Shown here piece by piece: positions 1 through 64,000 of a DNA stretch of 64,000 nucleotides. Both the position numbers and the translations under genes were made by a program. The DNA comes from Rubripirellula sp. (GTDB lineage Bacteria > Planctomycetota > Planctomycetia > Pirellulales > Pirellulaceae). The notes beneath the pieces were generated by a model. It was not told where the DNA came from. It worked only from the letters and a program-made list of their open reading frames with translations, and searched no databases. Position 1 is the stretch's first letter. Each line of letters begins with the position of its first letter. The DNA lies in NCBI GenBank assembly GCA_965216875.1, contig OZ244207.1, positions 5,376,001 to 5,440,000 of the forward strand. The letters are read 5' to 3'.

Positions 1-996
1 GACGCATTTCTTCATGCGCCCGAGATCACTCAAGCACAACGACAACGTTTTGCGGAGCTTGACGATCACTTTCGCACACTTCCCGTCCATCGTTGGATCG
101 AGAACGCCTCGTTGTGGCTCGAGGTGTTGGGGCCAAAGGTGCCGTCAAGCTGGAGCGAGCAGTGGCCGGAACTGTCGCCTGAACTTCCGGCGCAATCGGT
201 GACGCGCGATGGCAACATGCTTCAACAGCTCGCCCGGACGATGCAGCGATTGCAATCACTCGAGCGATCGTTTGACGGGCGGCTCCACAAAAGCAAACTC
301 GGCGCGCTCAAACAACTTGCGTATGGATTGAGTCACGAGATCAATAATCCGCTCGCCAACATCTCCACACGTGCTCAGCAATTGCAGCGCACCGAGGAGG
401 ATGCGACGCGACACGCGATTTTGCAGCGGATTGTCGACCAGGTCTATCGCGCTCACGAGATGATCGCGGACTTGATGTTTTATGCAAACCCGCCCGCTGC
501 GACACGCCAGCGCTGTGATCTCAATGGCACGCTTGCTGAAGTCGCCGACAAATTCCGTGAGGAATCGGAGCGGCAAGCGATTCGATTGGAAGTCAAAGCA
601 CCAAGCCAGCCGACCATGGCCGTGATTGACGAAAGCATGATCGCCGAGGCGCTCTCGGCATTGGTGCGAAACTCGATCGACGCGATCGGTTGCGAAGGCA
701 CCATCGTCGTCTCGTTGGTTCGCCATGAAGCTGAATCCGTTGGCGATACCGATGCCGGCAGCGAGCGTGGTGGCCAAATCATGATCCATGTCGCTGACAG
801 TGGGCCGGGGTTATCAGATCACGCCCGCGCCCACGCATTTGATCCCTACTTCAGTGGTCGCGAAGCGGGTCGCGGGCTCGGTCTGGGACTGTGTCGCGCC
901 TACCGCATCGCCAAACTACATTTCGGCGACGTCACGCTCGCGGGCGGCCCCATCGGCTGCGTCGCAACGATCACGCTCAACGATTTCTCTCGGTAG
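1..996 (+). CDS. Sensor histidine kinase, C-terminal part (HisKA + HATPase_c); 5'-truncated by the window edge
   Basis: Frame is open from base 1. H-box LSHEINNPL, N-box LVRNSIDA, G1 DSGPG, F-box AFDPYFS, G2 GLGLGL. Confidence 0.9.
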   Translation, partial: DAFLHAPEITQAQRQRFAELDDHFRTLPVHRWIENASLWLEVLGPKVPSSWSEQWPELSPELPAQSVTRDGNMLQQLARTMQRLQSLERSFDGRLHKSKLGALKQLAYGLSHEINNPLANISTRAQQLQRTEEDATRHAILQRIVDQVYRAHEMIADLMFYANPPAATRQRCDLNGTLAEVADKFREESERQAIRLEVKAPSQPTMAVIDESMIAEALSALVRNSIDAIGCEGTIVVSLVRHEAESVGDTDAGSERGGQIMIHVADSGPGLSDHARAHAFDPYFSGREAGRGLGLGLCRAYRIAKLHFGDVTLAGGPIGCVATITLNDFSR

Positions 997-1000
997 GTCG

Positions 1001-1039
1001 GTAGGCCGGATCAAGGAGCGACAGCGACACAGATCCGGC
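1001..1039 (+). repeat. GTAG-type REP-like palindrome, family A, copy 1
   Basis: GTAGGCCGGATC-AAGGAGCGACAGCGACACA-GATCCGGC. Identical at 22584; one mismatch at 42452. Confidence 0.85.
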
Positions 1040-1107
1040 ATGATCCTAGAAAACCACGCGACGCGTGCCAAAGGGGGCCAAACCCTCAGCGGCTTTCTTG
1101 TTGACAA

Positions 1108-1264
1108 CAGATTGCAAGGGCCAAGGTTGCAAGGACCCAGATTGCCAGGGCCCGACGCTAGCGCGTTCGGCTCACTGAATGCGAGAAGATTCCGGCTAAA
1201 GCTCGGTACTACGAACTTGAGACCAGCGCTGTGCGAGGGCCCGACGCTAGCGCGTTCGGCTCAC
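1108..1264. repeat. Mixed repeat cluster: 3x imperfect 15-nt tandem, family B at 1147-1175 and 1236-1264, family C at 1183-1216
   Basis: AGGGCCCGACGCTAGCGCGTTCGGCTCAC occurs twice here and inverted at 19111-19137. GAGAAGATTCCGGCTAAAGCTCGGTACTACGAAC recurs at 42554, and partially at 42665 and (inverted) 12560. Confidence 0.85.
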
Positions 1265-1386
1265 GACCTCTCTGCGGAAGGCGACTATCGAAAAAGGATG
1301 GAATCCCCGATACTGTTGGGCTTGCTATTTCACCCCCAGCGTGGGGACCTTTTTCGACAACACTCAACCCGACAGACAGCTGCATC

Positions 1387-2892
1387 ATGCTCGATTCCGC
1401 GTCGGAACTGCTGCGACTCCAAGCAGACGGCGAAGCATCGGCGGTCGAAATCGCGACCAAGGCACTCGACGCCATCGAAGCGTCCGAGCCTTCGATCAAC
1501 GCCTTCACTCATATCGATCGCGAGCGTGCGATGGCGATGGCCGAAGCGGTCGACGCAAAACGCAAAGCGGGCCAGAAACTTGGTCCGCTCGCGGGTGTCC
1601 CGATCGCCGTCAAAGATGTCCTTTGTACCAAGGACATGCCAACGACCTGTTCGTCAAACATGCTTCGCAATTTCAACCCACCGTACGACGCGACGGTGAT
1701 CGAGAAGCTTCGTGATGCCGATGCCGTGATCGTTGGTAAAACGAACATGGACGAGTTCGCGATGGGTGCCAGTACCGAAACAAGCGCGTTCGGTGTGACC
1801 CGCAATCCATGGGATACCGACCGCACGCCGGGTGGCAGCAGCGGTGGCGCAGCAGCCTGTGTCGCATCGGGAAACGTCCCACTGAGCCTCGGCACCGACA
1901 CGGGTGGTTCGATTCGACAACCCTCGGCGTTCTGTGGCATCACCGGAATGAAACCAACCTACGGCCGAGTCAGCCGGTTCGGGTTGGTCGCGTTCGCAAG
2001 CAGCCTCGACCAAGTCGGCCCGATGGGATGGTCGGTCGAAGACGTCGCGCTCTTACTCGAGACGATCGCTGGCTTTGAGCCTCGTGATTCAACCTCGCTC
2101 GATGTCGACGTCCCAAGCTACACCTCCGCAATCCAAACCAATGATTTGCGTGGGATTCGAATCGGTGTGCTTCGCGAATCACTCGATACCGAAGGGGTCG
2201 ACGATTCGATCCGTAATGCAGTCCTTGAATCGATCGATGTTTACAAAAGTCTGGGCGCCGAAATCGTCGACGTCGATCTGCCTCATCGCGAGTACTGGGT
2301 GCCAACCTACTACGTGATCGCACCGAGTGAAGCGAGTAGCAACCTTTCACGCTACGACGGCGCTCACTACGGGCATCGCACCGCCGACCTCGATCGCCCC
2401 TGCGTCATCACAAAAAAGGGCGACGAAAACCACGGCCCGCTGGTCACCGCCTACTGCCGCAGCCGCGATGAAGGTTTCGGCGCCGAAGTGAAACGCCGCA
2501 TCATGGTCGGCACCTACGCGCTAAGTGAAGGGTACGCTGACCAATACTACAACCAAGCCTTGAAAGTCCGCCGGTTGATCAAGGGCGACTTCGATGCCGC
2601 CTTCAGTCAAGCCGACTTGTTGCTTGGCCCCGTCACTCCGACCCCAGCCTTCAAACTGGGTGAAAAGATCGACGACCCGATTCAAATGTTCCTTTGCGAC
2701 CTGTTCACTGTCGGCGCGAACCTGAGTGGGATCCCTGCGATCTCGCTGCCCGCTGGCGTGAACGAACAAGGTTTGCCCATCGGCATTCAACTGCAAGCAC
2801 CGGCGCTCGAAGAATCGCGATTGCTTTTTGCCGGCGCCGCCTATCAATCCAGCACTGACCATCACCAACGACGCCCGTCTGACAAGAAATAG
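1387..2892 (+). CDS. gatA: Asp-tRNA(Asn)/Glu-tRNA(Gln) amidotransferase subunit A
   Basis: Amidase signature GKTNMDEFAMG, GGSSGG, GTDTGGSIRQP, SSNLSRYDG. ATG at 1387 preferred because the longer ORF runs through repeats. Confidence 0.97.
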   Translation: MLDSASELLRLQADGEASAVEIATKALDAIEASEPSINAFTHIDRERAMAMAEAVDAKRKAGQKLGPLAGVPIAVKDVLCTKDMPTTCSSNMLRNFNPPYDATVIEKLRDADAVIVGKTNMDEFAMGASTETSAFGVTRNPWDTDRTPGGSSGGAAACVASGNVPLSLGTDTGGSIRQPSAFCGITGMKPTYGRVSRFGLVAFASSLDQVGPMGWSVEDVALLLETIAGFEPRDSTSLDVDVPSYTSAIQTNDLRGIRIGVLRESLDTEGVDDSIRNAVLESIDVYKSLGAEIVDVDLPHREYWVPTYYVIAPSEASSNLSRYDGAHYGHRTADLDRPCVITKKGDENHGPLVTAYCRSRDEGFGAEVKRRIMVGTYALSEGYADQYYNQALKVRRLIKGDFDAAFSQADLLLGPVTPTPAFKLGEKIDDPIQMFLCDLFTVGANLSGIPAISLPAGVNEQGLPIGIQLQAPALEESRLLFAGAAYQSSTDHHQRRPSDKK

Positions 2893-2901
2893 TTTGCTCT
2901 C

Positions 2902-4380
2902 ATGACCACTGCAGCTCCAACTACGGAAACGATCATCGGTCTTGAAGTGCACGTGCAACTGAAGACCGCTACCAAACTCTTTTGCGGATGCAGCACCAAG
3001 TTTGGCGCTCCGCCAAACACTCAGGTGTGCCCCGTCTGTTTGGGCCTCCCCGGTGCGCTTCCTGTGCTAAACGAAGGCGCGATCGACCTTGCCATTCGCA
3101 CCGGATTGGCAATCAACTGCTCGATTCCACCGCTAACCAAGTGGGACCGCAAGCAGTACTTCTATCCCGACCTACCGAAGGGATATCAGATCTCGCAGTT
3201 CGACCTGCCAATCTGCGCGGATGGCTATTTGGACATCGCCGATCCAGAAGACCCCGACCAAACACGTCGCATCGGAATCACTCGAGCACACCTCGAAGAA
3301 GATGCGGGCAAAAGCATGCACGACGAAACCGCAGGCGTTGCCGAATCACGCATCGACCTGAACCGTTGCGGCACACCTCTGCTTGAAATCGTTAGTGAAC
3401 CTGACATGCGTTCGCCTGCCGAAGCGCAAGCCTATTTGACGAAGCTGAAAGCGCTGCTGACTCACATGGATGTTTCCGATTGCGAAATGCAAGAAGGCAG
3501 CTTGCGTGTCGATGCAAACGTGAACCTGCACATTCACAAAGATGGCGCGAAAATTGCCACGCCGATCGCTGAAATCAAAAACATGAACAGCTTCCGTGCT
3601 GTGGAAGCCGCACTCCACCACGAAGTCGACCGTCAATTCGATGAATGGGAAAAGACGGGTCGAACCATCAAGGACGATCCCAAGACGACACGCGGTTGGG
3701 ACGAAGCGAAAGAGGAAACCTTCCTGCAACGCACGAAAGAAGAATCGGCTGACTATCGATACTTTCCCGATCCCGACTTGTTGCCCGTTCGCATCCCGAC
3801 CGAACGTGTCGACAGAATCCGAGCAACTTTGGGCGAGTCTCCCGAAGCAACACGCGAAAGATTTCAGTCGCAATTTGGCATCAAGGCTTACGACGCTGAT
3901 GTGATTGTGACGCAGGGGCGCGCCATGATCGACTACTTCGAAACGGTGGTCGAAGTGTGCGGGGATGGCAAACGAGCCAGTTCGTGGATCCAGCAAGATG
4001 TGATGCGGACGATCAACGATCGCCAAATCGACATCGCCGATTTTCCCGTACCTGCTGACCAATTGGGTGACCTGCTCAAGCGAGTCGCCGGCGGTGATTT
4101 GGACAACGCTCGGGCGCGTGACGTCTTGGCACACATGCTGGACAATCCCACCACCGTCGAAGCAGCGATCAAGACGCTTGGTATCGAATCGGTCGGCGGT
4201 GACGAGTTGGAAACGTTGTGTCAAGAATTGCTCGACGCCAACCCGAAAGTGGTTGAAGACGTCCAGGGTGGCAAAATGCAAGCGGTCGGAGCCCTCATCG
4301 GCCAAGCTCGTAAGAAGAACCCGAACGCAAACCCGCAACAGGTTCGCGAAACGTTGTTGCGACTGATTCAATCCGCATAG
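2902..4380 (+). CDS. gatB: Asp-tRNA(Asn)/Glu-tRNA(Gln) amidotransferase subunit B
   Basis: IGLEVHVQL, YFYPDLPKGYQISQ, HLEEDAGK, DYRYFPDPDL. Confidence 0.98.
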   Translation: MTTAAPTTETIIGLEVHVQLKTATKLFCGCSTKFGAPPNTQVCPVCLGLPGALPVLNEGAIDLAIRTGLAINCSIPPLTKWDRKQYFYPDLPKGYQISQFDLPICADGYLDIADPEDPDQTRRIGITRAHLEEDAGKSMHDETAGVAESRIDLNRCGTPLLEIVSEPDMRSPAEAQAYLTKLKALLTHMDVSDCEMQEGSLRVDANVNLHIHKDGAKIATPIAEIKNMNSFRAVEAALHHEVDRQFDEWEKTGRTIKDDPKTTRGWDEAKEETFLQRTKEESADYRYFPDPDLLPVRIPTERVDRIRATLGESPEATRERFQSQFGIKAYDADVIVTQGRAMIDYFETVVEVCGDGKRASSWIQQDVMRTINDRQIDIADFPVPADQLGDLLKRVAGGDLDNARARDVLAHMLDNPTTVEAAIKTLGIESVGGDELETLCQELLDANPKVVEDVQGGKMQAVGALIGQARKKNPNANPQQVRETLLRLIQSA

Positions 4381-4432
4381 CGTCCCGCTCGGTCGCCGTT
4401 CGGATCAAACATGCAGGAAGTCTGCATCAAGG

Positions 4433-4930
4433 ATGCCTCGGATGGCTGACGCTTCGAACGACCAACCCAAACGCCCCGACTATTTCTTTGGCACGATCTG
4501 CGCGCTCGTGGTCGTCATCGTCGTTTGGTTGCTGCTGATGCCGATCGTGCCTGCGATCGCCAAATCAACGCTGCGGCGTTTTCACCTACGCACTGAGTCC
4601 TTCGGCGTTTGGGCGATTCAACAGCCGATTCCTTCGATGTACAACTTCGCCAATCGCTACGAAGTTCGCCGCGTGCCGCCCGATTTTGAAGCGGCTGGAT
4701 TCTTCCAGCCCATCATCGAAGAAGATCATCGTCGCTACGTGAATCATTTCCCGACGCGGATCTTCACCTTCGCCAACACGCGCGGGTACTACCTCAACTT
4801 CAATGAAGATCGGTGGTTGCACATTGATTCAACGTACCGCGGCCAAACGATCCAGACGGTGATCCATGCCAAGCAGCGCGACGATGGTGGTTTCGACTTG
4901 GTCTTTTCGGACGGGGAAGCATCGAAATGA
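4433..4930 (+). CDS. Hypothetical protein with an N-terminal TM anchor
   Basis: 165-aa ORF with one hydrophobic helix; ATGA overlap with the next gene. Confidence 0.75.
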   Translation: MPRMADASNDQPKRPDYFFGTICALVVVIVVWLLLMPIVPAIAKSTLRRFHLRTESFGVWAIQQPIPSMYNFANRYEVRRVPPDFEAAGFFQPIIEEDHRRYVNHFPTRIFTFANTRGYYLNFNEDRWLHIDSTYRGQTIQTVIHAKQRDDGGFDLVFSDGEASK

Positions 4931-5781
4931 GCGCCCCCGAAGAATCGATTGACCAGGAAACGCCGATCTGGCAACGACCGATCAACCGTCTGATGATCGC
5001 TCACCGCGTCGTCCAACTAGGCATCCTGTTGACGCTCGTTTGGAAGTGGGGCTACTTCGTCGACTCGAGTGACATCTACGAAGCGATCCCGCTGCACGAT
5101 ACGTTCTTTCCGACTTGGTTGCAGTCGATTTGGGTGTTGCGAATCAGTTTTTTGGGAACGGTCATCGCCCTGGCGGTCAATCTGTTCGTCGGTGATCGCT
5201 GGTTCCAAAAAGCATGTTGCCTGCTAACACTCATCGGGACATCGATCCTGTGTCTGCACCAATGCAGCTACAACGACATGACCTTTGTCACAGCATGGTG
5301 GGCCAGTCTGTGGGCGTTTTGGTTCGTGTTACGAATCGACATCGATGACGAAGATCATTTGTTGCGACGGAGTGCATTCCTTAGTCGGCTGATCATCTCC
5401 ATGATCCTACTTGGCGGAGGAATGGGTAAATGGACCGCCGAATATTGGTCGGGGGAAGTCTTTTATGACATCTACTTCCTCGACCGTGATTTCTGGGTCT
5501 TCAATTACTTGCGAGAGAACTTCGAGGCCGAGCAGTTGCGGACGATGTCGATGTGGTACAGCCGCAAAGTGGTGGTGCTCGAGACAGTTGCCGGACTCAC
5601 ACTCTGGCTGCTGCCACCAAAGTGGGCCGCCGCCACCGCCGTCACCATCCTGATGGGCATCGCGCTACTCTCCAACTTCCTCCTCTTCTCCGTCCTCAAC
5701 GCCCTCATCGGATTGGCATTGGTCGGGTTCTTGGTGCAGAAGAAGGGAACCACGAATCAAACGAATCGCACGAATAGCTAA
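4927..5781 (+). CDS. Polytopic membrane protein, HTTM-like
   Basis: About 7 hydrophobic helices. ISMILLGGGMGKWTAEYWSGE resembles the HTTM G..K....W.SG motif. Confidence 0.6.
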   Translation: MSAPEESIDQETPIWQRPINRLMIAHRVVQLGILLTLVWKWGYFVDSSDIYEAIPLHDTFFPTWLQSIWVLRISFLGTVIALAVNLFVGDRWFQKACCLLTLIGTSILCLHQCSYNDMTFVTAWWASLWAFWFVLRIDIDDEDHLLRRSAFLSRLIISMILLGGGMGKWTAEYWSGEVFYDIYFLDRDFWVFNYLRENFEAEQLRTMSMWYSRKVVVLETVAGLTLWLLPPKWAAATAVTILMGIALLSNFLLFSVLNALIGLALVGFLVQKKGTTNQTNRTNS

Positions 5782-6342
5782 TTGCTATCAATCGTTCGAA
5801 TTGGTTTTTCGTGGTTCATATCTACTCATACGGGAACCATCACCCCAAAATTGGTCATGTCATTGACACGAACAAAGGGGCAATCGATGACCAACATTCT
5901 TTACAAAGAAGAAAGCTACGCGATTATCGGCGGCTGTTTCGAAGTCTACAACGAAATGGGCAGCGGCTATCTCGAAGCCGTGTATCACGAGTGCCTTCGG
6001 CTCGAGTTCTTTTCTCGACGAGTCCCGTTTGAGTCAAAGCTACGACTCAACTTGCGTTACAAGTCTCAGGCTCTCGAGTCGTACTACATTCCTGACTTTG
6101 CCTGTTACGATCAGATCATTCTTGAGATCAAGGCGCAATCGGGGCTGACTGATATCGACCGCGCTCAAATCCACAACTACTTGAAAGGAACGGGAGCCCG
6201 GCTAGGGTTACTCGTCAACTTTGGTTCTCACCCGAAGCTGCAATATGAGCGAATCGTACGGTAGGTAGAAGACGCGACGAGTCAAACGAATAACACGAAT
6301 CGATCAACTCATTCGTTCAATTCGTGTGATTCGTGGTTCCCT
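5744..6342. mobile_element. Putative inverted-repeat-bounded GxxExxY cassette
   Basis: 32-bp inverted repeats at 5744-5775 and 6311-6342 (3 mismatches) enclose a single gene. Confidence 0.55.
5887..6264 (+). CDS. GxxExxY protein (PD-(D/E)xK nuclease-like)
   Basis: GYLEAVY motif, YIPDF..IILEIK, AQIHNYLKGTG..LGLLVNFG. Confidence 0.92.
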   Translation: MTNILYKEESYAIIGGCFEVYNEMGSGYLEAVYHECLRLEFFSRRVPFESKLRLNLRYKSQALESYYIPDFACYDQIILEIKAQSGLTDIDRAQIHNYLKGTGARLGLLVNFGSHPKLQYERIVR

Positions 6343-6353
6343 CGCTCCGCTTT

Positions 6354-6941
6354 CTAAAGCACGCCTTTGGTGCTTGGTACGGCGTCGCTTCGCGGGTCGC
6401 TTTCGGCGGCCATTCGGATTGCTCGGGCGAGTGCCTTGAAGACACATTCCGAGATGTGGTGCGCGTTGCGTCCGTGGTGGAGGACGACGTGCACGTTGGA
6501 CATCGAGTTGGCTGCGAAGGATTGCCAAAAGTGCTCGACAAGTTCGCTATCGAACGTGCCGATCTTTGCGGGACCAATCGGTGCGTGATACTCAAACGCG
6601 TAGCGTCCGCCGAGGTCAACCGCGGCGGTCACGAGGCATTCATCCATCGGCAAGGTAAAGTGCCCGTAGCGACGAATCCCAGCTCGGTCGCCAAGTGCCT
6701 CGAGGACTGCTTGACCGAGCGCAATGCCGATGTCTTCGGTGGTGTGGTGATCATCAACGTGCAAATCGCCGACCGCTTTGACGTCGAGGTCAATCAGTGC
6801 GTGTTTGGCCAACAGATCGAGCATGTGGTCGAGGAACCCGATGCCTGAATCGCGTTTGCCGTTTCCTTGACCATCCAGATTGACGGTCAATTGAATGTCA
6901 GTCTCGCCAGTCTTTCGATTGATCGTTGCAGATCGCGTCAT
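6354..6941 (-). CDS. hisB: Imidazoleglycerol-phosphate dehydratase
   Basis: GFLDHML, DDHHTTED, GRNAHHISE. Confidence 0.97.
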   Translation of the reverse strand: MTRSATINRKTGETDIQLTVNLDGQGNGKRDSGIGFLDHMLDLLAKHALIDLDVKAVGDLHVDDHHTTEDIGIALGQAVLEALGDRAGIRRYGHFTLPMDECLVTAAVDLGGRYAFEYHAPIGPAKIGTFDSELVEHFWQSFAANSMSNVHVVLHHGRNAHHISECVFKALARAIRMAAESDPRSDAVPSTKGVL

Positions 6942-6973
6942 GAGGGAATTATCGATTGCGTGAAGTGTGCAGG

Positions 6974-8065
6974 TTACTTGAGCGCTGATTCGATCATCAG
7001 CAGGCAGGCATCGATCTGGTCGTCGGTCCCAACGGAAATCCGCAGACCATCGCCCCAGTCGGGGAATTTCATATATCGAACCAAAATCTGGTTCGCCTTC
7101 AACGATTCGTAGATCGCTTCATGATTGCCATTGGGATGCTGGCACCAAACAAAGTTAGCGTGCGATGGCGTGACGTCAAAACCTAGTTTGCTTAAACCGC
7201 TCGCCAAGCGATCTCGCGTCGCATTCATCTTTTGCCGAACATCGGCAAGCCAAGTCTGGCAGCCCATCGCGGCTGTTGCGGCAGCGATCGAGATCCCATC
7301 GCAGTTGTAGCTGTCCTTGATCTTGGCAAGCTCGGCGACCACATGCGGCTGGGCGACTAAGAAACCAAAACGAATCCCCGCGAGTCCGTACGACTTGCTG
7401 AGCGTTCGCGTCACCATCACCCGCTCGTTCTGCTTGACCAGATCGAGGCAGTTTTCTTCAGCAAAGTCGACGTAGGCTTCGTCCACAACAAGCGGGCAGG
7501 TCAATCGATCGGCGACCTGAGCCACTTCGTCGGGCGGCACGATCGTTCCACTGGGACTGTTTGGATTGGGCAGCAACACCAACCGTACATCCTCGTCCGC
7601 TTCGCCGAATGCCTGCGGTAGTTTCCAGCCAGGTTCAAACTCAACCTGCTCCCAGCCCGCACCCTGAATGTCGGCAAGGGTTCGGTAGAGAATGTAACTG
7701 GGGTAGGGCAGCCTTAGCCGTTTGCCTTCGCCGACAAACCCGCGCACAAGGATCGTCAGGATTTCATCGCTTCCGTTGCCAGCCAAAATCCATTCCGGGC
7801 CTGGCAAACCGAGCGTCTCGGCGGCCTGATGCCGAAAGGCGGTTGCGACAGGATCGGGGTAGCGGTTGAGCGGCCCGGCGGCTGCGTCGCGAATCGCCGC
7901 GACCACTTCGGGCGGCGGCGGGTAAGGGTTTTCGTTCGTATTCAGCTTGATGAACTTGCCCGGCGGCGGTTGTTCACCGGGCGCGTAGGCAAGCATCTTG
8001 GAAAGCGCCGGGCGCATCAATTCACGCATCGAAGGCGCTGCTGGTTTTTCTTCAGACGTGGTCAA
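6974..8065 (-). CDS. hisC: Histidinol-phosphate aminotransferase
   Basis: KLNTNENPY, GNGSDE, DEAYVDF, RTLSKSYGLAGIR; lies between hisD and hisB. Confidence 0.96.
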   Translation of the reverse strand: MTTSEEKPAAPSMRELMRPALSKMLAYAPGEQPPPGKFIKLNTNENPYPPPPEVVAAIRDAAAGPLNRYPDPVATAFRHQAAETLGLPGPEWILAGNGSDEILTILVRGFVGEGKRLRLPYPSYILYRTLADIQGAGWEQVEFEPGWKLPQAFGEADEDVRLVLLPNPNSPSGTIVPPDEVAQVADRLTCPLVVDEAYVDFAEENCLDLVKQNERVMVTRTLSKSYGLAGIRFGFLVAQPHVVAELAKIKDSYNCDGISIAAATAAMGCQTWLADVRQKMNATRDRLASGLSKLGFDVTPSHANFVWCQHPNGNHEAIYESLKANQILVRYMKFPDWGDGLRISVGTDDQIDACLLMIESALK

Positions 8066-8095
8066 CGGAAACTACTCGAAACAAACGTTGTTCGG

Positions 8096-9463
8096 TTACG
8101 AAGTACGGATCGAAACGCTGCGTGCGTGTGCGGTCAGCCCTTCCTTTTCAGCCAGCCGCTCGACATCGACCGCAATCTCATTCAAGGCGGCCTCGTCAAA
8201 CTGCGTCACGCTGCCGCTACGCAAAAAACTGTTGCTCGACAATCCAGCCGCCCAAGTACAGGTGCCGCCGGTCGGCAACACGTGACTCGGTCCCGCCGCG
8301 TAGTCGCCGAGCGCCACCGGAGTGTGATGCCCGAGAAACGCCGCGCCGCTGTTGCGAATCCTTTCGATCTGCGAGTTGGGGTTTTCAGTTTCAATGTGCA
8401 AGTGTTCGGGAGCAAACTGGTCAGTCAACTCGCATGCGTGGGCTTCGTCTCGAACAAGAATCAACGCACCAAACGCTTCCAAACTTTCAACCGTCAAATC
8501 ACTCCTTTCGAGCTGGGCAACTTGCTTGACCAGTTCGTCGTAGACCGCGTCGATGACCGAAGGTTCCCAGGTGATCAGAATCGCTGAACCGGGTGAGTGT
8601 TCGGCTTGGGCCAACAGGTCGGCGGCGATGAAGTCGGCTCGCGATGTCTTGTCGGCGATCACAATCACTTCGCTTGGGCCGGCGAACGAATCGATATCGA
8701 CCGTTCCATAAACAAGCTTCTTTGCCAACGCGACAAACAGGTTGCCTGGTCCGACGATCTTGTCGACCGCAGGAACTGCGTCGCATCCGTAAGCCATCGC
8801 GGCAACCGCTTGGGCGCCACCCATTCGATAGACTTCCGTCACGCCAAGCTCGTGACAGGTGGCCAGCATGTCGGTGTTGTAGGCACCAAAGGGTGTCGGC
8901 GGCGCAACCACGGCGATCTCTTTGACACCGGCTACTTGTGCGGGGACGACCGTCATCAACACAGTCGATGGATAGGCGGCCGCTCCGCCGGGGACACACA
9001 CACCGACGCGGCGCAGTGGCAGGTATCGCTGGGTGAGCGTGACGCCAGGTTTTGGGTTGATCGTGACGTCTTGGTGCAAAATCGCTTTTTGGAATTCCGC
9101 GACATTGTCACGAATGCGACGAATCGATTCGATCAATTGGGGATCAGCCTGCGCGTGCGCCGCTGCGAGGTCTTCGGCGGGGACTCGCAACTGTTCGGCA
9201 GCCAGATCGGCTTTGTCGAGCGCTTTGCTGTAGCGGAGCAGGGCAGGGGTGCCGTCGCGGCGAACGTCATCGCAGATCGTGTCGACCACTTCGACGGGCG
9301 TGAGAGGTTTCCCGAACACTTCTTCGGTCAACGCACGCCCACGCGGGCTAACAACGTCTCCGGCAGGGCTCAGTTTTCGACGCAGCTCGTCAAGGATATC
9401 GGCTGATCCGGAAGTCGCATCGACCCGTTGGATCTGTAAAGCTTGGGAGGGGGTAGAGGACAT
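8096..9463 (-). CDS. hisD: Histidinol dehydrogenase
   Basis: VPGGAAAYPSTVLM, GPGNLFV, AGPSE, LAQAEH, APEHL, GDYAAGPSHVLPT. Confidence 0.97.
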   Translation of the reverse strand: MSSTPSQALQIQRVDATSGSADILDELRRKLSPAGDVVSPRGRALTEEVFGKPLTPVEVVDTICDDVRRDGTPALLRYSKALDKADLAAEQLRVPAEDLAAAHAQADPQLIESIRRIRDNVAEFQKAILHQDVTINPKPGVTLTQRYLPLRRVGVCVPGGAAAYPSTVLMTVVPAQVAGVKEIAVVAPPTPFGAYNTDMLATCHELGVTEVYRMGGAQAVAAMAYGCDAVPAVDKIVGPGNLFVALAKKLVYGTVDIDSFAGPSEVIVIADKTSRADFIAADLLAQAEHSPGSAILITWEPSVIDAVYDELVKQVAQLERSDLTVESLEAFGALILVRDEAHACELTDQFAPEHLHIETENPNSQIERIRNSGAAFLGHHTPVALGDYAAGPSHVLPTGGTCTWAAGLSSNSFLRSGSVTQFDEAALNEIAVDVERLAEKEGLTAHARSVSIRTS

Positions 9464-9830
9464 CGTTGGTTCGTGTGACGGTTGGTCGATCAAGTCCAAG
9501 ACGCTGGCGGCCTTTCCACGCGGGTGGCCAGCGTCATCTCAGTCAATCGGCGAGGCATGGACGAAGCCGACAACTGGGGCTCCTTATCATAAGCCGATAC
9601 AATATTTTCGTTACCCGGTAAGGGGTAATTCGTTGGCGGATGGCGGACTTTCACCCACCAACCGATCACAGATGCCCCATGCTGGCCCGATTCAGCCGGT
9701 TGTGCCGGAATCACCGGATGCGGGAATGGCCAGCGTCGGATGGTTTCGGACCTGATGGTTTGGGGCCTGATGATTGGGCTCCAGGTCGTTGGGGCCAGAA
9801 TTCGAGAACTGCAAGATCACAGAAGGACCC

Positions 9831-10892
9831 ATGTCCAAACAGACCGATCCAATCGATTTACGCAGCGACACGGTGACGCAGCCGACCGCGGCGATGCGAG
9901 AGGCGATCGCGTCGGCAGTGGTGGGTGACGCGGTGATTGATGTCGACCCGACGGTCGAGCGTTTGGAGAACATCACCGCGGAACTGCTCGGCAAAGAAGC
10001 GGCGGTCTTCATGCCCAGTGGCTCGATGACCAACCAGATCGCGGTGCGTGTGCACTGTGACCGAAGCAGCGAGTTTTTGTGCGAAGCCGATTGCCATATT
10101 TACCATTACGAACAGGGGGCCTTTGCCCAACTCTCTGGGCTCGTTGCCCATACGGTCGCCGGGGACGATGGCGTCCTCACCGTCGATCACCTCCGCGGAA
10201 TGATTAGACCCGAGAACGAACACATGGTTCGCACTCAATTGGTTTGCTTGGAAAACACCCACAACCGCTGGGGTGGTCGCATTCAGCCACAGGACGAGGT
10301 GGAACACATCTGCCAGTGGGCCAAAGAAAACGGACTCGCTTGCCACCTCGACGGCGCGCGACTTTGGAACGCGTCGATTGCAACCGGGATTTCTGAGCGT
10401 GAACTTGCCGAGCCCTTTGATTCGGTCAGTGTCTGTTTCAGCAAAGGCTTGGGCGCCCCGGTCGGCTCGATCCTTGCCGGAACGGCGAAGTTCATTACCG
10501 AAGCGCGGCGAGCGAGAAAGTTGTTTGGGGGCGGAATGCGGCAGGCAGGCGTTTTGGCAGCCGGAGCCGTCCACGCTCTCGATCATCACCGTGAACGCTT
10601 GGCCGATGACCACGCCCATGCCCAACGTCTCGGTGATGCATGCAGTGCTTGCAGCTCGCTCGAAATCCGTGGCGGACGCATCGACACGAACATTGTGATC
10701 TGCGAGGTAGATCCCGATTGGGGCGATGGCGAGTCGTTGGCGTCACAGTTGGAATCTCAAGGCGTGCGTTGTTTTGCGATTGGGAAACAAGCGATTCGTC
10801 TGGTCACCCATCTCGATGTCGACTCAGCGCAAATCGATCGTGCTTGTGAAATCATCAAATCGGTCGCCAGCAAATCGGTCCAAAACGTCTGA
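9831..10892 (+). CDS. ltaE: Low-specificity L-threonine aldolase
   Basis: IDLRSDTVT, LENTHN, HLDGARLWNA, CFSKGLGAPVGS. Confidence 0.92.
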   Translation: MSKQTDPIDLRSDTVTQPTAAMREAIASAVVGDAVIDVDPTVERLENITAELLGKEAAVFMPSGSMTNQIAVRVHCDRSSEFLCEADCHIYHYEQGAFAQLSGLVAHTVAGDDGVLTVDHLRGMIRPENEHMVRTQLVCLENTHNRWGGRIQPQDEVEHICQWAKENGLACHLDGARLWNASIATGISERELAEPFDSVSVCFSKGLGAPVGSILAGTAKFITEARRARKLFGGGMRQAGVLAAGAVHALDHHRERLADDHAHAQRLGDACSACSSLEIRGGRIDTNIVICEVDPDWGDGESLASQLESQGVRCFAIGKQAIRLVTHLDVDSAQIDRACEIIKSVASKSVQNV

Positions 10893-12457
10893 TGGAATCG
10901 GCCGAATCGTCTTGCCCGGTTCGTGATGAAAACGATCATCGCGTCTGCTGGAAACGCCTGACCGTTTGGTCATGCGCTATCTTCGCCGCCGCCGTTGCGC
11001 TGCGGATGCCGTCCTGTTACGAGAGTTTTTGGGTCGACGAATTGCATTCGGCTTGGACGGTCTGGGGCAGCCTTGGTGATGTCTTTCACCGTTCCGACAT
11101 TGGACATCAATCGCCGATCTATTTCCTTGGGCTTTGGCTTTGGAAAGCCGTGGTTGGCGAAAGCGAATTGGCGCTGCGACTCAGCAGCGTGCTTGCGGTT
11201 TCGGCAGCGTGCGGGTTGCTAACGTTTGGCATCGGGCGATGGACCAACAACCTACTTGCGGGCTTGGCATCGGGCGCCATCCTTGCGATTGAGTCGAACA
11301 GTCTGTTCTTTGGCACAGAACTGCGCCCTTACGCGTTCGTGATTCTCTTTTCGAGCATCGCGTGTTTGTTCTATCTGAGGATCCTTGACACCCGTTCGCG
11401 TGGCGAAGATTCGGTTGGTTGGTGCGGATTGATCGTTGCCGTTGTCCTTGCCGCAATCTGTCAACCAACATCGGCCGGAGTGCTCGCGTGGTTGCCGCTT
11501 ACGTTGATTGCGATCTGGTTCGTTCGAGATCGAAAGCAACTCTTGCGAGTTTCGATGCTCGATGGGGTCGTTCTGATCTCGCTCTCGGCGATCGGGTTTG
11601 CACTTTGGCGAATCACGCTAGGTGAATCGTGGCAGCAACGTGACAATTGGGCGTCCTTTGCGACAGCGCAAAACATCAACCAGCTTTGGCAAGCTTGGAA
11701 TTGGCGGTGGTTGGCGATCATTCCTGCCGGACTGCTGGTCGTGTCGCTCGTCGTGCATCGAGTCCGCCGTCCGGACACCAACAAGCGCCGCCGGCCGATC
11801 TATCTCGCAACATGCTTGATGCTGCTTATCAGCTTCGTCGCAACGCTTCTGTTTTGGGCAGTGTCGGTGATGGAGTGGGTTCCCATTTGGCATCGTCGTT
11901 TCTTCGTCGCAGTCCTGCCGATGTTCGCAATCATTGCTGGCGGTGTTGTGGCGGCATATGGACAACAAGTTGCCAAGCCAAACCGAAGAGGGGCAATCAG
12001 TTTGGCGATTGGCACCTTGCTGGTCGTCGGCTTGGGAGTGAGCCAAAAGACATTCCAGCGTCTCGACCGTTACCCCGTCGCGCTGGTCCGGCGGGGTGAA
12101 GATTGGCGGGGAGCGGTTGAGTGGGTCAATCGAAATATCGAAGGAAACAACCTGGTCTACATCGACAGTGGTTTGATTGAGAGCCAGCAGTTACTCGGCG
12201 GCGTTGTGATCGTTCGGTCGGAGTTGCCTGCCGAGCAGAGGGAGTACCTCTCGTACCCTGTCCTTGGACCTTATCAACTCGCCGATTGCAGAGTCAGTCC
12301 CGTGTTTTATGGCTACCTCAATCATCCAACAAGAAGAGCATTCATGTTGATTCGTCGTCCCGTCGACCGCCGCCAATTGCCCTTGGGTACGGGCATTTAC
12401 GAATTCGGTGGTGTCAAAGTGCTCGCCTTTCCAAGCCGCCTCGACATGGTGCGCTGA
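10892..12457 (+). CDS. GT-C-type (GT39/PMT-like) membrane glycosyltransferase
   Basis: SFWVDE after the first TM helix, HQSPIYF, LRLSSVL, ELRPYA; many TM helices. Confidence 0.75.
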   Translation: MESAESSCPVRDENDHRVCWKRLTVWSCAIFAAAVALRMPSCYESFWVDELHSAWTVWGSLGDVFHRSDIGHQSPIYFLGLWLWKAVVGESELALRLSSVLAVSAACGLLTFGIGRWTNNLLAGLASGAILAIESNSLFFGTELRPYAFVILFSSIACLFYLRILDTRSRGEDSVGWCGLIVAVVLAAICQPTSAGVLAWLPLTLIAIWFVRDRKQLLRVSMLDGVVLISLSAIGFALWRITLGESWQQRDNWASFATAQNINQLWQAWNWRWLAIIPAGLLVVSLVVHRVRRPDTNKRRRPIYLATCLMLLISFVATLLFWAVSVMEWVPIWHRRFFVAVLPMFAIIAGGVVAAYGQQVAKPNRRGAISLAIGTLLVVGLGVSQKTFQRLDRYPVALVRRGEDWRGAVEWVNRNIEGNNLVYIDSGLIESQQLLGGVVIVRSELPAEQREYLSYPVLGPYQLADCRVSPVFYGYLNHPTRRAFMLIRRPVDRRQLPLGTGIYEFGGVKVLAFPSRLDMVR

Positions 12458-12559
12458 GCTTCGGTGCACCAAGTGCGCTGAGCTTTGATGAACCAGTGCG
12501 CTGTATTGCCGCGGTTACGCCCATTGTTTGACCACGGTCTAGAATGAACCGTGTCGACC

Positions 12560-12625
12560 GTTCGTAGTACCGAGCTTTAGCCGGAATCTTTGCTCCTTCC
12601 GCCTGAAGGCGGGACCACAAACGGT
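12560..12625. repeat. Family C REP-like inverted doublet
   Basis: GTTCGTAGTACCGAGCTTTAGCCGGAA faces the related arm TTCCGCCTGAAGGCGGGACCACAAAC. Confidence 0.75.
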
Positions 12626-12679
12626 GAGAGTGCCTGGCTTGAGCACCCTCGGCCCAAACATTCGTTCAGGCTTTCAGAG

Positions 12680-14068
12680 TTGCCACGTCTTCCGCATCTA
12701 ACGATCACAATCCTTTTCCTGAGTGCTCTTGCACTCAGGGAGATGGCTGATGATGCGCTAGCAGATGATGCATCCAACGGGGGCAATGCGGATCGGGGCT
12801 ACAAGTTGCTGACCGAAACGCCTGTGTTGCCGAGTGACTTTTCGGACGACGTCTTCAATCAAGTGTGGCGTAGTTGGCCGGAACCGCTGCGAAGCCGCGC
12901 TGAATCGGCCAGTCTTTCAAAGCGGCGAGCGATGGCGTTTACGCGTTACGGTCTCTCGACCCGCCCAGGCGACTCCTCTGGCAAACCGCTGCAGTACGTC
13001 GTCGATGACAAACAGCAATGGACAATGAATTGCTTTTCCTGTCATGGCGGAAGCGTTTATGGAAAAACGACGCCAGGCGCACCAAACAATCGCTTCGACC
13101 TACAAACACTTACCGAAGAAGTCCGGTCGACCAAGTTTCGCGTCGGTCAACCGCTCACTCGGATGGATCTTGGCGCGCTGGTGATCCCACTGGGAACGAC
13201 CCACGGCACCACCAACGCCGTCGTCTTTGGCATGGGACTGATGCACCATCGTGACACCGAGCTCAACATCATTGACCGACCGCCCGTTCGCTTCACGCAT
13301 CACGACATGGACGCGCCGCCTTGGTGGCACTTTCATAAACGGCCACACATTTACATCGATGGTTTCGCCGAGAAAGGGCACCGCGGCTTGATGCAATTCA
13401 TGCTCGTTCCCGAGAACGGACCTGAGTTCTTTCGCAATCACGAAGAGGACTTTCGCGATGTCTTTGCCTACATCAGTTCGCTTCGGCCACCAAAGTACCA
13501 AGGTCCGGTTGATCGCCAGCTTGCGTTGCGTGGTGAAGTGATCTTCAACCGCTCCTGTGCTGATTGCCACGGAACCTACGGCGACAACTCGTCGTATCCC
13601 GATGTCCGTATTCCGATCGAAGAGATCGGGACCGATTCGGTGCGTCTCACCGCACTCTCGGTCGCGGGACGTTCGAAGTATGCCAACAGTTGGTTCGCAC
13701 ACGCTGGTGAAGCGGACGAACAAACGACCGTCGTTGATCCGGACGGCTACGTCGCGCCGCCGCTCGACGGTGTTTGGGCAAGCCCGCCCTATTTCCATAA
13801 CGGAAGCGTGCCAACGCTGTGGCATGTGCTTCACCCCGAAGCTCGACCGACCGTTTGGCGCCGAAGCGAAACCGACATGGATCACGATCGAGTGGGTTTC
13901 AAAATCGAGGTGGCGAAGAAAGTGCCGCTCACCGAACCCGATGTCTCGATTCGGCGCAGCTATTTTGACACCCGCCGATTTGGCAAAGGCAACGGAGGCC
14001 ACGACTATCCAAGCGAGTTAAGCGAACCAGAGAAGCGGGCAGTCTTGGAATATTTGAAGACCCTGTAG
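12680..14068 (+). CDS. Exported diheme c-type cytochrome, RoxA/MauG-like
   Basis: CFSCH and CADCH heme sites, DAPPWW, YVAPPLDGVWASPPYFHNGSVPTL; signal-like N-terminus. Start uncertain. Confidence 0.8.
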   Translation: MPRLPHLTITILFLSALALREMADDALADDASNGGNADRGYKLLTETPVLPSDFSDDVFNQVWRSWPEPLRSRAESASLSKRRAMAFTRYGLSTRPGDSSGKPLQYVVDDKQQWTMNCFSCHGGSVYGKTTPGAPNNRFDLQTLTEEVRSTKFRVGQPLTRMDLGALVIPLGTTHGTTNAVVFGMGLMHHRDTELNIIDRPPVRFTHHDMDAPPWWHFHKRPHIYIDGFAEKGHRGLMQFMLVPENGPEFFRNHEEDFRDVFAYISSLRPPKYQGPVDRQLALRGEVIFNRSCADCHGTYGDNSSYPDVRIPIEEIGTDSVRLTALSVAGRSKYANSWFAHAGEADEQTTVVDPDGYVAPPLDGVWASPPYFHNGSVPTLWHVLHPEARPTVWRRSETDMDHDRVGFKIEVAKKVPLTEPDVSIRRSYFDTRRFGKGNGGHDYPSELSEPEKRAVLEYLKTL

Positions 14069-14074
14069 GTCATG

Positions 14075-14613
14075 AGCCCGCAGGGCGCTAAATCCCAGCC
14101 GGCTCAGCCCGGAGGGCGATAGATCACTGCCGGCGGCGTCAGCCGCCGGTGTGCTGGTCTGCTGAATGAAAAGCCCGAAGGGCGACAGAGTTGGGATGCA
14201 TGAAGTCGATGTATCGCCCTCCGGGCTTAACGAAGTCGTCTCGCGTCCGGTGGCTGACGCCACCGGCAAGGATATTTCGCCCTCCGGGCTTCAGTTCCAA
14301 AGCCCGGAGGGCGGCAAATCACAGCCGGCGGCGTCAGCCGCCGGTGTGTTTTGGTCTGCTAAATGAAAAGCCCGAAGGGCGACACATTTGCTAAGCAGGA
14401 TTTCGATGTATCGCCCTCCGGGCTTAACTAGGTGAGGCTTCAGGTCCGGTGGCTGACGCCACCGGCAAAGATATTTCGCCCTCCGGGCTAGGTGCGCCGG
14501 CAAGGATGCGTCGCCCTCCGGGCTTCAGTCGCCAAGCCACACTTAGCCCGGAGGGCGGCAAATCACAGCCGCCGGTATGCTGGTCGATTGGGCGCAAAGC
14601 CCGAAGGGCGACA
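14075..14613. repeat. Left palindromic repeat array of the tnpA locus
   Basis: Two complete ~185-bp palindromic units (14106-14290, 14301-14489) plus a left arm (14545-14613), built from AGCCCG(G/A)AGGGCG and CCGG(C/T)GGC..GCC(G/A)CCGG hairpins. Confidence 0.92.
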
Positions 14614-14634
14614 GATTCAAATGGGGCAACTTCG

Positions 14635-15087
14635 ATGGCTTCTCATCAACAACTCTTGTACCACTTGGTATTCAGCACCAAGGGACGACGACCATTACTA
14701 CGCGACGATTCATTCCGCGATGGGGTTTGGCGATACATGGCGGGTATCTGCAGCAACCTCGAAGGACATGCCATTCAAGTGGGTGGCCACTATGAACATG
14801 CGCATTTGCTGGTCCGAATTCCAGCAAAGATCGCCGTCGCCGATTTTGTGCGTCAGCTCAAATCAAGCACCAGCAAGCACATTAATCAAGTGCGAAACGC
14901 GGCGTTGAAGTTTCATTGGCAAGACGGATACGGCGCTTTTACCGTCAGCAAGTCCAAGTCGGATTTGGTGGTTCAGTACATTGATCGCCAAATGGAGCAT
15001 CATGCCAAGCGAACATTCAAAGATGAGTTTCTAAAGATGCTGGCGGATCATGAAGTTGAGTTTGATCCAAATTACATTTGGGCATGA
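14635..15087 (+). CDS. tnpA: IS200/IS605-family Y1 (HUH) transposase, REP-associated-like
   Basis: YHLVFSTKGR, HUH motif EHAHLL, LKSSTS, FHWQDGYGAFTVS, catalytic YIDRQ. No tnpB follows. Confidence 0.93.
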   Translation: MASHQQLLYHLVFSTKGRRPLLRDDSFRDGVWRYMAGICSNLEGHAIQVGGHYEHAHLLVRIPAKIAVADFVRQLKSSTSKHINQVRNAALKFHWQDGYGAFTVSKSKSDLVVQYIDRQMEHHAKRTFKDEFLKMLADHEVEFDPNYIWA

Positions 15088-15091
15088 TGAA

Positions 15092-15489
15092 TTTGATGTA
15101 TCGCCCTCCGGGCTTAACTAGGTGAGGCCTCGGGTCCGGTGGCTGACGCCACCGGCAAGAATATTGCGCCCTCCGGGCTACGTGCGTCGGCAAGGATGCT
15201 TCACCCTCCGGGCTACAGTCCCAAAGTCGCGCTTAGCCCGCAGGGCGGTAAATCTCTGCCGGCGGCGTCAGCCGCCGGTATGCTGGTCCGCTGAATGAAA
15301 AGCCCGAAGGGCGACACATTTGCTAAGCAGGATTTCGATGTATCGCCCTCCGGGCTTAACAAAGTGGGGCTTCAGGTCCGGTGGCTGACGCCACCGGCAA
15401 GGATATTTCGCCCTCCGGGCTAGGTGTGCCGGCAAGGATGCGTTGGCTCCGGGCTGGGTGTGCCGACAAGGGCGTCGCCTTCCGGGCTC
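15092..15489. repeat. Right palindromic repeat array of the tnpA locus
   Basis: Right arm at 15098-15179, a complete unit at 15235-15421, then decaying CCGGGCT copies to 15489. Confidence 0.92.
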
Positions 15490-15497
15490 GGTGCCCG

Positions 15498-16934
15498 TCA
15501 CTCGTCCGAATCCCCTGACAGCTTTGCTTGGGTTTCGGCGGAGCGGCGGCCGAAGATGATCCCGGTGCCGCGGAGCTTCCAGAGGAAGAAGACTGCACCG
15601 ACGCCCATCAACGCCGCACAGATGTAGAACATTTTTTGCGGCGTATCAAAAGCACCTCGCGCGCCCCAGTAAAGGAGGGATGCGACCGACATAAAACTAA
15701 ATGAGACCGCGTTCGCCGTCCCCAAAAACTGACCACGTTCACCATCAGGCGAGAACTTCTGCAACATCGCCTGCAGCGGGATGATGTAGAACCCTGCACA
15801 GATCCCGGCGCCAAAGATAAAGCCACCCGTGTTGCTGAAAACAACACGAAGCTGTTTCGGCATGTCGGGAAGCGTTGGCTCGATCGAAGCAAGTAGCACG
15901 AAGAAGACGGTCAATCCAGCGGCCCCGATTGGCACCAATCGCGGCTCGATATGGTGACCGGAAATCAAGCCAGCAAGCGCGCACCCGAGTCCGACTGAGA
16001 TTCCAAGGACGCCCATCAGCGCGCTCGCTTCGCTGCGATCGATCCCGAGCACTTCGTTGTATTCAGGAATGATCAACAGTGCGATCGCTGCAAGCATGTA
16101 AAAATAACCCCACGCCATCATGACCATCAACAAACGTGTCTTGGACATTTCCTTGATCACGGTGATGTAGGTCGCAAGCGGGTTGAAGTTGTATTTCAAA
16201 CTCTTGTCGCCTGGCTTGACCGGGGTCAAAAAGAACGCGCAAACGAGTCCGACAAGGGCGACTAGGATAAGAGCCACTCCGGGCAGCCACATGATCGGAT
16301 CTGCCGTGACGACGCTGCCATCGGCCAGTTCGACCGGCTTGGGTTGGTAGGCATCGGCGATCTTGCCGCCAAGCCAAGTTCCCAAGATGACCGCTAGGTT
16401 GGTCATCATGTTGATCGTGCCATTGGCGCGACTGAGGTCTGAGTCTTTGACCAGCTCGGGAATCATCCCGTACTTGGCTGGACCAAAGAACGAACTTTGG
16501 CACGCCAGCGCGATCAAGGCGAGCAGGGTGATCCAAGCGTTGTCGGTAAAGAAACCGATCGCCCCGATCGCAGCAATCGGCACTTCGGCAATCTTCACCC
16601 ATTTGGTGACGGTTCGTTTGGAATGACGGTCCGCGACTTGGCCAGCAAACCCCGACAGCAAGACGAACGGGACGGCAAAGCAAACACCGACGAAACCTTG
16701 ACCACCGACACCAAACGCCGTTTCCCACGGACCACCTTCGATCACCATGAACGCCAACACCATCTTCAAGACGTTGTCGTTCATCGCCCCAAAGAACTGG
16801 GTGGCGACCAGCGAAAGGAAGCCAGGTTTGACAAGATTGCTTTTCACGAGAGCCGCATCCAAGGAGGTGTCGCACTTGCAGCCAGAGCCCCTCTTGGGCT
16901 TTGGCGCTCGTGATCTTACCGAAATGGCGGGCAA
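15498..16934 (-). CDS. MFS transporter, LplT/Aas MFS-domain-like
   Basis: TQFFGAMNDN, AGQVADRHSKR, SSFFGPAKYGMIPE; about 12 TM helices. Start uncertain. Confidence 0.88.
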   Translation of the reverse strand: MPAISVRSRAPKPKRGSGCKCDTSLDAALVKSNLVKPGFLSLVATQFFGAMNDNVLKMVLAFMVIEGGPWETAFGVGGQGFVGVCFAVPFVLLSGFAGQVADRHSKRTVTKWVKIAEVPIAAIGAIGFFTDNAWITLLALIALACQSSFFGPAKYGMIPELVKDSDLSRANGTINMMTNLAVILGTWLGGKIADAYQPKPVELADGSVVTADPIMWLPGVALILVALVGLVCAFFLTPVKPGDKSLKYNFNPLATYITVIKEMSKTRLLMVMMAWGYFYMLAAIALLIIPEYNEVLGIDRSEASALMGVLGISVGLGCALAGLISGHHIEPRLVPIGAAGLTVFFVLLASIEPTLPDMPKQLRVVFSNTGGFIFGAGICAGFYIIPLQAMLQKFSPDGERGQFLGTANAVSFSFMSVASLLYWGARGAFDTPQKMFYICAALMGVGAVFFLWKLRGTGIIFGRRSAETQAKLSGDSDE

Positions 16935-16937
16935 TCA

Positions 16938-17303
16938 CTAAGAACGATATTTTTCGACCGCTTCGGGCAGTGGGTAAGCGGTCACGTCACGATCGCCCGT
17001 TTGAGCTGAAATCTCGAGCAATCGCGTGAATCCCCGAGTCACCAGGCTTGTTCGAGCGCCTGCGTATTGCGGGTCAAGAAGCCGCCGATCCATCGCGCCG
17101 TCGACCACAACGGGGTCGAATTTGGGGTGCTCGATAAACTGGGCGAGTACCGGATTGCAACGAATGTGACGCTCGGGGCTGGTGTGAAGCACCTCGGGAT
17201 CGAGCTCGCCTATCACATAGCGAAGGTAAAGATCGCTCTCGAAAATCGCAGCGACATCCTTGCCACAGACTTCGCAAACGTAGCCTTCGTCGCATTTCGC
17301 CAT
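16938..17303 (-). CDS. Hypothetical protein with Cys motifs
   Basis: MAKCDEGYVCEVC..HIRC; tightly packed between dapB and the MFS gene. Confidence 0.75.
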   Translation of the reverse strand: MAKCDEGYVCEVCGKDVAAIFESDLYLRYVIGELDPEVLHTSPERHIRCNPVLAQFIEHPKFDPVVVDGAMDRRLLDPQYAGARTSLVTRGFTRLLEISAQTGDRDVTAYPLPEAVEKYRS

Positions 17304-17331
17304 GGCGGGTCCAAGTTTGTTGGGGCGTCTT

Positions 17332-18138
17332 TTAGGAGAGCCCCAACACGTCGAACATGTTGTAGAGGCCGGGTCCTTTGTCCATCAACCATTTTGCCGC
17401 AGTCAATGCGCCGGACGCATAGCAGTCACGATTGCTTGCCGCCACGTTCAACTCGATCTTTTCGCCCATCATGCCGAACACGATCGTATGCTCACCAGGA
17501 TTGTCGCCAACGCGAATCGCGTGGTATCCGATTTCGTTGCGTGTTCGCTGGCCCGTTTCGCCTTCGCGACCGTGAACATGCTTGGTGTCTTCATCAAGCT
17601 TTTCGGCAATCAGTTCACCGAATCGCAATGCCGTTCCGCTTGGTGCGTCGGCTTTAAAGCGATGGTGCCGCTCTAGAATCTCGATGTCAATTCCGCCGCC
17701 CACATCCTTGAGCGTTTCGGTGATCTGCTGAGTCAACTTCATCGTCAGGTTCACCGCCATCGACATACTTGGTGCCCAAACGATTGGGATTTGATGCGCG
17801 GCGTTGGCAAGGTCCGATTTTTGGTCGTCGGTCAATCCAGTCGTCGCAACCACCAACCGCGTTTGTTTAGCGACGCAGGCTTCCAAGCAAGCGTCGATTG
17901 CATGCGGCAAGGAAAAGTCGACGACGACGTCGACCGCGTCAGGCCACTCGGGCGAAAGAGGCACGCCGACTTCGCCGATCCCAGCAATCGTCCCGGCGTC
18001 CTGGCCAGCAAGATCGTGACCGGCATGGTCGATCGCTGCGACCAATTTCAAGGCTTGATCGTCCGACGCCAAAGCGACCACTCGGCGTCCCATACGTCCG
18101 GCCGCACCGTGCACGGCAATTTGAATTTCGTTGCTCAT
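17332..18138 (-). CDS. dapB: 4-hydroxy-tetrahydrodipicolinate reductase
   Basis: GAAGRMG, VDFS, ATTG, ERHHRFKADAPSGTA. Confidence 0.97.
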   Translation of the reverse strand: MSNEIQIAVHGAAGRMGRRVVALASDDQALKLVAAIDHAGHDLAGQDAGTIAGIGEVGVPLSPEWPDAVDVVVDFSLPHAIDACLEACVAKQTRLVVATTGLTDDQKSDLANAAHQIPIVWAPSMSMAVNLTMKLTQQITETLKDVGGGIDIEILERHHRFKADAPSGTALRFGELIAEKLDEDTKHVHGREGETGQRTRNEIGYHAIRVGDNPGEHTIVFGMMGEKIELNVAASNRDCYASGALTAAKWLMDKGPGLYNMFDVLGLS

Positions 18139-18241
18139 GCCAGGAATGTACCCGGAATCCCCAGCCTTGTAACGGCGGCGGGTAGAATCACGTCTCGATT
18201 CCGCGGTCGCAAGATCGTCGCACCCCACTCGGAGCAAGCTG

Positions 18242-19042
18242 ATGTTTTCGTGGCTGAAGAAGAAGGAACCGGTCAAACCCGAAACCTACGGACCGGAATT
18301 CTCGGTCACCTTCCACAATGACCAGGGCAGCTGGGAAGAATCGGTCAATTTGCTCGACGTGATGTCTGAAGTGATGGCCCAATCGGGCGTCGAGTTGACT
18401 CGAAAAGGCGACTCGCTGGTCGACCCGAAGACGGGATTCGAGTTTCGCCCCGAGTTCCTATCGCTCGAACCCGGCGAAGGTTCGGTGTCGACGTGCAGCG
18501 TCACAACGGTCATCCATCCAAAGATTTGCCCCGATGGAATCTTCGAATACCAGCACGCCGGGGGCGACGATCTTGCCGGCTCCTTTCGGCAAGGGTTCGA
18601 GATGTGGCAGCAAACCGATTACGCGACGCTCAAAGAAGCAGTACTCCCCAAGCCAGACAACCTCACACACATGGAGATGAAACTGCCCGATGGTCGAGTG
18701 CGCCGCATCCTGCTTGGTCCGGTCGCCCACTACGTCGAAGACGAAGAAGCTCATCTTGCCGGTTCGAAATGCTCGCCCGACGGCGACGAGCATCCATTCT
18801 GTCCGTGTTGTCTTTTCACAAACACACTGATGGCGTTCAAGCCGCTGCTCGATACCGATGACTTTTATGCACTGCGCATGTTTGCATCACGAGACGAGAC
18901 CGGAAGGGCCCAGGCCGATTGCCGCGTTAACGGCCACGACGACCGTAAGGGAATGGCAGAGCTGAAGAAGTACATCAACCAATGGCCGCAAGCTGGTTTT
19001 GAGTTTCGAAAACAATACGTGCTCATCCAATCAGTGAAGTAA
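18242..19042 (+). CDS. Hypothetical protein (possibly DUF6348-like)
   Basis: 266-aa ORF with HPFCPCCLF and ADCRVNG. Family recalled from memory, not verified. Confidence 0.65.
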   Translation: MFSWLKKKEPVKPETYGPEFSVTFHNDQGSWEESVNLLDVMSEVMAQSGVELTRKGDSLVDPKTGFEFRPEFLSLEPGEGSVSTCSVTTVIHPKICPDGIFEYQHAGGDDLAGSFRQGFEMWQQTDYATLKEAVLPKPDNLTHMEMKLPDGRVRRILLGPVAHYVEDEEAHLAGSKCSPDGDEHPFCPCCLFTNTLMAFKPLLDTDDFYALRMFASRDETGRAQADCRVNGHDDRKGMAELKKYINQWPQAGFEFRKQYVLIQSVK

Positions 19043-19056
19043 CACGCCGTTGCAAA

Positions 19057-19375
19057 GTCGCCTTTCGCTCCGCGAAAGCAGCGTCCGCAAATGCAACCGT
19101 CGCCAACTCCTGAGCCGTACGCGCTAGCGTCGGGCCTTGCTGCTTACGCGTTCGCATTTTGTCGCCTTTCGCTCCGCGAAAGTAGCGTCCGCAAACGCAA
19201 CTTTTGCGGAGCAAAAGGCGACTCATTCAAAGCTCGACTCAAAAACCACAGCCCTCTGGCGCGCGCAGGAACTGGGCGAGTTGCCGCAGAGCGGCGAAGA
19301 GTGTGTTCCCACGGGGACCGTGGGAACAAGGTAGGTAGTATCCGCAAGCGCAACTATTGCGGAGCAAAAGGCGAC
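19057..19375. repeat. REP-like cluster: family D arms and doublet, inverted family B copy, extra palindrome
   Basis: GTCGCCTTTCGCTCCGCGAAAG at 19057 and 19161; complementary arms end at 19222 and 19375; TGTTCCCACGGGGACCGTGGGAACA at 19304-19328. Confidence 0.85.
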
Positions 19376-19388
19376 TATTTCAAAACAC

Positions 19389-20816
19389 TTACGAGTAAAG
19401 CTGGATGGCTTTAATGATGTCGTCGAGTTCGTTTTGAACGGCGACGGCGCGGTTGGCGTAGCTCGCCTTCTTCACACCGCGGCTGCCGAGTGTCTTGTTG
19501 AAGACTTCTTGATCCGTTGTGTGATAAGCAACGGTTGCGTTGGGGTCTTTCAATTCGTGCCCCGTCAGCACACAGACGACGCGGTCGCTCGGTGCAATGA
19601 CGCCTTCGCGACGCAATAGTTTTGCGCCAGCAACGCTCGCCGCGGATGCGGGTTCACATCCGAATCCACCGCCACCCACTTTTGCTTTGGCATCAAGGAT
19701 TTCCTGGTCGCTCACTTGGCGAACGACACCGTCCATGAAATCCAAAGCACGCAAGCACTTTTTCAAATTGACGGGGCGATTGATCTCAATGGCGCTAGCG
19801 ATCGTGTCGGCCTTTTTGCCTTCGCGATCCATTTCATCGTTGTAAGCAACGATCGGGTCCATATCGACGTTGCCGCCGTTCCAGCGAACACCGCGGCGCT
19901 CGTAGAGTTCGTAAAGCGTATCCGCGCCGGCGGCATTGATCACAGCCAATCGCGGAACACGATCGATCAAACCGTGTTGCTTCAGCTCCATAAAGGCTTT
20001 GCCAAACGAACTGCTGTTACCGAGGTTACCGCCGGGAACAACGATCCAATCTGGCACTTCCCAACGAAGCGCCTCGAGGATGCGGAACATGATCGTCTTC
20101 TGGCCTTCAAGGCGATACGGGTTCACGCTGTTGACCAAGTAGATGCCCATCTCTTGTGAGATCTGCTTGACGCGAATCATGGCATCGTCAAAGTCGCCGG
20201 CAATTTGAACGGTCAGTGCGCCGTAGTCGAGCGCTTGGCTGAGTTTGCCATAACTGATTTTGCCGCTACCGATGAAGATGACCGCCTTCATCAAACGCGT
20301 TGCACTGCAGTAGAGCGCGAGCGACGCGCTGGTGTTTCCGGTACTGGCACACGCGGCTCGTTTGGCCCCCATCATGTTGGCGTGGGTGACGGCGGCAACC
20401 ATGCCATTGTCTTTAAAGCTGCCCGAAGGGTTCATGCCCTCGTACTGCAAATGCAAACACCCTGTGTTCATCCCAACGTATTGGCCGACGGGGTCGGTCT
20501 GTTGCAACAGCGTTTGACCTTCGCCGACCGTGATGATCTGGTCTTGAGGCGCGAAGGGAAGCAGCTCGTGAAATCGCCACACGCCACTAAAGCGAGTTGG
20601 ATTGGTCCGCTCGGCCCACATTGACTCAAAGTACTTCAAGCTTTCGGGAACGTTGGCGCGATCCCAGTCGTAGTCGATGTCGAGCAGGTCGCCACATTTG
20701 TCACACGACGTGCGCGCGCTCATTGCATCGTACGTAGCACCGCAACACGGATTGATGCACTTCTGAAAGGCGAGGTCGGTTTGGATGGCGTTACCTTTGG
20801 CGGCTGTCTGCAACAT
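19389..20816 (-). CDS. thrC: Threonine synthase
   Basis: [48 protein letters not shown]. Confidence 0.95.
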
Positions 20817-21097
20817 GACGAAATCAATCAACAGGGTGGTTCAGAGCGTCGTTGGCTTCTGAACGCAACTTTTGTGGGTTTCGGGGCAATCCTGCTCCCC
20901 AACTCTAAATCGGCTCAATCGCGTTTCGGCTGTATCTTCGGGCTAGCCGGAGTGAAAAAATGACAAAGATAGGGATTATGGGTGCAAATACATCTGGGCA
21001 AGTTGGTCGCTAACATTCTACCGTGGACCCTGAAAATCGAAACACAGATCGTAGCACGAAAAACAGCCACCCTCCTTTCGAAGGGAAAAGAGTCTCC

Positions 21098-21745
21098 ATG
21101 GATGGATCCTCCTCAACCCCGACAGCAGTTGTGAACCAATCAAGCGAATCAACGCAGGGAACGTCATCGATCCGGTCGGTACCAATGAGCCGGCTGTACC
21201 TCTTTTCGATGCTCGCAATCTCCGGCGCGATCGCTGATTTGTGGACAAAATCGGCCATTTTCAGCTGGCGCGGTCTGCCCGGCCAAAGTGATATCTGGTG
21301 GATCGTCGAAGGCAACTTTGGCATCGAAACCGCCGTCAATCCAGGTGCCGTCTTTGGAATGGGTGCCGGTATGGGGCTCCTGTTCGCCGCACTCTCAATC
21401 GTGGCGGGAATCGGAATCATTACCTGGCTGTTTTGGTTTCGGGCCGCCGAGTCGCTCTTTCTGACCATCGCGATGGGAATGATTTGCGGCGGCATTATCG
21501 GCAATCTTTACGACCGGTTGGGCATGTGGTGGCAGCCCACATACGACCCGAGCTGGAAAAGTGGGGTTCGCGATTGGATCTTGGTCCGCTTCGAAGGCGT
21601 GCCGTTTTTTGATCCCTGGCCAAACTTTAATATCGCCGACTCGCTGTTGGTGGTTGGCGCAATGATGCTGGTGATCCAATCTTTCATGCCGGTGCACGAA
21701 GAAGTCGAAAACGACAGCGACGGCAAATTGGCTGATGAGCAGTAA
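21098..21745 (+). CDS. lspA: Lipoprotein signal peptidase II
   Basis: ADLWTK, NPGAVFG, GNLYDR, VRDWI, FNIADS. Start uncertain. Confidence 0.93.
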   Translation: MDGSSSTPTAVVNQSSESTQGTSSIRSVPMSRLYLFSMLAISGAIADLWTKSAIFSWRGLPGQSDIWWIVEGNFGIETAVNPGAVFGMGAGMGLLFAALSIVAGIGIITWLFWFRAAESLFLTIAMGMICGGIIGNLYDRLGMWWQPTYDPSWKSGVRDWILVRFEGVPFFDPWPNFNIADSLLVVGAMMLVIQSFMPVHEEVENDSDGKLADEQ

Positions 21746-22577
21746 CGAAAACGACGGCAAACAAGACCTGGGCGGCCCAGCGACCTGGACACCACTTCAC
21801 GAAGGACGCTTGGCGGCGATGATCGACGTCGCGACGGCGGCCGGCAATCACACGCTGAAGTACTACCGGACGGCCGAATTGGTCGTTGATGCCAAATCCG
21901 ATGACTCGCCGGTGACCATCGCCGACCGGGAAGCCGAGCAGGTCGTCCGCCAACTGATCGCCGAGCTTTTCCCTGAAGACACGGTCCAAGGCGAAGAATT
22001 CGAGGAACAAGCGGGAACCAGCCCCTATCGCTGGGTGGTCGACCCAATCGACGGCACCAAATCGTTCGTCTGCGGCGTCCCGCTCTATTCGACGCTGCTT
22101 GCCCTGGAACTCGATGGCCAACCGCTCGGCGGAGTGATCTTCATTCCCGCGATGGGCGAAATGGTCGTCGCTGCCATCGGCCACGGCTCGTGGTACCGAG
22201 CGGAGGAAACGGGCCAATGGTCCCGAACGGCCGCTTCACAGAAAACCGATCTGAGCCAAGCGGTCTTTGTCACCAGCCAAGTCGACACCTTTGATGAGCG
22301 GGGTGACGCCGAGGCCTACCGCCGGATGGAAAAAGCGGCCTGGATCACGCGCAGCTGGGGCGACGGCTACGGCTACCTGCTGGTGGCCACCGGCCGAGCT
22401 GACGTGATGATCGACCCGATTTGTAACGCCTGGGACGTAGGGGCCATTTTGCCGGTGATCAACGAATCGGGCGGCACATTTACCGATTGGAAAGGCAATT
22501 CGACCGTCCGAGGCGGCGATGGCGTCGGAACCAACGGAAAACTGCACCAGGTAGTGCTGGAGACGCTGCGGGGGTGA
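21735..22577 (+). CDS. hisN: Histidinol-phosphatase, inositol monophosphatase family
   Basis: SPVTIADREAE, GEEF, WVVDPIDGTKSF, WGDGYGY, WD. Confidence 0.85.
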   Translation: MSSNENDGKQDLGGPATWTPLHEGRLAAMIDVATAAGNHTLKYYRTAELVVDAKSDDSPVTIADREAEQVVRQLIAELFPEDTVQGEEFEEQAGTSPYRWVVDPIDGTKSFVCGVPLYSTLLALELDGQPLGGVIFIPAMGEMVVAAIGHGSWYRAEETGQWSRTAASQKTDLSQAVFVTSQVDTFDERGDAEAYRRMEKAAWITRSWGDGYGYLLVATGRADVMIDPICNAWDVGAILPVINESGGTFTDWKGNSTVRGGDGVGTNGKLHQVVLETLRG

Positions 22578-22583
22578 CGCTCG

Positions 22584-22711
22584 GTAGGCCGGATCAAGGA
22601 GCGACAGCGACACAGATCCGGCGTCTTCTTGAATCCCTTCGAAAACCGGTATTCGATGCACCCCCACGCTCTGGCGAGCGTAGCTACGCCGACTCTCCCA
22701 GAGGGAGAGTG
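22584..22711. repeat. REP-like cluster: family A copy 2, family E at 22664-22687, family F at 22689-22711
   Basis: CCACGCTCTGGCGAGCGTAGCTAC is related in inverse to 42608-42631; CCGACTCTCCCAGAGGGAGAGTG is related to 26232-26253. Confidence 0.8.
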
Positions 22712-22875
22712 TCAAAGGCTCGACATTGGCGGCCGGACAGACCGTTAGGCCCGACCAAAATCGCCGCAAATTCCCTCTCGGACTCCATTTACAAAACCGG
22801 CCCCGAGAATCTAAACTGCCGGGCTCGCATCTCCGAGAGAAATGCCTCTTTTGACGCCTCGCGGCGGATTTTCCC

Positions 22876-24354
22876 GTGTTTGAATCCCTCTCTGAAGGTC
22901 TGCAGTCAGCCTTTAAGAGCTTGTCCGGCAAAGGCAAGCTCACCGAGGCCAATATGCGCGAGGGGCTCGAGATTGTCCGCAAGGCGATGCTCGAAGCCGA
23001 CGTCAGCTTTCCCGTGGTCCAGTCTTTCATGGATCACGTCACCGAGAAAGCGACCGGAAAGCGGGTTCTGCTGAGTCTTCGCCCGCACGAAGAACTGGTC
23101 AACATCGTCCACCAAGAGCTGGTCGAAATCCTCGGGCCAGTCGATCCGTCGCTGCACCTCAAGAAAGAGGGTCCGACGATCATCATGCTCTGCGGTCTGC
23201 AGGGTAGTGGTAAGACGACGACGTGCGGAAAGCTCTCGCAGCTGCTGATTGAAGAGAACATCAAACCGTTGTTGGTCGCCGCCGACCTTCAGCGTCCTGC
23301 CGCGATCGACCAATTGCATGTGATCGGCGACCAACTTGGCGTCCCGGTCTACAGCGACAAAGGCAACCAGAACCCGGTCAAGGTCTGCCAAGCGGGTGTC
23401 GCCAAGGCAAAGGAAGAAGGCGCCCGGGTCGTCATCCTCGACACCGCGGGCCGTTTGGCAATCGACGAAGAGTTGATGGCCGAACTTCAACGGATCGACA
23501 AAAAGGTCAGCCCCGACCAGGTCTACTTGGTCGTGGACGGGATGACCGGTCAAGACGCCGTCAACAGTGCCGGAGCCTTTAACGAGGCGCTCGAGCTCGA
23601 TGGCGTGATCATGACCAAGCTTGACGGTGACGCACGTGGCGGTGCGTTGCTTTCGGTCAAGCATGTGACCGGTGTTCCGATCAAGTTCATCGGTACTGGC
23701 GAACACTTCGATGCACTCGAGCCGTTTCGTCCTGAAGGGATGGCCGGGCGTATCTTGCAGATGGGCGACATCGTCGCGGCCGCCCGCGAAGCTCATCGAA
23801 TCGTCGACGAGAAAGAACGTGAAGAACTCGAAGCCAAGATGGCTTCGGGCGAATTCACGCTCGACGACTTCAAGAACATGATGCAAAAGGTCGCCAAGCC
23901 CGGATTGATGGGCAAGATGATGGGCCTGATGCCTGGCATGGGCGACTTGAAGGACGTCATCGAAAGCGACGAAGCGGCAAGTGGTATTCGCCAAACCATC
24001 GGTGCGATCAACAGCATGACGATGGAGGAGCGAAAGAACCCCAAACTGATCGACGCACAACGCCGCACGCGAATCGCCAAAGGTGCTGGTGTGCAAACAC
24101 CCGTCGTTTCGCAACTGATCAAGCAGTTCGAAGTGATGAAGCCGCTGATGCAGGGCATGGCAGGCAAGGGTGCTGGCGATCGCATGAAAATGATGCAACA
24201 GCTGCAAGCCAGTGGCGCGATGAACGACCCGACCATGAAGGGTCTCAAGGTCAAAAAGGGCACGGGCAAACGACTCAGCGCCGCCGAACGTGCAAAGCAA
24301 AAGAAGCAGCGTGAAAAGATGAAGCGGCAGCAGAAACGAAGCAAACGAAGCTAA
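22876..24354 (+). CDS. ffh: Signal recognition particle protein
   Basis: GLQGSGKTT, DTAGR, TKLDGDARGG; Met-rich M domain. Confidence 0.98.
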   Translation: MFESLSEGLQSAFKSLSGKGKLTEANMREGLEIVRKAMLEADVSFPVVQSFMDHVTEKATGKRVLLSLRPHEELVNIVHQELVEILGPVDPSLHLKKEGPTIIMLCGLQGSGKTTTCGKLSQLLIEENIKPLLVAADLQRPAAIDQLHVIGDQLGVPVYSDKGNQNPVKVCQAGVAKAKEEGARVVILDTAGRLAIDEELMAELQRIDKKVSPDQVYLVVDGMTGQDAVNSAGAFNEALELDGVIMTKLDGDARGGALLSVKHVTGVPIKFIGTGEHFDALEPFRPEGMAGRILQMGDIVAAAREAHRIVDEKEREELEAKMASGEFTLDDFKNMMQKVAKPGLMGKMMGLMPGMGDLKDVIESDEAASGIRQTIGAINSMTMEERKNPKLIDAQRRTRIAKGAGVQTPVVSQLIKQFEVMKPLMQGMAGKGAGDRMKMMQQLQASGAMNDPTMKGLKVKKGTGKRLSAAERAKQKKQREKMKRQQKRSKRS

Positions 24355-24503
24355 CCAAATACAAACCGAATCATTCAACAAATCAAATGCCGGATGTTCC
24401 GGCACCGACCCGGACGCCAAGGGAATTCAACCAAATCCAACCTTGGCTCCAGGAAGTCTGACTTGAAGTTGACACTTGCAACCCAATAGGGAGCATTTCG
24501 CTA

Positions 24504-24944
24504 ATGGCAGTTCGAATCCGAATGAAAAAGATGGGCCGCACCCATCGCCCTTTTTACCGCGTTTGCGCGATGGACAAGCGAAGTCCTCGTGACGGGCGTG
24601 TGATCGAAGAGCTTGGCACTTACGATCCCAGCGTTCCAGAAACCGATGCTCGTGTCACCTTGAAGGCCGACCGTATCGACTACTGGCTTAGCGTTGGCGC
24701 CCAGCCGAGTGACAAGGTCGCTGTACTGATCAAAAAGTACGGCACCGAAGGCACTCACCTCGATGCTCAAAAAGAAGCTCTCGAGCGTTTGGCAAAGCGC
24801 AAGGAATACAATCCTGCTCCGGAAGCGCCCGCCAAGCAAAAGAAGAAAAAGAAAGAGGAAGCCAAAGCCGAAGAACCTGCTGCGGAAGCCCCCGCAGAAG
24901 AAGCTCCGGCCGAAGCTGCCAGCGAGGAAGCAGCAAGCGAGTGA
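24504..24944 (+). CDS. rpsP: 30S ribosomal protein S16 with an Ala/Glu/Lys-rich C-terminal extension
   Basis: MAVRIRMKKMGR..PFYR..RSPRDGR..LGTYDP..WLSVGAQPS. Confidence 0.97.
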   Translation: MAVRIRMKKMGRTHRPFYRVCAMDKRSPRDGRVIEELGTYDPSVPETDARVTLKADRIDYWLSVGAQPSDKVAVLIKKYGTEGTHLDAQKEALERLAKRKEYNPAPEAPAKQKKKKKEEAKAEEPAAEAPAEEAPAEAASEEAASE

Positions 24945-25007
24945 TCGCCTGTTTGCCCTCCATGGTTTCGCTGAGTTCATCATTCGCTGCGAGGCTAATT
25001 GCACCTC

Positions 25008-25724
25008 ATGCGATTTGACATCGTCACCCTCTTTCCAGCAATCTTTGACGGCTACCTGACGCAAAGCTTGTTGGACAAGGCGATCGTCCGAGAATTGGTC
25101 CACATTCACCGCCACAACCTGCGGGACTGGGCCAAGGACACTCCGCACCGGCAAGTCGACGACAAGCCGTTTGGCGGTGGGCCTGGGATGCTGATTCAAG
25201 TCGAACCGACGGTGAAATGCGTCGAAGCAGTCGAGCAGATGGACACGGTGGCGTCGCGAAAGGTGTTGCTGACGCCGCAAGGAAAGCGATTTGACCAACG
25301 GATGGCCGAAGACTTTGCGACCAGCGAGCGGATCATGCTGCTCTGTGGTCGGTACGAAGGATTCGACCAACGCGTGCTCGACATTGTGGAGCCCGAAGAG
25401 GTCAGCGTGGGTGATTTCGTCTTGAATGGAGGCGAAGTTGCCGCGATGGTGATGATCGACGCGATCGTCCGGCTTTTGCCAGGCGTTCTCGGCGATGAGA
25501 ACAGCAGCATTGATGATTCGTTCAGCCGCGGAAACCGGATGCTCGAATTTCCTCAATACACACGACCAAGAGAGTTTCGTGGACACCAAGTCCCCGATGT
25601 CCTCTTGAGCGGCGATCACCCGGCAATCGCCAAATGGCGAGCCGAGCAGAGCCGAATAAGAACACAACAACGACGCAGCGACCTGCTGCGAGATGAAACA
25701 AACGACGAAAACACCGAAGTCTGA
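25008..25724 (+). CDS. trmD: tRNA (guanine37-N1)-methyltransferase
   Basis: DDKPFGGGPGM, CGRYEGFDQR, SVGDFVLNGGE, PQYTRP. Confidence 0.98.
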   Translation: MRFDIVTLFPAIFDGYLTQSLLDKAIVRELVHIHRHNLRDWAKDTPHRQVDDKPFGGGPGMLIQVEPTVKCVEAVEQMDTVASRKVLLTPQGKRFDQRMAEDFATSERIMLLCGRYEGFDQRVLDIVEPEEVSVGDFVLNGGEVAAMVMIDAIVRLLPGVLGDENSSIDDSFSRGNRMLEFPQYTRPREFRGHQVPDVLLSGDHPAIAKWRAEQSRIRTQQRRSDLLRDETNDENTEV

Positions 25725-25754
25725 ATCAGACCTTCACATTGAAGAGAATTAGCC

Positions 25755-26108
25755 ATGTCACAAGCAATCATGGACTTGGTCGAGCGCAGCTCGCTTAAGG
25801 AAAATCCACCCGAGTTTGAAATCGGCGACACCGTCGACGTTCACTTGAAGATTTTGGAAGGCAACAAAGAACGCATCCAAGTCTTCACCGGCGTCGTGAT
25901 CGGTCGCAGCGGAACGGGCAGCAAAGAGATGTTCGCCGTTCGCCGCATCGTCGCTGGCGAAGGTGTGGAACGTAAGTTCCCCGTTCACAGCCCACGTATC
26001 GAAAAGATCGAAGTCAAACGCAGCGGCGTCGTCCGCCGTGCAAAGCTGTACTTCCTTCGCGACCGCGTCGGTAAGGCTGTGCGTCTGAAAGAACGCCGCC
26101 GCACCTAG
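25755..26108 (+). CDS. rplS: 50S ribosomal protein L19
   Basis: [30 protein letters not shown]. Confidence 0.98.
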
Positions 26109-26145
26109 GACCGGTCGCTCGACGTCTGTGAGCGGCATCCAACAA

Positions 26146-26253
26146 TCACCCTCCCGCTTGCGGGAGGGTCGGACGCAAAGTCCGGGGAGGGAGTAGTTTC
26201 TATAAAACAAACCCTCTCCGGGCCTTAGAGCCCGACTCTCCCAAGGGAGAGTG
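26146..26253. repeat. Family F palindromic repeats downstream of rplS; possible terminator role
   Basis: ACCCTCCCGCTTGCGGGAGGGT hairpin and ACTCTCCCAAGGGAGAGT hairpin. Confidence 0.7.
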
Positions 26254-26326
26254 CTAACACGCGCAGTTTCGAAGCCTAGTAAACGCAACTGCAGCGTGGT
26301 CTCACGCACCCATTACGGCAAATGCG

Positions 26327-26776
26327 GTGAATGAAGTGGGCAGGACCTTCACTCGCATACGCAATGCCTATGGCAATTGGCGCTATGGGCGAATCGACCC
26401 GGCGGCATCGATTGGCCGCCGCGGCGAACTGTACGCCGCCAGAATGTTGCGTCAGAAGGGGCTCGTCGTCGTTGCCCACAGCGAGTCGGATCGCGCGGGC
26501 GAAATCGATCTGATCGCAATCGATCGTCGCCATCAAACGATGATCTTTGTCGAGGTCAAAGCGCTCGCGACGCTCAAACCGGGTCACCCGGCCGATCATG
26601 TCGACCATGACAAACAGCGTCGCATCTCTCACGCCGCGCTGCGATACTTGAAACGCAAACGGCTTCTTGGTGTTGCCTGCCGATTTGACGTGATCGCAAT
26701 CTGGTGGCCCGAGGACTGGGACCAACCAGAACACGCCGAACACTACGAAGCCGCCTTCGAAACGGTTGAAAGTTAG
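26327..26776 (+). CDS. YraN family protein
   Basis: GRRGELYA, GEIDLIA, FVEVK, KQRRI, CRFDVIAI. Confidence 0.9.
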   Translation: MNEVGRTFTRIRNAYGNWRYGRIDPAASIGRRGELYAARMLRQKGLVVVAHSESDRAGEIDLIAIDRRHQTMIFVEVKALATLKPGHPADHVDHDKQRRISHAALRYLKRKRLLGVACRFDVIAIWWPEDWDQPEHAEHYEAAFETVES

Positions 26777-27998
26777 TGCGTTGCCAACACCGCCCAATCC
26801 CTACGCTGCGCCAGCGAACATCGATGATGCTCACGATGCTGCGTCGTTGGATTACGAACCGGTCGGTTTTCGAGGGAACGTTCATCCAAGCGATTGTTGG
26901 CGATGCCTAAGTGTCAAAGCGATCAAAGAGCAGTCGAGAGACTCCGTTGGCGGCATCGTTGTTCTTGTGATGGCCACGACCGCGTTTTTCGCGATGCCAG
27001 GCTTCATGACCGACCTCTTCGGCGAAGTGTTGCATCCGTTGGTCTACGTGACATTCGCAGGGCTCGTTTTGTATCCCTGGCATCTCGTTTGGCACTTAAG
27101 TCGCCTCTATCGATCGGCTCGCCAACTTGCCACGTCGCACTTCTACCGCAACGAGTCGGAGATTGCGGGACTGATCACACCGTCAGGGCTCATCGCATTC
27201 TCCGAGCGAGGCTACTCGCGTAGTGGTTGGTCCGAGATTCAGCTTTCGATGGTCGCCGATGATCGAATCGACGTCGCCCTGAATCACACCGATCATCGCT
27301 GGACGTTTCCAACCGAGTTCTTTGAGTCCGACGATGCCTTCAACGAAGCGCGGAAAGCCGTCGTTCATCATCTCGTGCCCAAGGTGAAATACGCCCCCGA
27401 CACATCGGACCTCCAAGGCAAATCATTCCGCAGCTCGCCGCCGCTATCGAAATCCGAAATGGACAATGCGATGGGGTGGAGTGAAGAACAATGGCCTTTT
27501 GCTCCTGGCGCACTCGTGCTGAATCATGAGTGCATGCCGATTGTCGACCGAACACCGTGGCCCTGGATCAAACACTGGCTGTTGTGCGTTTGGCCCCTCC
27601 TCGCCGTTATCCCGATCTGGCTCACCGTCGAGTACTCCAACCACGGCAGCTTCCTGTTTCTGAGCGGGAACCCGATCGGCACGACCGCTTTCTTTGCGTC
27701 GGTCATCTTCATCCTGGTTCGATTCGCATGGCCATTGCCGGCACACATGCGAGAGCACCTCGAATCGGTCACCCGCCCGTTCACCATCACGCTGCGTCAA
27801 AACGGTTACTCACTTCGCTACGGCGATCACCAATACTGGTGCGCCTGGCCCGATCAGTTGCATCTTTTGCTTCAGCCCGATTCGATTGGCTGGAAAGAAA
27901 TCGTTGATGATGCCCCGTTCATCCTTCCGAAAGCGGGACTGAGCGATGAAGAGATTGAACGTGTGGAAACGTTCCTCGCCAAACGCCAAGTCAACTGA
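26766..27998 (+). CDS. Hypothetical membrane protein with an N-terminal NPYxxP motif
   Basis: 410-aa ORF with PPNPYAAP and two pairs of TM helices, each followed by a soluble domain. Confidence 0.7.
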   Translation: MKVSALPTPPNPYAAPANIDDAHDAASLDYEPVGFRGNVHPSDCWRCLSVKAIKEQSRDSVGGIVVLVMATTAFFAMPGFMTDLFGEVLHPLVYVTFAGLVLYPWHLVWHLSRLYRSARQLATSHFYRNESEIAGLITPSGLIAFSERGYSRSGWSEIQLSMVADDRIDVALNHTDHRWTFPTEFFESDDAFNEARKAVVHHLVPKVKYAPDTSDLQGKSFRSSPPLSKSEMDNAMGWSEEQWPFAPGALVLNHECMPIVDRTPWPWIKHWLLCVWPLLAVIPIWLTVEYSNHGSFLFLSGNPIGTTAFFASVIFILVRFAWPLPAHMREHLESVTRPFTITLRQNGYSLRYGDHQYWCAWPDQLHLLLQPDSIGWKEIVDDAPFILPKAGLSDEEIERVETFLAKRQVN

Positions 27999-28275
27999 GC
28001 AGAAAGACGCGGCACGCGACGACAAGCTGGCAAGCAAACATGACAAAGGCAGTTGTATCCGCCAGAACCACGGCTGCTCGCGAGCCCTCTTTGCGAACAT
28101 GCTCGACTTCGCGGATCCATCTCAGGATCGTCCAAAAGGCGGCAAGGTTACCAATCGCGGCAACGCTTGCGCCGATCGCCACACTCTCTTTGCGGCCAAC
28201 GGGACCAAACTGCCAAAGCGCAATCATGCATGCGCAAAAGAAGGTCACATAGAAAAGTCCGCGCAGCGAAAACAT
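27991..28275 (-). CDS. Small membrane protein (FSLRxL N-terminus)
   Basis: MFSLRGLF followed by three hydrophobic segments. Confidence 0.55.
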   Translation of the reverse strand: MFSLRGLFYVTFFCACMIALWQFGPVGRKESVAIGASVAAIGNLAAFWTILRWIREVEHVRKEGSRAAVVLADTTAFVMFACQLVVACRVFLLS

Positions 28276-28362
28276 GCCCCAATTCTAACTCCCACATCGC
28301 CCCACGTAGGTCATGCTCCGCATGACAAGTTCAACAAGATCTCGGTGTCGAGCTTTGATAGA

Positions 28363-28424
28363 GTAGCCTTCTGCTCCGCAAGAGTTGCATATGCGGACGC
28401 TACTTTCGCGGAGCGAAAGGCGAC
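28363..28424. repeat. Family D inverted doublet
   Basis: 62-nt near reverse complement of 19161-19222. Confidence 0.85.
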
Positions 28425-28433
28425 ATTCTCACA

Positions 28434-29189
28434 TCAACCGCGGCCCACAAAGGGCATGTTGGTTGCCATCACGGTCATGAACAACACGTTCGCGTCGAGT
28501 GGCAAGCTAGCCATGTGAACAACTGCGTCGGCTGCATGTTTGACATCCATGATCGGTTCGACTTGCAACGAACCATCCGCCTGCAGCGTTCCGCTGGTCA
28601 CAGGCGCGGCCATGTCGGTATTCGCATTGCCAATGTCGATTTGCCCGCAAGCGATGTTGTACTTTCGGCAATCGAGGGCAACAGCCTTGGTCAATCCTGT
28701 GACACCATGCTTGGTTACCGTGTAGGGAGCCGTATTCAATCGGGGCGTGGTCGCCGAGATGGAACCGTTGTTGATGATTCGACCACCCATTGGCTGTTGC
28801 GACTTCATCACTCGAATCGCGTGTTGGATACACAGGAACACGCCTGTCAAATTCACGTCGACGACCGACTGCCACTGCTCAAAGGTCAAGTCTTCGAGAT
28901 TGATCGCTGGCGCCCCGATGCCCGCGTTGTTAAATAGAACATCCAACCGTCCATAGGCGGCCGTTGTTTGGTCGAACAGGTCCAGCACGGATTCGGGCTT
29001 GGCAACATCCGTCGCCACCGCAAGACAATCATCGGGATCAGCACCGGTGAGCGCCACCGTTTCTTGCAATGCATCGATGCGGCGGCCGGCAAGCACAACG
29101 CGGTATCCAGCCTCGGAAAGGGCGATCGTTGCAGCTCGACCGATTCCCGATCCAGCGCCGGTCACCATTGCAACTTTCTTGTCACTCAC
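28434..29189 (-). CDS. SDR family oxidoreductase
   Basis: [22 protein letters not shown]. Confidence 0.95.
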
Positions 29190-29212
29190 GTGTCGGTCTC
29201 CACTCGAAAGGG

Positions 29213-29917
29213 TTACGTTGCGCTGACGATTGCCGGATCGTTCAAACCGTTTTCGGCAAACCCTTTGGCGCGCAACAGGCAGGCGTCACAGTGACCGCAC
29301 GGTTCTTCGTCCGGACCTGGATCGTAACATGAAATGGTCATGCCATAGTCGACTCCAAGCGCCACGCCTTTGGCGATGATTTGCGCTTTGGTTAGGTCGA
29401 TCAGCGGCGTGTGGATCGTCAGTTGCGTTTCGCCTTCGACTCCCGCTTTCGTTGCCAGGTTGGCCATCGTTTGGAACGAGTCGATAAAATCGGGTCTGCA
29501 GTCGGGATAGCCGCTGTAGTCGAGCGCATTGACGCCGATGTAGATGTCGTTGGCACCGAGTGTTTCGGCCAGCGCGAGAGCGAGAGAAAGAAAGACCGTA
29601 TTGCGAGCGGGAACGTAGGTCACCGGAATCGCATCGCCTATTTCTTCGACCGAGTCCCCCTTGGGAACGTCGATCGCATTGTCAGTCAGAGCCGAACCAC
29701 CGAACTGGGCCAAATCGATATCGACGATACGATGCGACGCCGCGCTCAGGTGCGATGCAAGCTTGGCAGCGCGGTCGAGTTCGTATTGATGACGCTGGCC
29801 ATATCGAAAGCTGATCGCATGCGCGGCGAAACCGGCATCCTTTGCGATCGCAAGGCAGGTTGCGCTATCGAGTCCACCCGAAAGCAACACCACAGCGGGA
29901 GGTGCTTGAGCTGACAT
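29213..29917 (-). CDS. queC: 7-cyano-7-deazaguanine synthase
   Basis: [38 protein letters not shown]. Confidence 0.97.
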
Positions 29918-30885
29918 TATGACTCTCGTTTCTTCCACAACTTGCGGCCAATCGATGGCGTGTAGTTCGTCCAGTTGCCGTCCGCAGCCACGTCTGCATC
30001 GATGATGCTCGTGTACGAAGCGAGCTTTGCGTCGAGATTGTCGATGTGGTGCAAAGCAACCGCTTCCAACGTCACGGGCAACTTAGGGCTACCGAACTCG
30101 AGCTGGCCGTGATGAGCGACAATCAAGTGCTCAAGATGGAGACGCAATTCTTGCGGGAAAGGCTCGCCGGAATCCGCCTCCACCGCTGCGATCTTTTCAC
30201 CAAGCATTTGAACGCCGATCACGATGTGTCCGACGAGTTGGCCACGATCGGTATAGGTCACTTCGCCGCCACCGGAAAGTTCCTCGATCTTTCCCAGATC
30301 GTGCAGGAACGCTCCCATGACAAGCAAGTCTTGGTCGAGTTGCGGGTAACGCGGCGCGATCACGCGTGACAGCTCGATCAAATCAAGCGTGTGTCGCAGC
30401 AACCCACCGGGGTAGGCATGATGGTTCGAAACGGCGGCAGCAGCCCCCTTCAAACGCCCCATAAAGTCCTCGTCGGCCAAGAAGGCGTCGCCGAGTTGCC
30501 GTAGATGCGAGTTCTGCATCGAGCGAAGCTGGGTCGCAAGTTCATCGGCCAATCGAGCCGATTCGGCTGCGTCAAAACGCTCAAAATCGCTCAACTCGAT
30601 CTCGGACGGATCCATCCGCTCGAAATTTTGCACGATCACCTGCAAGGCGCCATTGTGAATCTGTGCCCGGCCGCGACAAAAGATAAAGTCGCCACGGTCA
30701 AACGATTCGAACATGCGATCGTCGGCATTCCAGACCATTCCGGCGATCACGCCCGTACGATCCGACAATCTCAACAAAATATACTTGCTGCCTTGGCGAT
30801 TGACGCGTAATTGTTTATCAGCAGCTTGAAACGCCTGCTCAAAATGCTGACCATCCGCAAGTTCTTGAATTGGGGTCCGGCTCAC
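29917..30885 (-). CDS. YhaM-like OB-fold/HD-domain 3'-5' exoribonuclease
   Basis: LSDRTG OB fold, [31 protein letters not shown]. Confidence 0.9.
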
Positions 30886-31034
30886 GTATCGTTTTCTTTT
30901 TTGGTCTGCGTAAAAGGGCAGGGCAGGGGAGCAACGAAAACTTGACAAACCCGGCCCAAACTACAAAGGATGGCCGTTTGCTCAGACAATTGACAAGGCC
31001 CGATCAAAAAGTCGTCTTGAACTGACGCTCCTCC

Positions 31035-33167
31035 ATGACACAGACGCCCCCGCAATTCGATTTCCTCGAACCTCCAGAAAAGGAGGGCGAAATCGGCCGT
31101 TTGGGCCCCTACCGGATCACGGGAATGGTCGGCAAGGGAGGCATGGGCCAAGTCTTCTGTGCCGAAGATGGCCGACTCAAACGCACGGTTGCCCTCAAAG
31201 TGATGAACAATCGCTTTGCGGCGACGCCAAACAGCAAAAAGCGATTCGTCGACGAAGCCCGCTCGATGGCGGCCATCCATCACGACAACGTGGCGACGAT
31301 CTTTGAAGTCGGGATCAAGTCGGGGATGCCCTTCTTGGCAATGGAATTACTCAAAGGCAAGACGCTCGAGGACTGGCGGCTGGTGGGGCGAAAGTTCTCC
31401 AGCGAGGAAATCTTGCGTGTGGCCGGCGAGGTCGCCGATGGGCTTGCGGCGGCCCACGCGTCGGGCATCGTTCATCGAGACATCAAGCCAGCGAATATCT
31501 GGATCGAAGAACCCTCGGGGCGTGCAAAGATTCTCGACTTCGGGCTGGCCCAAGCTCGTAACACCGGCGACGAGCTCTCCAAGCCCGGTGCCGTCGTCGG
31601 AACGCCTGGCTTTCTCGCACCCGAACAGGCGCGCAACGAACCGCTTGATGATCGCACCGATCTCTACTCACTCGGCGCCGTTCTGTATCAGATGTGTTGC
31701 GGAAAGCTGCCGCTGGTTTCCGATTCCATTCCAGGTCAATTGGTTGCGATTCTTTGCCATCGCCCCAAGCGATTGCACGAAGTGGATCCGAACATTCCCG
31801 AACCACTTTCCGACCTGATCGAATCACTGCTCGAAAAAGAACCGCGCAATCGGCCACGATCGGCAACAGATCTTGGCGAACGCGTGCAACGAGTTACCCA
31901 ACAGTGTTCCGATGAAAGCCACGCCGCGCTCCAAATCGTGACCGAACCGGCGGTGCAAACGCCCAAACGCAAGTCCGCTCAAGCCACTCAACCCCAACCG
32001 GCCGAGCCCAAGGCAGCGAGCGCGCACACACTCAAGAGCCTTTTGCCATGGGTCGGTGCAGCCGCGTTGCTGATTCTGATCCCCTGCATCGCGCTCTACA
32101 AAATGTTCATTGCCCCATCACGCGTGGCAAGTGAACCTGCGCCCGTGACGCAACCGCGGCCGGCCGTTCGAGACAAACCTCACTTTGTAACCGTCAAGTC
32201 ACTTGGGCCACTCGAGCTTTCGAGCGTCACGAGCAGTACAAGGCGCGTCCAAAACGGCGATGCCGCTCGTTTCAAAATGCAGCTATCCAACGCCACTGGC
32301 GATGGCATCAATGATCCACGCGTCGTGAATGCGGCAGCACCGGTTGCGGCTCAAGTGATGACTTTTCTCAAGTCAAGCGATGGCGTCAAACGCAAAGCAC
32401 CACCCTTTCCCAAAAAGTTCTCACCCAAGCAACTTCCCAGCCCCGGCGACGTCCAACAGATCGAAGTCATGTTCCTGACCAGCACGTTGCTTCCGGGAGA
32501 CTTTGATGTGATCTTCGAGCTTCAATCACCCAGCGGCGGTTTGGTTGCAACGAGTGAGACCAAGTTGACCGTCACCGAGAACCTCAGCACCGGTGAGCTG
32601 CTTGGATTCGAGACCCTGCGGACCCATACCGGAGGCGCCGACAGCTACGTGCGCAAAGGTTCACAAGAAGACTTTGGCGGCAAGAAAGTCATCTGCGTGC
32701 ATCAAAAAGGTAACGGCCAAGTCGTCGAACACGCCTACTTGAAGTTTGATTTGTCCAAAGCACCGTTTGCGAAGTCAGAGATCGACCGCGCGATTGTGTT
32801 GTTGACGGTCGTTCCTGGCGGTCATCCCGGAACAAACAAGATCAACGTTTACGGTGTTGTCGACGAGGACTGGAAAGAGAAGGGTGAGGGGCACTTGGTA
32901 TGGGATCAAGCTCCAAGCCGTGACGGTACTGAATCACTACGCTATCTGACGCAAATCGAAATCGACAACGGCGGCGAAGCGCTCAAGAATCAAGTGGACG
33001 CGGTTCGGATTCATGGTCCAAACCTGGATGATTTCTTGCGTGAATCCTCCAGCGATCTTGTCACGTTGGTATTGGTCCGTGAATCGTCTGCCGACCGCCC
33101 GATCTGTTTCTCATCCAAAGAAGGCAAGCCCGAGCAGGCTCCCGCACTCGCTATTCGCCACCGCTGA
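31035..33167 (+). CDS. Membrane Ser/Thr kinase with an extracytoplasmic Ig-like and DNRLRE/CBM96-like region
   Basis: GKGGMG, VALK, HRDIKPAN, DFG, GTPGFLAPE; one TM helix; ADSYVR..YLKFDLS..FSSKEG..PAL. Confidence 0.9.
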   Translation: MTQTPPQFDFLEPPEKEGEIGRLGPYRITGMVGKGGMGQVFCAEDGRLKRTVALKVMNNRFAATPNSKKRFVDEARSMAAIHHDNVATIFEVGIKSGMPFLAMELLKGKTLEDWRLVGRKFSSEEILRVAGEVADGLAAAHASGIVHRDIKPANIWIEEPSGRAKILDFGLAQARNTGDELSKPGAVVGTPGFLAPEQARNEPLDDRTDLYSLGAVLYQMCCGKLPLVSDSIPGQLVAILCHRPKRLHEVDPNIPEPLSDLIESLLEKEPRNRPRSATDLGERVQRVTQQCSDESHAALQIVTEPAVQTPKRKSAQATQPQPAEPKAASAHTLKSLLPWVGAAALLILIPCIALYKMFIAPSRVASEPAPVTQPRPAVRDKPHFVTVKSLGPLELSSVTSSTRRVQNGDAARFKMQLSNATGDGINDPRVVNAAAPVAAQVMTFLKSSDGVKRKAPPFPKKFSPKQLPSPGDVQQIEVMFLTSTLLPGDFDVIFELQSPSGGLVATSETKLTVTENLSTGELLGFETLRTHTGGADSYVRKGSQEDFGGKKVICVHQKGNGQVVEHAYLKFDLSKAPFAKSEIDRAIVLLTVVPGGHPGTNKINVYGVVDEDWKEKGEGHLVWDQAPSRDGTESLRYLTQIEIDNGGEALKNQVDAVRIHGPNLDDFLRESSSDLVTLVLVRESSADRPICFSSKEGKPEQAPALAIRHR

Positions 33168-33226
33168 TGCGAAAGGAAAAGAGCTTCGATTCTCCTCTGT
33201 TGACTTTCTCACGTTAAACTAGCGTT

Positions 33227-33913
33227 ATGTCTGACGCCCCCACTCACGCCAACCAGAACACCAGCACCGTCAACTTGGTCCGCACGTCACACCCGTGGAC
33301 CAAGGCCGATAGCGCCGCAGGTTTTGTGCTTCGCTACCTGACACCGATGCGCAAACAGCTCATCGCGATGCTGGGAACCGAGGCACATGCCGACGAAGCC
33401 CTCAAGCTGCTGCTTGCGCATTTGGTTCAAGCCGGTTTTGGCGAACACAAACGGGGCAAACTCCGTGATTTCATTGTTCGCGGTTTACGAAGCGCAGCGA
33501 AGAGTCGCGCAGCCGACCTGACCGAGTCACCCGAACTCGATCTCGAATCGCTCACGCCCGAGTCCAAGAGTTGGCTGATGCTCTGGCGCGAGGGCTTGCT
33601 TGAACGTGCTTGGCGTTCGCTGGAACGACAAGAGCATGCCCAACCCGATGTGCCGGTCTACTCTGTCCTGCATCTGGCAACGGCCAATCCAAAAGCCACA
33701 CCCGAAATGCTGGCCGTCCAGATCAACACCGAAGGCGTTTTGAAAGTCGACAAAGCCAAGGTCGCTCAAACACTGCCACAAGCCCGCGCCCTGTTCGCGC
33801 AATTGGTCGCCGACGAAGTCGCCGAAACCCTCGAAGCGCCAAATGCCGAGGATGTCAAACGCGAAATCAACCTGCTTGGTCTCGGGCGAGCGTTCAGCGG
33901 GATGGAAATCTAG
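33227..33913 (+). CDS. Divergent ECF-sigma-like protein
   Basis: FVLRY, RGKLRDFI and WREGLLERAWRSLE resemble kinase-linked planctomycete ECF factors; adjacent to a kinase gene. Confidence 0.5.
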   Translation: MSDAPTHANQNTSTVNLVRTSHPWTKADSAAGFVLRYLTPMRKQLIAMLGTEAHADEALKLLLAHLVQAGFGEHKRGKLRDFIVRGLRSAAKSRAADLTESPELDLESLTPESKSWLMLWREGLLERAWRSLERQEHAQPDVPVYSVLHLATANPKATPEMLAVQINTEGVLKVDKAKVAQTLPQARALFAQLVADEVAETLEAPNAEDVKREINLLGLGRAFSGMEI

Positions 33914-34125
33914 GCTGATACAGAGCCTTTCGCCTTTTTCGCTATCCAGCCGTGCCCAACATCCTGGGAACTTTCTCGCCTATTGGTCGTCAGACCTAAA
34001 GCGTTAAAATAAACGCTGCGGTTGATGCTTGCGCATCATCGCTTGGTGCCGCCTCATTGATGACAGATTTCATCCAATCTCGTCATGCCGTTGTTCTTAC
34101 GCGATTGCGATCAGTGGTCTCAAAG

Positions 34126-35169
34126 ATGCGCCCCCAAACCTTCTTCGCAACCTTCGTCTTGGTGATCGTTGCCTTCGTTGGTCGTCCCGCCGACGCACAA
34201 CTGTTGGTTGAAGAACATGTGATCGTTGACCAATTTGTCGGTCCTCGTCCACTGGTTGGATCAGGTGTCTTGCATCACGCATGCATTGGCCCTGGTTGCG
34301 GTGGCTGTTTCGATCCCCGCTGCATCGCTGCGCCATTCTTTGGCGATCGCTACTATCATCGTGGCGTCCGCGTGTTGCCGCCGGTTTGGCGACACCTACC
34401 TTATGGGTATCCGATCCCGTTTGGGTATGGTGGCGTCACCACAACGATCACGCCGTACGGTGACACGGCATACGTGCCGATCTTTCCAATCTTCCCGCAG
34501 GCTCCGCTACCGCTGGCCAACCGCCCCGCCCATATTGCAAACGCGGCACCAGCGGCCCCCAATCGAATTGCCCCACAACCACCACTCCAACAACCAGCAC
34601 GTGGGCCCTTTGAGGGCGTTGATGAAATTCGTCGACGTGTTTCGGTACTCAAGCCAAGCACACCGGCCGGACGAACACGTGCCGATCGATCGATTTCGCT
34701 TGGCGACACCGCGTTTAGCGAACAGGTCTATGCGCGTGCCCTTTCAAAGTACCGCGAAGCGATCTCGCGAGCGCCTGATTACGCCGAGGGGCACTTTCGT
34801 CTCGCTCACGCCTACATCGCGACGCGCCGATTCAACTTGGCACTCGACAGCGCGTTGATCGCGTTGGAGCTTTCGGGAACAAGCCGGCGGCCAGGGTTCT
34901 CGCTTCAAGAGATGTATCGAGGCAACAAGTTTGCTCGCGAGACCCATGACGAACAGTTGCTCGACGCTTCCCTGCGCGAACCGGATGACGGCGGGCTCGA
35001 ATTCCTGATCGGGTTCACCTTGCACTATGGCGGTAATCCGCTCAAGGCGCGGGAACACTTCCGGCGCTCCGCCACGCTCGAAGGCCCCCACCAACCCTAC
35101 CTGCGACACTTTTTACCGGTGGTCCCCATCGCCGAGCCGAATGCCGACGACAAAAACCTCGGTAACTAG
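34126..35169 (+). CDS. Exported TPR protein with a Pro/Gly/Tyr-rich N-terminal half
   Basis: Signal-like N-terminus ending ADA-Q; TPR-like YARALSKYREAISRAPDYAEGHFRLAHAY. Confidence 0.75.
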   Translation: MRPQTFFATFVLVIVAFVGRPADAQLLVEEHVIVDQFVGPRPLVGSGVLHHACIGPGCGGCFDPRCIAAPFFGDRYYHRGVRVLPPVWRHLPYGYPIPFGYGGVTTTITPYGDTAYVPIFPIFPQAPLPLANRPAHIANAAPAAPNRIAPQPPLQQPARGPFEGVDEIRRRVSVLKPSTPAGRTRADRSISLGDTAFSEQVYARALSKYREAISRAPDYAEGHFRLAHAYIATRRFNLALDSALIALELSGTSRRPGFSLQEMYRGNKFARETHDEQLLDASLREPDDGGLEFLIGFTLHYGGNPLKAREHFRRSATLEGPHQPYLRHFLPVVPIAEPNADDKNLGN

Positions 35170-35449
35170 CCAAGGTTGCCAGAGACAGAAAAATGTCCGA
35201 TTTTGCGGGCTGACTGCGGCATTCCGGCGGTCCCTAGGCCTCATTCGGCACTAGAAACCTAGGCGGGGCGAGACCACAATGAGTCTGTGGAGCCATTCCA
35301 CATCGGTGCGATGAATTGCACCGATCCCGCCCCTAACCTATGGATCGCACCTCACACCGCCCTTTTGGCGCGGTGTTTGATAATGGTGCTGCGGATCACC
35401 GTCACCCGCTACCATGCAAACAAGACGGCCACCTTTGGAGAATTCGCAA

Positions 35450-36592
35450 ATGCGCAGGTACTCAGTTCGTTTCCTTCAGCTCACACTGATTGCGTTTCTA
35501 TCAACTGCAACCCTTGCCGCGGTCGATGCCCAAGACTCGGAATCCTTTTCGGTCTTGGATGATGAAGGACGACTGGTTCAATTCGAGCGGGATGTCGCGC
35601 CGATCTTTCGCGACCGGTGCTTGGAATGCCATGGGCCTGAGGAAGCCAAGTCGGATTTCCGCATCGATGACGCCGAGCTTTTGATGGATTACATCGAAGC
35701 CGAAGATGCCGAGTCGAGCGTGCTCTACACCGACTACCTGGTGATCGACGACGCGGACATGATCATGCCACCTCTGTCAAAAGGTGGTCCGCTTTCGTCC
35801 GGCGAACTTGCAGTGATTCGATTGTGGATCAACGAAGGCGCACATTGGCCCGAAGGCTACCAACTCAAAGCCAAGTCGGACGGGGAAGCTGAAGTCGAAC
35901 CGGAACCGAAACAAGAAGCCGAAGCGCCCAAGACTCTCGGCGATCGGATCTGGGTCTTTCAAGGCTACCTCCATCCAGCGACGGTTCACTTTCCGATCGC
36001 ACTGTTCCTGCTCGGAGGCGCGTTTGTCGTCTTCGGTTGGAAATGGCCTTCTGTCGGCACACAAATTCCACTCGCATGTTTGCTGATCGGAACACTCACA
36101 GCCGTCTCGGCGTCGGCGATGGGTTGGGCGTTTGCGCCGATCCAAGGCTATGGCGATGGCTGGAGCCTGTTTGATTGGGAACGTGAAGTCAACGTTCACC
36201 GCATGAGCGGCGCGATCTCAACCATCATCGCGGTGGTGATCAGCGTGGTTGCCCTGATGGCACTCTGGAAAGACAGCGAGAAGCTGACCCGTATTTGGAA
36301 GATTGGCTTGTTGGCTCTGGCCGCAATGATCGGCTTGGTTGGTCACCAAGGTGGCGAACTACGCTACGGCAAAGACTTCTATCCCGAAGCATTCCGAATC
36401 CTGCTGGGCACCAACGAAGACGCCGAAGCAACAGACGCCGCCGATACCGAATCGGAAGCGGCGGCTGATGAAGCGGAAGCAGGGCAGGGGAGTGACGCAG
36501 AAAGTCCAGCGGAGGAATCAGCCGGCTCGGAAGAAACCGACGCACAATCGAATGCGACTTCCGAGCCTGAGACCGCTGAAAGCAGCGAGTGA
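35450..36592 (+). CDS. Planctomycete cytochrome c domain fused to a DUF2231-like membrane domain
   Basis: FERDVAPIFRDRCLECHG..MPP..WINEGA; HPATVHFPIAL; GHQGGELRYG; acidic tail. Confidence 0.85.
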   Translation: MRRYSVRFLQLTLIAFLSTATLAAVDAQDSESFSVLDDEGRLVQFERDVAPIFRDRCLECHGPEEAKSDFRIDDAELLMDYIEAEDAESSVLYTDYLVIDDADMIMPPLSKGGPLSSGELAVIRLWINEGAHWPEGYQLKAKSDGEAEVEPEPKQEAEAPKTLGDRIWVFQGYLHPATVHFPIALFLLGGAFVVFGWKWPSVGTQIPLACLLIGTLTAVSASAMGWAFAPIQGYGDGWSLFDWEREVNVHRMSGAISTIIAVVISVVALMALWKDSEKLTRIWKIGLLALAAMIGLVGHQGGELRYGKDFYPEAFRILLGTNEDAEATDAADTESEAAADEAEAGQGSDAESPAEESAGSEETDAQSNATSEPETAESSE

Positions 36593-36594
36593 AC

Positions 36595-37728
36595 TCACTT
36601 GTTGTCAATTGCCTGAAAGCGACGCGCGGCTGAATCGCCATCGACTCGATAGAGCGTGGCCCAGCCGCCGGCCGACTTGACCGGGTTAGAAGGATCGGGT
36701 TCCGACAGCGGAACACCGTCGGCTTCCACGTAGACCGTTCGCACCACGCCAACCGGCTGGCTGGCTTTGGGCATCAATTCGTAGTTGGCACCACGCGTGA
36801 CTTGCAGCCACGTGTTTTCGCGGAAGCCACGTCGTGTGCGTTGCCGCACGAAGTCGACGCTCTCTTTTTGCGTGTCAGCCGCTAGCGAATCGTTCGCGGC
36901 GATCTTGATCGCAAGCTTTTGAGTCTCGCTGAGATCAAAAGGTACCCAACCGTAGGGCGGCAGAAAAACTTCCATCTTGCAGTGCGATGGCGATGCTTTG
37001 TCGAACATCTGCAGGCCATACAGCACGCGTGATGGGTAGCCCACCTTTTGAGCTAACGTCGAGCAAAGTCCGTGATAGTCGCTGCAATGACCACGACGCT
37101 CGGTCAACGCATGCATTGGATCCGCGCTCAGCGATGCAACGGCATGGTCGTAAGTGAGGTGGCTGTCGACCCAATTCATGGCATTGATCAAACGTTCGGC
37201 TGACGACTTGGTCGACTCGCCAATTTCCCCCAGCACAGCGGTCAGCTGCTCGCCTTCCTTCGTGCGTGGATCGACGCGTTGGAACGGAGCGAATGACTTT
37301 GGCCACGTGTCGGGTTGAATGACTTGTGTGTAATCGACGTCCCAATCGACCTGACGAACCTGAGCTTTGAACGTGTGCTCGATCAGTTGCGGCCCACTCG
37401 GAGAATCAAATTCGAAAAAGGCAAACGTGTTGCCGAACATCGGCTCGACTTCAATGGACGGCTTGACGTTTCGAGGAAAGGTCTCGAGGTGACGATCAGA
37501 CACCTGTTGGACCGAATTGGACGGCGGAAGGGGCAACCAGACACGGAGTTTCTTGGTGTCTTTTGGTGGAGTGATGACGACACGAAAATCGACGTTGAAA
37601 TTCGCTTCTCGACTCGTTTCCCCCCGCGAAGGCGTATCGACCGAGAGTTCGCTCGCGGTCTCTGCGACGGCTTGAGCGACGGGAAAGACCAGCAGACAGG
37701 CCATGAGGCCAAGCAAAAATCGACGCAT
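36595..37728 (-). CDS. Exported transglutaminase-like protein
   Basis: Signal peptide; LRVWLPLP; GHCSDYH; HCKMEVFLPPYGWVPFD. Confidence 0.88.
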   Translation of the reverse strand: MRRFLLGLMACLLVFPVAQAVAETASELSVDTPSRGETSREANFNVDFRVVITPPKDTKKLRVWLPLPPSNSVQQVSDRHLETFPRNVKPSIEVEPMFGNTFAFFEFDSPSGPQLIEHTFKAQVRQVDWDVDYTQVIQPDTWPKSFAPFQRVDPRTKEGEQLTAVLGEIGESTKSSAERLINAMNWVDSHLTYDHAVASLSADPMHALTERRGHCSDYHGLCSTLAQKVGYPSRVLYGLQMFDKASPSHCKMEVFLPPYGWVPFDLSETQKLAIKIAANDSLAADTQKESVDFVRQRTRRGFRENTWLQVTRGANYELMPKASQPVGVVRTVYVEADGVPLSEPDPSNPVKSAGGWATLYRVDGDSAARRFQAIDNK

Positions 37729-37918
37729 TGATTGGATTCTGATCGTGAAAGACGGGCTGAGGTGTGTTTACCGCTAAAACGTAATGCCTACTGGTCATTG
37801 TCGTCCGCAGATGAATATTCTGACTGTTATTGGCGGCAAATTCCAATGACGGCCACCGATCAGCCGATAAAAGCAGTCACTGCCGAAAGCCCTTTTCAAC
37901 GAAATTCGGAACCAACAC

Positions 37919-40087
37919 GTGCCAGAAACAAGCGTCTCGAACCAGCAGAATCGGCTCGAACCTCTTCAGGAAGATCGCTTCATCAATCGCGAACTCAGCT
38001 GGCTGCAATTCAACCAACGTGTTCTTGAACAGGCCGGTGACAGCTCCCTACCGATCCTCGAAAGAGCCAAATTCCTTGCCATCACCAGCTCGAACCTGGA
38101 CGAGTTTGTGATGGTGCGTGTCGGCAGTCTCAAGCTCAAAGCCCAGCGGAATCCTCTGCTCAAGGACCCCGCCGGACTGACGTGTGGCCAACAGCTGCAA
38201 GCGATTGCGACCGAGAGCCAGCAAATCGTCCGTCGCCAATACGCCGTATTCGACGCGCTCGAGCCCCTTTTGGTGGGCGCTGATATCCAACGCATCGATT
38301 TGAATGACTGCAGTGACCGATGCATCGATACCGCCGAGCGCCGATTCCGAAGCGACGTCTTTTCCGTCCTCTCGCCACAAGCCATTTTTGACCAACGCCC
38401 ATTCCCACTCTTGCAAGGTCTCGGTGTTCATCTTTGCGTCCGCTTGAAGCCCGAAAAGAGAGAAGGGGATCAAGAAGACGCGCCGCTGTGGGACTTTGCG
38501 ATCATCCCCTTGGGACGCACGGTGCCTCGCGTTGTCCCGATGCCGACCGAACGAGGGTTCGGTTACGTGTTACTCGAGGACTTGGTCGCGCATTATGTCG
38601 ACGACTTCTTCCCAGGCCGCGAGGTGGTCGAAACGGTGGTGTTTCGCATCACTCGCAATGCTGACGTTGAGCTTCAAGAAGACGCGGCCGCCGATTTGAT
38701 GGACGGCATGGAAGATGTGCTCGAATCAAGACGTGAGTCTCGTGCCGTTCGTTTGGAATACAGCGCCGCCGCCTCGGATCCGATGGTGACCTTCCTCTCG
38801 GAAAAGATGCAACTGACACACGAAGACCTGTTCGCCATCGATGGACCGCTCGATCTAACTTACCTGTTCATGCTTCACGGCCTGGAGGGATTTGATTCCC
38901 TTCGCGACACACCATGGCCCCCACAAAGCACGCCGGAAATCGATCCTGCGGAATCGATGTTCAACACGATCGCTTCGGGCGATGTGTTGATGGTGCATCC
39001 TTATGAACGGTTTGATCCGGTCGTCCGATTGATCGAAGAAGCTGCGGTCGATCCCGATGTTTTGGCCATCAAACAAGTGCTTTACCGCACCAGTCGCAGA
39101 AGTCCCATCGTCGCAGCTCTTAAGCGTGCAGCGGAACGTGGCAAATACGTCTCGGTGATTGTGGAATTGAAGGCCCGTTTCGACGAAGCACGAAACATCG
39201 AATGGGCTCGCGAGATGGAACATGCCGGTGTGCAAGTGATCTATGGCATACGCGGACTGAAAACGCACGCGAAGATTTGTGTCATCGTCCGGCGTCAACC
39301 GCAGGGCATCTTGCGTTACGTTCATTTCGGCACGGGCAACTACAACGAAGTCACGGCGAACCTTTACAGTGATGTTTCGCTGTTGACCTGCGATGAAGAA
39401 CTCGGTCTCGACGCGACCACATTCTTCAACGCGGTCACTGGCAACAGCCAACCTCAACAGATGCGTTACCTTGCCGCCGCCCCCAACACTCTTCGAAAAC
39501 AGATCTTGAATCTGATCGAAGGCGAGACGCGACGTTGCATTGAAGGTCAACGGTCCGAGATCATTGCCAAGTTGAACGCGTTGGTCGACACCGAAGTGAT
39601 CGACGCGCTCTACCGAGCGAGCCAAGCGGGTGTAAAGGTTCGATTGAACATCCGCGGCATCTGCTGCCTCAAACCTGGCGTGCCGGGGCTAAGCGAAAAC
39701 ATCGAAGTTCAATCGATCGTTGACCGCTTCCTTGAACATGCGCGAATCATCTACTTCCGACATGGCGGTGATGACGAGTTGTTCATCAGTAGCGCCGACT
39801 GGATGCCGCGTAACCTCGATCGACGTGTCGAATTACTGGTTCCGGTGATCGATCCAAAATGCCGCCGCAAATTGCTCGATACCCTGCGCACGTATTTCCG
39901 AGACAACCAAAACAGCTGGATCATGCAGGCTGATGGAAGCTACGTTCGCGACCAGTCCGAAAACGAGTCCGGCGCGGTTCAAGCCCAAGCGGTGCTTTAC
40001 GAACAGGCTTGTCAGCTGATTCGAAACATCAAGCAGAGCCGCCGAGAGACATTTCAAACCCATGAACCAAGGCAAAACGATTCGTAG
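37919..40087 (+). CDS. ppk1: Polyphosphate kinase 1
   Basis: NRELSWLQFNQRVL, HPYE, ELKARFDE, KTHAK, GTGNYN, SADWMPRNLDRRVE. Confidence 0.98.
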   Translation: MPETSVSNQQNRLEPLQEDRFINRELSWLQFNQRVLEQAGDSSLPILERAKFLAITSSNLDEFVMVRVGSLKLKAQRNPLLKDPAGLTCGQQLQAIATESQQIVRRQYAVFDALEPLLVGADIQRIDLNDCSDRCIDTAERRFRSDVFSVLSPQAIFDQRPFPLLQGLGVHLCVRLKPEKREGDQEDAPLWDFAIIPLGRTVPRVVPMPTERGFGYVLLEDLVAHYVDDFFPGREVVETVVFRITRNADVELQEDAAADLMDGMEDVLESRRESRAVRLEYSAAASDPMVTFLSEKMQLTHEDLFAIDGPLDLTYLFMLHGLEGFDSLRDTPWPPQSTPEIDPAESMFNTIASGDVLMVHPYERFDPVVRLIEEAAVDPDVLAIKQVLYRTSRRSPIVAALKRAAERGKYVSVIVELKARFDEARNIEWAREMEHAGVQVIYGIRGLKTHAKICVIVRRQPQGILRYVHFGTGNYNEVTANLYSDVSLLTCDEELGLDATTFFNAVTGNSQPQQMRYLAAAPNTLRKQILNLIEGETRRCIEGQRSEIIAKLNALVDTEVIDALYRASQAGVKVRLNIRGICCLKPGVPGLSENIEVQSIVDRFLEHARIIYFRHGGDDELFISSADWMPRNLDRRVELLVPVIDPKCRRKLLDTLRTYFRDNQNSWIMQADGSYVRDQSENESGAVQAQAVLYEQACQLIRNIKQSRRETFQTHEPRQNDS

Positions 40088-40465
40088 TGGTCCGGGAGGG
40101 GCCGGGGCAAGGAATCTCGCAGCCTCTGGGTTTAAAGCTGCATCCGGGACCAAATTGGAACGGATTTAGCATGGAATTCGGCTCGGTCCCGTTTCCTCGA
40201 GATCACCGCCCGGAATGCGTCACATTGGGGCCTGATCGGGGTTAAACGGGGACGAGTCGTGGAAAACCGGCCATAAACGGCACCGCCGCGGGCTCAAACC
40301 CGCTCAATCAGAGGGTTTTGGCGAGTTTTTCGTCGACAAATCCTCGTTCCGACAGGGGTCAGACGCCGTTTCGGGGTCAAAACGAGTTCGATACCATACT
40401 GGCTGTCGTACGCGCCTCGTTCGCGAGGCGTCGAAAGCGAATTGTTTTTATTCACCGGATTTTGA

Positions 40466-42445
40466 ATGTATTCCATCTCAGGTTTTCGGCCGACAATCGG
40501 CCGGCTCCTTCTCACCGTCTGGTCTCTCTTTTGCGCCTTGCTCGTCGTCGAATCGACCACGCAAGCGGTCGCCCATGCCCAAGAGGCCGCAGGACAATAC
40601 ACGCCCGCCTCAAAATTGTTTCCTGATTCGACCGCCGGTCTGGTCCGCCTGCCCGATCTTCCTAAATTCCTCGACGCGTACGAGAAAACGCGATTTGGAA
40701 AACTGATGGATGATCCGGCGATGCAGCCGTTCGTCGAGGCGCAGCGGGAACGAGCCGAAAGCTACTTTGAAACGATCAACGAAAAGATCGGCATCCGCGC
40801 CGAAGACTTGATGGACATCGCCACCGGTGAAGTCGTGGTGGCTTGGTTGCCCTTTGAAAAAGACAAACGTCGCCCGTTCGCGGTCTGCGTGATCGCCGAC
40901 ACTCGCGGTGCGCGTCAACGCGCCGACAAGGTAATGGAGCAAATCGACGAGGACTTGAAGGGGGCCGGTGCAACGCGCACGGATGTCACACACGCTGGTC
41001 AAGAAGTTCGCGTCTACGCCCACGAGCGCAAGCCGGGACAACTGAAAATCGAACAGATTGCGGTCACCCTCAGCGATAATCGCATCATCGCGGCGGATCG
41101 TGATTCGGTCGTGACCGACCTGCTTGATGCAATCGCTGGCAATCCCAAAGGAAAGTCGATCAGTGAGTTGCCGGAGTTTCAAACGGTGCTCAAACGATCC
41201 GCCCAAGCGATTGCTGGACCGCTCAAGAACGGTGGTGGCGCGCTTGCGACCGAGTGGTTTGCGCGACCCTTTCAGATGGGCCGCATCCTTCGCGAAACAT
41301 TCAATGTCGATCGAGGCAACGATGTCGACATCCTTAAGCTTCTCGAAGGACAGGGATTTGATGCCGTCAAAGCCGCCGGTGGCGTTGCTGCGATCGGGGG
41401 CAACAAGTTCGACTTCTTGCATCGTGGCTTCATCCTTGCGCCCGCTGTAACGACCGAACCCAGCAAATACGAATTGGCAGCCAAGATGCTGCAGTTTGCA
41501 AACACCCCACGTGAAGAAGTGCCCGCCTGGGTTCATGAAAGCGCTGCGAGTTTCAATCGCCTGCACCTCAACATCACCGACGCATTCTGGGCATCCGAAA
41601 CGCTGATCGACGAGGCACTCGGTGACAAAGTGTTCCGTCCAATGCTTGATGGAATCAAGAACGATAAGGATGGCCCTCAAATCGACATCCCTGGCGAAGT
41701 GATCCCGAACCTCGCCGATCAGGTCATCTTGTTGACCGACAACACGGCACCGGTCGACGAGAACTCTGAGCGGATGTTGGTCGCAATCCGTGTGCTTGAT
41801 GCCAAGAAAATCGAAGAGAGCATTCGCAAGGTGATGGAACTGGAAAGCGACACCGAAAAACTGGATGTCGTTCCAGGCGTCGAAATCTGGCGCGTCCAGC
41901 GCGGCGAATCAAGTGACGACGACACCTTCGAATCCGAAGAGTTCAAAGACCTTGATCTCGACTTCGGCGAGGAATCAGAGGATTCACAACCGTTGCTCAC
42001 TCAATTTGCGATCGCGGTTGTCGACTGTGAACCAACGCCCTACTTGGTTTTCTCATCGCACCCGGAACTCTTGATCGAGACAGCTGGTCGGCTCAAGTCG
42101 GGCGAAGACGGGGGCTTTGCGAAGTCCGAAGAGATCAAAGAGATCGCCGCCGCGGCAGTTCAACTCGGGGGCAATTCGCCGGCCTTCGATCGAATGGTCA
42201 AAATGCGCCGATCGCTGCGTGCAAAATACGAACTCCTGCGTCAGGGCAAACTCGAGGACAGCGGATCGATTCTGGCTGCCTTGATTCGCCGCTTCTTTGA
42301 CGACGATAGCGAAGAGGAATCCGAGGACATCAGCGCCGAGAAGCTTCCGCCGATCGGTGCAATTGAAAAGTACCTCCCGAACGGGGGAAGCTATTTCGAG
42401 ACGGCTGAGGACGGCTGGTCGATCACAGGATTCCTTCTCAAGTAG
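40466..42445 (+). CDS. Exported or membrane-anchored hypothetical protein
   Basis: 659-aa ORF with a hydrophobic N-terminus; no catalytic motif recognised. Confidence 0.75.
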   Translation: MYSISGFRPTIGRLLLTVWSLFCALLVVESTTQAVAHAQEAAGQYTPASKLFPDSTAGLVRLPDLPKFLDAYEKTRFGKLMDDPAMQPFVEAQRERAESYFETINEKIGIRAEDLMDIATGEVVVAWLPFEKDKRRPFAVCVIADTRGARQRADKVMEQIDEDLKGAGATRTDVTHAGQEVRVYAHERKPGQLKIEQIAVTLSDNRIIAADRDSVVTDLLDAIAGNPKGKSISELPEFQTVLKRSAQAIAGPLKNGGGALATEWFARPFQMGRILRETFNVDRGNDVDILKLLEGQGFDAVKAAGGVAAIGGNKFDFLHRGFILAPAVTTEPSKYELAAKMLQFANTPREEVPAWVHESAASFNRLHLNITDAFWASETLIDEALGDKVFRPMLDGIKNDKDGPQIDIPGEVIPNLADQVILLTDNTAPVDENSERMLVAIRVLDAKKIEESIRKVMELESDTEKLDVVPGVEIWRVQRGESSDDDTFESEEFKDLDLDFGEESEDSQPLLTQFAIAVVDCEPTPYLVFSSHPELLIETAGRLKSGEDGGFAKSEEIKEIAAAAVQLGGNSPAFDRMVKMRRSLRAKYELLRQGKLEDSGSILAALIRRFFDDDSEEESEDISAEKLPPIGAIEKYLPNGGSYFETAEDGWSITGFLLK

Positions 42446-42451
42446 GTAGTG

Positions 42452-42692
42452 GTAGGCCGGATCAAGGAGCGACAGCGACGCAGATCCGGCACTCCCGCCA
42501 CGCGTCATCCGCACCGTTCGTCCTCCGCCCTTGGGCGCCTTTGGGCGGAATGAGAGAAGATTCCGGCTAAAGCTCGGTACTACGAACGAGTCTTCCCTCC
42601 ACGCGTCGTAGCTACCTTCGCCAGAAGGTGGTCCGTGTTGGCTCGCCAAATCAGATCGCTAGCGGAAGATTCCGGCTAAAGCTCGGTACTAC
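42452..42692. repeat. REP-like cluster: family A copy 3, family C twice, family E
   Basis: Copies at 42452-42490, 42554-42587, 42608-42631 and 42665-42692. Confidence 0.85.
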
Positions 42693-43225
42693 ATACGGGG
42701 GGCCGTGAACAAAACACCAAAATTTGTTGGCGGGGTTTTCCCCTCAGCAGACCTACACCCTTTTAGGCACGAAGCCCACCGAATCCGGGGGCCATTTGGT
42801 CTCGAAAGCTACCCGGGTTTGCCGCACGAACGATGGGACAAATGAACGGGCACTTGTTCCATTGGCGGGTGCGATTTTGTGTTGGGGCACCGCTACTTTC
42901 GTCTTCTCCGATAAGTAGCGGTCATCACCAATCGCACCCGCCCGTGTGCTCGGCAATTGCACAGCCCGTGTGCTCGGCTACATTCGTTGCTACAGCAGTC
43001 TGCCACCGCCCCAACAGCTTCTGTGCGTGAACACCATCCACGCTCAGCCCACCTGATCATTCCCCACCCCCAATCTCCCCTGTCAGGGAAGCCCCGACAC
43101 CCGCCAAAGCAGCAGAATACATCGCTGATGCGATTTGATATTTTGTTTGTATTACATACGTCAGTCACTATGGTGTGGTGCTCATGCTGATCCTGTAATG
43201 GGTTCCAAGGTACGGCTGGTAAACC

Positions 43226-43819
43226 GTGACTCCATCAGAGTTTGATTCCGGAGGCCTGTCGCAGACCGATCGTTCACTTGTTGTGCTTGTACGTGGTGGC
43301 GATGAAGACGCTGCGACAGCATTGTACGAACGCTATGCGCGACGGGTGTTTGGGTTGGTTGAAGCTCAACTCGGTGAGCGGCTGCGCGCAAACACGGAAC
43401 CCGAAGACGTCGTTCAATCCGTCTTCAAGAGCATGTTCCGTGGTGTTCAAGCGGGACACTACGACGCTCCCCCAGGCACAACGCTCTGGAATCTGCTGGC
43501 GGTGATCGCCGTCCATAAACTGCGCCGAAAAGCGGGCCACCACTCAGCCAAGCGGCGCGACACCAAACGTAATATTTCGCTTGAAACGCTCGAAGAGGGC
43601 GTCGGGCTCGACCCCTCGTCGCTTGAGTTCCTTCAAGTCACCGTCCGAGAAACGCTCGAATTGCTGCGACCGATCGACCGCGAGATCCTATCGCTAAGGA
43701 TTCAAAGGTACACCGTTGACGAGATCAGCGCTGAACTGGGCCGCAGCCGACGGACGGTCGAACGAAGCCTGCAGCGCAGTCGCGAAAGACTCGCCGACCT
43801 TTTGCTCGACGAAAAGTAG
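43226..43819 (+). CDS. ECF RNA polymerase sigma factor
   Basis: GDEDAATALYERY, PEDVVQSVF, AKRRD; region 4 DEISAELGRSRRTVER. Confidence 0.92.
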   Translation: MTPSEFDSGGLSQTDRSLVVLVRGGDEDAATALYERYARRVFGLVEAQLGERLRANTEPEDVVQSVFKSMFRGVQAGHYDAPPGTTLWNLLAVIAVHKLRRKAGHHSAKRRDTKRNISLETLEEGVGLDPSSLEFLQVTVRETLELLRPIDREILSLRIQRYTVDEISAELGRSRRTVERSLQRSRERLADLLLDEK

Positions 43820-43982
43820 CGACAACAACCAATCACCTTTTTGCCCACACACCCCAATTTCCCTAAAAACCTGGAAATAGTTTGGCGGAAATCAACCGGT
43901 AGGTAACCTCAACTAGGTGTAGCCGCATGCGCGTACGGTGGGGGCATTGCTGGCTGTATGAGTCACAGGGCAGGCCATTGCC

Positions 43983-46900
43983 ATGATCAATAAGAGTAGC
44001 GTCGACCAACTTGATGAAGCCATTGATTGCTTCGAACGTGATTGGTCTCCGAGGTCCCTTGGAGGCATCCGGTCGCTGCTGAACCAATTTGATCTTGGTA
44101 ACGACCATTCAGCGATCACCGAGCTGATTCGGATCGACATCGAGCTACGTTACAACCACGGCCTCTCTTTTCCGTTGGACGACTACTTCCGCGAATTTGA
44201 CGGGCTGCTGACGAGCCCAGAAAGCGTGGCCCAAATTGCGTTTGAGGACTATCGAAGTCGGGTTGCCCACGGACACTCAATGGCCGTTTCTCGTTGGCAA
44301 CAACTGCCCGGTATTGGTGATCAGAGTTGGTATCGCGATTTGGTTGGCAAAACGAGCGCTCGCAAATCCCAGCTCAAGAACCGACCGCCGATCGGGACGG
44401 TGGCCGATGTTGGGTTTGAAGAAGCGCTTGAAAAGATCGGCTTTCGACTTGTCGAAGAACTCGGCAGCGGCGCGTTCAGCAAAGTCTACCTTGCAACGCA
44501 AGATGATCTGGCCGATCGTCACGTGGTGTTGAAAGTCGTGCGGCAAGCGCTCGCCGAACCCCAAAACATGGCGATGTTGCAGCACACCAACATCGTGCCA
44601 ATCTATTCGTTCCATCGCATTCAATCGCGATCGGTGATCTGCATGCCCTATGCCGGTGGGCTGACGTTGTCGGACTACCTTTCGTGCGACGATCAAGCAT
44701 CTTCCCGAGGCGGCCAAGGTTTGGTTAGCACCGTGCTTAACCAAGCGCATGACACGGTGGTCGACAGCGAGCCAACCGATGCCGAAGACGACAACAACCA
44801 AAACGGTTCGACACGAGTCCTACATCCAAGTGATCTCAAGAAGCCGCTCGAGTCGCTGCAAGACCTCGACTGCAGTGAGCTTGCGTTATGGATTTTTGGA
44901 CGGCTCGCTGGCGCACTCGCACACTCACACGCGCGTGGCTTGCTTCACGGCGACCTCAAACCCGCCAACGTTCTGATCCGAAACGACGGCGAACCAGCAC
45001 TACTCGACTTTAACCTCGCCCAGTCACTCGACCGCAAACAGATCGCACATGTTGGCGGCACCTTGCCCTACATGCCGCCTGAATCGTATCGCGCATTGAT
45101 GGGCCAATCGTTGGCTCCTCATTCATCGTCTGACGTGTATGCGTTGGGGGTGATGCTCTATGAATTCGTCACGGGCCGACTCCCTTATTCGGCGCCGCAA
45201 TCAACCAGTGCGAGTGACCTTGAACCGGCGATCAAAGACCGTAGCAATCCGGTGCAATGGCGCAGCGAAGACTCGGGCAGCCCAGGCTTGCGACGCATCG
45301 TTGAGCGTTGCCTCCTCGCCGAACCAGACCAACGATACTCGGCCGAACAGCTTCGCGAGGATTTGCAGCGAGAAAGCGAAAACAAGTCGCTCAGCCATAC
45401 GACCGAACCGACCACCTATCAAGCGACCAAGTGGCTCAAGCGTCATCCAAAAGCCGTCTCTGCCTCAACAGCCGGCGTGCTATTGATCTGCCTAATGATT
45501 CCTCTGGGCCTTGTTGCCATTGGGCTCAAGCAACAGTCGGATCATATGTCGGTCGTCGCTCAAATGGATGCGTTTGCTGACAGATCAGCCGACGTTCTGT
45601 CGACAACCATCGTCAATCCGCTTCGCCACCAAGACGATCTGATCGTCGCCGCGCTCGAACCGCTCGAAGAGTTTGGGATCCTCAACCCCGATCGTGAAAA
45701 CGAATTCCAATCGGCTTTGCTGACCCCCGAGCAGATCGAACAACACCGCGACACCGCCTTTCGACATGTCGCGCAAGTGGCCTATGCGGAAATCGACTGG
45801 CTCTCTTCGCGAAACGAGGCTGCCATCGACAGAGCCTCGCGCAAGCGATTGGACCGTTTGGTCGATGCGGCCGAGCGCATCCAAGGCGACATTCCTTCGC
45901 GAGCACTACTGTTCATTCGTGCTGACCAGGCCCTCCTGTCGGGCAAAACCGACCAATTCAAGAAGCTCTCGAAAAAGGCTGCCAAGGTCTTGTTGTCCGA
46001 TTCCAATGACACCGAACGCTATCTCGAAGCGATTCGTTTGTACAAGGAACGAGAATACGCCGAGGCAAGAAAACAACTTACTGAATTGGCGGACAGCGAC
46101 ATTCCGTCGGCTCTGCGTTGGACCATGCTTGGACGAGCACAGTTTCAATCGGGAAAATACGAAGACGCAAAACTTTCGTTCACTCAGTCCATCGAGCACG
46201 CCCCGACCGCATCGCGGCTTTGGTATCTACGTGCCCGTTGTTTCACGGCCACAAACATGTATCGTCGGGCTGCCGATGACCTTTCCAAGGCAATCGACCT
46301 CGAACCCGACCTCACTACGGCATGGACGCTGCGTGGCCTCTGCTACGAGAACATGAAACGGTTCGATGACGCGGTGGCGGACCAAACCGAAGCTCTCAAG
46401 CACTCGCCAAACAACCCGCACGTCTTGTTACTGCGTAGCCGAGCATTCGGAAAACTGAATCTCAAAGAACGGGCCGATGCAGACTACCGAGCCGCGTTGG
46501 AATCGGAGTCGCTTGTGCCGGCCGACTTGATCACTCGAGCGACCGCGCGCGTCAAACGCGGCGACCCCGAAGGCGCACTCGAAGACCTCGAACTCGCATT
46601 TCAACGCAGCCGGCGCGACGCAGGAATCCTTCAAGATAAGGCGTCCGTCCTTTGCAAACTGGGCCGCTACGAGGAAGCAATTGCGTCGCTCCAACAGGCC
46701 GTCGAGCTTGACCCCAGTCGTGAACAGTCGCTGATCGATGCCGCTGTCCTCTTGGCCCGATTTGGACAGGAGAAGCAAGCGAAGAGCTACCTTCGTAAGG
46801 CCATCCGTCCACCAAACAAACCTCGAACGCTTTATCAAGCCGCGTGTGCCAACGCGCTGCTAGGCGAGAACTACCATAAGCGAGCGCTCCCGTTGCTCGC

Positions 46901-47054
46901 CAAAGCACTTCAGTCCGGATACGGAGCGGAGGAGATCAGCCTTGATGACGATCTTGATTCGCTTCGTGAGTACTCCGACTTCAGATCAATGTTAAAAACC
47001 GTCGAATTGGGCAACCGACTTGTGGAAAAGAAAGCATCACGTAAACAACCCTAG
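43983..47054 (+). CDS. Ser/Thr protein kinase with a TM helix and C-terminal TPR array
   Basis: GSGAFSKV, VVLK, HGDLKPAN, DFN, GTLPYMPPE, DVYALG; TM helix; many TPRs. Confidence 0.93.
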   Translation: MINKSSVDQLDEAIDCFERDWSPRSLGGIRSLLNQFDLGNDHSAITELIRIDIELRYNHGLSFPLDDYFREFDGLLTSPESVAQIAFEDYRSRVAHGHSMAVSRWQQLPGIGDQSWYRDLVGKTSARKSQLKNRPPIGTVADVGFEEALEKIGFRLVEELGSGAFSKVYLATQDDLADRHVVLKVVRQALAEPQNMAMLQHTNIVPIYSFHRIQSRSVICMPYAGGLTLSDYLSCDDQASSRGGQGLVSTVLNQAHDTVVDSEPTDAEDDNNQNGSTRVLHPSDLKKPLESLQDLDCSELALWIFGRLAGALAHSHARGLLHGDLKPANVLIRNDGEPALLDFNLAQSLDRKQIAHVGGTLPYMPPESYRALMGQSLAPHSSSDVYALGVMLYEFVTGRLPYSAPQSTSASDLEPAIKDRSNPVQWRSEDSGSPGLRRIVERCLLAEPDQRYSAEQLREDLQRESENKSLSHTTEPTTYQATKWLKRHPKAVSASTAGVLLICLMIPLGLVAIGLKQQSDHMSVVAQMDAFADRSADVLSTTIVNPLRHQDDLIVAALEPLEEFGILNPDRENEFQSALLTPEQIEQHRDTAFRHVAQVAYAEIDWLSSRNEAAIDRASRKRLDRLVDAAERIQGDIPSRALLFIRADQALLSGKTDQFKKLSKKAAKVLLSDSNDTERYLEAIRLYKEREYAEARKQLTELADSDIPSALRWTMLGRAQFQSGKYEDAKLSFTQSIEHAPTASRLWYLRARCFTATNMYRRAADDLSKAIDLEPDLTTAWTLRGLCYENMKRFDDAVADQTEALKHSPNNPHVLLLRSRAFGKLNLKERADADYRAALESESLVPADLITRATARVKRGDPEGALEDLELAFQRSRRDAGILQDKASVLCKLGRYEEAIASLQQAVELDPSREQSLIDAAVLLARFGQEKQAKSYLRKAIRPPNKPRTLYQAACANALLGENYHKRALPLLAKALQSGYGAEEISLDDDLDSLREYSDFRSMLKTVELGNRLVEKKASRKQP

Positions 47055-47083
47055 CTATTCACCATGTGCCCTGTGATTTCAGA

Positions 47084-49120
47084 ATGAAGACCCCAACGAG
47101 ACACCGTCGCCCCGCATCAAAAAGGATTGAGATCGAACCGCTTGAGTCACGCCAATTGCTTGCCGCATTCGGCACACCGTGGCCCAACCCAAGAGAATTG
47201 ACCATCAGCTTCCCTACGGATGGAGTTGCAATCGGTCAGCACCCGAACGACCTTCACGCAACGCTTGACACCATCTCGGCGAGAAGCGAGTGGCAAGAGC
47301 TTGCACTGCGTGCGTACCAAACGTGGTCCGTGTACGCCGACGTCAACGTTGGCCTAAGGAATGACCACAACGTCGCATTTGGAACGGCGGGAATGTCGGT
47401 CAACGACCCGCGTTTCGGAGAGTTTCGCATTGGAGCTTTCCCACAAGGTGGTGTGCTTGCCAACTCGATTCCGTTTCAAGCATCGGCCGGAACCTACTCC
47501 GGTGATTTGCTTCTGAATTCGAACGAGCCGTTCTTCTATCACGACTGGGCCGGTGGTGTGCCACCGGCTCCCAGTTCCTACAAAGGCTACGAGCGAGATT
47601 TGTTTAGCCTGTTGCTTCACGAGTCGGGCAACACGCTGGGAGTGGATGATAACAAGACGCCACACTCGGTGATGTTTCGGCAATACACCGTCCCCAAGGG
47701 AACGCTTTCGCAGAGCGACATCGACAGCATTCAAGCCATTTATGGTGCGCGCACGGACCCGTTTGAACTTGTCGACAACGGCCAGCTTCAGCTGGCGACG
47801 TTGGTTTCCACTCCAGTTGGATTCCAAACCGCGTCGGATGTGATTTCTGTTTCGGGCAGTTTGAAGGACGCTGCGGATGTTGATTACTACGAAGTGACCC
47901 CCGCAAGCGGGCAAGACGATGTAACTGTCCGACTTCGAGCTGCTGGCATATCGTTGTTGACCTCCAAGGTCGATGTGCTTGATGTCAATGGCAATGTCCT
48001 TGGATCGGCGAGCGCAGCCTCGGCGTTTGACAACGACAACGAAATCAACCTCAGCGGACTGAGCGGCCACTCGGTGATCTACATTCGCGTCGCGAGCGCG
48101 AACCAAGATATCTACGGAATCGGCGATTACAAAATCGAAGTCGACTACCGGGACGCGACCGTCAAGGCATCCGACCCAACGCCCAAGGCGCACGATGGCG
48201 GTGTTGACTCGCTCTTTACCAATTTTGCGATTGCCGACGACGAGCAGGGCATCAACGACACGCTCGCGTCGGCGGGCACCCTCAACCATGCCACTGGCTT
48301 TGCTCCCCAAACCCGCTACGAGATCGTCTCGGCAGTATCATCGCTAACCGATGTCGACTACCTGAAAGTCCCTGGCACGAGTGTTGCCGGTCGTTTGATG
48401 GTGCACCTTTCTGGTGTTGGCTTGGATCAACCCGGGATGGACCTGAAGATTGTTGACACAAACGATCAACCGGTCGGAGCATCGGGCCGCCTACGACCAG
48501 ATGGATCGTGGGTGCTTGTCGTGAATCAGCCCGTCGTCAATGCAGACTACTATCTGCGTATCAGCGTGGATCCAACGTCCGCCGTCAGTGTCGGCAACTA
48601 TGTCGCGTCAGCAGAATTTGTTCCTTCCGACACGCCGCATCACATGACAAGTGGCTCGGTCTCTTCTATCGAAGAAGACTTCATTCGCTGGACGGCCGAC
48701 AAGTCAAAGTTGTTTCGATTCGACCTGTTCGCAAGTGGCGGTGCGAGAAACGAACTGGCACGGATTGTCATCTATGACGCTCACACCAAAGAAATCAAAC
48801 TCGCGTTCGCGGCGCGGTCCGACGCGGCACGAAGCGCCCACGTCTGGCTCGAGCAGGGCGACTACATCATTCGATTCACTGCCATCTCGCGCACCGGCAA
48901 TCCCGTCGACAATATCAACTACCGGCTCGAATGCCACGGCATTTCCGATGACCAGGATCCCGACGACCACGACCCACAAGACGACGACGGGCACAACCCT
49001 TATTACTACTACGAATACCAGTACTACGATTACAACACCGACCCAGGCAGCTCCGACTACTACGGGTATTATTATGGGTACGGAAGTGACCCCGAACCCC
49101 ATCCCACCAATACGCCATAG
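47084..49120 (+). CDS. Exported matrixin-like protein with a degenerate zinc motif, PPC-like domains and an Asp/Tyr-rich tail
   Basis: IEPLESRQLLA export motif; ALRAYQTW; HESGNTLGVDD plus SVM Met-turn; repeated DVDYY/DVDYL modules; Tyr-rich C-terminus. Confidence 0.85.
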   Translation: MKTPTRHRRPASKRIEIEPLESRQLLAAFGTPWPNPRELTISFPTDGVAIGQHPNDLHATLDTISARSEWQELALRAYQTWSVYADVNVGLRNDHNVAFGTAGMSVNDPRFGEFRIGAFPQGGVLANSIPFQASAGTYSGDLLLNSNEPFFYHDWAGGVPPAPSSYKGYERDLFSLLLHESGNTLGVDDNKTPHSVMFRQYTVPKGTLSQSDIDSIQAIYGARTDPFELVDNGQLQLATLVSTPVGFQTASDVISVSGSLKDAADVDYYEVTPASGQDDVTVRLRAAGISLLTSKVDVLDVNGNVLGSASAASAFDNDNEINLSGLSGHSVIYIRVASANQDIYGIGDYKIEVDYRDATVKASDPTPKAHDGGVDSLFTNFAIADDEQGINDTLASAGTLNHATGFAPQTRYEIVSAVSSLTDVDYLKVPGTSVAGRLMVHLSGVGLDQPGMDLKIVDTNDQPVGASGRLRPDGSWVLVVNQPVVNADYYLRISVDPTSAVSVGNYVASAEFVPSDTPHHMTSGSVSSIEEDFIRWTADKSKLFRFDLFASGGARNELARIVIYDAHTKEIKLAFAARSDAARSAHVWLEQGDYIIRFTAISRTGNPVDNINYRLECHGISDDQDPDDHDPQDDDGHNPYYYYEYQYYDYNTDPGSSDYYGYYYGYGSDPEPHPTNTP

Positions 49121-49122
49121 GC

Positions 49123-51117
49123 ATGGTTGTGAGCTTGGACAAGCTCGAAGCTCTTTTTGAGCAGGCCACGAGCCCACTACGCAGTTCCGTTCTGCAAGAC
49201 AGAAGTGCTGTCCTACGTGAAGCAAAACGCCGTCATGCGCGAGATCCAAACGATCGTGTCGCCATGCGGTCGGTCGCGGCTGCACTTCTGTGTAACAACC
49301 AGCCGGCCGAGTCGCTTGCTCTCTTGCAACGCGATCCTACGATCGCAGACGATCCCCTATGGCACCGACTCGTTGCCCACGCGCACTTGGCATTGAATGA
49401 CGGGCAGCGGGCTCTCGATCACCTTCAGCTGGCGATCCGCTCGGACCCCTGTCAGAGCGATGACTGGAATCTGATCGGGCATCTCTATGCACAGAGCAAT
49501 CAAACGGACAAAGCGATTGAGCATTTCCAACGCTCATTGGTCATCGACGATGTCAATCACGAGGCATCGATCGCGTTGAGTCAGCTTCTGGTCGATCAGG
49601 ACAGACCAAATGACGCGATCGACACCTTACGCGTCAGTATTCTAAAGGACCGCCGATCCGCAACGCTTAACCGAGCGCTCGGACAGTTGCTTGAACACCA
49701 AGCGTTGAGGCTTCGCAGGCGGCGAGCGTGGCGTTTGCATCGTAAGATCCTCGAAGAAGCGGTGGACTGCTACGAGATCGTTTCGGCGTCCGCCCCTGAT
49801 GCTGAAACGCTGGTCCGCTTGGCCGGTATCCTGCGACTCCTCGATCGGCATGACGAATCAACTGCGGCATTGCGAAAAGCCATCGAAGTCGATCCGCTGT
49901 CAGCAGAAGCGTACGCACAACTGGCCAATGTCCATGTCGAGAAAGGCGAAATGGATGCAGCCGCGGTTCTGTTTGAAAAATCACTACGCGCCAACCCCAA
50001 CCGTTCCGGCACGTACTTTCGCTTCACGCGAGCTAAAAAGTTCAAACCGGGCGATGAGTCAGATCAATACCTGGCACAGATTCGCAAGCTGCTTGCCGAT
50101 CCAACGTTGCGACGCCCCGACTTGGTGCCACTGCATTTCGCAGCCGCGAAAATCTTGGATGACACTCAGCAGTACGCGGATGCCTGGCTTCACTACGACG
50201 CCGGAAATCGACTGAAACCGGGTCACAGCGATAACCGCGAGAATCCTCAACGGAGTCAACTTGTTCAAACGGTCAAACGCACCATCGAGGTGTTTGACGA
50301 CGCGTTCTTCGACGGCAGGGTTCCCTCTCCATCGGCCGATCGACGACCGATCTTCATTATCGGCATGCCGCGGTCGGGCACGACATTGACCGAACAGATC
50401 GTTAGCAGCCACCCGTCCGTTATGGGCGCGGGCGAATTGAAAGAGATCGATCGCATCCGTCAACAGATCGTCAAGGACCACACCCAGTACGCTCAGAATC
50501 AAACTCCGGAAGTGCCACTCCAAGAGCTGTACCCTGCGATCCTCTCGACTGTCGACGGCCGCTACCTCGACGACCTGACTCAGCGTCATCTCGACTACTT
50601 AAGAGAGCTCGGCGGCGACTGCCAGTACGTGACCGACAAGATGCCAACCAACTTCTTGCACCTCGGGTTGATCGCGACACTCTTCCCTGGCGCGACCATC
50701 ATTCATTGCCGTCGAAACCCGATGGATGTACTCGTCTCTTGTTACTGCCAAAACCTGAGCGCGCCCTTTTGTGACCTGGAAGCTTTGATCGAGTACCACG
50801 GACTCTACCGAAGGCTCATGCGACATTGGCAGAGCGTGCTCCCGCTTCCTATCCATACGGTTGATTACGAAGAGCTGGTCACCGACCCCGAATCCAATGT
50901 CCGAGCGCTGATCGAGCATTGTGGCTTGCCTTGGGATGCGCGTTGTTTGGATTTCCAATCCAACAAACGAAGCGTCCAAACACCAAGCAAGTGGCAAGTC
51001 CGACAACCGATGTACTCGACATCCGTTGCTAAATGGAAACGCTTCGAACCGCAACTACGAGAGATTGCCGAGAGGATCGAAGAGGAAATGCGATCCGAGG
51101 CTACGTCCGGCTCCTAG
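49123..51117 (+). CDS. TPR-containing PAPS-dependent sulfotransferase
   Basis: N-terminal TPRs; 5'-PSB PIFIIGMPRSGTT; DKMP; 3'-PB RRNPMDVLVS; YEELVTDPE; QVRQPMY. Confidence 0.93.
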   Translation: MVVSLDKLEALFEQATSPLRSSVLQDRSAVLREAKRRHARDPNDRVAMRSVAAALLCNNQPAESLALLQRDPTIADDPLWHRLVAHAHLALNDGQRALDHLQLAIRSDPCQSDDWNLIGHLYAQSNQTDKAIEHFQRSLVIDDVNHEASIALSQLLVDQDRPNDAIDTLRVSILKDRRSATLNRALGQLLEHQALRLRRRRAWRLHRKILEEAVDCYEIVSASAPDAETLVRLAGILRLLDRHDESTAALRKAIEVDPLSAEAYAQLANVHVEKGEMDAAAVLFEKSLRANPNRSGTYFRFTRAKKFKPGDESDQYLAQIRKLLADPTLRRPDLVPLHFAAAKILDDTQQYADAWLHYDAGNRLKPGHSDNRENPQRSQLVQTVKRTIEVFDDAFFDGRVPSPSADRRPIFIIGMPRSGTTLTEQIVSSHPSVMGAGELKEIDRIRQQIVKDHTQYAQNQTPEVPLQELYPAILSTVDGRYLDDLTQRHLDYLRELGGDCQYVTDKMPTNFLHLGLIATLFPGATIIHCRRNPMDVLVSCYCQNLSAPFCDLEALIEYHGLYRRLMRHWQSVLPLPIHTVDYEELVTDPESNVRALIEHCGLPWDARCLDFQSNKRSVQTPSKWQVRQPMYSTSVAKWKRFEPQLREIAERIEEEMRSEATSGS

Positions 51118-51138
51118 AACCGAACGGCATTGCTTGCC

Positions 51139-52134
51139 TTAGTCTTGCAGGGCTTCTTCGACCGCTTTGATCACCACAGGCAAAACACGTGCTTTGACAT
51201 CGGCGAGTGTGCCTTCTTGGAAGGCACCGGCCGCGGCCTTGTGACCTCCACCGCCAAATTGCTGGGCGATTTCGTTGCAGTCCATCCCGCAACGGCTTCG
51301 GAAGCTCAACTTGAATCCGCCTCGCAGTTGCCCAACAAAGATGACTGCAGCCTGAGTGCCAGCGACGGAGAGCGTCAGATTGATCGCATCCTCGGTGTCG
51401 CTTGGCAGAGCACCCATTGCATCGAAGTCTTCTTTCTCGACGTAGGTATGCATCAACGCACCCTCCACTTCAGAAGTGGTACGCGACAAGATCAAACCAC
51501 GCAGCTTCAGTCTTCCGAGTGTGTCGCGTTCGTAGAGGTCCCCATAAACTTCCGACGGCACGACGCCAGCATCAACCAAACGTCCGATCACACGGTAGGT
51601 TTCTGACGTAACGCTGCTGAACCGGAACCAACCCGTATCGGTGGCGATGGCCGCGAACAGTGCCGACGACATCGTTCGGGTCAATGGCACATTCAAGGCA
51701 TCCGCGGCTTGGACCACCAAGTGGCCTGTCGCTTCGGCTTGGTAGTCCTTGTACATCGTCGCGCCCAAGTCATCTTCGCCGACGTGGTGGTCGACCACCA
51801 TTTTGTCCGCTCGCGAAGTACGAATCACATCGCCCATGTCACCAAGCTGCGCCCACGCGCTGGTGTCGAGCACCATGATGCAATCGGCCGAGATGTCTTC
51901 CGCTTCGACATCATCGCCAAGCACTTCGATGTTGCCTGCAGGGTCGAGAAACTGAAGGGCAGGCGGTGTGCGGTGCGCGTTGATGATTCGCACTTTCTTG
52001 CCGACCGCACGCAACACTTCGGCCATCCCGAGCTCGCTGCCCAGGGCATCGCAATCAGGGCGAATGTGGCTTACCAAAACGAACGATTCGTAATGGCTGA
52101 TTTGATCAACAAAAGCTTTCCAGTTAACGCCCAT
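51139..52134 (-). CDS. nrnA: DHH phosphoesterase, NrnA-like (nanoRNase/pAp phosphatase)
   Basis: HIRPDCDALGS, VDHH, ATDTGWFRF, GGGGHKAAAG; follows ribF. Confidence 0.85.
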   Translation of the reverse strand: MGVNWKAFVDQISHYESFVLVSHIRPDCDALGSELGMAEVLRAVGKKVRIINAHRTPPALQFLDPAGNIEVLGDDVEAEDISADCIMVLDTSAWAQLGDMGDVIRTSRADKMVVDHHVGEDDLGATMYKDYQAEATGHLVVQAADALNVPLTRTMSSALFAAIATDTGWFRFSSVTSETYRVIGRLVDAGVVPSEVYGDLYERDTLGRLKLRGLILSRTTSEVEGALMHTYVEKEDFDAMGALPSDTEDAINLTLSVAGTQAAVIFVGQLRGGFKLSFRSRCGMDCNEIAQQFGGGGHKAAAGAFQEGTLADVKARVLPVVIKAVEEALQD

Positions 52135-52180
52135 TGAGGTTTCTTTCTCTATGCGAGTGTTTTCAGCGGTGGCAGCGTGT

Positions 52181-53128
52181 TTAGGCAGAGACAAATTCGG
52201 AATCGGAACTCAGTCGTGAACGAATCGTTGCGACATCGGTTGCTAGTTGTTGAGCCAAATCTTCGGCCGATTCAAAGCGGGCAATGTCACGCACTCGGAC
52301 GGCAAAGTCAACCATGATCGTTTGGCCATAAAGATCGGCATCGAGATCCATCAGGTGCACTTCGATCTTTGAACGCCCATCCTGCTCGAAGGTGGGACTG
52401 GGTCCGATATGGATCGCCGCCAAATGCCGCTTACCCTGGCAATACGCGTGACCTCCGTAGACCCCCAAGGCAGGTGTCACGACGTCAACTTGCCCGAGGT
52501 TTGCCGTCGGAAAACCGATGGTTCGACCGCGGCCCGCCCCCGTTTCGACGACGCCACGAATACGATGCGGCGCGTTGATCAGGCTTGCTGCGGATTCAAC
52601 ATCGCCTTCAGCGAGCAGACCGCGAATTCGCGTGCTGCTGATCATCCCGTCGCCAACGACCGTCGGCTCAACGATTGAGAGTTTGATCTGGTTGCGATCA
52701 CAAAGCTCAGCCAAGGTTTCGACGTTGCCCTCGCGGCCACGACCGAAGAAGAAGTTGGGACCCTCAACCACCGCCTTGGCTTCCAATCCTTCGACCACCA
52801 ACCCGTTGAAGAACGCCTCGGCCGATTGCTGCAGAAACTCACGTGTCGTCTCACAGACCACCAGGTAATCGACACCGAACTCTGACATGCGTTCAGCGCG
52901 ACGCTCGATCCAGCTCAATCGTGCTGGCAACTGTTGTGGCCGCAGGATCGCCGCAGGATGAGGGTCGAGAATCATCGCGGTGACTGGCCCCGAAACTTCG
53001 TCCGCGAGACGCCTCGCCTCACTCAACAGTGCTGCATGACCTCGATGCACTCCATCGAAGTTGCCAATACTGATCACGCCCCCCTTGTTGGCTGCGGTGA
53101 TTTGAGCGAGCGGGACGATTTCGGTCAC
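52181..53128 (-). CDS. ribF: Bifunctional riboflavin kinase/FAD synthetase
   Basis: IGNFDGVHRGH, ISSTRIR, GRTIGFPTAN, IEVHL. GTG start inferred. Confidence 0.95.
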   Translation of the reverse strand: MTEIVPLAQITAANKGGVISIGNFDGVHRGHAALLSEARRLADEVSGPVTAMILDPHPAAILRPQQLPARLSWIERRAERMSEFGVDYLVVCETTREFLQQSAEAFFNGLVVEGLEAKAVVEGPNFFFGRGREGNVETLAELCDRNQIKLSIVEPTVVGDGMISSTRIRGLLAEGDVESAASLINAPHRIRGVVETGAGRGRTIGFPTANLGQVDVVTPALGVYGGHAYCQGKRHLAAIHIGPSPTFEQDGRSKIEVHLMDLDADLYGQTIMVDFAVRVRDIARFESAEDLAQQLATDVATIRSRLSSDSEFVSA

Positions 53129-53291
53129 TGGGCGAGGCAACGATAGAGGATTGAAAGCAGGGCAGGGGAGTGGAGCGGCTGCCGCGATGGCCTCCACGAT
53201 TATGATCGACTCAGTGCGATCTTCGTAGCGGTGATTCGACGCGGCATTTGGGAGGGATTCCGAGGCGATTTGCGACCAGTCCACCGCGAGG

Positions 53292-54179
53292 CTAGTCGGC
53301 GAGGACCTCGTCAATTGCGAGCGAAATCATCGAAGAAATCGCCGGCGCGGTCACACCTGCTTGCCCCATTTGGCTGGCCACCAAATCGCCAGCTCGACCG
53401 TGCAGCCAGACCCCCAGGCGAGCAGCATCGCCAACCGACAGCGATTGTCCAATCAGCGATGCGATCACTCCGGTAAGCACATCGCCACTGCCGGCGGTCG
53501 CCATCCCGGGGTTACCGGTCGAATTGGTCCAAACCGCATCGCCTTCGATCACCATCGTCGGCGCTCCCTTCAACACAATGACCGCTCCAGAGGCTTTTGA
53601 CAGCTCGATCGCAGCATCCCGCTGCGATCGGCGGTCTGCCGATGACACTCCTGTCAATCGTGCGAACTCGCCCGGATGCGGCGTCAGGACAAGCGAAGCC
53701 TCGGCGGTAGCACTTGCTTGGTTCCGTACCAGAGTCGTCCAATCCAACATCGCCAAACAATTGATCGCGTCGGCATCAAAAACGACGGGCGTCTTCGAAG
53801 ATTGCAAAACGCGCTCAACAATCGCCATCGATCCAGCCGCAGTGGTCATGCCTGGCCCACACGCGACGACGTTGGCGGCGGCCATCCATTTGCAAAGCTC
53901 ACCAGCCGCATCGGTTGCAAACCTGCCGTCCGAATCATCCGCCAGCGGTGTCGTCATGATCGCTGGATGAAACGACGCCACGGTTTCGAGACAACGATTG
54001 GGGACTGCGGCAGTGACCAAGCCGCTTCCGGTATGCAACGCCGCGATCGAACTCAACGCGATCGAACCTGCCATGCCACGACTGCCGCCGATCAACAACA
54101 CGCGTCCAAAGCTTCCCTTGTGCGCATCCGACTCGCGCTGCGGAAGCATGAGTGGCGGTTCGGGACTGTCGTGCGTCAT
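53292..54179 (-). CDS. nnrD: NAD(P)H-hydrate dehydratase
   Basis: HKGSFG, GGSRGMAG, DADAIN, LTPHPGEF, ATAGSGDVLTG. Confidence 0.93.
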   Translation of the reverse strand: MTHDSPEPPLMLPQRESDAHKGSFGRVLLIGGSRGMAGSIALSSIAALHTGSGLVTAAVPNRCLETVASFHPAIMTTPLADDSDGRFATDAAGELCKWMAAANVVACGPGMTTAAGSMAIVERVLQSSKTPVVFDADAINCLAMLDWTTLVRNQASATAEASLVLTPHPGEFARLTGVSSADRRSQRDAAIELSKASGAVIVLKGAPTMVIEGDAVWTNSTGNPGMATAGSGDVLTGVIASLIGQSLSVGDAARLGVWLHGRAGDLVASQMGQAGVTAPAISSMISLAIDEVLAD

Positions 54180-55087
54180 CAGCGTCCAAGTCTCTGCGAA
54201 ACTTCGATCAACTGTTTGAGCACGACTCCGGCCATGTATCCACCTTTGAAACCGGCATCGATGTTGACCACCGAAACGTTGGACGCGCAACTGCAGAGCA
54301 TTCCCATCAGCGGCGTCAGTCCGTTAAGAGCGCTGCCGTACCCGACACTCGTTGGAACGGCAAACACAGGCGCTGAGACATGACCGGCGACCACCGGCGG
54401 AAGAGCACCCTCCATTCCGGCCACAACGACGATCGCCGAAGCTTGGCGCAGTTGGTCCACCACCGCCAACAACCGCTGCGGCCCTGCCACGCCGATGTCC
54501 TCGTACCGAGCGACAGGAATCTTCATCCAAGCCAATGTCTCGATCGCCTCTTCGGCAACCGGCAAGTCAGTGCTGCCCGCCGTCACCACGGCAGCATGCA
54601 GCGTCGTTGCAAGGTCTTCTTTGGCCAGCGGCTGGACCACTTCGCACCGGTCACCCATCGGCGCATGCAGCGTTCGAGCGACCGGGTTGTGCCTGGCCTG
54701 TCCGACGACTTGGCGAACCCGAAAGGCGACATCACTATCAATACGTGTGACGAAAGCGTTTTGACCCGCCTCGTGTTGTGTCTGGATGATTCGCGTGATC
54801 AGTTCCGACGATTTGCCTTCGCCGTAAATCACCTCACCAAACCCACACCTCGCTTGGCGACCCAAATCGACTGTCGCACCTTCGGTTTCTGTCATCATGT
54901 CGAGCGTCCCTGAAGGGGTGGATGATTCACCAATCGAACCACTAGCGGAGCTTCCGCGGTCATTACCACCGCGGCCGTTGACCTGCTGGCGGCTGCGATC
55001 AAGCTGGGCAACCAGCTCGTCGCTCGATGCTTCGCCCGACAGCACTTTGGTGACCAAGTCCAGTAGGGCAGGGGGGAGGTTAGACAT
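54179..55087 (-). CDS. larB: LarB-like (AIR carboxylase family) protein
   Basis: EVIYGEGK, AGSTDLPVAEEA, DIGVAG, AGMEGAL, PTSVGYG, VVNIDAGF. Confidence 0.9.
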   Translation of the reverse strand: MSNLPPALLDLVTKVLSGEASSDELVAQLDRSRQQVNGRGGNDRGSSASGSIGESSTPSGTLDMMTETEGATVDLGRQARCGFGEVIYGEGKSSELITRIIQTQHEAGQNAFVTRIDSDVAFRVRQVVGQARHNPVARTLHAPMGDRCEVVQPLAKEDLATTLHAAVVTAGSTDLPVAEEAIETLAWMKIPVARYEDIGVAGPQRLLAVVDQLRQASAIVVVAGMEGALPPVVAGHVSAPVFAVPTSVGYGSALNGLTPLMGMLCSCASNVSVVNIDAGFKGGYMAGVVLKQLIEVSQRLGR

Positions 55088-55252
55088 GATGTGGTTTCCG
55101 CATCGTTGTCGACTGCATGCCGGGTTGCGGCCAAGCAAAAGGAATCATCAAATCACAGCGTGATCGACTCTTGCAAATCGCAACCAATCCCATAGTCTCA
55201 CACGTCACACCCCGCGTCTCAAGTCACTCACCCTCCATCAAACACAGCAAAA

Positions 55253-56467
55253 ATGAAAAGTTGCGTCCTCGCGTATTCCGGCGGCCTCGATACTTCCGTC
55301 ATTCTCGGCTGGCTGCAAGACGAAGGCTACGAAGTCCACGCAGTCTACGTTGACCTCGGTCAGCCTTGCGAAGACCGCGAAGCAACGATGCAAAAGGCCA
55401 AGGATTGTGGAGCCGCTTCATCGCGTATTGTCGACGTTCGCGAAGAGCTGTGTCGCGACTTTGCTTTTCCCGTCCTCGCATGGCAAGCCAAGTACGAACA
55501 AATCTACTTGCTCGGGACTTCGATCGCCCGCCCCTTGATCAGCAAGGTGTGTCTTGAGGTCGCCCGCGAGGTCGGAGCCACCGCCTACGCTCACGGTGCA
55601 ACTGGCAAAGGAAACGACCAATGTCGCTTCCAACTGGCAGCCGAAGCACTCGACCCAAGCGTGGAAATGATCGCCCCCTGGCGAATCAAAAAGTTCCGCG
55701 ATGCATTCCCGGGACGAACCGAACTGATTGCCTACTGCGAAAACAAGAACATCCCTGTCAAAGCATCGACGGCCAAACCTTACTCGAGCGACGAAAACGT
55801 CTTGCACATCAGCTATGAAGCAGGCGAGCTGGAAGAGCTAGACGTCAACGGCGTCGAACTGGTCGACTTCGGTATGGGCGTCAGTCCTCAAGAAGCACCC
55901 GACGAATCGGAAACGGTCACCATCGGATTCGAATCAGGTGTTCCGACCACACTCAACGGCACCAAAGTTGGCCCGCTGGTCATGGTTCAACAGCTCAACC
56001 AAATCGCTGGCCGCAACGGTGTCGGCCGAATTGATATGGTTGAGAATCGATTTGTTGGCATGAAGAGCCGCGGCGTTTACGAATCACCAGGCATGACCGT
56101 CCTGTACGACGCGTTGATGTACATCGAACAACTGACGATGGATCGCGACCTGACTCACCTCCGCGATCGGCTCGCCCCCGAAGTTGCCGAAATGGTTTAC
56201 TACGGTTTCTGGTACACGCCAAAGATGGATGCGTTGATGTCGTTCATCAAGGAAGCTCAAAAACCAGTGACCGGCGAAGTCACCCTGAAACTTTACAAAG
56301 GCAACATCAGCGTCGATTCGCGAACCAGCCCAAACAGCCTTTACGATGCAGAAATCGCAACGATGGAGGGCGGCGGATCCTACAACCAAGACGACGCCGA
56401 AGGCTTCTTGCGAATTCAGGGGCTGCCAAGCCGCGTCCAGGGCACGGTATCGCCAAGAAAGTTCTAG
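55253..56467 (+). CDS. argG: Argininosuccinate synthase
   Basis: LAYSGGLDTS, HGATGKGNDQ, ENRFVGMKSRGVYE. Confidence 0.98.
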   Translation: MKSCVLAYSGGLDTSVILGWLQDEGYEVHAVYVDLGQPCEDREATMQKAKDCGAASSRIVDVREELCRDFAFPVLAWQAKYEQIYLLGTSIARPLISKVCLEVAREVGATAYAHGATGKGNDQCRFQLAAEALDPSVEMIAPWRIKKFRDAFPGRTELIAYCENKNIPVKASTAKPYSSDENVLHISYEAGELEELDVNGVELVDFGMGVSPQEAPDESETVTIGFESGVPTTLNGTKVGPLVMVQQLNQIAGRNGVGRIDMVENRFVGMKSRGVYESPGMTVLYDALMYIEQLTMDRDLTHLRDRLAPEVAEMVYYGFWYTPKMDALMSFIKEAQKPVTGEVTLKLYKGNISVDSRTSPNSLYDAEIATMEGGGSYNQDDAEGFLRIQGLPSRVQGTVSPRKF

Positions 56468-56818
56468 AACCGCCCGGACGTCCCGAAACCGGATGGGACA
56501 TTCCAAAATCGGAAGTGGCGTTTCAAAACCAGTCCGCGCGTTTCAGAATCGGCAAAGCACCCGCCACCTGGGCCGCGCGTCCCCCTCACAATGAACCATC
56601 AAGGCCATGCGAGACATACTCGCATGGCCTTTTTTATTGACGCGTAGACGCACTCTTCTTAGATTCAGATGGTTCGATGCTTGGTGCACAAGGCACTCGG
56701 TCTGCGCGCCAAGACGCCCAAACATCAACAACGCAGGGACGATAAGTCTCTCTATTCCAAGCTCGCCAAACTCACGGCGAAAAACCTGTCATTGCAATCA
56801 CGTGGTTGAGACATCGAC

Positions 56819-58657
56819 ATGCTGATCCTACGTACACTCCAAGTCGGCCTCGTTGCCCTCTTGGTCTTCTCAAGCGTTCCAGTGGACGCGGGCACATTCG
56901 AAGTCGAATCCCGCGCCGATGTCGCGTTGATGAAACGCAAGGTTCGGGCTGCTCAATTCTTGCACCGCGCCACGTTTGGTCCAACGCTCGAAGACATCGA
57001 TCAACTCGCTGCTCGGATGCGGCAGATCGGAACTCGTCGCGCTTGCGAAGAATGGATCAACGAGCAATTTGAGATCCCTGCGACGCTGCATGAACCGCTC
57101 GCGATTCAAATGATCCAAGACGACGGGTTCACCACCAATCAAAACAACGTCTGGATCCAACGTTTTCGCTATCACGCTTGGTGGCACAACTCACTGACCG
57201 CCGAAGACCAATTACGTCAGCGTGTCGCTTGGGCCCTGATTCAAATCCTTGTCACCAGCGAAGACGGCGCCGGATTCAACGATGCCAACCTCGGTAACGT
57301 TTCGGGCATCGGCCGCTGGCTGGGACCTACAAACTATTACGACATGTTGCTGAAGAACTCTTTCGGCAACTACCGCGAATTGCTCGAAGACGTCACCTAC
57401 CATCCGATCATGGGCGTCTACTTGAGCCACATGCGCAATCGCAAATCGAACGGAGTGCGATTCCCCGATGAAAACTACGCACGAGAGATCATGCAGCTGT
57501 TCACCATCGGCTTGTATGAACTTCATCTCGATGGTCGGCTGAAGACAGATGACGAAGGGAACCTCATCCCGACTTACGACAACGAAACAATCAAGAGCTT
57601 CGCTCGCGTCTTTACGGGCCTGACGTTCCAACCGGCCAACAATAACAACCACCCGTTTTGGAGCGGCAATGACTTTGAGTATCCCATGGTCATGTACGCC
57701 CCCGAGCATGACACCGATCCCAAAACGCTGCTCCGCGGCGAAGTGGTCGACCTGGACGACCCGGACGCCGAAATCAAAGCAGCGATCGAAAACCTGTTCA
57801 ACCATGAAAACATCGCGCCCTTTATCGCTCGACGATTGATTCAGCGGTTCGTCAAAAGCAATCCTTCACGTGCTTACATTCGCCGCGTTGCAAGAAAGTT
57901 CGAAAACAACGGCCAAGGCGAACGTGGTGACCTGAAAGCCGTTATCAAAGCAGTCCTCCTCGACCCTGAATGTTGGCGGAGTGTCCGAATTCGGGGCCTT
58001 CGTAGTCCCAACCGCGTCGAAGTAACGCCCCGCGGAACGGAATACTCGCGATTGCGTGAACCAGTGATTCGCTACACCTCGATGCTTCGCGCCGTCAACG
58101 TGACCAGCACGTACCACACCGGCCGAATGATGGTTTCGCCCCAATCGTGGAACTGGACACAAGAACCCTATCAATCGCCCAGCGTCTTCAACTTCTGGTT
58201 GCCTGATTACCAACCTCCGGGCGAACTATCGCGACACCCACCTTCGCGACGCATTCCCAATGGAGCGCTCTACGCACCCGAGTTTCAAATGAAGACAGCC
58301 GTGACATCCAACCGGTTGGTCAACCGCTACATCTGGGACATCAGTGGCCAGCGTTCGCGTCACTACCTCAGCAACAGTAACTACACGATGGATTGTGAAT
58401 TGCTGTTCGACCTCGAGCGTCAAAAAACGTATGCGACCGAAGATGACGACATGCACAAGCTATTGGACGAATTCGACTTGGTCTATTGCTGTGGATCGAT
58501 GCCGCAAGACTACAAAGATCGGATCGTCGAAGTCGTCAACGATCGAACGCAGTGGATGAAGAACAATGCCCAGTACCGGCCAGAGCTCGAAAATGCTCGA
58601 GTCGAAAGCGCGTTGATCGCCGTTGTCACCTCACCCTTCTGTGCTGTGTCCGAATAG
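56819..58657 (+). CDS. DUF1800 family exported protein
   Basis: FLHRATFGP, DQLRQRVAWAL, PDENYAREIMQLFTIG, SNPS, LREP, PSVFNF. Confidence 0.88.
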   Translation: MLILRTLQVGLVALLVFSSVPVDAGTFEVESRADVALMKRKVRAAQFLHRATFGPTLEDIDQLAARMRQIGTRRACEEWINEQFEIPATLHEPLAIQMIQDDGFTTNQNNVWIQRFRYHAWWHNSLTAEDQLRQRVAWALIQILVTSEDGAGFNDANLGNVSGIGRWLGPTNYYDMLLKNSFGNYRELLEDVTYHPIMGVYLSHMRNRKSNGVRFPDENYAREIMQLFTIGLYELHLDGRLKTDDEGNLIPTYDNETIKSFARVFTGLTFQPANNNNHPFWSGNDFEYPMVMYAPEHDTDPKTLLRGEVVDLDDPDAEIKAAIENLFNHENIAPFIARRLIQRFVKSNPSRAYIRRVARKFENNGQGERGDLKAVIKAVLLDPECWRSVRIRGLRSPNRVEVTPRGTEYSRLREPVIRYTSMLRAVNVTSTYHTGRMMVSPQSWNWTQEPYQSPSVFNFWLPDYQPPGELSRHPPSRRIPNGALYAPEFQMKTAVTSNRLVNRYIWDISGQRSRHYLSNSNYTMDCELLFDLERQKTYATEDDDMHKLLDEFDLVYCCGSMPQDYKDRIVEVVNDRTQWMKNNAQYRPELENARVESALIAVVTSPFCAVSE

Positions 58658-58749
58658 ACACATTTGCCGAGTGGACACCGGGTCACTCTTCGTTTCACAC
58701 AACTCCTCACCAAACATCATCGCAGTCAACAAGTCGCTGGAACGTCGCC

Positions 58750-60219
58750 ATGAAACAAGCCGTCAAGATTAGCCGCGATTCTCTGTCTCGCCGCAACCTG
58801 ATGAAGTCCGCTGGCGGATGCGCTGCGCTAACCAGCACGTCGCTCCTGTCGACCATGTTCAACCTCTCGGCGACCAATGCCTTGATGGCTCAGGGAACAT
58901 CGATCAACGATTACAAAGCGATCGTTTGCTTGTTCCTGTTCGGTGGCAACGACTCGTACAACATGCTTTCGCCCACGACCGCTGGAGAGCGCGAAGCGTA
59001 TGTGACTGCGCGCGGCGGTCTGCACACCGAAGTCAACGGCGCACTTGGACTTGAACTCGATTCGCTGCATCAAATCACTGACGGCCCGTCGGGACGCACC
59101 TTCGGCATCCACAATTCGATGCCGGAAATGAAAACACTTTACGATGCTGGTGACCTAACGTTCCTGTGCAATGTCGGCAGTCTGGTCCGTCCAACCACCA
59201 TGGCCGACTATCAAGCACAGACGAATCTGCCACTTGGACTCTTTTCACACAGTGACCTGCAACAACACTGGATGACCTCGGTCCCACAAACGCGTTCGCA
59301 GGTCACCGGTTGGGCTGGCCGCATGGCGGACCTGTTGACCGCTTCGACGAATACCAACGACAGCATCTCGATGAACATTTCGTTGAACAACGTTAACATG
59401 CTGCAAACCGGCAACAGCGTCGTGCCTTACGTCGTGACCTCCGGCGGAGCCCAGGAAGTGGGCTGGTACGGACCAACGTGGACTCAGGCCGACATCTTTA
59501 CCACGCTGACTGACGATGTTCTGTCGCGCACCTATGGCAACTTGGTCGAAAAGACCTTTGCTCAAGGCAACCGCAACGCGCTCGACGCTGCGATCGCTTA
59601 CAACCAAGCGACGTCGCAAGTCACATCCGTCAACGACTTCTTCCCTGACGAAAACGATCCCAACACGCCAAATCCAACGTCGCTCCAGCAACAGATGCGA
59701 ATGGTGGCTCGCGCGATCGGCGCCAATCAAACGCTCGGTCATAAACGCCAAGTCTTTTTCGTCAGCCACTTTGGTTGGGACAATCATGACGAATTGATCA
59801 ACAACCAGAATTACAACTTGATGGTGGTCAGCCAGGCGCTCAAGAACTTCTATGACGCCATCGATGACCTCGGCCTTGGCAATGATGTCCTGACCTTCAC
59901 GGCGAGCGACTTTGCTCGAACACTCAATAGCAACGGCCAAGGCTCGGATCACGCTTGGGGCGGAAACCAAATCATCATGGGCGGTGGCGTCAACGGTGGC
60001 CGTATCTATGGCGACTATCCGTCGTCGCTGGCACCAGGCAACTCACTCGACCTCGGCCGTGGACGCTTGTTGCCAACGACAAGCGTCGACGAAATGTCGG
60101 CCGAAATCGCAATGTGGTATGGGGTCGGCAACAACCAAGATCTTGTCGATGTCTTGCCAAACATTCGAAGTTTCCCATCCGCCAACACCGGCACCCGTCC
60201 AATCGGATTCCTCAGCTAA
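58750..60219 (+). CDS. DUF1501 family protein with a Tat signal
   Basis: SRRNLMK, YKAIVCLFLFGGNDS, LFSHSD, GWDNH, SDFART, GSDHAWG. Confidence 0.9.
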   Translation: MKQAVKISRDSLSRRNLMKSAGGCAALTSTSLLSTMFNLSATNALMAQGTSINDYKAIVCLFLFGGNDSYNMLSPTTAGEREAYVTARGGLHTEVNGALGLELDSLHQITDGPSGRTFGIHNSMPEMKTLYDAGDLTFLCNVGSLVRPTTMADYQAQTNLPLGLFSHSDLQQHWMTSVPQTRSQVTGWAGRMADLLTASTNTNDSISMNISLNNVNMLQTGNSVVPYVVTSGGAQEVGWYGPTWTQADIFTTLTDDVLSRTYGNLVEKTFAQGNRNALDAAIAYNQATSQVTSVNDFFPDENDPNTPNPTSLQQQMRMVARAIGANQTLGHKRQVFFVSHFGWDNHDELINNQNYNLMVVSQALKNFYDAIDDLGLGNDVLTFTASDFARTLNSNGQGSDHAWGGNQIIMGGGVNGGRIYGDYPSSLAPGNSLDLGRGRLLPTTSVDEMSAEIAMWYGVGNNQDLVDVLPNIRSFPSANTGTRPIGFLS

Positions 60220-60269
60220 AGCAAACCGGGGCAGGGCAGGGGACCCAACCAAAATCAAGCGAGCCCCTC

Positions 60270-60491
60270 ATCGCCATCGCCCCCATCTCTCTCCCGTCCT
60301 TCTTTCTCTCCCCTCCATCTTTCTCTCCGCTATTCTTCCGCCCCTCTTCCCGCGCACCCTTTTTCTGCCCCACATCTTTTTGCCTCTTCTTTCTGTGCGC
60401 ATCCTCAAGAGCAGAATCACCTAACCGCTACCTACCCCATCTTTCTGCCCACCATTTTTCTGTCCCTCTTCACGCGCACTATTCTCTTCCC
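60270..60491. repeat. Pyrimidine-rich degenerate short repeats
   Basis: CCATCTTTCT(G/C)(C/T)C-like units, e.g. CCCCATCTTTCTGCCCACCATTTTTCTGTC; very few G. Confidence 0.65.
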
Positions 60492-60502
60492 GCGGGCCTT
60501 CG

Positions 60503-61408
60503 CTAGTCGAGCAGATCATCACGCAGCCGTTCACCTCCGCTCGGTGTGACCAATGCGCGAAACGTTTGCGTGTCAGTGGTGATTGGCAAGAAGTGGCCGC
60601 GTCCATCAACGGTCGCCATCATCGCACCGTCGTCGATCAATCCGCCTGGTTCAACGCCCACTGTGCCACCGACATTGCCGACCATTTTTGCAAAATCCAA
60701 ATCCATCGGTTCGGTCCACATGCGCGACGGCACCAATGGCTTGCCTTCGATCACAAGAATCGTCTGGCCCGGATCGTCGACCACCGCGTTGGGGCCGAGC
60801 GGTTTTGCTTTGGGCGGAAAGAGTGTCCCCGTACCCACGATGTAGAAATACGCTGTCTCTGAATACATCCCTTGCGCGGTCGCATCGGGATGTTTGAACA
60901 CCGACGGCGGGTTGTAGGCGACCGACATATTCTCGGGATCATCCCAAGACACATCGAGTTTGAATTGGTTGTAGAGCTCTTCCTCACCCAGGTATGGCAA
61001 AATCAACACGCGCCATGAATGGAGTTTTTGTCCGTTCGCCGCTCGAGTAAAGGGCGGCGGATAGGTTCCGAAGTCAGCCGCGTAGGCGTTGAGCGCCTTG
61101 GCGATCTTTTCCAGGTTGCTCTTGGAGGCCGCTTTGATTCGGTTCGTATTGAACCGATTCATGGTGTCCCCGCCATACTTGGCCGCCGCAAAAATAAAGC
61201 AGCCCAAGAGGATCACGGCGACCAAAGAGGCGACGATCCATCGCAACGACTTCACGCCATCTTGAGGCGCGCTCGCATGGCTTGTTCCGGAAAACTCTGG
61301 AAGCTGAATCTCGCCTCCGCACGAGACGCATTGACCAGCCTGGCCACTGAAACGATCCTCAACCTGAGTCTTTGTTTGGCAGTGGGGGCAAGTGAACAAG
61401 TACGGCAT
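60503..61408 (-). CDS. Zn-ribbon + TM + DUF1559-domain protein
   Basis: CPHC..CVSC; NLEKIAKALNAY; HSWRVLILPYL; WTEP. Confidence 0.88.
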   Translation of the reverse strand: MPYLFTCPHCQTKTQVEDRFSGQAGQCVSCGGEIQLPEFSGTSHASAPQDGVKSLRWIVASLVAVILLGCFIFAAAKYGGDTMNRFNTNRIKAASKSNLEKIAKALNAYAADFGTYPPPFTRAANGQKLHSWRVLILPYLGEEELYNQFKLDVSWDDPENMSVAYNPPSVFKHPDATAQGMYSETAYFYIVGTGTLFPPKAKPLGPNAVVDDPGQTILVIEGKPLVPSRMWTEPMDLDFAKMVGNVGGTVGVEPGGLIDDGAMMATVDGRGHFLPITTDTQTFRALVTPSGGERLRDDLLD

Positions 61409-61562
61409 GTTTCCGAAGCGTCCTAACCAAGAAAAAAGAACACGATCTTTGCGTTCGACCGGCTCGTGAAGATCCCCATATGGTGCAGGGCAGGGGAGTG
61501 GGTATTTTATCAGGCCTGTCCTTGCGATTCATTCTATCAACATTCATTGGGGAAACTGACCG

Positions 61563-62000
61563 GTGCGAGTCGTCCTTCAGCGTGTTCTCAGTGCCCAAGT
61601 CGAAGTGAACGGCAAGGTGGTTGGCCAAATCGACGGCGGCCTATTGGCACTCGTCGGGATTGGTCACGACGATGGACCGGAACAAGTCGAGTGGATGGCG
61701 GGCAAAACCGCCGAGCTGCGCATCTTTGAAGACGACGCTGGAAAGATGAACCGCAGCCTCCTCGACACCGGTGGCCAAGCTTTGGTGGTCAGTCAATTCA
61801 CGTTGTTGGGCGATTGCCGAAAAGGGAGACGTCCCGCCTTCACCGCGGCCGCGGCGCCCGAGCTGGCCAACGAACTCTATGAGATGTATTGCGATCGGCT
61901 CGCCGAGAGAGAGATCAAAGTCGAACGTGGCATCTTTGCTGCCGACATGCAGGTATCGCTCGTCAACGACGGCCCCGTCACGATGGTGATCGATCGCTAA
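61563..62000 (+). CDS. dtd: D-aminoacyl-tRNA deacylase
   Basis: MRVVLQRV, LRIFED, SQFTL, KGRRP, NDGPVT. Confidence 0.97.
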   Translation: MRVVLQRVLSAQVEVNGKVVGQIDGGLLALVGIGHDDGPEQVEWMAGKTAELRIFEDDAGKMNRSLLDTGGQALVVSQFTLLGDCRKGRRPAFTAAAAPELANELYEMYCDRLAEREIKVERGIFAADMQVSLVNDGPVTMVIDR

Positions 62001-62009
62001 CTTGTGTCA

Positions 62010-62735
62010 TTAGCGCCAAGGCATCAAACGCCGAAGCCCTTCGTGATCCTCGATCGGCTGAGCGATGTAGGGGCTGTCTAGTCGAGCGCGTTCGCGCACG
62101 CGATCAGTAATGGCGTGATCGCCAAAGGCAAAGTAGGCCAAGATAAAAAGCTTGGCGTAGACCGATACGTTGGCCAATGGATTGTTGCTGAAGAATTTAA
62201 GCGCGGTGCCGAAAGACTTTTTCAAACGAAAGCCCCGACTAACGTCGATGCTCCAAATCTCGTCCATCACCAGATGCGTCATGAAGCCGACGACAACCGC
62301 TGCGCTTTTGTAGATGCGAATTGACTCACTTGGACAAGGCATCACGAGGTAAGCAAGGAGTCCTGCGGAGACCGCTGCCGGGATGCTGTGCCACATACCG
62401 CGGTGCACGGTGTAGCGTTTGAAGAACTCGACTGCCACAAACCGGATAGCGATGTAGATCAACATCGCCGCAAGCGCCATCGCTTCGTGTGAGAGACCGA
62501 GGTCTCGAAAGCGATCGATCATCAGCATCGGGATGACCGCGGCGGCAAACATACTTGTTTCGCGAAGCGGGATCCCCGAATCACTGTCGAGGTCAGGCAA
62601 CATGCCACTGACTGCGCACAGACCTCCGGCAAGGATACCGCTCTCGAGAGACATCGATTGATAGGCGACGCCCCAATAGCCGTATCCGATCCCAACGATC
62701 GTGCTACCGGTAATGTGCGATTTAAAGTCAGCCAC
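62010..62735 (-). CDS. YdjM-like membrane metal-dependent hydrolase
   Basis: KSH, LPDLDS, HRGMWHS, THLVMD. Confidence 0.85.
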   Translation of the reverse strand: MADFKSHITGSTIVGIGYGYWGVAYQSMSLESGILAGGLCAVSGMLPDLDSDSGIPLRETSMFAAAVIPMLMIDRFRDLGLSHEAMALAAMLIYIAIRFVAVEFFKRYTVHRGMWHSIPAAVSAGLLAYLVMPCPSESIRIYKSAAVVVGFMTHLVMDEIWSIDVSRGFRLKKSFGTALKFFSNNPLANVSVYAKLFILAYFAFGDHAITDRVRERARLDSPYIAQPIEDHEGLRRLMPWR

Positions 62736-62856
62736 TTACGTCCGTTTTGCAAGCAAGCAGTGCAGGGCAGTGGAGTCGAGCGCAACAGCGCACTGTAAAA
62801 GACGTAAGTACGCCAAACCAAGCACCCCCGACAACCCCGCTCCCATTGCAAGCATT

Positions 62857-63005
62857 CCCAACAGGGGACAGGCACCCAACAGGGGACAGGCACCTCATGC
62901 AAGCATTCATCCAACCACCCTCACCTGTTTTGCCAGCAACCCATTCGTTTGATTCGTGCGATCCGTGGCTCCCTCTCATTCGTTTGATTCGCGCGATCCG
63001 TGGTC
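62857..63005. repeat. 2x18-bp tandem plus two orphan copies of the GxxExxY-flanking repeat
   Basis: CCCAACAGGGGACAGGCA twice (62857-62892); ATTCGTTTGATTCG(T/C)GCGATCCGTGG at 62943 and 62978. Confidence 0.8.
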
Positions 63006-63201
63006 TTAGTCCCCTCCACCTTCGATCGCCGTTGGTTCCGCGACCTTCAACGATTGGTCTTCGCTTGGGGGTTCGTCGACCGCTATACTCGCCGAACCGC
63101 TGTCACCAATCGGACCTTCACGGTTGTGTTGCTATCAAACGTGAAATCTCTCGTGGTGCAGACCCACCCAATCAATTCTCCTGACGTGCATGGATGCCCC
63201 C

Positions 63202-63927
63202 ATGGAGATTTACGACATCATCATGTTGATCGTCCTGATCGGCGCAATGATCTTTGGCGCTGTGAAAGGATTCGCGTGGCAACTTGCCTCAATCGCTTCG
63301 ATCGTTGTCAGCTACATTGTCGCGTACCGATTTCGCGAGCCGTTCAGCGAGTCGATTCAAGCCGAGCCGCCGTGGAATCGCTTCCTCGCGATGCTGATTC
63401 TGTACCTTGGCACATCGCTGGTGATCTGGGTTGCATTCCGCATGATCAGCGGCTCGATCGACCGGTTGAAATTGAAGGAGTTTGATCGGCAAGTCGGCGC
63501 AATGTTTGGGCTGGCCAAGGGAGCGTTGTATTGCGCCTTGATCACGCTTTTCGCCGTCACGCTGCTCGGCAACAAGACGCGTGACAAGATCGTCGCTAGC
63601 AAAAGCGGACGCTACATCGCCCAGGTGCTCGACCGCAGCGGCGCGGTCATGCCCCCAGAAATCCACCAAGTCATCGGACCCTATTTGGATCGCTTTCAAC
63701 AACGGTTTCACGAACCGAGTTCGACGTCGCCATCACAGGTCGTTCCTTGGATTGCAGGCGACCAGAATGGGCAAAGATCGTGGGACGGAGTCCCGCTTCC
63801 AAACGCCGATCAGTTGCGTGAATCGTTCCGCAATCAGCTACCACAAAACAGCCCGTTGCCAATCGATCCCGGCCAGTACGTTCCCCAGCAACAACCCAGC
63901 CAACCCCGCAGCTCATTTGGCTTCTAG
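63202..63927 (+). CDS. CvpA family membrane protein
   Basis: DIIMLIVL..GAVKGF..DRQVGAMFGLAKG; Pro/Gln-rich tail. Confidence 0.88.
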   Translation: MEIYDIIMLIVLIGAMIFGAVKGFAWQLASIASIVVSYIVAYRFREPFSESIQAEPPWNRFLAMLILYLGTSLVIWVAFRMISGSIDRLKLKEFDRQVGAMFGLAKGALYCALITLFAVTLLGNKTRDKIVASKSGRYIAQVLDRSGAVMPPEIHQVIGPYLDRFQQRFHEPSSTSPSQVVPWIAGDQNGQRSWDGVPLPNADQLRESFRNQLPQNSPLPIDPGQYVPQQQPSQPRSSFGF

Positions 63928-64000
63928 TGACCGCAGACGCGAACGTCGGGCAGTGGGACAAGCCAAACGCGAGAAACGCCTATTCCTATAGGTTTACGCA

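What the first reader, a model, noticed from the sequence alone, without database searches (positions are those of the whole stretch)
47084..51117. Candidate bacterial protein tyrosine-sulfation module: an exported protein with an acidic poly-Tyr tail next to a TPR sulfotransferase
Seen: the 47084-49120 protein ends DDQDPDDHDPQDDDGHNP-YYYYEYQYYDYNTDPGSSDYYGYYYGY-GSDPEPHPTNTP, with 14 Tyr in 27 codons (49001-49081). A sulfotransferase gene (GMPRSGTT, TPRs, no evident signal peptide) starts 2 nt after its stop. Known: tyrosylprotein sulfotransferases share the PRSGTT PAPS loop and favour Tyr in Asp/Glu-rich disordered segments, and Xanthomonas RaxST sulfates the neighbouring-encoded RaxX before export. 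Inference: the TPRs bind this substrate, and the tail is multiply sulfated in the cytoplasm before export via the LESRQLLA route, giving a polyanionic surface tag or released sulfopeptide. PRSGTT is also found in sugar and lipid sulfotransferases, so the substrate is a hypothesis.
Basis: partly seen in the sequence, partly recalled or inferred. Interest (0 to 1): 0.88.

Follow-up and report, generated by a model that had tools for sequence, protein, structure and literature searches.

The report
Sulfotransferase paired with poly-tyrosine protein tail
A planctomycete bacterium encodes a protein ending in an acidic, tyrosine-packed tail directly before an enzyme resembling animal protein-tyrosine sulfotransferases, a pairing kept in close relatives, so the enzyme likely sulfates that tail before the protein's predicted export, which would extend a modification barely known in bacteria.

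Summary
Observation confirmed: 14 Tyr in 27 codons, the densest in the genome.

For tail sulfation:
- The enzyme follows the gene in 21 of 21 testable clade-A loci and 0 of 66 other family loci.
- Clade-A tails are 31% Tyr, 29% Asp/Glu, 0.2% Lys/Arg, 0.6% Phe.
- Closest solved relatives are TPST1/2, catalytic Arg/Glu/Lys invariant.
- This clade's TPR arm is basic, unlike other planctomycete homologues.
- The sister clade, with a shorter Tyr cluster, has a glycosyltransferase in the same slot (5 loci).

Against: the linkage is one evolutionary event; most other family members lack Tyr-rich neighbours; NoeE and CurM (non-protein substrates) also score; no structure or activity data.

Likely (0.65) a dedicated tail-sulfation module: a new variant of RaxST-type bacterial tyrosine sulfation.

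The parts
43226..43819 (+). ECF sigma factor, first gene of the module
   Evidence: Sigma70_ECF E 1.7e-13; an ECF homologue lies about 3 kb upstream in most of the 60 family loci
43983..47054 (+). Hanks-type Ser/Thr kinase with one predicted membrane helix (aa 497-515) and a C-terminal, probably periplasmic TPR array
   Evidence: Pkinase E 2.2e-35 and TPRs; hydropathy; kinase hit in 59 of 60 family loci
47084..49120 (+). P0001: matrixin-like protein with beta-sandwich-like repeats and a poly-Tyr acidic tail; candidate substrate
47129..47167 (+). N-terminal planctomycete motif (LESRQLLA), putative export signal
   Evidence: PF07595 17 bits, below cut-off 25.5; L20, E21, R23 at least 90% conserved; export role only 'thought to' (PMC8567305)
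47444..47746 (+). Peptidase_M10 (matrixin) domain
   Evidence: E 8.9e-8; best solved relative MMP-13, E 8.5e-6
47618..47650 (+). Altered zinc motif HESGNTLGVDD (2nd ligand His to Asn, 3rd His to Asp)
   Evidence: Asn and Asp in all 117 of 120 homologues in which the motif could be located; aligned to MMP-13
48944..49117 (+). Acidic low-complexity tail, 58 aa, containing the 14-Tyr cluster at 49001-49081
49123..51117 (+). P0002: TPR sulfotransferase without signal peptide, the only member of its family in this genome
49708..49746 (+). Polybasic stretch RLRRRRAWRLHRK, inside a clade-specific insert of about 14 residues in the TPR arm
50347..51051 (+). TPST-like PAPS-dependent sulfotransferase domain with R417, E438, K506, R531, S539, S622
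   Evidence: all six invariant in 102 of 102 aligned homologues; profile best hits TPST1/tick TPST/TPST2

Best explanation
The TPR sulfotransferase likely grips the acidic tail of the matrixin-like protein encoded just before it, using its basic TPR arm, and likely transfers sulfate from PAPS onto tail tyrosines in the cytoplasm before the protein's predicted export. Shown: gene order, tail composition and its conservation, strict adjacency within the clade, TPST-type catalytic residues, the basic arm, APS kinase genes in the genome. Inferred: binding, sulfation, the number of sites (perhaps starting at the few Asp/Glu-Tyr sites and spreading, as tick TPST does), export by the planctomycete N-terminal motif, and control of the operon by the kinase-activated ECF sigma. 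The product would be a surface or secreted, probably non-proteolytic matrixin-fold protein with a strongly polyanionic sulfo-tail. The fourth gene looks like a swappable tail-tailoring slot, filled by a glycosyltransferase in the sister clade.
For: Adjacency: 21 of 21 clade-A loci with at least 2 kb downstream, 0 of 66 other family loci (two of the 21 carry identical matrixin cores). All 23 other genomes with a clade-A gene carry a top-tier enzyme. Tails keep composition, not sequence: 30.9% Tyr, 28.8% Asp/Glu, 0.2% Lys/Arg, 0.6% Phe, 0.6% Trp in 80 tails, against 7.9% Tyr, 5.2% Phe, 3.8% Trp in 34 tails of the next group; this points to the phenolic OH, not aromatic bulk. Profile search of solved structures: TPST1 2e-23, tick TPST 4e-23, TPST2 3e-19, ahead of CurM 4e-17 and cytosolic SULTs at 4.5e-9 or weaker. 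R417/E438/K506 align with the TPST Arg/Glu/Lys (tick Arg74/Glu95/Lys154 in PMC10951654). Net charge of the 330 aa before the catalytic domain: +3.9+-1.7 per 100 aa (20 clade-A enzymes) vs -3.2+-2.1 (42 other planctomycete homologues); the kinase TPRs of the same operons show no shift (-1.3 vs -1.6). Sister clade with 7-10 terminal Tyr has a GT-B glycosyltransferase directly downstream in 5 loci, while its Tyr-poor member L055 does not. The enzyme's nearest outside relatives (L138-L140) precede giant motif-bearing proteins with 7.1-7.7% Tyr over their first 2,000 residues. L151 has a 660-aa protein with 67 Tyr and 31% Asp/Glu two genes from its enzyme. Two APS kinase genes in the genome.
Against: Clade A is one monophyletic group, so tail, linkage and basic arm are one evolutionary event, not 21. 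Of 55 other planctomycete loci of this enzyme family only 7 have an adjacent ORF with 5% Tyr or more. Tyr-rich tails exist without an adjacent sulfotransferase (L065, L068, sister clade; L074 at a contig end), and G054 and G127 have no close family member at all. The closest named bacterial family is NoeE, a Nod-factor sugar sulfotransferase (63 of 68 members, far below cut-off). A lanthipeptide sulfotransferase also has TPST1 as its nearest structure yet differs in substrate (PMC11143521). Only 3 of 14 Tyr in P0001 have Asp/Glu at -1 (median 3 per tail, range 0-11). The export motif is below cut-off and unproven.
Confidence: 0.65

Rival explanations
1. The enzyme sulfates a sugar, glycan or small hydroxylated molecule. 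It is co-regulated by the ECF/kinase system, and the Tyr tail serves another purpose such as binding or sorting.
For: NoeE is the closest named NCBIfam family; CurM and a polyketide-synthase sulfotransferase rank right after the TPSTs. The same glycosyltransferase family is fused to a TPR sulfotransferase in L124 and L128, so glycan sulfation is possible in the family. Sulfation and glycosylation are also the two classic ways to conjugate small phenols (recalled).
Against: 13 of 23 clade-A genomes have no match to that glycosyltransferase at E<=1e-10. It does not explain the basic TPR arm or the Tyr-for-Phe/Trp switch in the tails. The genome's three other strong Sulfotransfer_3 hits are distant from this family.
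Confidence: 0.15
2. The enzyme is a general protein-tyrosine sulfotransferase for several exported proteins. The adjacent tail is at most one substrate among many, or mainly a docking handle.
For: P0002 is the only family member in this genome. 3 of 44 motif-bearing proteins reach 10 Tyr per 27 residues, against 1 of 6,185 others. Elsewhere the family often lies beside very large or motif-bearing proteins (17 and 8 of 55 loci).
Against: A search with one of the two other Tyr-rich proteins found only it and its paralogue in this genome, nothing in 300 family genomes, whereas the tail-enzyme pair is constant across clade A.
Confidence: 0.12
3. Hitch-hiking: a sulfotransferase gene landed behind the operon once and was inherited with it, while the tail drifted to Tyr/Asp low complexity independently.
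For: Single origin; aromatic-ending, low-complexity tails are common in distant family members without the enzyme.
Against: No loss or rearrangement in 21 of 21 loci at 49-65% identity; complementary charge change in the enzyme; a second modifying enzyme in the same slot in the sister clade.
Confidence: 0.08

Closest known systems
Xanthomonas RaxST-RaxX (bacterial tyrosine sulfation; PMC9372746, PMC4216712)
   Same: Cytoplasmic TPST-like enzyme encoded beside its candidate substrate; modification would precede secretion; PAPS genes present in the genome.
   Different: RaxX is a 60-residue peptide precursor exported by a type I system. Here the candidate is a 678-aa multi-domain protein with a median 15 tail Tyr, no type I genes in the module, a TPR arm on the enzyme, and an ECF/kinase pair upstream. 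RaxST itself was not compared.
Metazoan tyrosylprotein sulfotransferases TPST1/TPST2 and tick TPST (PDB 5wri, 3ap1, 8w5z)
   Same: Best solved relatives; catalytic Arg, Glu, Lys aligned, Arg-to-Glu spacing of 21 kept; acidic disordered Tyr tracts resemble their substrates.
   Different: No Golgi membrane anchor; an N-terminal TPR array of about 400 aa; substrate-binding arginines only partly kept (position 444 is Arg in 41 of 102).
Kinase-associated planctomycete ECF groups (ECF59-62 and related; PMC7826278)
   Same: ECF sigma followed by a Ser/Thr kinase, no anti-sigma gene in the module.
   Different: The downstream matrixin-like gene and tailoring enzyme are not mentioned in the passages read. 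The ECF group number was not determined.
Matrixins / metzincins (M10, MMP-13)
   Same: M10 domain match, catalytic Glu kept, Met-turn-like Met197.
   Different: Second and third zinc ligands are Asn and Asp in all 117 located motifs, so canonical zinc binding is lost.
NoeE, CurM and olefin-synthase sulfotransferases (non-protein acceptors)
   Same: Related fold family by sequence.
   Different: Lower scores than the TPSTs in the solved-structure search; NoeE match covers only model positions 11-136 of 387 and is far below its cut-off.

Membership tests
TPST-type protein-tyrosine sulfotransferase | 5'-PSB loop with catalytic Arg and 3'-PB Arg/Ser | tested here: met
   R417, R531, S539 invariant in 102 of 102; aligned to TPST1
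TPST-type protein-tyrosine sulfotransferase | Catalytic base Glu 21 residues after the Arg, and the transfer Lys | tested here: met
   E438 and K506 invariant; tick Arg74/Glu95/Lys154 (PMC10951654)
TPST-type protein-tyrosine sulfotransferase | TPSTs are the closest characterised relatives | tested here: inconclusive
   First among solved structures, but CurM is within a few orders of magnitude and NoeE is the closest NCBIfam model; no tree with characterised enzymes was built
TPST-type protein-tyrosine sulfotransferase | Peptide-binding cleft superposable on that of TPST | not testable with these tools
TPST-type protein-tyrosine sulfotransferase | Transfers sulfate from PAPS to peptidyl-tyrosine | not testable with these tools
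   Needs an enzyme assay
RaxST-RaxX sulfopeptide system | Short peptide precursor exported by an adjacent type I secretion system | tested here: not met
   The neighbour is a 678-aa protein; the module genes are ECF, kinase, matrixin-like protein and enzyme
RaxST-RaxX sulfopeptide system | Orthology of the enzyme to RaxST | not tested
   No RaxST sequence was returned by any search
RaxST-RaxX sulfopeptide system | Cytoplasmic enzyme and PAPS supply | tested here: met
   No hydrophobic N-terminus; two APS kinase domains; ATP sulfurylase not searched separately
Active matrixin (M10 metzincin) | HExxHxxGxxH zinc motif | tested here: not met
   HExxNxxGxxD in P0001 and in all 117 located motifs
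PF07595 planctomycete extracellular proteins | N-terminal RRLxxExLExRxLLA motif above the Pfam cut-off | tested here: inconclusive
   17 bits vs 25.5; 26 of 70 members at E<=0.01; core residues conserved
Kinase-associated ECF module | ECF sigma next to a Ser/Thr kinase, no anti-sigma | tested here: met
   phosphorylation itself not testable

The most novel reading that the evidence does not exclude
Planctomycetes run a signalling cassette in which an exported pseudo-protease carries a C-terminal tyrosine code that is written by a swappable enzyme (sulfate in this clade, sugar in the sister clade) and read by the periplasmic TPR array of the co-encoded receptor kinase to switch on its ECF sigma: a bacterial counterpart of plant sulfopeptide-receptor kinase signalling. 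More widely, the thousands of unstudied TPR sulfotransferases would be the main bacterial protein-tyrosine sulfotransferases.
Probability: 0.15. Interest if true: 0.92.

Novelty: new variant of a known kind. Interest (0 to 1): 0.72.

Why it matters
A 2022 review states that most bacteria do not encode TPST and names only Xanthomonas (PMC9372746, section 4). Yet TPR sulfotransferases are a large family: 1,719 hits among the 8,000 candidates scored. This locus offers an unusually clean enzyme-substrate candidate, testable with a 58-residue synthetic peptide. A positive result would assign a function to the family, show poly-tyrosine sulfation of a bacterial surface protein, and supply a soluble enzyme for making multiply sulfated peptides. 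The sister-clade swap also predicts an undescribed single-enzyme tyrosine glycosyltransferase.

Tried and rejected

Expression: no RNA holder listed; the four runs laid gave only scattered short contigs in one run. No inference drawn.

Promoter scan: 0 sigma-70-like sites, terminator-like hits near chance (15 vs 10.4+-3.1). Uninformative for an ECF operon.

The genome-contig scan with the single protein returned one weak, irrelevant record.

Tail as kinase ligand, judged by bulk charge: no shift in clade A and no correlation (rho -0.01 over 68 loci).

DOPA/tyrosinase adhesive idea: no PF00264 match in the genome, but the control rang nowhere, so this is inconclusive.

An acid-flanked-Tyr score underrated P0001's own tail because Tyr crowd out the acids; not used for the main counts.

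A matrixin profile found nothing in the five genomes with sister or candidate enzymes (no positive control).

Sequence artefact: rejected, since Tyr codons are mixed TAT/TAC and the tail recurs in 80 homologues with different sequences.

Earlier-finding look-ups by sequence, place and other word sets returned nothing.
Full report
OBSERVATION. P0001 (47084-49120, 678 aa) ends as quoted. Its 14 Tyr in 27 codons are the highest count among 31,222 six-frame ORFs of the genome; 6 ORFs reach 9 or more. P0002 starts 2 nt after the stop and combines TPRs with a Sulfotransfer_3 domain (E 1.9e-46). Neither protein has a hydrophobic N-terminus.

ANATOMY. The pair is the second half of a same-strand run: ECF sigma (43226-43819), Ser/Thr kinase with one membrane helix and C-terminal TPRs (43983-47054), P0001, P0002, with gaps of 163, 29 and 2 nt. 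Co-transcription was not shown. P0001 has a weak planctomycete N-terminal motif (PF07595, below cut-off), a matrixin domain, a middle region with only weak Ig/PPC-like matches, and the tail. Its zinc motif reads HExxNxxGxxD. All 117 of the 120 best homologues in which the motif could be located have Asn and Asp there, while many distant relatives keep His-His. It is therefore probably not a canonical zinc protease (inference; inactive metzincins with changed motifs are reported in PMC5086652, abstract only). Named homologues come from Stieleria, Rubripirellula and Roseiconus. Kinase-associated ECFs are a known planctomycete type thought to be activated by phosphorylation (PMC7826278, passages).

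DO TAIL AND ENZYME TRAVEL TOGETHER? I fetched 60 genome loci chosen from the best-scoring matches metagenome loci. Homologues at 48% identity or more (clade A; monophyletic with 100% local support) gave 28 loci. Of these, 21 had a closed ORF and at least 2 kb downstream, and all 21 have the enzyme there; 7 were dropped as truncated. Of 110 other loci, 66 were testable and none has it. Two of the 21 (L032, L177) carry identical matrixin cores. One dropped locus, L178, shows the TPR half of the enzyme before its contig ends. Among 300 family genomes, all 23 with a clade-A gene have an enzyme at E<1e-77; the one extra genome at that level, G138, is 73% complete with the enzyme at a contig start. 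This is one origin followed by strict retention, not 21 independent events.

THE TAIL. In 80 clade-A tails (3 of 83 rows dropped, tail start not located) the mean length is 50 aa with 30.9% Tyr, 28.8% Asp/Glu, 0.2% Lys/Arg, 0.6% Phe and 0.6% Trp; Tyr number runs from 8 to 34, median 15. The sequences differ freely. The next group (34 of 38 rows kept) has 7.9% Tyr, 5.2% Phe, 3.8% Trp and 21.9% Pro. Selection for Tyr over other aromatics points to the hydroxyl group (inference). Against heavy sulfation, Asp/Glu-Tyr pairs number only 3 in P0001 (median 3, range 0-11), and TPST substrates mostly have Asp just before the Tyr (PMC9372746, section 4). Tick TPST, however, is helped by a prior sulfotyrosine at -3 (PMC10951654, passages), which would allow spreading.

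THE ENZYME. The single domain and a 68-sequence profile both rank TPST1, tick TPST and TPST2 first among solved structures (profile E 2e-23, 4e-23, 3e-19), then CurM (4e-17), a polyketide synthase domain (3e-14) and the rest at 4e-9 or weaker. R417, E438, K506, R531, S539 and S622 are invariant in 102 of 102 homologues. The first three align with the TPST catalytic Arg, Glu and Lys; that S622 matches a catalytic Ser of TPST2 is recalled. These residues do not prove the substrate. NoeE is the closest NCBIfam model (63 of 68 members, far below cut-off), a lanthipeptide sulfotransferase also has TPST1 as nearest structure (PMC11143521, passages), and that CurM uses a similar triad is recalled.

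More specific is charge. The 330 residues before the catalytic domain carry +3.9+-1.7 net charges per 100 aa in 20 of 23 clade-A enzymes long enough to score, against -3.2+-2.1 in 42 of 57 others. A basic insert of about 14 residues was seen in all 15 clade-A-type rows printed and in neither of the 2 distant rows printed. The kinase TPR regions of the same operons do not shift (-1.3 in 23 vs -1.6 in 45), and genome G041 holds both a basic clade-A enzyme (+2.4) and an acidic paralogue (-5.2). A basic arm beside an acidic tail fits direct docking (inference).

INDEPENDENT HINTS. First, the sister clade, whose tails end in a shorter Tyr cluster, has a GT-B glycosyltransferase directly downstream in L050, L051, L053, L054 and L273; its Tyr-poor member L055 does not. 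Its best solved relatives are small-molecule glycosyltransferases such as YjiC. Its homologue in the window's genome precedes a 1,125-aa protein with 6.8% Tyr. 7 of 25 further loci of this glycosyltransferase have a neighbour with 5% Tyr or more, against 2.4% expected from this genome. Second, the sulfotransferases closest to clade A (L138-L140, one genus) precede motif-bearing giant proteins with 7.1-7.7% Tyr over their first 2,000 residues. Third, L151 has a 660-aa protein with 67 Tyr and 31% Asp/Glu, separated from its enzyme by a sulfate-symporter-like gene. These tallies use mechanical ORF picks, a background from one genome and related genomes, so they are leads, not statistics.

RESULTS AGAINST. 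Only 7 of 55 other loci of the enzyme family have a Tyr-rich adjacent ORF; 8 have a motif-bearing and 17 a neighbour of 1,000 aa or more. Tyr-rich tails without an adjacent sulfotransferase exist (L065, L068; L074 at a contig end), and G054 and G127 have no close family member. The glycosyltransferase is fused to a TPR sulfotransferase in L124 and L128, which keeps glycan sulfation open, although 13 of 23 clade-A genomes lack a match to it. Export rests on a motif only 'thought to' be a signal (PMC8567305, section 19). No structure, complex or expression evidence was obtained.

MECHANISM. Most likely (0.65): the ECF/kinase pair drives the operon; P0001 is made without a classical signal peptide and so stays accessible in the cytoplasm; P0002 docks on the acidic tail with its basic arm and sulfates several tyrosines using PAPS (two APS kinase domains); the protein then leaves by the planctomycete route. 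The gene layout, conservation, residues and charges are shown; docking, sulfation, regulation and export are inferred. Rivals: non-protein acceptor (0.15), general protein enzyme with several targets (0.12; P0002 is the only family member here and two other motif proteins are Tyr-dense), hitch-hiking (0.08).

COMPARISON AND NOVELTY. It works like RaxST-RaxX (PMC4216712, first of two parts read; PMC9372746) but is not that system: no short precursor, no type I genes. It is not an active matrixin by motif. Searches of the open-access library found no paper for 'tyrosylprotein sulfotransferase + prokaryotic + tetratricopeptide' or 'Planctomycetes + sulfotyrosine'. The 11 papers listed for planctomycete ECF/kinase/matrixin terms did not point to this module by title; I read passages of three (PMC7826278, PMC8567305, PMC11032199). 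None of the 10 listed of 115 metzincin papers contained HEXXN. Subscription journals and supplements were not seen; the ECF group tables in the supplements of PMC7826278 may mention the neighbourhood. Earlier AI notes of this scan report similar enzyme-beside-exported-protein pairings in other phyla; I did not check them and do not count them as support.

VERDICT. Real, conserved and well suited to a direct test; a new variant of bacterial tyrosine sulfation if confirmed. Interest 0.72.

Noticed in passing
L050:6822-8003, L051:912-2138, L053:911-2077, L054:4228-5391 (P0241), L273:998-2161: An unnamed GT-B glycosyltransferase family fills the fourth slot in the sister clade and recurs beside Tyr-rich or motif-bearing exported proteins; candidate single-enzyme tyrosine glycosyltransferase.
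   Followed up: partly
L263:6323-11146 (G000:C1:1407319-1412146, minus strand): In the window's own genome that glycosyltransferase directly precedes a 1,125-aa motif-bearing protein with 6.8% Tyr and 19% Asp/Glu.
   Followed up: partly
L261:6089-9655 and L262:6192-9857 (G000:C1:101085-104645 and 5844224-5847859): Two paralogous orphan proteins with the N-terminal motif and internal Gly-Tyr-Asp tracts (10 and 11 Tyr per 27); no match in 300 family genomes; possible substrates in trans.
   Followed up: partly
L124:6258-9857 and L128:6044-9553: Fusion proteins: glycosyltransferase at the N-terminus, TPRs, sulfotransferase at the C-terminus.
   Followed up: partly
L151:520-6512: TPR sulfotransferase, a sodium:sulfate symporter-like gene on the other strand, then a signal-peptide protein made of Asp/Glu-Tyr-Tyr repeats (67 Tyr).
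   Followed up: partly
window 47618-47650 and homologues L028-L066, L068: The HExxN..D zinc motif marks a larger clade than the Tyr tail, so it predates the sulfotransferase; an invariant altered metal site of unknown use.
   Followed up: partly
L059, L068, L196, L207, L210, L212, L216, L230, L234, L245: Many distant family members end in aromatic residues after a Pro/Ser/Thr-rich linker, suggesting an older role of the C-terminus as a binding or sorting signal.
   Followed up: no
L051, L053, L054, L273: In these sister loci an ECF sigma gene lies downstream on the opposite strand, after the glycosyltransferase.
   Followed up: no
L158, L162, L163, L166, L167, L147, L119, L170: Other planctomycete TPR sulfotransferases lie beside giant surface proteins (GEVED, SdrD, RTX-repeat, FG-GAP) that are not Tyr-rich overall.
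   Followed up: partly
L039 (G001) and L043 (G279): Clade-A genes with a frameshift and with an assembly gap; the Tyr tail is still present in each.
   Followed up: yes
window 42560-42700: A stretch of about 30 nt occurs twice in the intergenic region upstream of the ECF gene (near 42559 and 42667), seen by eye; reads from one run have loose ends here, as for a dispersed repeat.
   Followed up: no
window 56819-60219: Two adjacent genes that look like the common DUF1800/DUF1501 pair (label recalled, not scanned).
   Followed up: no
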